Below, piece by piece: positions 1-53,810 of a stretch of 53,810 nucleotides of DNA. Under the pieces are notes generated by a model. That model was not told where the DNA came from. It ran no database searches and was given only the letters and a program-made list of their open reading frames with translations. Source of the DNA: Octopus bimaculoides. Its lineage: Eukaryota. Every line of letters starts with the position of its first letter. Position 1 is the stretch's first letter. Location: NCBI RefSeq assembly GCF_001194135.2, contig NC_068993.1:543375-597184 (forward strand). The letters are read 5' to 3'. Position numbers and translations under genes: made by a program.

Positions 1-19
1 ATATATATATATCAACATC

Positions 20-330
20 ATCATCATCGTCATCATCATTTAACATCCGCCTTCCATGCTGGCATGGGTTGGATGGTTTGACAAGAGCTGGCCAAGCAGA
101 AGACTGCACCAAGTTTCTCTGTTTTGACATAGTTTCTATGATTGGATGCCCTTCCTAACACCAACCACCCAGCAGAGCGGACTGGCTGCTTTTTACGTGG
201 CACCAGTACAGACAAGATCGGTTTTGGCAAGGTTCTTTACAGCTGGATGCCCTTCCAAATGCCAACCACTTTACTGAGAGGACTGGATGCCTTTTAGGTG
301 GTGCCAGCACTGATTTTTGTCTGATCTTTG
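20..330 (-). mobile_element. Retroposon 3' end with (GAT)n tail (RTE-type LINE 3' UTR or derived SINE)
   Basis: Shares ggatgcccttcc..ccaaccac and catgctagcatggaaagcggacgttaaa-type motifs with many other copies in the window. Confidence 0.75.
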
Positions 331-912
331 AAAGCATGGAAAAATTGGGTGACAATGATGATGATAAAGATAATTCTGGTTAATAAAGACAAATTATTAA
401 ATTATTCTAATTAATATTATTATTAAGACTTTTTTTTTTAGATGTCGTATTGATACAGATCAATGGGTATTGATAAAATGTATTTATTAAGCAACACTTT
501 GATCTCTATATCAACCAAATATATTAATCAAACAGTGATTTAAGCATGATTGATCATATTAAAGAAAATTGCACAAACAAGAAAACACAGGAAACAAAAT
601 AAAATAAAATAAAATACAAATCTATAAATCAGACAAATTTATTTAAATATTTGTACAAAAAAACTACAACTTAATCAACAATACTAAAATATAAATAGTT
701 TGTTATAGATAATTAACTCTCTGAAAATTAAGCCTCTCATAATTAACTTTCTGATAATCAATCATTCATCTAACAAACACAAACTAGAATTCTTTACAAT
801 ATTGTTGATTCTTTTGTCCATTTTATTTCAACTATTTTTTTTTTTTTCTTTTATTCCAATTGTTCTCGGCATTCATCTCTGTTTATAGTTTAAAAAAATT
901 TATTTTTACAAT

Positions 913-1157
913 TTATGTATAATTTGAATATTTTAGATATTTTGCTTTTGGACAATCTTGAAGAAATGTTCTGGAGATATCTCTCCTTATAATAGATTTT
1001 TTCCTTGCTTTTTTGAATGGATACTGTGCAGATTTAGAATCCTCACCATCTTTATTGCTTTTGTTTTTGTTTTTATGAATGGAAAATCTTTCAAATTCTT
1101 TGGTACTTGGAGGAGTTTTATCAACTGATTTGTTCTTCCTCTTGATGGCTTTTCTAA
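913..1157 (-). CDS. TRPC: Candidate distal terminal exon of TRPC, Lys/Arg-rich tail (I)RKAIKRKNKSVDKTPPSTKEFERF...KYSNYT*
   Basis: Acceptor ttcttctatttccag at 1158-1160. Phase-1 frame open for 80 codons to TAA at 915-913, matching the phase-1 donor at 6971. AATAAA at 904-899 follows the stop. No homology check possible. Confidence 0.55.
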
Positions 1158-1175
1158 CTGGAAATAGAAGAATTA

Positions 1176-1428
1176 NNNNNNNNNNNNNNNNNNNNNNNNN
1201 NNNNNNNNNNNNNNNNNNNNNNNNNNNNNNNNNNNNNNNNNNNNNNNNNNNNNNNNNNNNNNNNNNNNNNNNNNNNNNNNNNNNNNNNNNNNNNNNNNNN
1301 NNNNNNNNNNNNNNNNNNNNNNNNNNNNNNNNNNNNNNNNNNNNNNNNNNNNNNNNNNNNNNNNNNNNNNNNNNNNNNNNNNNNNNNNNNNNNNNNNNNN
1401 NNNNNNNNNNNNNNNNNNNNNNNNNNNN
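1176..1428. other. Assembly gap. Other gaps: 2064-2073, 3803-4000, 9633-10042, 25326-25357, 37174-37183, 45371-45380, 51149-51158
   Basis: Runs of N. Confidence 1.
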
Positions 1429-1995
1429 AACTGATTTGTTCTTCCTCTTGATGGCTTTTCTAACTGGAAATAGAAGAATTACACAAATATCATTAAACAG
1501 CTTTTTGAGTTGTTGTTTAGTTCTATGTTATCTCTGATCAAACCGATCTGCCATAAAAATCTTTCACCCAAACCAAACCAAAATGGTCCAATTTGTCATT
1601 CTTGGTTTTTAACTTCTTCAACTATGTCTTCAACAACCTATTTCATGGTTGGATTCATTAAAACTAAATATTTCATTAGGTTATCATTGCAATTTCCAAT
1701 AAACAGGGTTGCAAAGGTTTATAAAGTCATAACTGATGGGAAATCCTGTTATTTCACAGAAATCACTCAACTGTGAACAGAAAAAGTTGGTCATCATTCT
1801 GCTCATTTAACAACCATCTTCCATGCTGGGTTGAATGACTTGACAAGGATCTGATGAGTTGAAGAACAGCATCATGCTCTAGTGTCTGCTTTGGCATGTT
1901 TTCTATTGATAGATGTCTTTTCTAATAACCACCATTTTACAATGTGCGTATGTGTTTTATTTTACACACATACATACATTCATGCATAAATATGC

Positions 1996-2063
<68 letters not shown>

Positions 2064-2479
2064 NNNNNNNNNNATGTATATGTATATATACATATATATA
2101 TATGTATATGTATATATATGTATATGTATATATACATATATATATATGTATGTATATATAAAATAATAAGGATTATTACAAAGTAGCATTAGCATTACCT
2201 TTAATCCCTTTTGATATTCAGCTTCAAACAGACCTACACATGTTGTTTCTATTGCATTTTGATGAGTAACTGTTGCAGTTGCAACTCCACTATAATACAG
2301 GTGCAATTTCTTCAGGGTCTTCACTTTAATATCCTTTAACTGTTTAAAGTTTTATGTTGATTCCCTTTGATGCGAAGTTGTACGTTAATTTAGACGCAAA
2401 CTATCTTCAATTCAAGTATTGATTGGATAATCACTTGTTTTTTCCTTATAGCAAGTTATTTCAAAACACTTCATTTTTT

Positions 2480-2950
2480 AAATGTTTATGTAGATCGAAA
2501 CTGAACCAAATTCGATGACTGGCACCCGTGCCTGTGGAGCGCTAACAGCACTTTCCAAGTGGGATCACTGCCAGAGCAGTGGTCTCGCTTCCGTGCTGGT
2601 GGCATGTAAAAAGCACCATTTGAGCGCGATCGTTTCCAGCTTTGTTTTACTGTCACTTGTGCCAGTGACATGTGAACAAAACATTGGACTGGCTCCTGTG
2701 CAGGTGGTATGTAAAAAACACCATTTGAGCGTGGCCGTTACCAGTACCACCTGACTGGCCTTCGTGCGGTGGCACGTAAAAGCACCCACTATACTCACGG
2801 AGTGGTTGGCGTTAGGAAGGGCATCCAGCTGTAGAAACTCTGCCAGATCAGATTGAAGCCTAGTGCAGCCATCTGGTTCGCCAGTCCTCAGTCAAATTGT
2901 TCTACCCATGCTAGCATGGAAAGCGGACGTTAAACGATGATGATGATGTA
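2480..2950 (+). mobile_element. (GAT)n-tailed retroposon, same family, with three internal gtgg.(c)gtaaaaagcacc modules
   Basis: Ends ccatgctagcatggaaagcggacgttaaacgatgatgatg. Near-identical 3' ends at 30290-30460 and 53285-53410. Confidence 0.8.
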
Positions 2951-4000
2951 TGTGAATGATGGCCATCAATATTCTGCCATTTTTGTGGCTTATCAACAAG
3001 TACCTGTATTTACTCTAGCCCTGCTTCTAATTTATATTTGCCTCCAATTTGGTTCAGATATTATAAACATAGAATATTTGAATAAACATTTACAAATTTA
3101 GGGAGTTGAATGTTTTATGTTATAAACTAAAATTAAAATCTTAATGCCTAAATATTTATCATAAATCTATTATAGAATTGAATTACAAATTTAGATTAAT
3201 ATTAAATTTATTATAAAGATTTAATTATAAATTAATAAACAATAATTATAGCTTAATTATCAATTTATTAAAAATACTAATTGTACATTTACAAATAATG
3301 ATTATACATTGTTATAATTAATAATAAATTCAATAAAAAATATTAATAATTTATTTTTGGTTAATTAAATTTGCTAAATCTAATGTGTACAATACCTGAC
3401 CAGTCTTGGAATGTCTCTGAAATAAAATGTGGCACAATTTGCAGCTTTTACAGAAGGTGCAGACATAAGATGCAAGGTATTTGGGTGCAGGGCAAAAGAA
3501 ATATAAATGGCAAAAAAAAACAACATGCAAATCAAATGTAAATAATATGCAAATAATATGTAAACTGTGTAAAAACATGCAGAGAGAAAAATGAAATGTA
3601 GATATCAAAGAATATTCCCAAAACAGTTTCCTGACCATATTCTTTATTGATAATAGATTAATTGAATGTTTTAATTAACTGTTAAAATAATCAATACTTT
3701 TGAAGGATTTTAGTAAAGTAACAATAATTATATTTATTGGAATATTAACCTAAATAGCATATTTGGAGCCATCTAGCAATATGCCATTTTATATATGTAT
3801 ATNNNNNNNNNNNNNNNNNNNNNNNNNNNNNNNNNNNNNNNNNNNNNNNNNNNNNNNNNNNNNNNNNNNNNNNNNNNNNNNNNNNNNNNNNNNNNNNNNN
3901 NNNNNNNNNNNNNNNNNNNNNNNNNNNNNNNNNNNNNNNNNNNNNNNNNNNNNNNNNNNNNNNNNNNNNNNNNNNNNNNNNNNNNNNNNNNNNNNNNNNN

Positions 4001-4032
<32 letters not shown>

Positions 4033-5019
4033 ATGTGTATGTGTGTGTGTGTGTGAGTGTATGTAGATATTCATGACTTGGAATCCCAAAGTCTGATTCA
4101 GTTTCATTTTCTTTTATGTTTCTGTCGTTTACCTTCAACCATGTTACCTTCCACCGATAAAGTTACCTCTCCATTGTCTGTGCGTCCTCCAGTCACATAA
4201 CGTGAAGCCTTCTACTTCTAAATGTCTCACAACTTTATTTAACTCCCCCCCACCTAGATATATCATTCTTCACAGTTAATGCATTCACGCCCAGTTTACA
4301 TTCAAGACATTAGTTCTGCCACAGGTTCCATTCCAGGGTTAAGGCATTCAAATTAAATTACCATTCACAAAAATGTTTAAATCAGAAAATATTATTTTAA
4401 AAAAAGCATAAATTAAACAATAATTGCCATCACAAAATAATTACATTGCTGCTATTTCATGCATACTTTGCTGTCTGGAAGATTATATCTTTAAATTGTT
4501 ATCGGAGAGGTCATATATTCTATAAACTCTTAAAGGAAGGTTCTCGTATAATATCAAATTAATATTTAACTGAATAAATTAAATTTTGTGATAGCAGGTT
4601 AGGATTTGAAGAAATTGGCAGTAATTTTGGTCATCCCAGCAACTGCATTGTCCTTCAGGGAAACTAAATTTATCATTTATATTTGACTGATTCAATCAAA
4701 ACCTGATGTATTGAACACTTTCCTTTTTAGATCAATCAAGGAGAAACTGAAACTGTATTTATTAAGGAACATGACTAAAGATCAATATCAAATATTTATT
4801 TTTTATGTAATAAAGCAAAATTGAAATTGCTTTTGTAATATATTGTTAGGTAAATGAAGTAATTATTTCCAATAAATTATATTTAATAAAAAAAAAGAAA
4901 AAGAAAAACGCTTATGGCAGGGAATTATTGTGAGGTTTCTGTAAATAGAACTCTGTAAATTTTAGAAACATTTTCAACTATTGAAGGTGTATGTGATTAA
5001 CAGGAACCACATTAGAAGA

Positions 5020-5270
5020 GAGTGGGTGTGGCTAACTCAAGATAGACACTGTATGGGTGTGTCTGAATTGTATGGGAAGTGCATGGGTGTGGCTAACATA
5101 AGACAGAACTGTTTGGGTGTGTCTAAACTACTTGGAAAGTGTGTGGGTGTGGCTAATATAAAACATAACTATTTAGATGTGTCTAAATTACTTGGGAAGA
5201 AAGTGAGTTTGGGGGATACTGTATGGGTGTGTCTAAATTGCTTGGGAAGTGTGTATGGGTGTGGCAAGTG
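5020..5270. repeat. Degenerate 60-bp minisatellite, about 4 units
   Basis: Sequence from 5041, 5101 and 5161 aligns with an exact 60-nt period, with tgggtgtg twice per unit. Confidence 0.85.
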
Positions 5271-6879
5271 TGGGTTTGTTAAATTAATTATTCATACCTC
5301 CAAGCGAGTCCTTGCCAAAACAATATTTTGTCCTTTGCTTCTTGAAAGATTTCCATTTCTTTTGATGCAGTAATCTCATTTGTGAAGAGAAATGCTTGTG
5401 TTTGTATGTGTATATATGTTTACTTGTGTGTGTGTGTGTGTACATTTTAGGTCTTTAATGTAACTGGTGAATCGAAAGTTCTGTAGAAAGAACTATTGTC
5501 TAAGGATAGAACTAAACTTATGGCTAATTCCTTGTTTGATTCTAATTTAAAGGCAAAAATCTCAATAAGCATTATTATAATAGATTCAGAAATATTAAAT
5601 ATAAGCTTAGAATATAGGAAAGAAATTATATTTTGAACTATGATAACTGTCTTGTCAATCAGTCATGTGCAATTAGTGAAGTGTTCACAATTTAATGAGA
5701 AGATGACCAATTAGCCTCTTGTCATTTCTGACCCTGATGATTAGAGGGGATGGGAGTGGAAGAGGATTTTTCTCCAAACATCCTATATGATGATGATAAT
5801 GATGATGAAGATGGGAGGAGGAGGAGGCTGTGTACACCTCAAAATAATTAGGCGATAATGATGTAAATGATAATGATGAAGATGATGATGATGAAAATGA
5901 TGATGATGATGAAAATGATGATGATGATATTTGCTATGCTATTACTATTATGTACATAAACAATTCTGTATTTGAGAGAAGTCTTCTTAACAATATCCCC
6001 AGGCATGTTGTAAAGCCAAGATTAAACAAGTGACAGAGAAATTTGAAAGGCAGGGGGAATGTTTAGGGGATAGTTTTAATGTTTTGAGTAGAAACACAGT
6101 CATCCCTGCTGTTTAAATCGGTTTTGCACATGTTCTCTGTTCATCCTTCAAATCCGAAAATATTTTCCTTGAAAACTCCATTTCAACTTCAAGAAATTTG
6201 GATTCAAGGAAATCTTGAAGGTTTGAGAGAAGACTGCCCATTGGAATATTGTAAAAGAAGACTTAAGAAACAGCCAACGTTTTGAATACAGATTGCTGAG
6301 ACTGAGAACTGAAGTGGGTTTTAAGGAAGTTTTTGGTTAGAATGTATTTTTGCTTTTCTTAACAGAAAGCTGTTCCACCAACCAATAAATGGTCATCAAA
6401 GAAGCTACCATTTCTATGTTGGAGCCCATCTCAGCCCATTTGTGCCACCATTTCAGTAGGAAAGGAGGGAAAGAATTGGAAATTTATGACATTCATGAAT
6501 TCTTTGGAAAGTATTTTTGATGCAAAGGAAGACAGACATTTCAGTGAGCGGGAAATGGAAATGGTCAAAGCTTGCAAGGATCCCATCCACAACGTGTTGC
6601 TAGGCAACATAGACTGGATGGAATTAAGACAAGACGAGTTATCTTCTCTTATTATGAGAATTCTGATTGTGTTTCTCAACGAAACGTTTTGTTCCATTCA
6701 GACAGGAAAACCAAAAGCAAACACTGGACAAATTGCACAGCCTCACTGATAGCAAGACAAATCTTTAAACCTTACTATTTTTTTAAAAAATCATTTAAAA
6801 AAATTGTATTTAATTATCTTGTTTTTATATGCTAATTAATAAAAGGAATGTTTTAAAGTGTTTCCAGGCAACCAAGTAA

Positions 6880-7158
6880 TTATTCCTCAACCAAGCCAGC
6901 TTCTTCCAAAAGCTGTTCGGGATTAGTATCAGTTGCCACTGAAAGGTTCTTCCACATTCGGTCTTTCTTACTCGAGGTTTTCGCTTGATGGATAACAGGT
7001 GTTTCGAAACCATTGCTATTTAACACTTGCATCAGCTCGAAACGGAATGTTGAGATATCTTGTTTAAGTTCATTAACGTCGTCTTGGGAGACTATTTCGT
7101 CTTTCTGTGGGCGTTGTTTATTCATGATGTATCGACTAATAAGTTTACGGATAACCAC
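6880..7158 (-). CDS. TRPC: TRPC C-terminal coiled-coil exon (VVIRKLISRY...ELKQDISTFRFEL...), reading to TAA at 6880 or splicing at the internal donor 6971
   Basis: Acceptor tttcttgcacag at 7159-7161, phase 0. Motif DDVNELKQDISTFRFEL is typical of TRPC C-termini. Confidence 0.88.
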   Translation of the reverse strand: MVIRKLISRYIMNKQRPQKDEIVSQDDVNELKQDISTFRFELMQVLNSNGFETPVIHQAKTSSKKDRMWKNLSVATDTNPEQLLEEAGLVEE

Positions 7159-7769
7159 CTGTGCAAGAAAAACATAACCAAAGCAGCTGTTAATTGGAAA
7201 CTCAGACAAATCACAAAAATTCTTTGATTACATACCAAAATATCAAAGAGAAGACATAGAGAGGAAAATACTGGTCGAAAAGATGGGAGAAAGAAGATGT
7301 AGATATTTCAAGAATTAAGAAAAACTAGCCGTGAACTTAAATGGTGAGTCTTCTAGTTGAAGAGGGGAGGGTGGAGCGGTTGTTTATTATTTACGTATCA
7401 TTATATACACAGCGTTATGTCGTTGGTGAGCTAAGTCTATCCGAGGTAGAATGAACAAGATGTTTTGTTACCTTACAGTCTTTAGTTCAAACCCTTGATT
7501 TTATTAATGTCTGTTTCAAAAAATAGAGCAGGAGTGTGGGGGAGTATATGGGAGGGGAATTCTTAAGGGAATGGATGGCTGCTTCTAGAGTAGAACTCAA
7601 CTCAACTTAACTGACATTTCTACCCCCACAATAAACTCCCTTGAATCTTGAAATAAAGGGCTACATGTTACCTCAACAATCAATAACAAATTTATCGATT
7701 AATGTTTTTTAAAGATCAATATAAAGTTTACAGTAATTTCGCTAAGAAATAATAAATATCAAATTTCAC

Positions 7770-7811
7770 CTGGTAACGGATTTCTCTCTTGTTAATGTTG
7801 GAAACGGTAGA
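7770..7811 (-). CDS. TRPC: TRPC 42-nt microexon STVSNINKREIRYQ
   Basis: Acceptor ctatttttcag at 7812-7814, donor CAG|gtgaaa at 7769, phase 0-0. Supplies the RYQ that precedes V(V)IRKLISRY in TRPCs. Confidence 0.75.
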
Positions 7812-8652
7812 CTGAAAAATAGACATGAGAGAAACAATATTGAAATAATAATGAGGAATATTAAAACAACAATGGAATCATAAAGAATTGAAAAATAATA
7901 ATGTAACAATAAAGAAAAAGTAATGAAAAAATAGTAAAAAACAATTGCTAACAAAGACACAAGTTGGAGGGGATGGGACAAGGTAAGGGTGGAAGGGGAA
8001 GACAAATCCACCCCAGGAGCTGAGTTGTACCTTATTTTATTCTCCTCAGAGAGATGAAAGATAAAGTTGACTCAAGCAGGATTTGAACTCTGAATTAAGG
8101 GACCATAACTTAATACCACAAGGCATTTTGTCAGATATTCTAATAACTTTCAAAGCAATAATAAAGAATTCATGAAATAATAATAATAATTAAGGTGTGA
8201 AATATCCATACAGAGAAATGTGTTGGGTGGGTTTAGACATTTTATCCATTTCCTATGAATTGTGAGTTTGTTTGAATGAAGCTGACCAGGGACAGCCAAA
8301 GGGACACAACAACAACAACAATAACAATATGAACCTTCCTTAATATCTCTGGATTTATTTCAGGCAATGACTCAAGAGAATCAATCGAACAACAGACAAA
8401 ATATTTGTGGTTTTTTGAGTTGTGTTATTTCAAGTTCTAAGTTCAAATCTTGTTGAGGTCATCTTTGCCTTTCATTGTTCCAGGGACAATAGAAATGAAG
8501 AACCAAGGAAATATCGGATTCTTTAATAGTTCCTAGAAAACATTTTGGAAGGGAGCGGAATTATTGTTGAAGATTAATTTTAACAGAGACATTGGAGGAG
8601 TTTTTTATATGTCATAAGTTGACTGAGCCAGAGTTAATCAAAACTGTCCAAG

Positions 8653-8960
8653 GCTGACCAGGGCTTCCCCAAGAATGGCTAGAGCTGACCAGGGCTTCCC
8701 CAAGAATGGCTAGAGCTGACCAGGATTGACTAGGGCTGACCAGGGCTTCCCCAAGAATGGCTAGAGCTGACCAGGATTGACTAGGGCTGACCAGGGCTTC
8801 CCCAAGAATGGCTAGAGCTGACCAGGATTGACTAGGGCTGACCAGGGCTTCCCCAAGAATGGCTAGAGCTGACCAGGATTGACCAGGGCTTCCCCAAGAA
8901 TGGCTAGAGCTGACCAGGATTGACTAGGGCTGATCAGAGCTTGACCAAAATTGACCGGGT
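8653..8960. repeat. Compound minisatellite of 31-bp (A) and 20-bp (B) units forming a 51-bp higher-order repeat
   Basis: Six exact copies of gcttccccaagaatggctaga interleaved with gctgaccagg/attgactagg decamers. Confidence 0.92.
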
Positions 8961-9009
8961 CTTCACTACAATAATGGATCTTCCTGAACGTTTGAATTAA
9001 TGGACTCAC

Positions 9010-9204
9010 CCGAACATTCTTCCATTTGACTGTCTTCTGTTCTGCTGTGTGAGCCAAAAGCAAATTCTTGATGGATGCAACTGTATTTGTAAAAGACTTT
9101 GGACTTGGGAAAATGTTAAAAGGTGGAGGAACTGTGGCTCCCTCTGCAAAGTAACTTATCCAGAGTCTGGAACGAGCAAATTTCCATTCTTCATCAGCTT
9201 GGCT
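9010..9204 (-). CDS. TRPC: TRPC TRP-box exon [37 protein letters not shown]...KWKNVR
   Basis: EWKFAR and PPPFN motifs. Acceptor aattcag at 9205-9207, donor gtgagt at 9009, 195 nt, phase 0-0. Not in the supplied ORF track as a whole. Confidence 0.96.
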
Positions 9205-9362
9205 CTGAATTTAAAAAAAAACAAAAATATAAAGCTATAAAAATATATAAAGTTATATATAAAATTAAACATTTTGCCACATAAACACATAATCGTCATA
9301 AGACCATTACCCTTCTTTCTAACATCGTTATCATCATCTTTATCGCAATTATTGCTGCTCTA

Positions 9363-9394
<32 letters not shown>

Positions 9395-9415
9395 CATTAT
9401 TATTATTATTATTAC

Positions 9416-9454
<39 letters not shown>

Positions 9455-9479
9455 TATAACCATTATTATTATTATTATT

Positions 9480-10042
9480 CAGTAGTTTTATTTTTATAAC
9501 GTGCTTTCACTTCACTACCGAGCGCAGCTCTGTGCGCCTTGGGTATGTGCTGTGGTTTGCTGTGGTGCTCTTATGTTTACTGTATTGAAAGTGTTTTGCG
9601 TAGAATGTGTGCAGTACCCAGTAGTGCAATTTNNNNNNNNNNNNNNNNNNNNNNNNNNNNNNNNNNNNNNNNNNNNNNNNNNNNNNNNNNNNNNNNNNNN
9701 NNNNNNNNNNNNNNNNNNNNNNNNNNNNNNNNNNNNNNNNNNNNNNNNNNNNNNNNNNNNNNNNNNNNNNNNNNNNNNNNNNNNNNNNNNNNNNNNNNNN
9801 NNNNNNNNNNNNNNNNNNNNNNNNNNNNNNNNNNNNNNNNNNNNNNNNNNNNNNNNNNNNNNNNNNNNNNNNNNNNNNNNNNNNNNNNNNNNNNNNNNNN
9901 NNNNNNNNNNNNNNNNNNNNNNNNNNNNNNNNNNNNNNNNNNNNNNNNNNNNNNNNNNNNNNNNNNNNNNNNNNNNNNNNNNNNNNNNNNNNNNNNNNNN
10001 NNNNNNNNNNNNNNNNNNNNNNNNNNNNNNNNNNNNNNNNNN
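9480..10042 (-). mobile_element. R4/Dong-like non-LTR retrotransposon 3' end, partly in an N-gap, between (TTA)n arrays
   Basis: Reverse complement encodes IALLGTAHILRKTLSIQ* plus the same 3' UTR as the copy at 49120-49700. Confidence 0.85.
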
Positions 10043-10116
<74 letters not shown>

Positions 10117-10140
10117 TATTATTATTATTATTATTATTAC

Positions 10141-10193
<53 letters not shown>

Positions 10194-10428
10194 GTGGTAT
10201 TTTGCTCATTGCTACATTCTGTGTTCAAACTGCAGTTGTTTCCCTCTCTTTGAAAGAAAATGATCATTTAACCTTTGAAGATGTGTGAAAACGAATTTAA
10301 TGATAAATGGGTGGGGGAGATAATAAAACAAACAAATAAAAGTAGAGATGATCATGGTTTCAGATAAAAAATGGAACTTTGCATGACACATAAAACACGT
10401 AGTGATAACAGCAACCATAATGTGCATG

Positions 10429-10474
<46 letters not shown>

Positions 10475-12842
10475 CATTAATTTAATAGTTAACAGAGTTT
10501 TGAGTTGAATTTCTGGTCATGTTAGTTGCATTCCTCCTTAAAGGTGAGTTTGCCGTTACTGATTTTTGATTCACTCATTAATTTATGCAGAAAAACTCCA
10601 TGATATTATTTGAGCTACACTAGTTGAGCCAGTGTTATTAACTGAGCCTAATTTATCAGCTGAGCCAGTGTTATTAGTCATTGATATAAATGAATGACAC
10701 AAAACATTTCACCAGACAAATGATTATTGTATATATTATTCTGTATCATCTCAGTAATTTATATTTTGACCAATACAATATTCTATTGAACTACTGAGCA
10801 TTAGTTGACTTCTGTTCCATGTAGCAGCCAGCAATCTTGTAATTTATTGATAATAATCAATTATATACATCCCCCCAACTCCTTCACATTCCAAACAGTT
10901 TATTTTGATCTGCAATAAAGTGATAAACCAGATGAAAGTCTGCTAGATAACACATGCCAAGAGATCAATATTTATTGTCATCCCTAACTTTCCAACAACA
11001 TATCTGACATTTATCAAGTTACACACTGTGTCTGATGGGCTGTTCTCAAATCAGATCTCTTTTATCAGTCTCATCCATTAATTCTTGTTTTATTAACAGT
11101 CTCAGAAGGTAAAATGACATCTCAGATTTCAAAAATATTTTCAGTTTCTTGTTTACCATTTATGGCAATTGGTGACCATCAATGTCCTTACTGGTTATAG
11201 GTTTCCAACAAACCAATCACTGGTTCATTGCATTTTCATAGTGAGACTAATAAGGGAGTGTTTATAACTCAGTGCAGAACATGTATTACAAAGCACTTTG
11301 AGATGCAGCAATTTCTTGGATTGTTTACTGATGTTTACATCTGTTGTTTCATTGTTTGTGTGTGTGTGTGTTGGGCTTCCACACAGTTTCTGTTGATCAA
11401 ATTGTACCCATAAGGGCAATAGAAGATATTTTTCCCAAGGCACTATACAGTGGGGTCACATCTGCAACTTCCTCTGTGTGACTGGTTTCTAAAACTATAG
11501 GCGAGGGGATGAGACAGTTCAAGTTGGTGCAGCACACTTCTGATTTCATTGCTATTTCTTGTGTGCCATTGTTTGCAGCTTTGGGAATTGCCAGGGCAGA
11601 GACAAGAAAAACCATCTTTTCTTAAGTGCCATCAGCATCAAGAACTAATGATGAATGTGAAGTGGAGAGGTCTCCCCACTTTAGCACAAGACCAGCCAGA
11701 AATTATGAGTAACAATACTTTGTGTGCTTTTGTGGAGTTAAAGAGTTCAGGAAAGGAGGGGGAACAACTAACAAAAGAAATGATGAGAGAGGGAGAGCAA
11801 CATAAGCAGAGTGAGCCCTAACAAATGGCAAGAAAGTGACCAGAAGTCTTTCAAAGGGAGGTACTCACCCCTATAAGGACAGGGTAGCTGAACTTAAATG
11901 TTCTTCAAAAGAGAAATACACACTTAACCTTAATAGATGACAAATTAGATAATGCAATAGATAAGGAGTTGGGCAAAGAGTAACCTGGCGTCTGTTTTGT
12001 GGATTAAACTTTTAATCTTAATAATCTATATTTCTTATTCTTCTCTATCCAGCAGCATACATATACACAAGGTGTTACTATGGTTACACAGAGATGCACA
12101 TTATTATTATTATTATTATTATTATCATTATTAGTATTGGTAGTAGTATTAGCAGCAGCAGCAGTAGTAGTAGTATTTTGATTCCTTGCAATGAAAGACC
12201 TTTGATTAGTGAGCAGAAAGTCCTTGTTAGCTACTTAAAATATTTAAAAATAAACAAATGACGGTCAAAAGAAAGACTCTACTTCACTAGTAGCAGACAT
12301 GGTACCACAACTGATCACTGTTGACCATTAGACTTTGTTTCTAAAGCAGTGTTATGTTAAAGCATAAAATATATGGAGCTGGCAGCAAGAAAATAATGCT
12401 GTGGCTTTATTGAACAACTTCGCTTCACAAGAGGTGCATCATTTCAATTATCTCAGAACATGCATATTTTCGTTTTAATCAATCTATGGAAAATTATCAT
12501 TAGCTAAAGATAGTTATATAAATTCATTTAGTTATGTCTTCTAACGAGGTAAAAAACATTTATTTCATTAAAGCATTAAGTCATTCAAAATATAAAACAT
12601 TTGCAAAGATGAGATGCAAAAGAAGAAAACACTCAGGAAAAATAACATGAAAAATGATATGAGATTCAGAAGGTGTCAATTGGAAAGAAATTGAAGAGAG
12701 ATTTTAGTGAAACATAAAACGAAAATAACAAAGCCCTTATAATTCATTAGGAAATACTTACCAGAATGAACTTAGAGAAAAGACTTGGGTAGTATATCAA
12801 GAACGAGTGTGTGTGTGTAATTGCATATCATCATCATCATTT

Positions 12843-12895
<53 letters not shown>

Positions 12896-15800
12896 ATTAT
12901 TTATTTAACGGTCACAATACATGTTATTATGTGCTACTAATTGTTTCATATGTTGAGAGAACTCAAACATATTCTTCAGGCACAAACTACATATCAGAAA
13001 GAAACTAAAGAAATTGAATAATAAAAAAAATGCGAAAAATCTGAGAAAGCAGCATATAGAAAATGCAAACATTTCATTATGATAGATGGCTTTTGCACCT
13101 GAAGAATATTTTTGAGATATTTCTTAACATATAAAACTATTAGTAGTGCTTTATAAATGTATTGTGACTTTTAGATAAATAATATTTATCTCTCACCAGA
13201 CGGAGTACTTTTTTGTTGAATTTTCTATCACAGATGAATATAATATGTATATTAATATATATGTGAGTATATATATATATGTGCAACAGAAACAGTATTA
13301 GTTTAAAATAGCAAAAATAGCAATCTGTGTCTCATGCTTAAAGCAGATCCATCATGAAAAGCCTAATTAACTTCGTTATTTTTCCTGCAGTTGTATTGCT
13401 TATAGATTTGTCTGCTACTGATGTATTTTTTAACCTCTGCATGTCTACAAGATATTCTATCTCAGGACAAATACTGCCAGTTAATTAGACTTTCCATGTT
13501 TCTGCTTTAAGGATGATACACAGATTGATGTATATATGTGTGTGTGTATGTGTGTATACATACATACATATACACACACATATATATATATATGCATGTA
13601 TATATATATATGTGTGTGTATGCATAAATGTATGTATGTATGCGTATATGTGTATATGTATACATATAGAGTGAGACTAGTACAATTAGTACAAGAGATC
13701 ACAACAAGTAGTGAAATGCTTTGATGAAAATCTATTCAGTTCATGCAAGTATGGAAGAACATAAGGAAAACGTTAATGATGATAATGTTGTATGGCATTT
13801 GAATAATAATTAGTTTGTCCATTAAAGGCAACTGATGCTGCTACAATAAAGGAATTGACTGGAAGTTTGATAAAGACACAGACTGATGTGTATTTAATAA
13901 AAAAGGAATCAACTAGAAGTTTGGTAAACATGCAAATTCTAAATAACAAACGAGGTTAGTAATGAAAGAATTTAAAGAAATATCTCAATTATTAAGTCAG
14001 GTTTTAGAGAGGGGTGAGGTGGTGGGAACATTTACTAAAATTAAATTTGAAAGGTTGTTAATATCTGTGGAAAAATAGTTTTTTTTTATATACCAAATAA
14101 TTCATTTAAATATTTCAATTCTATCATTAAGAAAAACTAACATTAAGAATATTTTGATGAAAAGCTTTTAACAAAGGAAATAATTTTTTGATATTCATTC
14201 ATTTCCAAATATTGAATTCCTGTTAAGCTTTGTTAACAAACTCTAAAATAACATCAGGATTAATAGTTCCATCAAAGTTTCTAATGGTATTAACCAGATA
14301 TATTCCATTATGCTTCACAAATCAAGAATTATTTGACAAAATCTTTCGTCTTTACCTTTCAGATTTAACATTATTAGCTACCAACTTCCCTTTCAAAAGA
14401 CTACACATTCTCCAAGAGAAATATAAATTACTTCATCTAACTTAATACTTCTGGTACCAACTTGTCTAAGACCACCTTTGTTTTCATGCTATAAAACTCC
14501 TCATTTTAATGTGTCCACATTTAAATGAGAATATTCCATCACTGTTTTGCATAAGATTTTTTTAGAGGTATATTCTAAACAGTAATTTGTTGAAGAGAAA
14601 AAGCCAACTTGTTCTGCAATATTCCACGAAACTCGTGATTATTTTCAAAATAAATTGAAACAAATGGTAAAAATATTTTTGTTAAAACAGTGACCACAAA
14701 ATGGTTTCATTATTCCTTTACAAGTTTCTGCAAGTAGTGGAATATATTTTTGCTGTGATTAAAATTTATTAATCTTGCATCATACCCAAATTCTTCTATA
14801 AAATTTCAATACTTTGGGCTTAAACAATTTCTTTTGTAATTCTTAATCTTGTCTGAGATATTCTACTATTTCAGAGAATGTATGACATATTCTAGAAGGT
14901 AAAAATGTTCCATCAATATTCCTGGAGATAAATAACTTGATACTGATTAGTTTGGTTGATTGTACGAAGATCCAGCTGGGTTAGACGGGTGGCTGAGTAT
15001 AAAAGCAATAAATGTTAAGTTTTAATAAACAACTTTCAAATCACATTAATACGATTGGTATATTCTTCTCAGGCTGCTGAGAAACCAGAGAAGCATATCA
15101 ATAAGACCTTGCTTGTCATCTATATACTTCCATTATAATTCTCCAGACTATTTAACTCCATTTTTAGAAATGAAAAATATTTTCATTTTTACATTGACAC
15201 AATGGTTCAACTGGTCTCATTGCCAGGTATCTTTTTCCACAATTTGGACAGGGTACCCAGTTGGATTCACTCTTGGAACTATTATTATCAAAGTAATGAA
15301 TCATTGGCAGGAATTCTAACCACAGCTACCAGGTGTTCTTATTGCAGTAGTTATTCCTGGATATGAATTATTTTTATATATCTAGGATGATGATGATGAT
15401 GATGATGACAGATGAAATGAATTGAATCATTGTGTTGATGTAAATATCACAAAAATATTTCATCTTTAAAAATAAGGTTAGTTAGTTCACAAAATCAGCC
15501 TAATTAGCAACAATTGATCAACTGATCCCACTACAAGAATCATTTACTAAATCAGCTGATAACCTATGAACCATTAACGAAATAAAACTGAAAATAATTC
15601 TGTTATTTCTTTCTAAGACAAGTAATTTATTCTTCAGTAAATAATTATAATAATTAATATTGAGTGAAGGGAAACACTGAAAAATGGTGAAAAATTGGGA
15701 TTAAAAAAAAGAAAGAAAAAAGAAACAATTAATCTGGGACTGTTTATGAAAGGGATTGTTTAATATAGACACCGATTCCTATAGGGAATGTTTCAAAAAG

Positions 15801-17472
15801 GAAGTAATTTGCTGCTAAATAAAAGAATCTACAAAAGACAAAGCTGAAATATTCTAATAACTCTTGGGTATTTGAAGAATTGTTTTGAGGGGAGGGGTTT
15901 ACATAACAGAAGCATTCTAAGGTGTTGCCGTTGACAACAAGTGGGGGGAAGAGTGCGATACTGTTAGTGGCAGGGGTGTAAATAACGATGAATTTTTTAG
16001 CATCAATTAACACTGATTTACATAATTAAAAGTGATGTTGATAGTGTTAAAGATATTCAAATAAAATATGCTAATTACATATCAATGACATAATTTCAGA
16101 CATAATTATTGTATATTTTGTTTAATCCATGAAATAAATATGTGACAAACAATGGAAGATTAGAAAGGTGAGATGAGGGGAAGGTGGAATAGAAATTCAA
16201 TAAACAAAGGAAAATAAATGAAAATAAATGCAAATAACATGGACCCAGTTAACCAAGTGGATATCTTATAAATGGTGGCGTTATAATGATAATGTTGGTG
16301 AGAGATTTTGAACTAGAAATTGATAAGATGTTTTAAAGTTGCAAGTAAATTGGTTAATTTAATAATGTTTAGATAATCCAAAGGTAAACACAATGTGTAA
16401 TGAATTAGTGTCAAAAGTATTCAGTATAACTAATTAATTAGTGTTAATTAGATAAAATCATTTTATTGATTTCTTATTTAATAACAGATCCACCCACATT
16501 TATGAGGATAGTTGGGGGTTGTAGTCTTTTGTATCTTCCCCCTACACATTACTGGTACTTGATTTTATCAATCTTAGAAAGTTGGACAACAAAACTGACC
16601 TTGGCCTGATTTGAATTTAGAAGGTAAGGTCTTGAATTCTCACAAAGAATTTTGTCCATGTCTTTAATGCTTCTGTCAACTGACCATAATTGTCATCAGC
16701 ATGGTAAATTGTGTGAATTATGGGGGAAAAAATGTAGGAGTTGTCTTAAGTATGAGATATCTACCTCTTGTTGATGAAGTTCTCACAATTAATTAGTTTT
16801 GTAATTAGTTATGAAGAAATCATAAAAGATATCATTTCTAAACTTCTAATTAATTAAGAGAAGTTTCAGTAAATGAAACCAAAGATTAATTGCTGTTCTG
16901 AGTTTATAAATAAAATAGAAAACAAATTATATCTTTGACTCTTCTGAATGTATAATCTCCATAGTTAATGATTTAAAATTTCTTAGAATAATAAAATCAT
17001 CTTTTTAATTAGCTATTTCTTTGGTTTCCCTTTACCATAATACATAACAATAAATTAACAATAATTAATATAGAAATTTTATGTTGTTAGTTCAAATTAG
17101 AATGAATTGTAACGATAATAATAAAAATAATGATGTAATAAAAACGATAAGAGTGTGGCCACATTAGAATAAAATTCAACATCATGCTTATTACATTGGT
17201 AAAAAAAAGAAGCAAACAGCAAGAATTTTCACAACAAGATATCACAAACAATGAAGGCAGAAAGATAACCAAGATTATTGCAGCTTGAAAAATTTCACTT
17301 CAAATTATCCCATATATATATATATATATATATATATAACATATACATACACATACACATATATACATACTTACACACACACGCACATGTGTGTGTATAT
17401 ATATGTATGTCATGTATGTGCCCCAGTAGGCAGGGCCACAGCCTTTGGGCTGAAATGTATTAAAGAATAAAA

Positions 17473-17527
<55 letters not shown>

Positions 17528-19855
17528 CACATATATACACACATATACATATATATATTACGTATATACATACACACATACACAATACAAACATATAAGT
17601 ATGTATATAATGCATATATGAATCTATGTATGTGTACACACACAGTACACATTATATATATGTATATATATGTATGTATATATATATGCATGTAAGTATA
17701 TATATGTACATATATATATACATACATATATATGTGTATGTGTATATACACACACACACACACACACACATATATGTATGTATGTATGTATATATACACA
17801 TACATATATATATTTGATGTACATCTCGATTGAGTATTCATTGGAGAGATTAAAGTATGTTAGATAGAAAATGAATCGAAAGCTGAACAAGAAAAGCATT
17901 CGCCACAAACCAACCTTTTACAGCTTACCACTACATTGCTCTCTGGCCAGACAAACTTATTGGTGCAAACACAAATATAAGGAGGAGGGTTTGAAAGGTG
18001 CATCAATTTTTACATCAACTAGAAATTTACAAACTTTCTAAGATGTAAGACTTGCAAAATTTTAAACTAGTTTTTGATTTACTTGAAGTTGTTTTCAAAC
18101 TTAGTTCTATACTCAATTATTAAAATAATTCTTTATTATATTTAAATACATAGCATATTCTATTAAAGATTTAACAATGAAATGGTTTAATATCTATTTA
18201 TGGTTGTTTTTCTTCTTAATATTTAAACCTTAAATAGTTGCAGACTCTTCTCTGCATTTCTCTTGTTTCTGGATATTTAAACATTTTTTCAGGTAATTCT
18301 ACATAAATATATTCTCGTGGAGATAATTATAATTTTATACATTTCAATCTGATGTTAAATTGTTATAAAATCTGTTGACTCTTTTCAGAAAATCTGTCAG
18401 TCTGCCTGTCTGTATATGTGCACGTATGCACATGTAATTATGCATGTGTATATATATGTGCATATGTATGCATGTAATTAACTTTAAATGAAAAAAATTA
18501 TTAAATTATATTTTGAGAATACTTTACATATTTGTAAGTGAATTTGAAGATTCCAGGGTGTTCTTCTCTCAACAGAACCCCAAAACTTCAACATAATCGA
18601 ACAAAGTGTAAATGAGCAGAAAATGGATGAATCAAAGACATTCTATGGAACCGATCCAGTCATTGTTGTTCTCAGACTCACATACATAATAAAATTGTGA
18701 GAAAAGAGTGTGTGGATCTGAAGTTCTTTGAGATCCAGATGGATAATGCAATGGAGAATGCATTTCTAAGGAAAGAGAATTGTAAATGATTTATGAAGAG
18801 ACACTAAAGTAAGGGATTGTGTAGGGATTAGGGTTGAACTAAAAAATTTTTTAACAAAGGAGGTGCTGCTTAAGACATTAAGAGGAGGTAGAGATTGTGC
18901 TTCAATTATATTTCCATTTAAATGTCCCTCAGACTTTTAAAACCTGTATATAATTAGATCAGGCATATAATTAGGTATATTATAGCCATTTGTCCTAGTC
19001 ATTCTTCCTGAAGATATTTCCAACTTAATTCTTATAGTTGTAAAATATTTATTTAGTTTTTATTTATGTAAAACTCCAAACTTTGCTAACAAACTTAGAA
19101 CATATATGTAATCAAAATTTCAAGTAATTTGGTGCTTACATATCGTTTGAAAAACTTTTTCTCAAATCTCTTTGCTCATTCATAGTCAAAGACCCAGTAT
19201 TTTTCATAAGGAAATATTAACTTTAAATTCTCCAAAGAGGTTTCAAAACTTCTTTATGTTGAGGAGTTAAGGTGACAATTTTTAAATTTTTTACCATACT
19301 AGTTTCTCAATTCTTTTAGCTTCTCTAGAAAAAAAAAAGAACAATATTTTAAATAAGAAATATTAACTCTGGTATTCTTAGATTAATTGATGTTTAAAAA
19401 CGTCTTTATGCAGAAGTTTTTAAGACAGAAAATTCTTCATTCTTTTAAATGTCTTAAATTTAATAAAATTTTAAAGAAAAATGTATTTTTAAAGAATTAT
19501 CAGAAGCTTGCTGTGAAGTGGTAAAGAAACTAAAAATATTTTGATGATGAAACAAATAACTTTACTAGAAATGTCTTGAACTGTGACAGTTATCCACTAA
19601 TTTGACAAGGATTTCTATTAAAGGCCTAACAACTAAACAATTACCATTAAGGATGACTGGAAATATAGATCTATCATTGCACTTTTACTTATATTAATAC
19701 AGTTTCTCTACTGCAGAAACTACAACTGTTGACATGGTTTCTCTGTGTACCATGTGAAAATACTATTGAACTGTGTGGTTAGTTTGTCTTGCCAGAGCTT
19801 TATGTTGTCTGTAAGCTGTAACTTAGGTAGAGCAGACTTAAATTGTATTTCTTAC

Positions 19856-20051
19856 AGATATTATTTGGTATGAGTTGCTCATCATAGCAATTAGCATGTT
19901 CAGAAGTACAATTATGGCTATCAAACTGTAACTGCCAAACATCAATTTCCCAATAAGCTCAGTGAAATGGTGAGGTTCTTTCAGATGGGCATCTTCCAGA
20001 TCAATAAGACCATAAATTGCCCAATATAAACTCTGCAAGATCTCAAAAAGA
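19856..20051 (-). CDS. TRPC: TRPC pore/S6 exon, copy C (intact): LFEILQSLYWAIYGLIDLEDAHLKEPHHFTELIGKLMFGSYSLIAIIVLLNMLIAMMSNSYQIIS
   Basis: Acceptor cttttgcag at 20052-20054, donor gtaaga at 19855, 196 nt, phase 2 in and phase 0 out. Confidence 0.93.
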
Positions 20052-20111
20052 CTGCAAAAGAAGCAGAATATAAGTTATGATCAATAAGGAGAAAGTAAAA
20101 GACTTTCTTAC

Positions 20112-20306
20112 AGATATCATTTGATATGATAGTGACATCATAGCAATTAGCATATTGAGCAATACTATAATTGCTATCATACTCTAGCTTCCAAACATCA
20201 GTTTGCCAATCAGCTCAGTCAGTTTGTGTGGTTCATCCAAGTGAGCGTTGTCCAATTCTATAAGGCCGTAAAAAGCCCAATTAAACTCTGCAAGATTTCA
20301 AAAAGA
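20112..20306 (-). pseudogene. TRPC: TRPC pore/S6 exon, copy B: disrupted pseudo-exon or poison exon
   Basis: Paralogous to A and C, with intact acceptor ttctttccag and donor gtaaga. 195 nt because of a 1-nt deletion near 20281 (tttaattgg vs tttatattgg). TAG at 20186-20184 where A and C have TAC. Confidence 0.88.
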
Positions 20307-21615
20307 CTGGAAAGAAAAGAAAAAGTTACAGAAATCTTCAGTATTTCTAAGATTATTCAATCTGATTTATTTCTGTGATTTCAGTGTTAAATATTTGCTC
20401 TTAGCAGTCTGAAAATTGAAAAAGGTTTTGGTCAATATAAACAAAATTATTTTATATTTAGGTTTCCATAGAATATGATGGATATTACTTGGGAAAATTT
20501 CCAGTAAATAATTAAATTCTTTGTTTTCTATGAATATTATAAGATTTTGTTGTGATACCTATTTAGACTCAAATATCACCAGAAAATAAATAATTAATTA
20601 GTTGATGCTAGTTACCAACCAGAGTGTTGTACTTAGCAACATCAGGGTGCCATATGGTACTATAGGATATCTTCAGAAAAATCTGTGATGACTTTATATA
20701 ATCCACCATCACAGCTAATATTATATCCAATATTAATTTATTATCTTCATATATTAAATCTAGACAGTCATAATTATCTTATGTATTGAATATATTTAAT
20801 CATAATTAAACTTCTATACTTCTGTTTTATGTTACTTTCAAACTGGTGACTATAATAGTATTTATAACATTTTTTATCAAGTGTGAATCAAAGACTTTCA
20901 TTCATTCCTTGCTTTACTGAATGTATATGTTTTTTTTTTAACTTGATAGATCTGTCCTACTGAATAAACTCTAACAACAATTTTTTCTCTAACTATTTTA
21001 TAATTAATTCTTTAAAAAATTAAAGTATAAATATTTCATAAAATTATGTCAGTAATTAATTAGCTATTTTTATATTCTAATTGTAATTAAAGTCAAAGAG
21101 ACAAAATCAAGAAATTAAGTTTGTTGGTGCCAAATTATTTTGGTCTGAAATGGTGCAGAGGTTGTATAAAAGCAGGTGTTTTTTTAGGAATTTGCCAAAT
21201 GGTCAGGTTTGGAAATCGGTATAAAATTGAAAAATGGTTAAAGTGCCTTGGTAAATCTTGAAAGAAATTGCAACAAATGACTGGATTTAGTTAGTGCTGG
21301 CATTTTGGACAGTTCTGGAAATGATGGAGTTGAAAAGGTTCAGCCTGGTAAAGAATTTTTCCTTTATTTTTTTATTTTCTGAAATATCTATACTGAAAGA
21401 GAAAAAATATACTTGATATTTTGCCTGTTTAAAAGAAATTGTTAAAGCAACAGCAGTTATAAAAGTTCACACACTTCTGAAAATTATCACAAAAAAGCCT
21501 CAGAAAAATTCATTAAAATTGTAAAATTGTAAAATTGTAATGATAAACATGAAAATGTGATGAAAGAATGATGTGTAAAGAATGAAAATGTTGTAGACAA
21601 AGGAATGAGTCTTAC

Positions 21616-21811
21616 ATAGATGAGTTGGTAGGAATTGCTCATCATAGCGATAAGTAAGTTAAGCAGAATAATAATGGCTATCATACTGTAACTGCCAAAC
21701 ATCAGCTTGCCAATCAGTTCGGTCAGTTTGTGCGGTTCATCCAAATGTGCGTGTTCTAGATCGACAAGGCCATAAACTGCCCAATATAAACTCTGCAAAA
21801 TCTCAAAAAGA
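21616..21811 (-). CDS. TRPC: TRPC pore/S6 exon, copy A (intact): LFEILQSLYWAVYGLVDLEHAHLDEPHKLTELIGKLMFGSYSMIAIIILLNLLIAMMSNSYQLIY
   Basis: Acceptor ttctttccag at 21812-21814, donor gtaaga at 21615, 196 nt, same phases as copy C. Confidence 0.93.
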
Positions 21812-23675
21812 CTGGAAAGAAAAGGAAACAACCAATAATAATATAAAGCCACCAATCATGTCAGAGATATGACAACGATTTGCTGGGAATGAATTCAGAA
21901 CAACAAAGGTCAGATCACAATGATTGTTAAAAACAGATTTTAAATTACTTTTAATCTATTTAAACTTAATAAAATGTTTAGTATATAAATTTAGTCAGAC
22001 ATTATGGATATATCTTCCTATTTTTGATGAAGAATCAAAAATGTCAGTATTTAGAGACAGATATTTGTTTTTTCTGGTGTTAAAACAAAAACATTATTTA
22101 TTATCAAACCTCTCAAAAGTATGCTTGCATTTTTAGCAAATGTCTCAGCAAAGTGTTGATGCTTAGCAAAAGCTATTTATATAGAAATTACTGATAAGGC
22201 ATTGTCAAAACCGTGTCTGCATTTTGTAAGCTTTGTGTTGAAAAGCAATTTCATTGAGGGTGGGAATATTGCAAATGTGCAAGGAAAAAAGTTAGCCATT
22301 TTAAGATTGATTCAGACTTGTTGAAAATATTTCAGAACTTTAAATTCTAAAACATCCTTGATAAAAAAAAAAAGACTCTCTTTTGTTCTGCCAAATTCAG
22401 AAGCAGGATTTTAATTATTTTCCTGAAAGTATTTGTGGTTATTTTACTGTTTTGTTGTGTATTTAGCTGAATGCTGTCAAAAATTATAAGGTAATACAGC
22501 TATTAAGACTTGACTCTAGTTATGATAATGTTTGTGACACGATCCAGCTTTCTCAGAGATAATTACAGCTGTAACACTGCGACAAAATTGTAAAGAGATG
22601 ATTATAGTCATGACACTATTTGTGACACACTTGTAACATTAATTGTTGGAATAGTTTTTTGACTCTTTTCTTTGAAAGATAAATTATTCAAAAGACTTTT
22701 ATTTTTTTTTGAGATTGTCCACCAGCTATTGAGTTGATGGACACTCAGTTGCCATAATGACTCAAATATCAATTATTCTATCAAAACATCAGTAAATTCA
22801 TTTTGATAAATGGATGTTTCAATTTTTTTCTTCTCTCCTGAATTAAGCTTCTCACTGTTTTGCAAACAAACAGCAAAATACATCAGACATAGCAGTGTAT
22901 TGAAAGAAATTCTTTGAATTTTTGTCTAAAACCAGTGAAATGAAAGAAACTTAAATATATTTTCTTGATTATGTTAATGTGGAAAACCTTTTATAACAAA
23001 ATCTTGTTTTTCCTTTATGCTAAAATTGATCTGGAAATTGATCAGTATTTTCCTTAACAGATATATTAACAATTTCTCTTATTTTTAGAATGCTGTAATA
23101 GGAATGGTCCCTTGAAAACTGGCTGTGCAAAAATGAAAAAAAAATTAAATGTGAAAAATAAGCTCTGAAATCATAAAAAATGTTAGAATGTTCATTGAAA
23201 GCAAAAATATAAAGCAAATTTTTAAAATCATGCAAGAAAACCATTGTAGATATGTGAAAAACGAGAGCCAATAAAGATAGAATTTAGCAGAAATATTTTG
23301 ATAATTGTTTAAAAGGATCAGAGATCTTCCTCTTTTGATATTTTTGGTACTTTAATTCTGATTTCTTTTGTGATAAACAAATGTCAGAAAAATCTCCCCA
23401 GGATAAGGTAACAGTCCACTTTCGGCAACTTTTCTCTGAAAGTCTGCTATCTGTATGGTGGGTAAACTGAAATAATGTAGAATAGAGTATCTTATACAGA
23501 GACTTAAGAAGATACCTGCAGTTGGAGATGAACTCAGAGCTTGTGTGTTGAGAGTTCTCTGTCTTCTTATTCAGCTGAGTAAAAAATCATGTTTATTTTG
23601 TTTAGCTGGGATTTATTTATAAGTCATTCAGCAAAACAGTATCAGAATATATTGCTTTTAAGCATATACAAATGC

Positions 23676-23714
<39 letters not shown>

Positions 23715-26696
23715 TCTATGATGTCTGAAACTCCACAATATTCCCCCCAATCTTAAATGAAGAACCTAAACTCATCTCAACTTGCCACCATCAATCAAAC
23801 GTTCTAGTAACTTCCAAGTCCTGTTGACTCATGTCTTGATTATGGACATAAAAAACATATGCTATCTCCCACATGACCAGTCACATGGTCAACGTTATCA
23901 CATGACCAATCAGGAATCAACATATTAATTAACATTGAAGTAGAACCATGATTGGTCATGTGATAATGTTGATCAAGTGACTGGTCTTGGGGGTGGGGTC
24001 GTGTGAGTGGTCATGTAACTAACTACTGACAGCTGTTAATGATTGAATATCATTAACAATACGATTACATGACCAGCCACCCGACCACCTTCACAACCAA
24101 TTAAAATGCACTGAATATCTTTAAATATCCTAACCAACCAATGCAGTTCATTATTTCAGATTTCCTGATGATGAATGCATTTGACTTGCACAAAAAGCTT
24201 TTACTAAGCATGAAGATAGAGTCGTTTCCCAAAACACGAATATGAAGAGATACCTTGGGTATAGTGAGGGGTGATGTTGGGGTGGAATAAAATCACAATC
24301 AGGTGTTGAATCAAACAAAATGCGTGTGGCACACATGGCTTGGCTTTTTACTGCAACAAAATCGATTTCATATTCTGTTTATGGAAATATCTTTTTGGTA
24401 AAATACCTTGAAACACAACTAAAAGTGAAATGATATTACTAGAGTTTTATTCTACTTGAAGAATTCCTTCTGGATTGAAAGCTGGTTGACATAAGCTGAT
24501 AATATTTTCTTTAACGAAGCATTTTCATTGATTATTGAGCTGTTATTATTTTGTTAAGCTCAAAAACGTAATATTTTAAATTATGTTTAGACGTTTGTCT
24601 GAATGGATTACATTACACAGATTTGATGAACTCAAACTTTCTGAATGTTACAGGGATAAGTTTAAAACTTGTGTAAATGCTTTCTACTGCGATAAAACCC
24701 TTTAGCATTTAAACTGGCCTTATCCGGCCCAAATATTCTATTTGGTTTATGTTCAATCTGACCAGATTCCGTCCCTCACTCCTGCCTTACAATGACATTC
24801 TAAAAATCATTGAAATCACAGAGCTTTGAGATGATGTAGGATTAATTCAAAACAATGTAAATAAGGAAGCCTTACATTTCAAAGGGTAAGAGCTGAATGC
24901 TAAAGGGGTTAATAATGTAAAAAAAAAAAAAGAGTTTAAAACATTAAAATTTCTGTAAATGCTTTCAGCTGTAATAAACCTTAATATATAGTCCTGTAAT
25001 AAAACTTATTAGTCTTGTAATAATGAGATCCTGATAAAATAAACATTTTCTTTGTTATATAAGGAAAAGAGAATATGTTTCTAGTGAAATGATCGAACTA
25101 ATGTCATTTATTGAACCATCAACTAAAGTATATCAAACATAAACATCACTGAAAACTAATGCCAAGGTCTCTTCTGGATGTCATCTGAGACAAAAATCTA
25201 TCATTAAGCTAACTATATTTTATCATACTTGTAGACCCAATCAACTTATCTAGACATCATCGCTGTCTGTTTGACCTGAAAGTTAGACAGCTGATATGAT
25301 GTCTCATCCCCCCCTCCTCCTCCTCNNNNNNNNNNNNNNNNNNNNNNNNNNNNNNNNTCATCATCATCACCATCGTCATCATCATCATTTTACGTCTGTT
25401 TCATTTGTCTGAAATTCTTGTCTTCTGGCACACACCTCAGCAAACAAACTCCGGCTATCTTAGCTATTGTATGTGCCTTTTCTTTTTAGTGGGAGTTCAT
25501 GGTTTTTATGGTTGTATGTCCTTTCTATGACTAAACCTATTTATAACCAGGACGAGGTGCATTTTTATCATGCTACAAGCATTGGTTAGGTTGTCTCCAA
25601 CAAGACTAAACAATCTTAGTTGTATTGTATCGCTACATCAAAGCATGTCTGTAGCTACCATTTTATCCACAAAGAACAGATTTCCCAGAAAACATAAAAA
25701 TGAATTTTGTGAAATTAATTCTTAATGATTTGAAATTATCTCCCCTTTTCTTTAAGATTACCATTTACTTTACATTTTCTTTTTCTAACTGAAAGGGATA
25801 TAAACTTAACAGAAGTAATTTGTATTTTGTGTGTGTGTGTGTGTGTGTGTATTATCTATATCTTATGTGTATGTATATATGTATGTATGTATGTATATTA
25901 TAATTCTAGAAATTCCATATAACTTTAAGTTTCTTGAACTAACAAGTGTTTTATGTTGAAATTCTCAGCATAAAATATATTTTACATTTTACTAAATAAG
26001 CATCCAGTATTCTTTTCTCTTTGCAAGTAACAATATCTCTAATTCCTTACATCACTCAACGTTATTCACCTATTCTTGTAATTCTTCAATCATTACTCAA
26101 TAATCTCTAGAATTTTAAATATTCTGGCGAGAATATGAAATTGTGAATTGGCTGAAAAGGTGAAAGAGCAAATAATAATAATAATAATAACAAGAAGAAG
26201 AATGCAAAAGCAAAAACTTGCAGTGGAATGCAAAATACTCATGTGCATGGCAATTCATCATATTGCATCATTATGCATGATTGTGCAGCATTGTGCACCA
26301 TTTTGCATCATTATGCATACATAGTTTTGAACAGTTTTCAACATTCTTTCAAATATAATCATGTTACAAAGTAATATTTTTCAAATGTAAAACAACATTG
26401 ACATCATATGAACAGCAGTAATATAAGAATATAGCTTAATACTAGGCAAATGTAACGAAGATCATGTGGGAGTGGGGGAAGTAGAGAATAAGACAGAGGA
26501 GGAGGAGAAGAAAGAAGAGAAGGAGAAAAAGGAGAAGAAAGAGAAGGAAAAAGGAGAAGAAATACAATAATTCAATGGACAAAAAACAAGAAAAATACTA
26601 TTCTTTGTATTGAAGAACTAAGGTTGGTTGTAAATTGTTGCAATCTGAATTTTTAGACAATGGCTATATATATGTGTGTGTTTGTGTGTTTTATAA

Positions 26697-26728
<32 letters not shown>

Positions 26729-27222
26729 ATATATCAACATATAAACATGTATATATTTTTGTCCTGTAGGAAAGACAAAGGACTTGAAATATTGGTGCAA
26801 TTTTTGTGCTTATCTTCAGAATAAAATATATTGCACATTATAAAATGTATTGAGTTATTTCATGTAGAGCCAGTCTTCTCAATTTTTGGATTAACTCTAC
26901 TACACACACACACACATGCACTAGGATTGAACCTAGAGCTATGTAATTATGAATCAAGAATCTTAACCCTCACAGCCATGCTCCATTAACACATCAAATA
27001 CAGGCAGGAGTTAATGATGCAGCAGCCATCATATTAAACTCACACCCTGCAGTTGAAAGAACTCTACTTTATAGAAAGACCATTTTATTGGTTGTAAGCT
27101 TATTGTTTTGTTATAGAGAAATCATATTATTTACACAAGAACACCAATTGATATATGAATATTAATTAGTATCTGAATATTGATTAGCATATGAATATTA
27201 ATGAAGTGCTAATGATACTTAC

Positions 27223-27572
27223 TTTGCAAAACTTCTGTATTTGATATCACATGAATGCGTGACACCAGCCTCACATTCTTCTGCTCGGAGAGCAGCGTAG
27301 TACCAGTAGAGATGGTTCAATCCACAGGCAAAGGAGAAGAGTACGAGGAAATATACTGATATAAACTTGACAATATCTGCCACCATTCGACCAAGGGAGA
27401 TCTGTAGAGGTCCCAGGTGGGGATTTATTGTGAAAATATAGATTAATTTTAAGGAACTGAAAATATTGGCACCAGCAAACAAGGCTTCTGCAATAAGGTT
27501 TGGATCATAAGCATCCCAGTGTTTTCGTTCTTCATAAGCATAAGGGTTGTTTTCAGCTCTCTCATGGTACAC
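27223..27572 (-). CDS. TRPC: TRPC S4-S5 exon (WDAYDPNLIAEALF...HLGPLQISLGRMVADIVKF...SFAN)
   Basis: GPLQISLGRM motif. Acceptor catttcag at 27573-27575, donor AA|gtaagt at 27222, 350 nt, ends in phase 2. Confidence 0.96.
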
Positions 27573-28416
27573 CTGAAATGTACATTAAGGACAATATCAC
27601 ACACACGTGTATACATATATATATATATGTATATCAATTAATAGCAATGGAAGCAATATTGATACCAAAAAATAGTCTTTATATCCTACTTAAACATAGA
27701 TATCCCATTAGTTCCAGCATTAGTTGAATATTTATAAATAACTTGGAAATATTTCTTGAAAAAGTGAGAGAAAAACTGAAATATGAGAAGAGGACTGACT
27801 TGACAATAAAATCTTTGTTTCTTAAGTTACAGAAATAGAAAAATTTAGATGGGAGTGAAAATGGAGTCATTCCATGTTTGTGCTATATCTTTGCCTTTAC
27901 AGTCAGGCAAGAGATATACAAAACACTCCGTTGTAATCTCAATCTAAGATTCAAAGATGGAAAGATTGGGTTTTCTGTAAACCAGGCTGAGATTTCTGTG
28001 AGATAAATCACAGAGAGTGGAGAGGAATGGTTTGAGAAGGAGGCAAAATATAGGAAATGGAGGTTTTCTTCTTTTCTGAGAATAAAAACTTAATGAAATT
28101 CTGATAACTTAGTTTAAAAGTAAAAACTATGCGACATATTGACCACAAGTGGCTGATGAAAGTAATGGTGGTCTCTTTTGGCAACACTCTGGAAGTAATA
28201 TTTCCTGCAAATTTATTTCTGTGGTTGCAACAGAAATTTTCTTGGTTGCTAACCCTTTCGTTACCAAGATTTCTTAATATTTTGAACTTTTGGAAACAGA
28301 TGTATTTTTTCCATTTTATTTTTCTAACATGAATATGGAATAAAATTTGCAAATAAGATGAGGGTTTGTTTATGAAACAACAACAATAATAATAATAATA
28401 TGGAAAGCTTATTTAC

Positions 28417-28556
28417 TTCTATGAATGCAAGAAGTCGAAGTGTAAATGTTGCCATGTAGAGAGAATTGGTAACAAAATCCAAAATGTTCCACATGTCATG
28501 AATATATTCCAGAGCTCCCTGCATCCAGATCTGCTTGATCTCAGACCATATTAACC
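28417..28556 (-). CDS. TRPC: TRPC S2-S3 exon (GLIWSEIKQIWMQGALEYIHDMWNILDFVTNSLYMATFTLRLLAFIE)
   Basis: WSEIKQ and WNILDF motifs. Acceptor tactttcag at 28557-28559, donor gtaaat at 28416, phase 1 to 0. Confidence 0.95.
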
Positions 28557-29166
28557 CTGAAAGTATAAAATGATTAATTAATAACTAATGAAAGTAAATT
28601 ACATGGCAAAATGTTCTGTCTCTCTTAAAATGCTCCATTTTGATTCTTCCACACCATAAAACAATTTATTCTGTTTTTTTAACATTTTGTAAGGAGAACT
28701 AGTTTGTTCTGATGATTCTGCCATCCATCCACTGTCTTTGATGATCCTGTCCATTTTTTATCAGCACAGTCTATCAAAGACTACATGATCAAATGTGTCC
28801 TTCATATTTTTTTTTAATTATCAAACACTAGGATGTGATCTGAGATAGATTTGGCTAATATGTCTAGCAGAATGAGTGACTACATAGAAGCTGTCTGGTT
28901 GCCAGCTTCTCTGTAATTCATCAAAGTTTAAAAAAACTCCATCTTTTATTAAAGCAGTCTTGGAGAAAGTATAGAGTTACGTTGATATCACATGTCCTTA
29001 ATTACTGCATGGCAACAGACTCTATAGGTGTGTGTGAAATGAGATGTTGTCAGTGGGTCTGCAGGATCAGTTGAGCATCATACAAAATGGATTGCTGTAA
29101 TTTTACTTAAGAGCAGATGTATGGAATACCACAAGAGCAGCAATAGTAATATATATATATATATAT

Positions 29167-29202
<36 letters not shown>

Positions 29203-29599
29203 CAACATCATCATCATTATCATTATCATCATCCTCATCATCATTTAACATCCTGGGTATGACAATAAACTGCATCTAGTGGCAAGGCTCCAGTTAGGGA
29301 GTTCAGGAGCTGTGGGGGAATGTGGAGTTACCCCTTAGTTGTCATCACTCCCAGGTCTGCTCTGGCCCAGGATAGTAGTACTCGTTAGGGCCCCATTTTT
29401 CGGTTGAATAATTACCTTACTTGAGTGGCAACAGTAAAGTATTATTAGCCATTGAAAAGAACCATGGAGAGTGTACTTAACAACACCAGGGCTAGAGCCC
29501 CTAACTACACTGTCAAAGAACTTCCTGGTTGTTATGTCTCTGCTGGTTTAGAGCCACAGGCGGGGCCAGTGGATGATGGACCAGTTGTCGCTGAGACAA

Positions 29600-29735
29600 A
29601 TATAAAGAACATATTTTTGTCCTGCAGAAGAACCACAAAAACTGGCCCTCTAAATGTGAGGACTGTTCGAATACTGGAGAAGAGAGAGAGGAGCTGGGTC
29701 ATCTGTTTGAGGAGAGGGGTCAAACTCCAATGACT
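29600..29735 (+). mobile_element. Possible 5' relic of an APE-endonuclease LINE
   Basis: TTKTGPLNVRTVR resembles the G(T/S)LNVRTL N-terminal motif of LINE APE domains. Short and degenerate. Confidence 0.35.
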
Positions 29736-29775
29736 GTATTTATTAATGGAAGCAAAGAAATGTAAAATAATTTAC

Positions 29776-29910
29776 CAATAACATAACACAATATCATCAT
29801 TTCTACAATGGTGGCAGGTTTCCCTCTCAATTCTTTCTTCTTTGTTTCATCAAATGGAAACAGGAAAAATAAAGGGTTTTCTATTCTTTGTGAAACCATG
29901 ATGAGAAGAC
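29776..29910 (-). CDS. TRPC: TRPC S1-S2 exon (GLLIMVSQRIENPLFFLFPFDETKKKELRGKPATIVEMMILCYVIG)
   Basis: SQRIE and RG.P.T.VE motifs. Acceptor ccattccag at 29911-29913, donor gtaaat at 29775, 135 nt, phase 1-1. Absent from the ORF track. Confidence 0.92.
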
Positions 29911-30089
29911 CTGGAATGGTAAAACAAGGAGAATTATTTAATGGATGATCTCAATTTATTGTCAATTTAAGCTTTTTACCAATGCTAGAAGGATGAAAGG
30001 CAAAGTCGACCTTGGTGGAATTTGAAAATAATAATAATAATAATAATAATAATGACAGTACATGGAACAAATACAGGCTGCAAAGTACA

Positions 30090-30185
30090 TGGAACAAATA
30101 GGGGCTGCAATAAGGGTGGAACACTTGCAGAAAACAGCACTGCTTGGAACCACTCGAATACTCCAGAAGGTGCTCCAGAAATAAG
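30090..30185 (+). mobile_element. R4-clade LINE C-terminal fragment (second family)
   Basis: Encodes IRVEHLQKTALLGTTRILQKVL, following an (AAT)n run. Confidence 0.55.
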
Positions 30186-30289
30186 GGGTGTTACCTTAGT
30201 TCACTGGTAGTGAACAGCTGACACCGTAGCACATCTCCAGAGTTAGAAGCCGTGCAAAGGCAATAATAATAATAATAACTCTCTGAGTG

Positions 30290-30465
30290 GTTGGCTACAC
30301 TCTCTGAGTGGTTGGCGTTAGGAAGGGCATCCAGCTGTAGAAACTCTGCCAAATCGGACTGGAGCCTGGTGTTGCCATCCGGTTTCACCAGTCCTCAGTC
30401 AAATCGTCCAACCCATGCTAGCATGGAAAGCGGACGTTAAACGATGATGATGATGATGATGAATA
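30290..30465 (+). mobile_element. (GAT)n-tailed retroposon 3' end
   Basis: High identity to 2790-2950 and 53285-53410. Confidence 0.8.
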
Positions 30466-30599
30466 ATGATAGTGAAATAAAGATTAGAAATGCTTTCCCC
30501 TTTGTTGATACAGCATAACCAACTTAATGATTGTGTCAACTTCTCTTTTGATAATGAGTGAAGCTATTGCAATGGTGGAAATCCTTCTGTAACTTCAGT

Positions 30600-31265
30600 A
30601 GGTATCCCAGGGTCACAAGCATTTCATCGCTTAGCCCAAGTGGAGCAATGAGGACTGTCTTTTGTTAATTGTAACCACCTTGAATTAGATTTAGTTGCCA
30701 TGGCAATGTCCTTGGTGGCTTTCTTCAGTTGTTTTGGTCCTATACCAACCTTCTGCAGAAAATAGTTGACTGATCTTGCTGGGAAGCCATGGTTACCAAC
30801 TTTAATAGGGAATGTGGGTGCATGCCATCTTTTGACAAAATCCTTATTAATCAAGTCTTGATGTTTGGTTTTCTTCATTCGGTAAGAAATGTCAAGTCAG
30901 TTTTCTCAGGACATTGTGAGTTCAACCACAAAGATCATTTTGGTGCTTCTGGATAGAAGGAATTTCTCTGGTTGAGGCAAAATTGCTACAACCTCTTCCA
31001 CAGAGATATCATTCAGATCCAGTTGCATCTCCCAGTCCAGAAATCTGATGCAAAACAGAAAATAGATCCCTCCCATTTTAATAAAAGCCATAGCAGCCTG
31101 TATCCCCTTCCTTCTGGAACCTGATACCATTGGTTGGTGCATGTGGACCTTTACTCTCTGCAATTCCATCCACTTGACAATTTCTGTAAGGACTTTATCA
31201 TGTCTCCACTTGTATCAGAATTCTCCTTGTGCCCTGGGGAGTCTGGTCCAAATGTTGCAGCATTA
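30600..31265 (-). mobile_element. Degenerate RLE-type non-LTR retrotransposon (HERO-like) C-terminal fragment
   Basis: Broken frames give YKWRHDKVL, LLSRSTKMIFVVELTM, PIKVGNHGF and SRWL, matching the RHD-VL / PD..ELT / PVEVG.RGF / SRWLW motif order of this group. Confidence 0.7.
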
Positions 31266-31898
31266 TAATGATGATTATATTAACAACAACAACAGCAACA
31301 AAATACTTTCATCCCTTTAGGGGTCAACAAAGCAAAGCACGAGTCAACTGGCAGGGTTGATGCAACTGACCCCTTCTCCTAAAATTCCTGGCTTTGTGCC
31401 AAAAATTGAAACTATTATTATTATTATTATTATTATTTACAATTGCATATCTTATCAAATATGAAAATATTGTCAGCCTAATCCCTGATAATCTCAGACA
31501 AATAAAGTAGAGGAAATGACTTCAGTTATTAAAAACAGATTCTGTTACATTTCAAAAACACAATTTAGTTTATATTTAAACTCTTGGAGTTAGAGTTTCA
31601 CTGACACCATTATCAGATGAAATCATCAACCTAGAATTTGTAGGAATTTCATGTAAATTTAGGTATTCAGTGCTTGTCTAAGAATAACTTCATTAGGAAT
31701 TCAGTTGGAGAAAAGCATGAAATTAGTGCTGTTTCATCTCTTGGAGATGAAGAAGCAAACTGATATTAAAGAAGACTGGAATCATTTTTAAAAGATAAAT
31801 AAAGCATAGAAGTGTTCTTTAAAATTCTTCACAGCAATGTCTGAATTTCAGTAGCAAGAGAACTGTTTTGTGAGAATGTGTGTGTGTGTGTGTGTATT

Positions 31899-31946
<48 letters not shown>

Positions 31947-32411
31947 GTCTCTAACTAGCATTCAAAATAGTAATTTTTCTATTGTCTTGGCGTAACAGCC
32001 CTTACCGTTGTTTACACTGTTCTGTCTTGTTTTTACTGTCTTGTTCTCACTGTCCGGTTCTTGTTTACACTTTCACCCTCCACAAAAAATGCCAAATTTT
32101 ATTTAATTTGCTTTGCGAGAAGGACTGTTCCAACGAATTTGCATATTGTCCTTCCCTTCGAAACGTGGAGTAGATGGAACAGGGACAACTGAAGAAGGGA
32201 AATATTCTTTATGTTGCATGTCTCGTTTCTCTTTGTTTTTTTCGTTGTTCAAAAAAAAGTTCGTTTTCTGTTTTCATCTTTGTTTTCGTTTCTCATTTTG
32301 TTTAATGTTTTTGTGATGTCCTGTACCCATATATGAATGTATGTATACATATAGATGCAGGTATGTACATATATGTATGCATATATGCATATGTTTATAT
32401 ATTATTTATGT

Positions 32412-32444
<33 letters not shown>

Positions 32445-32465
32445 CTGTATATCTCTATATACTCA

Positions 32466-32503
<38 letters not shown>

Positions 32504-32791
32504 ACACAAACACATGCACATGCACACATACATACACTTATCAGTTCATCCCAAAACTAGTTTTATATAAAACTAGCCGCAGGAAGCTTTCAGAATGTTG
32601 ACAGATCATTATTTGTGTCTTCTGTCTCCCATTGCAAGGTGTAAGGAGGACAGCTGTACTCCTTCAAGATGTCTGTTGACAATCAAATAGTTTTAGTTTT
32701 GATTCTTCTATTTCTCTGTTTGAATTAAGATGTCAAAGGTGAGATTGATTAGTTTTAGATGCAAAATGGCAGAAATGAAAACATTACTTAC

Positions 32792-33026
32792 CTAAGAAAC
32801 TGATATAAGATGCAGCATGAAGTAAAAATTTGATAAAAGGCTTTCGACAGAGTTTACCAAATCTACTGTGAGGAGCAACCATGTAAATCATACTAAGAAC
32901 TGGGAACAGGAAGCAAATTGTTAAAGCAATTGTAAGTTGTTTAATGGCAGGCTTTCGTCGGAAGTTGCCTAAACCTTCGTACCATTTAGATGCTAGTAAC
33001 TGTTGACAATTTGGATGAGAAACAAA
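32792..33026 (-). CDS. TRPC: TRPC pre-S1 exon (FVSHPNCQQLLASKWYEG...PFIKFLLHAASYISFL)
   Basis: FV.HPNCQQLL..WY motif. Acceptor ttgtttcag at 33027-33029, donor gtaagt at 32791, phase 0 to 1. Confidence 0.96.
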
Positions 33027-33104
33027 CTGAAACAAATACAGGACATAATAATAATAATAATAATAACCACAACAACAACAATAACAACATGAGAGAGTTG
33101 AGGT

Positions 33105-33417
33105 CTGTATACACTGGAAGCTGTGCCAACACTATGGAATAACAACAGCAAGAAGATGATATAGACACACGCCAGAAAAGGTCACAGAAAACGAGAAAGC
33201 AGCCTTACTTTGGGATATGCAAATACACACAGATAGAGAGATGTTTTCTAATTGATATATCAATACCAACGGTCCAACCCATGCTAGCATGGAAAGCGGA
33301 TGTTAAACGATGACGATGATGATGATATATATATATATATATACAAAGAACTGGAAATAGAAGTAACTCGAATGTGGAGTCTAAAAACAGAAACAACTCC
33401 TATCATAGTAGGTGCAT
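33105..33417 (+). mobile_element. Internally deleted R4/Dong-like fragments interrupted by a retroposon tail
   Basis: Colinear with parts of 49135-49470 (IHWKLCQHYG; KELEIEVTRMWSLKTETTPIIVGA). Confidence 0.75.
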
Positions 33418-33689
33418 TCATCATCATCATCGTCATCATCATTTAACGTCCATTTTCCATGCTGGCAATAATAACAATAACAATAATATATCTAAAAATC
33501 ATAATTGTTAGCAAGAATTAGAAATTAATATAGTTTTTCTATTAAGCAGGAAGGACTTTATTCTTCTCTCTCCAAAAATTTGTGTTTTGTTTCAAAGTTC
33601 CAATAAGATAATTAATGTTGTAAGTAATAACTGTTTCAGACTTATTAGTTCTTTAAATGTCTGAAAGTTGATTGATTTCCTTCGTGATG

Positions 33690-34035
33690 CTCAGTTTGTT
33701 TATAGGAGTACTCCGTCGGTTACGACGTCGAGGGTCCCAGCTGATACGGTCAATGGAACAGCTCATGCGTGAAATTAATGTGCAAGTGGCTGAGCACTCC
33801 ACAGACCCGTGTACCCTTAACGTAGTTCTCAGGGAGATTCAATGTGACACAGAGTGTGACAAGGCCGGCCCTTTGAAATACAGGTACTATTCATTTTTGC
33901 CAGCAGAGTGGACTGGAGCAATATAAAATAAAGTGTCTTGCTCAAGAACACAATGTGTAACTTGGTCCAGGATTTGAAACCACAATCTTACAATCATAAG
34001 TGCAACACCCTAACCACTAAGCCATGCACCCTTAG
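33690..34035 (-). mobile_element. tRNA-derived SINE with a V/Meta-type central domain
   Basis: Minus-strand head tggcttagtggt (A box) and ggtttcaaatcc (B box), followed by gttcttgagcaagacacttt. Confidence 0.65.
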
Positions 34036-34269
34036 AAACAGATGTAGATGTGTAAAACATTTATATGTAGATGTATAAAATATATTTTTAGTTATATAAA
34101 ATATATGAACAAAGTATGAAAGGAAAGTGCCAATATGGCTGATACAGAAAAATATTCCAGGAAAATTATTCTGAAAAATTACATGTTTGATTATATGTTT
34201 AATTACATGTTTGATTACATGTTTGATAAAAACAATGTTGATGAAATAATGTAAGAAAATCAGCTTTAC

Positions 34270-34785
34270 CCTTTTTTGTTTGTATTTTATGGCAAGTTTC
34301 AATCGATTTAATTTCTTGTTTTCTTTACTTTGATCATCATCAGGTGATCGTGAATCATGATTCAAAATGACCTCGAGCTCTTTTGAGCCTCGAATTTCAT
34401 CCAATAGATCAACAGAAAACTGTTGACAGATTTTACCGAGTTCCTGATATTCAGTTTTAAATTCATTTTCGAGTTCACTGAGATTCCGAAGTTCCCAGCT
34501 TAACTCAAAGGCTGTAAGAATAGGATCTTTACTTGACAAAGCAATAAGGGAAGGACTTGCTAACGCTCGATATGCATTGATTCTGGCTCGTGAATGGCCT
34601 AAAACATCATCAGTACTTCCTTTGAGACAATCATCACAATGACAGGTGAGATCATGCGGTCGAGGTATCCTGTAACCACGATCAAGCAACATTTTAATGA
34701 TTTCGTAGTTATCAATATGACCTGCTAATATAATTGGTGTGATGTCCATAGTAAAGGTATTTGATTCAAATTCAGTTTGAAGATA
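34270..34785 (-). CDS. TRPC: TRPC ankyrin-4/TRP_2 exon ([10 protein letters not shown]...[11 protein letters not shown]...[17 protein letters not shown]...[12 protein letters not shown])
   Basis: Diagnostic TRPC motifs. Acceptor ctatttcag at 34786-34788, donor gtaaag at 34269, 516 nt, phase 0-0. Confidence 0.96.
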
Positions 34786-35006
34786 CTGAAATAGAAAATA
34801 AGAAATCAATTTGCATTTGGAAGAATTTCGAGTTTCTGTAAAAAAAATTTTTATTAATATTTCATAAATTAAAATTAATATTTTTAAAGATGTTTTCTGA
34901 AAGAATATGAACTTTAAGGGGACCCCCCCACACGCACATACACACACACACATTTACATGAATATGTGGAGTGAAGGAAAAAAGATAGGTAGATAGATAT
35001 TTATAT

Positions 35007-35062
<56 letters not shown>

Positions 35063-35176
35063 ATATATTTATAGTTCAAATTTACAGAAAACAAAAGACA
35101 AAGACAAGTGTAGTAGCAACAAGCAGGTGTATTAGTTTGATGCTCAACAACTCCATAACAATGTCTCAATACTCAC

Positions 35177-35497
35177 ATCTTCTCCATATTTCTGCAGTTG
35201 ATGAGTTAAAATCATTTCCACTGCTTCCACGTACTCTTCTCGGATGGCGTACAGCAGGGCATCCTCCAACTCCACGTCTGCAACAAGTAAAGCTTCAACC
35301 AGTTCACCATTTTCATTCTCAATAGCAATAACCAGGGCTGACCGCCCAAGGGAATCTTTGCAACTCTTATTTATATGGCGTTCTGTTGCTTCACTGAGAG
35401 CAAGTTTGGCACCGGCAACATCTCCCTTTTCCACGGCACTCAAGAACATTCGCTCTTCATTGTTCAGTTCTTTTTGTTTCTTTGGTCTCAAATCCAT
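35177..35497 (-). CDS. TRPC: TRPC first coding exon, ankyrin repeats (FLSAVEKGD...DSLGRSALVIAIENEN...DALLYAIREEYVEAVE)
   Basis: ATG in strong context (aacaaaATGg), donor gtgagt at 35176, in-frame TAA 6 nt upstream. The exon begins at an acceptor near 35584, so further 5' UTR exon(s) exist. Confidence 0.93.
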
Positions 35498-35503
35498 TTT
35501 GTT

Positions 35504-35566
35504 TTATTCTGTCCAAATTCTTTGATTCACGTAATCTTTAGGTTCAGCAGTGAGTCCATTGGACAT
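35504..35566 (-). promoter_or_regulatory. Upstream ORF MSNGLTAEPKDYVNQRIWTE*, in frame with the TRPC start; a second out-of-frame uORF at 35559-35527
   Basis: ATG at 35566, TAA at 35506-35504, then AACAAA, then the main ATG at 35497. Confidence 0.55.
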
Positions 35567-35869
35567 AACAAATATAAATTTCTGCTGGAAGAAATACAAA
35601 AGAAAAGAAAATATTATAAATGAGAAAAATTTTTATAAACATATATTGAAGCGTTGAGTTTGTATTTTAGAAGTGAAAGAAATCTCAAATGCAGGAGAAT
35701 AGCTTTGGAAACATCGTGAATAAAGATTGTAGATTCATATTGATTGAAAACACAAATAAGAAACTGTATTAATAATTAGACATTTAAGTTTTCATTATTA
35801 ATCAATTAATATCATATTAATAAATGAAATAATATATTCCTTTGTACCATGGCTGCAAGACCTGAAGTT

Positions 35870-36050
35870 ATAGGGGGAGGGGGGGACTAGTTGATTATAT
35901 TGACCCCAGTATTTCAGTGGTACTTATTTCATTGACCCCAAAAGGATGAAGAGCAAAGTCAACCTTGGTGGAATTTGAACTTAGGATGTCAAGATGGATG
36001 AAATGCCACTTAGCCTTATGTCCAGCATTATAATGAGTCTGCCAGCTTGC
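35870..36050 (-). mobile_element. tRNA-derived SINE with a Nin-like domain; further copies near 7960-8150, 16500-16690, 29950-30025, 37750-37860, 52790-52880
   Basis: Reverse complement has gttcaaattcc followed by ggttgactttgctcttcatccttttggggtcaatgaaataagtacc, which resembles the Nin domain. Confidence 0.65.
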
Positions 36051-37183
36051 TTACTTTATAAATGAGATAATATACTCGAAAATGAAATAGCATTGACTAA
36101 TTAGAGAATCTTATATTAATTTATTAAGTTATATTGAACTGTATTGATTTCCTCCCATGGTTCTCCACCCAACACGTAGCTGCCTGTCACCATCTTTCTT
36201 CCTCTTATTCCGCTGCTTTCCCCATTATACTCATTCTCATATTGTCTTTACTTTCATCCTCTCATGCATTACTTTCTTTCTCTCTTCCGATCATCCTCTT
36301 GATCTTGTTTACTCTGAGTGAAAAGAGAAGATGTATAGAGGAAAGACTCCTTCACCTTGCAGAGGACATGATAACCTGTTTGGTGCTGGGGCCATAATGA
36401 AAATGTTGGTGCATTCTGTAGAGTATTTGGGGTCAGAAGAGGCATCCAGTCTCAGAGGCCTTACTAAAATGGAGAGCAAAAGCAAGATGGAGTCCTCTGA
36501 CCTGTCCAGGAGAATGTTTGTTGAGGAAAGGAACTAAGGTAGTGATGACTCATCAAACCCATACTGGTATAGTTGGTGGACATAAAATGATGATGATGAT
36601 GATGATGGTGGTGATGATGACACTGACAATGATGATGATGATGATGATTGTGGTGGTAGTGGTGATGGGGATGATAATGACAATGATGATGATGATGATG
36701 CTTATATATATGGGAAGTCCTTTATTGCCAACACTCTTATCTCATGTTACATAAAAGTTAACCTTTGGTTTTTGTTAGAATAAATTTTAGATTTCATTTC
36801 GTTGGTCTCAGAAGACTTTTTGACATTTGTTGAAACGATGAACTTCAACTGTATTGATCTCAGAGGATCTGAAAGGACTTTCTACTGGCCATAGTTCCTT
36901 AACAGGTTCTGGGCCTTCACAGGTCATGGCCAAAGTCATGACCAGCAAAGGTCAAGGCTTCCAGTAGATGTCCGTTCTCTAATTAAAACTAATAAAATAT
37001 TTCTAATGCTGCTGACAACTAGAATTTGCTAACATGACGCACTTGTTTGTATTATTGTATCTCAAACAGTTGGCTATGAGACACACACACACACACACAC
37101 AAACACATGCACACATACTTTTATGTGTGTCTGTTTTTCATATTCACACATGTATACACACACACACACACACNNNNNNNNNN

Positions 37184-37246
<63 letters not shown>

Positions 37247-38409
37247 ATTATGAATCCTTATAACAAGTATTTATCCTTGTAAATCTTTCAAACTGTCACA
37301 CGTAAAACAATAATTACACACACACACACAAGTCAGTGTTACATTGTCTTTGGTAATTATTTTCTAAGCCCTTCAAAATAGTTTTTGTTTTAGTTTTTTA
37401 ATCTTAGGGGTGGCTGGGAGGTCAAAACTGTTGTCTGTCTCCATGGAGGAGAGGGAGGGGGAGAGGATGAAGGACCCTGGTCAAAATGCATGCAAACAGA
37501 ATGAACCCTGTAAATGGTATCCAAGGGTTAGGGGTGGTTTTAAACCCTATGAAACTGATTAAATCTGCCACCTGTCAATATGGACATGCCATCCAATAAG
37601 TTTCCATGCAGACCTTGAGCTCCACCCAATGTTACAAGACACCTACCCCAAGATACCAAGGTACCCTGCAATGACATTGAACCCTAACCCTGCTCTGTTG
37701 CTTCAGTTGCTGGCCATTCATGGTTAAGAACTCTGACAAAATGCCACAACTTGATGGGGAGGGAGCATGTGATTAAATTGACACCAGTTTATCACTGGTA
37801 CTTATTTTATTGATCTCAGAAGAAACAAAAACCAAGTTGGCTTCAGTTGGATTTGAACTCATCACAGTATTTATATCATAAACATCAATGTAATCGTTTT
37901 TACAATCAGCATTGACACCAGTTACTGTTCAATCAAAATACAGTTTTTTTCTTATGGATGTCTTGGTTATTCTTTTGATAGTAAAACCTTTGTCAATTAA
38001 AAAGCTAATTTAAAGAATTGTTTTTCTAAATTATATTTTTGTTTAAAATTCTTCTAGTTTACTGAAGAAAAAATGGTTTAAATAGATAGTTCCATTGGCA
38101 GGAATAACTTCTAAATGAAAAGCAGTGTTAACTGAGTGTAATTAGAGATGGGAGTAGAAGTGTTACATTTTAAGAATCAACAGAGCATTGGTATTTTTGG
38201 TCAAGCACAGAATGTTTTGAGTTCAAAATCAACTTTGCTTTTTGTCCTTTTAGGGTTGATAAAATAAAGGTCAATAATTTTGAAGCAAGGTGTAAGTGAC
38301 TGACCACCCACTTCAAAACTGCTGCTGGCCTGGTGCCTAAATAATTAGTGCAGAAGAGTGTATTCGTGGGTAAATAAATGATAGGACACTTTAGGAGAGA
38401 AGATTTGGT

Positions 38410-38431
38410 GAGAGTGAGAGAGAATGAAAGG

Positions 38432-38526
<95 letters not shown>

Positions 38527-38580
38527 GAACAGAGAGAGAGAGAGAGAGAGAATGAAAGGAACAGAGAGAGAGAGAGTGAT
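38410..38580. repeat. Compound (GA)n microsatellite with three aatgaaaggaac interruptions
   Basis: Direct reading. Confidence 0.9.
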
Positions 38581-39282
38581 GAGGATTTTATAACAGAACA
38601 CAAAACCAATTCAACTCCCTAAATTGCAGCTATAAAAACCCTACAAAAGAGACTAAAGGCTTAATTGATGTAATCTTAATTAAATTAATGAACAGAAATT
38701 AAGGAAGCAACATAAAATGGTCTACCACACAAGGAAAAAGTTTGTAAAGGGGACAGTGTACCATTCCATGGAAAACACTTGTATTCATTGGTTGGTTAGA
38801 GATTTGTTTTGGGGTTTGAAAAAACAGAATGTCTTTGGTGCAGGCATTAATTCTGGAATTTGAAAATCTTATCTATTTCTTTCTAAATTCTATTTATTCC
38901 ACCAAAGAATTTTGGGTTTTGGATTAACTGAACATTATAGTATTAACCCTTTTCTTACCATTTAAAAAAAAATAAATTGCTTTTGTTTCAATTAAATTTG
39001 AAAATTATGAAGAATTTAGTAAAATAACTGTCACTCTTGACATAAACTTAACATGCTATTTTGAAGAAAGGTCATAATTCAGATTCCTTTTAAAACAGGA
39101 AGTTTGCAGCATAGAACCAGGAATGTTTTAGGATTGGGTTGGTATTAAAATGTTGAAAGAAATAGAATGGAATTTGTTGATGTTAACAAGTTTACTCCCT
39201 CTTACGTAATTGTCCCAACAGAGGAATATTGTGATTTAGACAACTATTAATAATAAGGTTCTAATACAACTCTAATATCAAT

Positions 39283-39353
<71 letters not shown>

Positions 39354-40811
39354 AAGAGAGAGAGAGAGAACATTTACTTACAGAAGTCCACAGTTAATCA
39401 GTGTTGTTACTGCTATATGTATTAAGTACCAGAAATGATGTAGACACAATCATAAAAATAAAAGCAAGATTTATGAAATGAATAATTGACAAATGTCTTT
39501 TTAGTTCCAATGTGAAAGAATAACGAGTAAGAGTGGCTAACAAGAGACAGTTTTCAGTTGTGCATCATGTTGCCAAACAGTTGACAGCTATGGAGTCAAT
39601 GAGCTGACAACCAGAACTACCCAGACAAATTCAAATGTTGCTCTGATGCTGGCTCTTGGTTTTTTTCTTTTTCTTTTTTCCTTTCACGTGTGAGAGATAA
39701 TCATATTGAATAGGATTACAATTGATAATTTATTAGAAATGTAACACATCATGTGTCAGAACTAATCAGATCCCCCCCCCTCCTTCGTGCAAGCCACCTC
39801 TATCTTGATAATCTGCTTTAGTGTGAGGCAATGCTTACTGAGAGAGAGAGAGAGAGAGAGAGAAATAGAGAGTGAGAGAGAGAGAGAGTGAGAGAGAGAG
39901 TGAGAGAGAAATAGAGAGAGAGAGTGAGAGAGTGTCAAGATCACATTATTGCGAGGAAAAGGTTCAACCTAAAATCAAAATATTACTTTGTTTGCAATAA
40001 TCTGGCAAGTTTACACACGTACACACACCCTGATGCACACGCATGCATGCAGACAGACACACCCAAACAGACACACACGTGCACACACACACACACACAT
40101 ACATACATATGAAGAAATATAAAGATATTTGCATATACACACATTTTTGCAGATATATATATATTGTACATACATACCTATTTGTAAATATATATATATA
40201 TATATACATACATATATATACACATACTCACACATGCATATGTATATATGTATATCTATATAAATATATCTGTTTGTTTAGTGGTGTAATGAACAGAGAG
40301 TTGATGTCACTGAACAGCAATCAATTACTTTAAAACAACAGAGACTGGTGATGTTGTCCCACACCCATTTTTACTGGTTAAACATCAATCTTGTGATTGA
40401 TGATGGATATGATTAATAAAAGAATTAGCAAAATAGTGTTTCTTTGCATAAAAAGATTCATATAAATAATTTACTACTCATTATTTAATAATTATGGTTT
40501 ATAATTTCACTCACATCTGAGAAAAATTTAAAAATTCAATATAAAAAAACCTTTAAAAACAAACAAAAAAACTATTTAATATAAATATAATTCCTAATAA
40601 TTAATTATCATTTTTATTTCCTTTAAAATTATATGTTTTTTAATCTTGAATTAATTTCAGTATCATTGAAACTTGTTTTATATTTTATTGAGATATAGAT
40701 TTGATGTGTAGCACTTAAATTATCAAACATTTGACAGACATAAAATCATATCTAATATCATATCATACATGCATGTATCTGTGTTTGTGTGTCTATCTAT
40801 CTATCTGACTG

Positions 40812-40851
<40 letters not shown>

Positions 40852-41109
40852 ATGTTATAATGAAAACCACAAGTCTTGTTAAATACAGCTATCTAGGGTC
40901 TGACTTTGGAGAAGATTTTCCATTTGACATGGTGCAGCCTCCTGGCTTCCCAGACCCCAGTCGAACCGTCCAGCCCATGCCAGCATGGAAAATAGACATT
41001 AAACGATGATGATAATGATTGTAATTGATCCTTTCATCTTTAAGCCTCCAGATTAAAGCTGAAAGGGTCTTTGAATGTCATAGTGCCTTAAATTCGAAAG
41101 ATGGTTGTT

Positions 41110-41420
41110 TTATCTGGATTTAAATTTTCCTTCCATGTCTGGCAACAGGACTCTGCACCATGCCGCAGAAGCAGGAGAACCCAGCCATGGCTGTCAGACA
41201 ATTTCTGCGACCATATCACCCCTAACAACTGGCCACCTAACTCCTCAGACTGCAACCCCCTTGATTATTATGTGTGGGGCACAGTTGAGTAAGTGACCAA
41301 CAAAACTCCTTGTAACACCAAAGATGAACTGAGTGCAAGAATTATGGCAGCATTGACCAACTTAAACAAGAAGACTGTCCTGAAGAGTTGCAGGAGATTC
41401 CAAAGTCGTTTGAAGGCCGG
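41110..41420 (+). mobile_element. Tc1/mariner transposase C-terminal relic (maT/DD37D-like)
   Basis: WQQDSAP and WPPNSSDCNPLDYYVWG correspond to the QQD.AP and WPP.SPDLNP.DY..W catalytic motifs. A stop follows VE. Confidence 0.85.
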
Positions 41421-43401
41421 ACTTCGAATGGAATGAGAGCAAAGTGAAGGAGACAAGGAGGACTATGCAGAGGATGGAGAGATGAGAGAGGGAGGATTAT
41501 GAGGGATTAAGAGATAGGTGCAGCTAGGTGGGGGAGGGGGGGGGAGGATGCCAGGTGAGGTAGGGGCAGCAAAAAGTTCTTGTTTGATGGAGGTTGAGCT
41601 GGGTTTAGGCAGCGACAAAAACAATTTCCTTGTTTCCTCAAAGAGTCAAAGACAAAACTAACATGGTGTAATTTGGTACATTTTCATATTCTCTGTTGGG
41701 ACTTCTTCAAAAACAATTTGGTGCCAGACTAGAGGAATAAGATATTGTAAATTGTTGTGTCTTCCTATAATTTGGCAACAGATGTTGTATTCTGGCAGAT
41801 TCTTCACAGAAATAATATCCTTCCAGTTCTTGCAATAATACTTTATTTCAATGTTTTAACAGTAATTATAAGTACAACTTGGTAAACTGACTTTCCAAAA
41901 TATTGTTACATGTTCTTCAGAGATTCCCAGAGCAATAAACTTGATTTTGGTTGTTAAGTAACCATAAAAACAATTCATTCAGCTCAGGAATGGAACTGGA
42001 TCTCCTTTAATGTTCAGTGTTATCTTATTAACAGCATAAACTAACGTCAGAATCTCTATGTGTTTGTCTGACTTGCTAGAAATAACAGCAGCCAAATCTC
42101 TCTCAAGTCTTACACTAACCATTTTAAATAAGACAGACAGAAGTTTTTGTCAGAGAATCTTTCTCCAAAAAGAGCTACCTTCCCCATGGCTTTGTCAAAA
42201 ATAACAAGTGACTCACTGACCCTTGGGAAATCTATTTAACCCAAAGATGGAAGCCTAACAGGTATTACCATTCCAGGAGAGAATGGACCTGGCAGTAATG
42301 GTAATTAAGGGGTGACACCAAACTCCTCACAACTCCAGAATGCCCAGACTGGAGCCTCACCACTGGATGCAGTTTAACGTCATTCCCAGAAAATGCCTAC
42401 CTAAAATTGTTGATGAAAAATAAAGATTAAAATAAATGAGAAAAAAAAACCAACGAATTTAACTAACAACCCAATACGATATATTCTGTCAAAAACAGAT
42501 TCTTTAAATTTCATCCCCTTTCTTCATTTTTTTATTTGTCATTCATAGACCTTTTATTTTTTATTTTTTATTTATCTTTCTTCTCCAATTGTCAGATTTT
42601 CCGTTTCACTTTCTTCATCAGTATTACTTGCTTTTTCTGATATTTCTTCTAAAGATGGAATACTGGCAGAATCACAAACACCAACTCACTACGTAGGAAT
42701 TGAATCCAAAGCACTGTGTTCAGACATGAAAATAAATGTGAATAGGAAACAGGATTTTTTGACATGGGATTGATGGCGTCAGCAAACTGCTAACCAACCA
42801 TTCAGGCTTTCTAGTGGAAGCATAAAGAATTGTTTTTATGAGTAGCTGAGCTGACTAGCAAAGACACAACATAGCCAGCAGATGAGTAACATGTTGGAGT
42901 TCCAGTTGTAAACAACATACTGGAATGGTGTTAAAGATTTTATCTTTGGCACCTTATCTTTAACAGATGATGGATAAATATAAATCATTTGTCCGATAAC
43001 TGACCAGTGGTTGTGTCACAGCTAAAGTCAACTTGCTGTGACACAACTTAAACCATTGAACTTCAGATACAAAATTCAGTGTCTTTAAGAATTGACTTTC
43101 ATTTGTCACACACACACACACAGTCACATGTCTCTCATGGAGACACAAATTGATTTGCTTGGTGCAAATATCTTTTTTTAAATCGATAATTGCAATGGTA
43201 TAAATTTTTTGCTAATGATAAAATAAATATTTTTGTATTTGGACTTCACACAAATTTTTGCTCTGTCAACTAACAGAGCATTCCTTCATTACACTTTCTT
43301 CCTCACATATTTGGGGCCCATACATGTACATATACATATATACTCATATGCATATATATACATATTCATATATATATATATAATATATATATATATATAT
43401 G

Positions 43402-43467
<66 letters not shown>

Positions 43468-44073
43468 AATATTTCTTTCCATCTTCCTGTTCTGAAGTCT
43501 TTGTTTTTCGTCTCCTAAAAAGCAACAATACTGTCATACGAAACATCAGCTTAGGATTAAGTTATCGATTTCAGATTAATATATAGACTCCTCCTGTTTT
43601 ATATCTATTTCTTTTTTCGTTTTTTGCCTAATCCTTCAGCAACCAGAGAACTATAATTATTCCAGAGGAAGCCAGCACTACTGTTGCTGTGGTCCATCAC
43701 CGCCATAAGAGAGAAAAGCTTAGCAAACACCAGTTCCACAAATATAGAGATTTGCAATCAAAGTGTTTGTTAAGTAGACTGCTGCCGTGTCTGGTAATGG
43801 TCTTCATTGAATCTACTGGAAGTCAATGATATTGGGTTTGGGTGGGGGGCTTAGCCTTGCAGCTGATTGGCCGAATGTCTGTTCAGTAAAATTGATTATT
43901 GATAAAAAGATTAAACTAGTTAAAAAGATATTTACTATTTGTTAATATTGAGCAATTAATTAGCAACCAATTATTTAGCAATTAAATAAAAGGGAAAGCA
44001 AATGGGAGTGAGCAGCTCCTTGTAGATAACAGGTTTTCATAACTAATCATACACACACACACACGTGTGTGTG

Positions 44074-44126
<53 letters not shown>

Positions 44127-44869
44127 TTGAACTGAAATCCAGCATCTGTCTATATTCTGAATTTCTCAACAATGTCGATGTTTTTGTCAGTCAACCACAC
44201 ATCTTTCATCGAAAGAAATTGTAAGGAACTAATTGTTCTCATACATCTCCCATACTATAATGCATGTGTTTAATTGGCAAAAAGACAAAGATGACCATCC
44301 CCAAGTATAACAATACTTGTTTCAACACACGTTTTCACATCAAGAATCTTGCAAAACAAACACATAATCTTTTAGTTTTTACATCAATAACATACTTTTT
44401 ATGTGGAAATCTACTGAAAAACACCAATAAATGATATTTTTCCTGCCCATTGGATAAACATCATTAATTACTTCTTATTCAAGGTTAATTAAATTAATAA
44501 CTGCTGAGGTGAGTGGAAAAAAAAAAACACAAACCTTGTGCTAAGTTTATTGCAGGTTTATTTATTTTGAGGAGTTAAAACTGGTTTTAGTTAAGTTCTT
44601 AGAGACAATGAATTTGTAATTCTTACATATATCCTCTTCTTCCTCCTCGTCTCCATCACCATCATCATCATCATCATCATCATTTTGCCACCCTTTTCTA
44701 TGCTGGCAACAGTTGGACAACCCTTTTTACACTCCAAGTCTGGCCAGCCTGGACATAGAACCAGTAGAATATTTGGGATGGGTTCAGGGGCTGTTTTAAA
44801 TGCTAAAAGGTTAATATTTGAAGGTTTTTATAACATTTAAAAAAAAATTTTTTTACAATTTTGTTTTTA

Positions 44870-45180
44870 TGTATATGGGAGCCCTAATTGTGGAGGGAAC
44901 GTGTGGAAGGGGCAGATCCAGGAAAACATGGGACGAAGTGGTAAGAAAGGATCTTCAGATGTTGGGCCTCACAGAGAAGATGACAAGGGATCGAGACTTC
45001 TGGCGGGTCAGGGAAGTCACATCAAGCTAAGTAAATACATGGTTGCCCTTGCATACAGGTATCCCTCTTCAGCTGAGCGTTCCTAATCCTGTGGACTTGT
45101 GGGTCACCCATGCTGGTGCTGCATAAAAGCACCCAGTTCACTTTGTAAAGTGGTTGGTGTTAGCAGAGGCATCCAGCTGT
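44870..45180 (+). mobile_element. RTE-clade LINE 3' fragment (ORF2 C-terminus plus 3' UTR)
   Basis: VEGTCGRGRSRKTWDEVVRKDL...DRDFWR matches the RTE GRPR.TW...DR..WR terminus. Confidence 0.75.
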
Positions 45181-46359
45181 GATGTTCCCATTCCTTTCAG
45201 TCCCTGAGGACAACTCACAAAGGTTACTGGTGCAACCATTCCACCTTTAATGAAGCCACAAATGTTTTTCCATAGAGCTCAAAGAGTTTTGAGTGAAATC
45301 CTGAACTGGCATCGTGTTTGGCAGAAGAGAGTTTGTAGTTTTGTCTGATTTAGTTTCACTGTAGTGGGTCNNNNNNNNNNATACAAACCATTTAATCAGG
45401 AGAGATATACTGCAGGAAAAAAAGAACAAAACAAAACTACAGTAAAATAATAAAGAAATAATACTATAGAAAAATAAAATAAATGGAACAAGATAGGCAC
45501 TGGCCAGGAAGTAGTGAATAGAAAGTTGTGTGTGTGTGTGTGATATTTAAATGTGGATCTCTAAATCATTTCATTCACGTTTGTTGTTTGTGAAATCATG
45601 TTTCGTATTTAAGGCTGGGTTAATCTAACAAAGACGTCATTTGAAGGTTAGAACGGATGGCATTTGAAATGTTGACATACAAACACGGAAGATGTTGATG
45701 GTAATCTGGCCGAATATATCAACATGTAACACATCAGAAATATCAGGCTGTCGACGAGTTTGTTGTTTCTCTTCCAAGAATTATAGAAAATGGAATGGAA
45801 TGGAAGATCAATTTTTTATGTTGTTGTTGATAAACATATCAAGATTAAATCTGTTGGAGGAAAATATATCATGAAATATTATTCTAAAGAACTTTTTCAA
45901 CTGATCCAAAGTTGGGTTTGATTAGAAATACATTAACAGCGCGAGAAAACCTCTATGCAATCAACCATTATTCAAATAATAACAGCTATATCTCATACTA
46001 CTGACTTAAAAAAAGGACATAGAGTTTTTGGTGGGGATGGTCATGGTTGGAATGTCTTTGATCATAGTCAGCATTGACCTGAGATTAAATGACAACAATA
46101 ACAACAATAACATGGGTTTCGAACACAAACGAATTACTTTTTTCTGTTTCTTTTGCTTTCTTTCTTAATGAGATTCACTTTAAATAAAGTTTCTCCGCAT
46201 GTGTGTGTCTGTGTGTGTGTGTGTGTGTGCATGTCCCTGTATTGCAGTTAAATAATGTGGCTCAGATATCTTTTCAAAACCAATATGATGTGTGTTTGAG
46301 GCAGCGAGGAGGCAGAGTCGTTAGCCCAGGGGGAAAAATACTTAACAGCATTTCTTCTG

Positions 46360-46460
46360 TCTTGATGTGCTGTGGTTTGCTGTGATGCTCTTATGGTTAC
46401 TGTATTGAAAGTGTTTTGCGTAGGATGTGTGCAGTGCCCAGTAGTGCAATTTTCTGTATG
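46360..46460 (-). mobile_element. R4/Dong-like 3' fragment
   Basis: Reverse complement encodes QKIALLGTAHILRKTLSIQ* plus the start of the 3' UTR. Confidence 0.8.
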
Positions 46461-47324
46461 TTATATATATTTGTAAGTCCTGGTGCTTTTGTTGATTTCT
46501 TTGTTCCTTTTTCATTGACAAATTGATAAATTTGATATCTGATGATAACAAGCAAAGAGAAACTTTGAAGTCACTTTCAACCTTTTCCTTGTTAAAATTC
46601 ATGTCATTATTCTGTTTTCTTTCAAGATTTCTGGCCAATAGAGAAAGAGCTGGTTTCTAACCTAGATTCAAGGCTCCTTCATTGCAATTTCAGCATCAAC
46701 AACAGAGTATTTTTGTTTGTATGTATGTATAGGATGGTCATGCTATAATGTTTCCTGTTGCTGTTTTATTAAAACCCAGCTGGGTGAAAAGTGTTGAAAA
46801 GTTACTGCTGCGACTTGAAACTGTTCTCATTGTTCCCAAGAACAACAAACGTATTGAGTTCCATAGTTTATTGTTCCAGAAATTTCCTTATTGAAATTTC
46901 GCCTCCTAAACAAAAAGAAGAAAGCTAATGTTTGTTAACTATAAATAAACACCGTCTGGGTTAATAATACTAATAACGATGGTGATGATGATGATGATGA
47001 TGATGATATGAATGTCTAGTTTGTTTGATATCATCTATAATGGTTAATTGAATTTATTAAAGAGGGAAGTGTTTTATCTCTGCTCTAAACTAAATGGTAA
47101 TATGTTGGTTGAACAAGTTGGAAATCTATTCATATTGTGTCTCATTACAACACTTAAGATAAACTGTGTGTGTGTCTACATAAACATACATACTTGTTTA
47201 TCTTAATGGCCTACCAATGTATACAGTGAGTTTCTTTGCCCTAGGTGCTGGGAAGGTACTTGGCAAGAAATGGAAACAAAATTGAAAGAAGAGGATAATG
47301 ACAATATTAATAATCACAATAATA

Positions 47325-47539
47325 ATAATCCTTTCTGTTATAGGCACAAGGCCTGAAATTTTGGGGGAGGGGACAAGACAATTACATCAACCCCAGTATT
47401 TCACTGGTACTTAATTTATTGACCCCAGAAGGATGAAAAGCAAAGTTTCTCGGTGGAATTTGAACTCAGAACATAGCAACAGATGAAATACTGCTAAACA
47501 TTTCACCTAGCATGCTAATGATGCTGTCAGCTTGCTGCC

Positions 47540-47545
<6 letters not shown>
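47325..47545 (-). mobile_element. tRNA-derived Nin-like SINE
   Basis: Same family as 35870-36050, with an (AAT)n tail on the plus strand. Confidence 0.7.
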
Positions 47546-47574
<29 letters not shown>

Positions 47575-47960
47575 TTAACATCTGTTGTCCATGCTGGCAT
47601 GGGTTGGACGGTTTGACTAGGGCTGGTAAGCTGGAAGGCTACACCAGACTTCAGTCTGATTTAGCATGGTTTTCTATGGACCTTCCTAATGCCAACCACT
47701 CTGAGAGTGTAATAGGTGCTTTTATGTGCCACTGGCATGGGTGCCATTTGCATGACACCAATATCTGCTACAACTGCACTTTTGCTTGGCTTGATGGGTC
47801 TTCTTCTCAAGCACAACATAATGCCAAAGGTTTCGCAGGTCCAACACTCAAACGGTGCACTTAAGCTACTGGCATGGATGCCAGTTATGTGGCACCAGCA
47901 TCAGCAATGACCATGATTTCACTTGGCTTGACGGGTCTTCTTCTCAAGCACAGCATATTA
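47545..47960 (-). mobile_element. (GAT)n-tailed retroposon with an internal duplication
   Basis: (CAT)n, then ttaacatctgttgtccatgctggcatggg. cttggcttga.gggtcttcttctcaagcaca occurs twice. Confidence 0.75.
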
Positions 47961-49119
47961 CCAAAGGTCTCGGTCACTAGTCCTTACCTTTATGAGGTTC
48001 AAAGTGCAAAGATCATGCTTCAGCACCTTGTCCTATGTCTTCTTGGGTCTACCACAGATTCCCTCCACAGTTAGAGATCGGCTCCTCTTTACACAGCTAT
48101 CCTCATCCATACACATCACATGATCATTCCAGCACAGTCTCTCTTGCACACCACATCTGGTGCCTCTAGTGCCTAACTTTTCTCTCAAGATGCTTACACT
48201 CTGTCAAACATGCACACTGACATTGCACATCCAGCGAAGCATACTGGCTTCATTTCTTTCAAGCTTACACTTGCCCTCAGCTGTCACAGTCTATGTTTCA
48301 CTGCCATGCAGCATAGTTGTTTGAACACAGGCATCATACAAGCTGCCTTTCACTCTGAGGGAGAGGCACTATGTTGCCAGCATATATATATATATGTATG
48401 TATGTGTGTGCACATGTGTGTGTGTGTCTTTGTGATTGTGTTTATCCTCCATCACCACTTGACAACCAGTGTTGGTTTGTTTACATCCCTGCAACATAGC
48501 AGTTTGGCAAAAAGACCATATAGTTGTAAAGTGAACTTCTTAACCACACAACCAGGATCTCTTATACATTTGAAGAGGAAACAATATTTATGAGAATTTA
48601 TCAAGATGCTTTCACCATTTTAGTTGAAATAGATGAAATCAGGTCTTTAAAGATCAGAGTTTACTCTTGTACTCCAAGATAACTTTATCCATAACCATTT
48701 CACTAGCTGTTACATAAACTGGACCCTAAACCCATAATATTCCCATGACAGACGCCATACAGCATGTTGGTAGTGTTCTTGAACTTTTTCACACAATTAA
48801 CTCCACATCTTCCCTAATTGTCGTACAAAACCATATTTATAAACCGTTTCTTGTTTATTTTTTCTGCAGAGAGACAGACACCTTTTGTTGTCGGGAGAAG
48901 AATCTTTCCCTTCCCAAATAACCGATTCCTATTTATATAATACTTTCTCTCAGAATAATACTGTCTTTTTGTTAGTTATGGCTTGTGTTTAAAACAGACT
49001 TTCCTTCAGTTAACCTATTTATATTTTTATGGAATGATTAGTTATTAAAAGTTACTTATTAACATCTCCATTTTTCTGAGTTTGATTCCAGGCAGTGACC
49101 TGAAGGAATATATTCACAG

Positions 49120-49697
49120 ACACGACAGAATAGGGACCTATATACACTGGAAGCTATGCCAACACTATGGAATAACAACAGAAAAAAGATGGTATAAACA
49201 CACGCCAGAAAAGGTCACAGAAAACGAGAAAGCAACCATACTCTAGGATATGCCAATACACACAGATAGAGAAATTAAGGCAAATAGACCAGATATAGTT
49301 GTCAAAGATCATGGAGAAAAAAAATGCTTTCTAATTGATGTATCAATACCAGCAGATGACAACGTCTTTCTAAAAGAAATGGAAAAACTTTCAAAATACA
49401 AAGACCTGGAAATAGAGGTAACTCGAATGTGGAATCTAAAAACAGAAACAATTCCTATTATAGTAGGTGACTTAGGTATAATAAAAAAATATTCAGACAA
49501 ATACATAACAAAAACACCAGGACTTACAAATATATATAACATACAGAAAATTGCACTACTGGGCACAGCACACATCCTACGCAAAACACTTTCAATACAG
49601 TAACCATAAGAGCACCACAGCAAACCACAGCACATACCCAAGGCGCACAGAGCTGCGCTCGGTAGTGAAGTGAAAGCACGTTATAAAAATAAAACTA

Positions 49698-49750
<53 letters not shown>
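49120..49750 (+). mobile_element. R4/Dong-like non-LTR retrotransposon, 5'-truncated, with RLE domain, 3' UTR and (AAT)n tail
   Basis: HDRIGTYIHWKLC; RPDIVVKD...LIDVSIP...KLSKYKDL (PD-D/E-K nuclease); LLGTAHILRK. In-frame TAG near 49244. Confidence 0.9.
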
Positions 49751-49753
<3 letters not shown>

Positions 49754-49754
49754 C

Positions 49755-49879
49755 AACATTGAAAAATACCTTAGGAATGAGAACCCAGGTTCGAAATTTC
49801 CCCCCCAAGGCACCTGATGAAGGCTGGAGGGTATATCAGCTGAAACGTTGAACAACAAACAAGATGAGGACAAATATAT

Positions 49880-49880
<1 letters not shown>
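49755..49880 (+). mobile_element. Penelope-like terminal-repeat fragment carrying a degenerate hammerhead-like core
   Basis: CTGATGA at 49814-49820 and GAAACGT at 49842-49848 flank a short stem. Confidence 0.45.
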
Positions 49881-49919
<39 letters not shown>

Positions 49920-49937
49920 GTATTATATATTATAAAT

Positions 49938-50094
49938 AGCTGTGGCTGTGTGGTAAGAAGCTTGCTTCCCAACCACATGGTTCCAGGTTCAGTTCAATTG
50001 TGTGGTACCTTGAACAAGTACCTACTACTATAGCCTTGGGCTGACCAAAATCTTGTCAGTGGATTTGGTAGATGGAAACTGAAAGAAGCCTGTC

Positions 50095-50110
<16 letters not shown>
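49938..50110 (+). mobile_element. tRNA-derived SINE ending in (TA)n/(TG)n
   Basis: tggctgtgtggtaag (A box) and ggttcagttc (B box), followed by a non-tRNA body. Confidence 0.65.
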
Positions 50111-50151
<41 letters not shown>

Positions 50152-50269
50152 AGTCACGATCAGCAAAATGTGAAAATGGTAGACTCTATAAATATTTTAC
50201 CTTATAAAATATATAAAAGATATATGAATTGTGTGAATTTTTCTTCATTTGGTATATTTTTTAACTATG

Positions 50270-50270
50270 T

Positions 50271-50302
<32 letters not shown>

Positions 50303-50530
50303 TCAATGTCCGCTTTCCATGCTGTCATGAGTTGGACAGTTTGACTGGAATCGGTAAGCCAAAGAGCTGCACCAGGATCCAGTTTGACTTTGGCTTGGTT
50401 TCTACGGCTAGATGTCCTTCCTGTTGTGCCAACCACTCTGAGAGTGTAGTGGGTGCCTTTTATGCATCACCAGAATGGGTGCTGTTACATGGCGCCAGCA
50501 CCAGCCATGACTAGGATTTCATTTGACTTG
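50270..50530 (-). mobile_element. (GAT)n-tailed retroposon
   Basis: (CAT)n, aatgtccgctttccatgc and gccaaccactctgagagtg family motifs. Confidence 0.7.
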
Positions 50531-51202
50531 AGGAGTTTCTCAAGCACAGCAAATCGCTAAAGGTCATGATTACTTGTCGTCACCTCCATGAGGCCCCACA
50601 TTCATAAATCATGCTCCACCACTTTGTCCCATGTCTTCCTGGTATATATATATATATATCATCATTATCCTCATTGTTTAATGTTTATTTTCCATGCACA
50701 CGTGCATCAGAGGGAAGTTGTGTTGAAGTGGATTTTCTACAGCTGGATGCCCTTCCTGTCACCAACCCTTACCAGTTTCCAAGTCAGGTCATCTTCACCT
50801 CTGGACCAGGCATGTTTTCACAGAATATTGAAAAAGAAGGACACAACTTGCATGCTGGTGACACTCGTTTACAGCTATCATCTGATCTGAAGCCACAGAA
50901 GCAGTGACACCCCCTCCACCCACACACACGCACACAAACACACAGACACATGCACACACACAAAGACAAACACATACACACATAAACACACACACATACA
51001 CACACATACACACAGATAGACACACACACACAAACACACACGCACAAACACACCTATATATACATATATATATTTATATGACAGTCATACAGCCACACAT
51101 GTACCTGAATATAAATTACATACTGATATATATATATATATATATATANNNNNNNNNNATATGTGTATATATGTGTGTGTGTGTAATACATATACACACA
51201 TA

Positions 51203-51237
<35 letters not shown>

Positions 51238-52362
51238 TTATTTATATGTGTGTGTGTATGTATATAGATAAATACATGTTTTTCTATGTATCTACTTATA
51301 TATGAGTGAATGGGCAAATAAAAAAAGAGGCACTCAACACATTTAATCAGGAGTTGCATACATTATTAATTATTGAAACTGTTTTTTTTTTAACGATATA
51401 TAAATGACATCATATGATAACAATACTGATTAATTATACAATTTTGAAGATTACATTTACTTTAAATCACTCTCACAAAATCAAAATAATTTTTTGAGGG
51501 ACTCTGAAATAATTTATCAGAAAATTTCCTGCAAAAATAAAACTGATTCCTAATATCTATAATTCCTACTTCCTCTGTTTTACCCAAAATATAATTAGCA
51601 AACTTTTTAATCACTAAAAACAAAAGTTGTTTACAAACCTTTCATTTTTAATGCCATAATTCAGTATAAAACCACTTATGGTAAAATCCAGAAAATGAAT
51701 TTAGAAACTTTATCAAAAATCATAATTCCTTCAGATATTTTCCCTGATAGAACAATAAACCTGGATTTTAAAATGAAATTTAATTCCAACATGTTTCAAA
51801 TGATATTCATCCCTCAATATTGGTTTGTCTCTAAAATATAGAAACATGGTCCTCAGCCTTATCAAAGCGCTCGCTCTAAAAATGTCGCATTCTTGCAGTG
51901 AAATTTTCAAAGTCATTCAACATAATGGATGGAAAGTTGTAAAACTTGGTTCAGGCAGTGGTTATATCACATAACATCATCATCATCGTCGTCATTAATT
52001 TATTATGAATTTATGCAGTTTAACAGTAGTTGAAAGGTGTTTATAAAATACCAACATTTAAAAGGTATACAATCATAAATGTGTGTGTGTGTGTGAGTAT
52101 ATATGTATATACATACACACGTGTATATATATATAAATATATATATACATATATATATAAATATATATATACACGCGTCTGGTGTTTGTTATCTATTTTG
52201 CTTCAAATATATTTTGAATAAGTATCAGCTTTGAAGAGAATACCATAAGCTGTAAAGAATTGAAGGAAAGCAGTCAGCTGTGTGTTGTCCCTCTGCAAGA
52301 ATCTACCCAGCGCCAAACCTGATTCTACCTCAGCCAAAAAGATGCATGCGTCATGGGAGTAT

Positions 52363-52404
<42 letters not shown>

Positions 52405-53284
52405 CTACACACACACGTACACACACCAGTAGGTAAGAGGGGAAGAATCGGTATCATCAGCTGCCGGAACAGACAGACATTCTCTGCCATTCTCACAAAT
52501 ATTTTTATCAAATTTTTCAAACTAATTACAAACAAATACAAATTGTTTTCTCTGGAAATGCAACTTTAGAAATCTTTTTTTATAAATTCAACATAAAAAA
52601 AAAATTCTTTTTATCTCATTCTTCATCTTCTGGCTTTTTTTCTTTATTATTTTTTCTCACTTCTTTTCCTCCTCTCTCACTTTCTCTCCCTCTCAGACAC
52701 ACATGCATACACAAACAAATGCACACACATTCATAAAATAATAATTGTTATTGGCCAGAAGTTGGCTGATTATTTCAAATGGTTCTTCATTTTATTAACC
52801 CTGGAGAGATGCAAAGGGAAGTTGACTTCAGCAGGATTTGAACTCCCAGTGTAATGCACTGGAATAATTACTGCAAGACTCTAACCATGTCTGCAAGTTC
52901 TTCTCTAAAACTTCTACAGATTCTGCATTCAGAACAAACTTACCAATATACAAGCATTGTCAAAGGTCATGGCTTGGAAGGCTGCAATAAACAAGAGCCT
53001 GACAGCTCCCTATTTGTACATTAAATCTTTTATTGAATTCCTTGCTGTCCCTCAACCTGCAGACTTCACCTTTGCCCATGAGCCCCACCTCCTTTGCCTT
53101 CACAACAGTCCGTAATGATACTGCAGCTGACACTTTCCTCAATCATATAACCGCTTATTAAAGTAAACAGGCTGCACACTGGCCTCGACAGTTTATGTGT
53201 CTCACTGACCCCCCCCCCCCCAATGGACTTGCTGCTTTCTCCAACTCCACATACTTAATTGCTTGGGCTTCCATACTGGCCTCT

Positions 53285-53410
53285 CTCTAGAAACTCTGCC
53301 AAATCAGATTGGAGCCTGGTGTAGCCTTCTGGTTTCACCAGTCCTCAATCAAATCGTCCAACCCATGCTAGCATGGAAAGCGGACGTTAAACGATGACGA
53401 TGATAGTGAT
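53285..53410 (+). mobile_element. (GAT)n-tailed retroposon 3' end
   Basis: Nearly identical to 30340-30460. Confidence 0.8.
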
Positions 53411-53544
53411 GATATATAAAAAAATATTGAACGTTCTTTAAAGTATACTTCTGTGCCTTTTTCAACTTTATTTACTTTTTTAATTATAATTTTTGATTTG
53501 TATGAACTCTTAATCTCTTTTCAACTATATATATAAAAATGAGA

Positions 53545-53549
53545 ATGTG

Positions 53550-53580
<31 letters not shown>

Positions 53581-53810
53581 GTGAATCCCTAAAACTCGAG
53601 AACTACGCAACCAATTTCATTCAAATTTTACACATGCCTTACTTAGGGTTCCAGTTGTGTTTTAGTCAAAAAATTTTTTAACTTCTTGCAGAGTTCGAGC
53701 CCACGGCAACATAATATCTCCTCCACTATTTAAGTATTACGTGTCAAAAGTGAAACAAAAACACTGAAGTCAAATACTTTCACTTTAAAAATGAAACTAT
53801 TCCACTAACT
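53545..53810 (+). mobile_element. Probable non-autonomous Helentron (DINE-1/HINE-like) element, truncated by the window end
   Basis: (CTGT)n tract followed by ctcgagaactacgcaaccaatttcattcaaatttt, the usual HINE layout. Confidence 0.45.

What the first reader, a model, noticed from the sequence alone, without database searches (positions are those of the whole stretch)
20112..20306. Third pore exon was conserved as protein, then broken: recent pseudo-exon or poison exon
Seen: copy B keeps a strong acceptor and donor but lacks one T near 20281, which puts TAG in frame at 20260-20258. It also has TAG for TAC at 20186-20184 and SLSYQ for the conserved SNSYQ. Against copy A, I count about 24 synonymous codon differences and about 10 replacements. 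Over AHLDEPHKLTELIGKLMFGS there are 8 synonymous changes and no replacement. Inference: B was a functional third pore variant under long purifying selection and lost function recently, or is polymorphic. With splice sites retained, it could now act as an NMD-triggering poison exon that tunes channel level.
Basis: partly seen in the sequence, partly recalled or inferred. Interest (0 to 1): 0.72.

Follow-up and report, generated by a model that had tools for sequence, protein, structure and literature searches.

The report
Broken third pore exon, octopus TRPC
An octopus TRPgamma/TRPC channel gene has three tandem alternative exons encoding its pore, and the middle one carries a frameshift and a stop codon; it looks like a recently dead exon copy, which is ordinary for duplicated exons, and nothing here shows it is a regulatory 'poison' exon.

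Summary
On the minus strand lies a TRPgamma-type TRPC gene. It is from Octopus: published O. maya alphaTRPC qPCR primers match perfectly. Three tandem homologous exons, A (21811-21616), B (20306-20112) and C (20051-19856), sit between the S5 exon (donor at 27223) and the TRP-box exon (9204-9010). Each encodes the pore helix, selectivity filter and S6.

A and C are open and 196 nt long. B is 195 nt. It has a 1-nt deletion (between 20282 and 20281) that puts TAG in frame at 20260-20258, and a second TAG at 20186-20184.

A versus B gives 24 synonymous and 10 replacement codon differences (dN/dS about 0.04). Changes unique to B fall mostly on third codon positions (6 versus 14; neutral expectation rejected, p = 9e-4). 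So B was a selected coding exon for nearly all of its history and broke late.

SLSYQ is not a sure lesion: that position is His in fly TRPgamma.

The poison-exon idea is untested. B keeps strong splice sites and any inclusion gives a premature stop, but no transcripts or sister-species sequences were reachable.

Frameshifted or stop-bearing copies in mutually exclusive exon clusters are already documented (Dscam). Modest interest.

The parts
27223..27572 (-). Constitutive exon upstream of the cluster. It encodes the S4-S5 linker, S5 and the turret, and ends ..RSFA + AA|GTAAGT, so the next exon supplies the third base of a codon.
   Evidence: ORF and donor read. It aligns to TRPgamma and TRPC4/5. 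The O. maya alphaTRPC qPCR amplicon lies at 27491-27375.
21616..21811 (-). Pore exon copy A (196 nt, intact): N|LFEILQSLYWAVYGLVDLEHAHLDEPHKLTELIGKLMFGSYSMIAIIILLNLLIAMMSNSYQLIY. It encodes the pore helix, selectivity filter and S6.
20112..20306 (-). Pore exon copy B (195 nt, broken), the subject of the finding. Its acceptor (tttttcttttctttccag) and donor (gtaaga) are retained.
20281..20282 (-). Site of the 1-nt deletion in B (TTTATATTGG becomes TTTA-ATTGG). It shifts the frame for the rest of B and for all downstream exons.
   Evidence: alignments; coordinates
20258..20260 (-). First in-frame TAG met when B is read from its acceptor. It lies 46 nt into the exon and 146 nt before B's donor.
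20184..20186 (-). TAG in place of the conserved TAC (Tyr of MFGSYS) in the homologous frame. This is the second, independent lesion.
20130..20135 (-). TCACTA (Ser-Leu) where A, C and four of the five complete outgroup copies have AGCAAY (Ser-Asn); L001 copy 2 has AGCAGT (Ser-Ser). All six bases differ, which suggests one multi-nucleotide event. This gives SLSYQ.
   Evidence: The position is His in TRPgamma and Asn622 in TRPC4.
20052..20111 (-). 60-nt intron between B's donor and C's acceptor. It is probably too short, or only barely long enough, to be spliced out, so B and C would exclude each other sterically.
   Evidence: coordinates. The parallel case in L001 has two intact copies only 28 nt apart. 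The steric limit itself is inferred from general knowledge.
19856..20051 (-). Pore exon copy C (196 nt, intact): ...YWAIYGLIDLEDAHLKEPHHFTELIGKLMFGSYSLIAIIVLLNMLIAMMSNSYQIIS
9010..9204 (-). Constitutive exon downstream of the cluster, carrying the TRP box: [19 protein letters not shown]...
   Evidence: Sepia alphaTRPC primers match it with 2 and 4 mismatches.

Best explanation
B is a recently inactivated pseudo-exon. It is the decaying third member of a cluster of three tandemly duplicated, mutually exclusive exons that each encode the whole ion pathway (pore helix, selectivity filter, S6) of an Octopus TRPgamma-type TRPC channel.

Shown:
- The three copies share position, length, splice phase and splice signals.
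- A and C are intact and evolve under strong purifying selection.
- B carries a frameshift and an independent nonsense codon.
- B's lineage-specific substitutions have the signature of a selected coding sequence.
- Skipping all copies, or including any two, gives an immediate premature stop, because the exon length is not a multiple of three.

Inferred:
- B once supplied a third pore variant. It has Glu instead of Asp next to the filter, and Phe at the end of the pore helix.
- B was lost recently.
- Because its splice sites are still consensus, B may still be included occasionally. Such transcripts would be unproductive noise removed by mRNA surveillance, not a tuned regulator.
For: - Gene identity: the draft protein hits Drosophila TRPgamma (PDB 9vqq) at E = 7e-241, then TRPC4/5. 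Pfam finds TRP_2, Ion_trans and Ank.
- Organism: O. maya alphaTRPC primers match 20/20 and 20/20, and the amplicon is the stated 117 bp.
- Exon anatomy and lesions. Exactly three copies exist.
- Selection: dN/dS is 0.04-0.08 in all three pairs.
- B-unique changes split 6 (positions 1+2) versus 14 (position 3), against A 5:11 and C 6:9. Neutrality is rejected at p = 9e-4.
- Repaired B aligns without gaps to TRPgamma 589-697 and TRPC4 559-665.
- All other exons of the gene are open.
- The same exon is tandemly duplicated, with both copies intact, in at least one other animal (L001). L004 and L005, two overlapping contigs of one assembly, carry an intact copy behind a first copy cut off by the contig start. 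A multi-copy pore-exon cluster is therefore normal for this gene family.
- Precedent: pseudo-exons with frameshifts or stops in mutually exclusive clusters, including Dscam exon 9.13, which is frameshifted in the fly reference genome yet seen in transcripts (PMC3228551).
Against: - There is no read-level, population or sister-species evidence that the two lesions are real and fixed.
- B retains a strong acceptor and donor. It also retains the nucleotide-level conservation of its first 32 nt shared with A and C. This is what one would also expect if the exon were still recognised for some purpose.
- The timing estimate rests on about 20 substitutions and saturated synonymous sites.
Confidence: 0.66

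Rival explanations
1. Regulated poison exon. B is kept because its inclusion (27223>20306 and 20112>9204 junctions) introduces a premature stop, and the cell uses it to turn down channel output. Vertebrate SCN8A exon 18N and SCN1A exon 20N work this way.
For: - Consensus splice sites are retained.
- Inclusion gives a premature stop 46 nt into the exon, with several exon junctions downstream.
- The exon's 5' 32 nt remain nearly identical to A and C.
- The gene is strongly regulated: it is eye-enriched and heat-induced in O. maya and Sepia (PMC13402157).
- A precedent exists in channel genes (PMC7790302).
Against: - B shows the signature of protein-level selection up to a very recent break, with only two clear lesions. 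A long-standing poison exon would be conserved as RNA rather than as codons.
- Retained splice sites are also what a young relic shows by default.
- No expression or conservation evidence could be obtained.
Confidence: 0.1
2. B is still a working third pore variant in the species. On this view the frameshift and TAG are a segregating null haplotype captured by the reference individual, or assembly or sequencing errors.
For: - The assembly is gapped (eight N runs, 933 N in the window).
- B's substitution pattern cannot be told apart from that of an exon that is still functional.
- Dscam exon 9.13 is a documented case of a reference-genome frameshift in an exon that is used in other strains (PMC3228551).
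Against: - B has two independent disabling changes within 100 nt, while A, C and every other exon of the gene are clean. Random assembly errors would not cluster like this.
- The deletion is not in a homopolymer.
- The copies are only 77-80% identical, so a collapse or mis-join between them is unlikely.
- There is no gap within 5 kb of B.
Confidence: 0.18
3. B never functioned. It only looks like protein because gene conversion from A or C keeps refreshing it.
For: The first 32-33 nt of all three copies are nearly identical (1-2 differences, against 23-26% elsewhere). Identity also varies along the exon: A-B reaches 90% in the middle third. Both are compatible with some past conversion.
Against: - Changes that are unique to B cannot have been imported from A or C, and they are themselves biased to third positions (6:14, p = 9e-4).
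- Synonymous divergence of B from both neighbours is saturated (pS 0.65-0.72).
Confidence: 0.04

Closest known systems
Pseudo-exons inside mutually exclusive exon clusters, e.g. Drosophila Dscam exon 9.13 (frameshift in the reference genome) and a stop-truncated Dscam exon in another Drosophila species (PMC3228551)
   Same: A tandem homologue of working alternative exons, with matching position and splice signals, disabled by a frameshift or in-frame stop. It represents a stage in the birth and death of duplicated exons.
   Different: Here the cluster has only three members and encodes a channel pore rather than an Ig domain. Whether B still appears in transcripts, as Dscam 9.13 does, is unknown.
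Vertebrate sodium-channel poison exons SCN8A 18N and SCN1A 20N (PMC7790302; 18N is spliced mutually exclusively with 18A according to the title of PMC3401437, a retracted paper)
   Same: An alternative exon in an ion-channel gene that carries an in-frame stop, so its inclusion yields no functional channel.
   Different: 18N and 20N are conserved between mouse and human and are developmentally regulated. For B, neither conservation of the lesion nor any inclusion has been shown, and B's codon-level conservation points to a young loss.
Alternative pore exons in invertebrate cation channels: NALCN alternative selectivity-filter exons (PMC3557258) and Lymnaea Cav3 exons 12a/12b (PMC9694082), as listed
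   Same: Alternative exons swap pore-lining sequence and so, presumably, ion selectivity. The two listed studies cover invertebrates, including the snail Lymnaea (Cav3).
   Different: Those are four-domain channels in which one domain's pore loop is swapped. Here a tetrameric TRPC subunit swaps its entire pore helix, filter and S6. No functional data exist for A versus C.
Drosophila TRPgamma and vertebrate TRPC4/5 (PDB 9vqq, 7b0s, 6aei)
   Same: Same protein family and architecture. The exon corresponds to TRPgamma residues about 596-661 and TRPC4 residues about 564-629, which include the FGL filter and the I617/N621/Q625 gate region (numbering counted from the alignment).
   Different: My searches of the open-access literature found no report of tandem alternative pore exons for TRPgamma or TRPC.

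Membership tests
TRPC channel (TRPgamma / TRPC1/4/5 clade, 'alphaTRPC') | TRP_2 domain, N-terminal ankyrin repeats and a six-TM ion-transport domain | tested here: met
   Pfam: TRP_2 1.9e-27, Ion_trans 1.7e-28, Ank_2 1.2e-8, all above the curated cut-offs.
TRPC channel (TRPgamma / TRPC1/4/5 clade, 'alphaTRPC') | TRP box EWKFAR immediately after S6 | tested here: met
   [15 protein letters not shown] in exon 9204-9010.
TRPC channel (TRPgamma / TRPC1/4/5 clade, 'alphaTRPC') | Closest solved relatives are TRPgamma and TRPC4/5 rather than TRPC3/6/7 | tested here: met
   TRPgamma 7e-241 and TRPC4/5 about 1e-225, against TRPC3/6 about 1e-150 to 1e-159. O. maya alphaTRPC primers match exactly.
Mutually exclusive exon cluster (criteria of PMC3228551) | Tandem copies within one intron interval, with sequence homology | tested here: met
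   A, B and C lie between the 27223 donor and the 9204 acceptor. They are 77-80% identical in nucleotides and 82-85% in protein.
Mutually exclusive exon cluster (criteria of PMC3228551) | Same exon length and same splice-site phase | tested here: met
   Lengths are 196, 195 and 196 nt. All copies start with the third base of a split codon after CAG and end before GTAAGA.
Mutually exclusive exon cluster (criteria of PMC3228551) | Each copy keeps the reading frame open | tested here: not met
   Met for A and C. B fails because of the frameshift and the TAG. B is therefore a pseudo-member and not a working member.
Mutually exclusive exon cluster (criteria of PMC3228551) | Transcripts contain exactly one copy | not testable with these tools
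   No transcript data were available. Indirect evidence: skipping all copies, or including two, gives an immediate stop. The B-C intron is only 60 nt.
Poison (NMD-coupled) exon | Inclusion introduces a premature termination codon upstream of further exon junctions | tested here: met
   In silico splice 27223>20306 gives ..LFEILQSLIGLFTAL*. At least two coding exons follow (9204-9010 and about 7130-6900).
Poison (NMD-coupled) exon | The exon is actually included in a regulated fraction of transcripts, and these rise when NMD is blocked | not testable with these tools
   No RNA data were available. Protein and contig look-ups found no octopus sequences.
Poison (NMD-coupled) exon | The stop-bearing state is conserved across species | not testable with these tools
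   No orthologous octopod sequence was reachable. The codon-level selection signature argues that the stop-bearing state is young.

The most novel reading that the evidence does not exclude
B is not mere debris. It would be a newly recruited unproductive-splicing switch in the eye-enriched, heat-inducible octopus TRPgamma gene. Either inclusion of B diverts transcripts to decay, or U1 binding at B's intact donor, 60 nt upstream of C's acceptor, governs the A-versus-C pore choice. That would be a poison or decoy exon caught just after its birth from a coding exon.
Probability: 0.1. Interest if true: 0.55.

Novelty: new member of a known kind. Interest (0 to 1): 0.3.

Why it matters
The cluster matters more than the broken copy. 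An octopus TRPgamma channel reported as eye-enriched and heat-responsive can apparently be built with at least two different complete pores (A or C). These differ in the residue after the filter glycine-leucine, in the charged outer loop and in S6. My literature searches found no report of this for TRPC channels.

Published expression assays for this gene amplify the S5 exon upstream of the cluster (27491-27375), so they cannot tell the pore isoforms apart.

B adds a dated snapshot of exon death. If its lesions are species-specific, it offers a natural experiment on how quickly splice signals decay once an alternative exon stops coding.

If B turned out to be a regulated poison exon, it would show such a switch being born directly from a coding exon. 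That remains unsupported.

Tried and rejected
1. Orthologous exon in sister species. A protein search with repaired B returned only 3 metagenomic or Logan fragments and no octopus sequence. Exact look-ups of the window ORFs that cover A and C found nothing. The metagenome scan gave three non-octopod loci. The key comparative test could therefore not be done.

2. Orthology of L001's two copies with B and C. Copies within a species resemble each other more than copies across species, so no orthology can be assigned.

3. Docking-site/selector RNA pairing, as in Dscam. The best partner of the conserved 33-nt exon start lies at about 18082-18031 (dG -24.7). However, 18 of 50 shuffled elements find an equally good partner (the earlier scan is; one search timed out). 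Rejected as unsupported.

4. Rescue of B by an alternative acceptor. The internal TTGCAG|AG site gives AA+A GTT TAA, a stop. No NAGNAG site is present. Rejected by reading.

5. Rescue by cephalopod A-to-I editing. UAG to UGG could remove stop codons but cannot correct a frameshift. Rejected; the reasoning is from general knowledge.

6. More decayed copies in the flanking introns. None were found.

7. SLSYQ as a third lesion. Downgraded, because that position is variable in the family (L001 copy 2).

8. Literature on TRPC or TRPgamma alternative pore exons. Nothing was found.

Full report
WHAT IS THERE

The window is AT-rich (27-38% GC), gapped eukaryotic DNA. The minus strand carries a multi-exon gene. 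Concatenating its open exon segments gives a protein whose best solved relative is Drosophila TRPgamma (PDB 9vqq, E = 7e-241), followed by TRPC4/5 (about 1e-225) and, well behind, TRPC3/6. Pfam finds TRP_2, Ion_trans and ankyrin repeats above their cut-offs, and the TRP box EWKFAR follows S6.

The qPCR primers published for Octopus maya 'alphaTRPC' (PMC13402157, Table S2) match the window 20/20 and 20/20, at 27491-27472 and 27394-27375. They span exactly the stated 117 bp. The Sepia officinalis primers match the TRP-box exon with 2 and 4 mismatches. The gene is therefore the TRPgamma-type TRPC of an Octopus, either O. maya or a close relative; I cannot tell which. That paper reports the gene as strongly eye-enriched and heat-induced.

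THE EXON CLUSTER

The upstream exon is 27572-27223. It encodes the S4-S5 linker, S5 and the turret, and ends ..RSFA + AA|GTAAGT. The downstream TRP-box exon is 9204-9010. Between them lie exactly three homologous exons:
- A, 21811-21616
- B, 20306-20112
- C, 20051-19856

Each begins with the third base of the split codon after a polypyrimidine-CAG acceptor and ends before GTAAGA. A and C are 196 nt and open. They encode LFEILQSLYWA(V/I)YGL(V/I)DLE..., that is, the pore helix, the filter and all of S6. This corresponds to zebrafish TRPC4 residues about 564-629, which include the I617/N621/Q625 gate stretch.

Because 196 is not a multiple of three, skipping all copies or including any two gives an immediate stop (..SF*). 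The A-B intron is 1309 nt. The B-C intron is only 60 nt.

The same exon is tandemly duplicated elsewhere. One Logan contig (L001) has two intact copies only 28 nt apart, which is too close to be spliced to each other. Two overlapping metagenome contigs of one assembly (L004 and L005) have an intact copy about 700 nt downstream of a first copy cut off by the contig start. Three other contigs have a single copy. Alternative pore exons thus recur in invertebrate TRPgamma-like genes. I found no report of this in the searchable literature.

CHECKING THE OBSERVATION

- B is 195 nt. One base is missing between 20282 and 20281 (TTTATATTGG becomes TTTA-ATTGG).
- Read from its acceptor, B gives LFEILQSLIGLFTAL*, with TAG at 20260-20258 and ten stops in all.
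- In the homologous frame, the Tyr codon of MFGSYS is TAG at 20186-20184.
- SNSYQ is SLSYQ (20132-20130).
- A versus B gives 24 synonymous-codon differences and 10 replacements. Over AHLDEPHKLTELIGKLMFGS there are 8 synonymous changes and 0 replacements.

One qualification applies. The Asn-to-Leu position is His in fly TRPgamma and Asn622 in TRPC4, next to the gate residue rather than at it. It is Ser in an intact copy in L001. It is therefore not a secure lesion. It belongs to a run of six consecutive changed bases (AGCAAY becomes TCACTA), which looks like a single multi-nucleotide event.

WAS B A SELECTED CODING EXON, AND FOR HOW LONG?

Nei-Gojobori dN/dS is 0.04 for A-B, 0.08 for B-C and 0.06 for A-C, with synonymous sites saturated (pS 0.64-0.72).

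The sharper test uses changes unique to one copy.
- B has 20, at codon positions 1, 2 and 3 = 4, 2, 14.
- A has 16 (4, 1, 11).
- C has 15 (6, 0, 9).

For B, six or fewer of 20 changes at positions 1+2 has probability 9e-4 under a neutral 2:1 split. Without the 5-nt cluster it is 3e-5. Changes unique to B cannot have been copied in from A or C, so gene conversion does not explain this.

B's own replacements are conservative. They include Asp-to-Glu at the acidic residue after the filter (GLID in TRPgamma). From memory, this corresponds to the Ca2+-selectivity Asp621 of Drosophila TRP; I did not check that here.

B shows no excess of position 1+2 changes over A and C. I therefore infer that it has been unconstrained for at most roughly 15-20% of its branch, and probably much less. 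This is a rough bound from about 20 substitutions.

IS B A POISON EXON?

What is shown is limited. B's splice signals are as good as those of A and C, and inclusion yields a premature stop well upstream of further junctions.

The first 32-33 nt of all three copies are almost identical (1-2 differences, against 23-26% elsewhere; Fisher p 0.004-0.02). This hints at a nucleotide-level constraint or local conversion. A search for a complementary docking site found nothing better than shuffled controls.

No transcripts, reads or sister-species sequences were reachable. A copy with two lesions and an otherwise codon-conserved sequence is what a young relic looks like. Known channel poison exons (SCN8A 18N, SCN1A 20N) are conserved between mouse and human and are developmentally regulated (PMC7790302). 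I give the regulated-poison reading about 0.1.

ERROR OR POLYMORPHISM?

Two independent disabling changes sit within about 100 nt, while A, C and every other exon are clean. The deletion is not in a homopolymer. The copies are only 77-80% identical, and no gap lies within 5 kb. All this argues against assembly error.

A segregating null haplotype cannot be excluded. Dscam exon 9.13, frameshifted in the fly reference genome yet present in transcripts, is a documented precedent (PMC3228551). [quoted passage not shown]

VERDICT

- B is best read as a recently dead member of a three-exon alternative-pore cluster in octopus TRPgamma (confidence about 0.66).
- Novelty: a new member of a known kind.
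- Interest is modest (0.3). Most of it attaches to the A/C alternative pores of a visually relevant, heat-responsive channel, not to the broken copy itself.

Noticed in passing
window 21811-21779, 20306-20275, 20051-20019 (minus strand): The first 32-33 nt of all three pore-exon copies are almost identical (1-2 differences), while the rest of the exon differs by 23-26% (Fisher p 0.004-0.02). The Leu codon TTA before TAY TGG is the same in all three window copies and in the four outgroup copies whose DNA I read (L001 x2, L002, L003). This may be a splicing enhancer, an RNA element or local gene conversion.
   Followed up: partly
window 20111-20052; L001 681-708: The intron between B and C is only 60 nt. 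In another animal's contig the two intact tandem copies are 28 nt apart. This suggests steric hindrance as the mechanism that keeps neighbouring copies mutually exclusive.
   Followed up: partly
L001 710-904: The second tandem exon copy in L001 is intact but reads SSSYINIS instead of SNSYQ. The Gln that aligns with the TRPC4 lower-gate residue Q625 is replaced by Ile, so functional copies can carry unusual S6 gate regions.
   Followed up: no
L004 2-46 and 738-935; L005 6-122 and 818-1015: Two overlapping contigs of one metagenome assembly (JAAUYA01...) carry two tandem copies of a related TRPC pore/S6 exon about 700 nt apart (LWEILQSLYFACFGLVD...SNSYEIIA). This is a further lineage with the duplication. 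The organism is unknown.
   Followed up: no
window 27491-27375: The published O. maya alphaTRPC expression assay amplifies the constitutive S5 exon. It therefore sums all pore isoforms, including any unproductive B-containing transcripts.
   Followed up: yes
window 41092-41289 (+): An ORF ending ...WPPNSSDCNPLDYYVWG resembles the C-terminus of a Tc1/mariner transposase. It gave no Pfam hit at E <= 0.01.
   Followed up: partly
window e.g. 3014-2895, 30563-30402, 33399-33208, 47464-47613, 53209-53394: An interspersed repeat occurs many times on both strands, inside and outside the gene's introns. Its translation contains ..HHRLTSAFHASMGWT...
   Followed up: no
window 8923-8615 (minus strand): A tandem repeat of about 45 nt (translated [15 protein letters not shown]...) begins about 90 nt downstream of the TRP-box exon donor.
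   Followed up: no
window 10267-9363: A long AAT/AAC-rich tract (poly-Asn in translation) is interrupted by a 410-N assembly gap, inside the 10.6-kb intron downstream of exon C.
   Followed up: no
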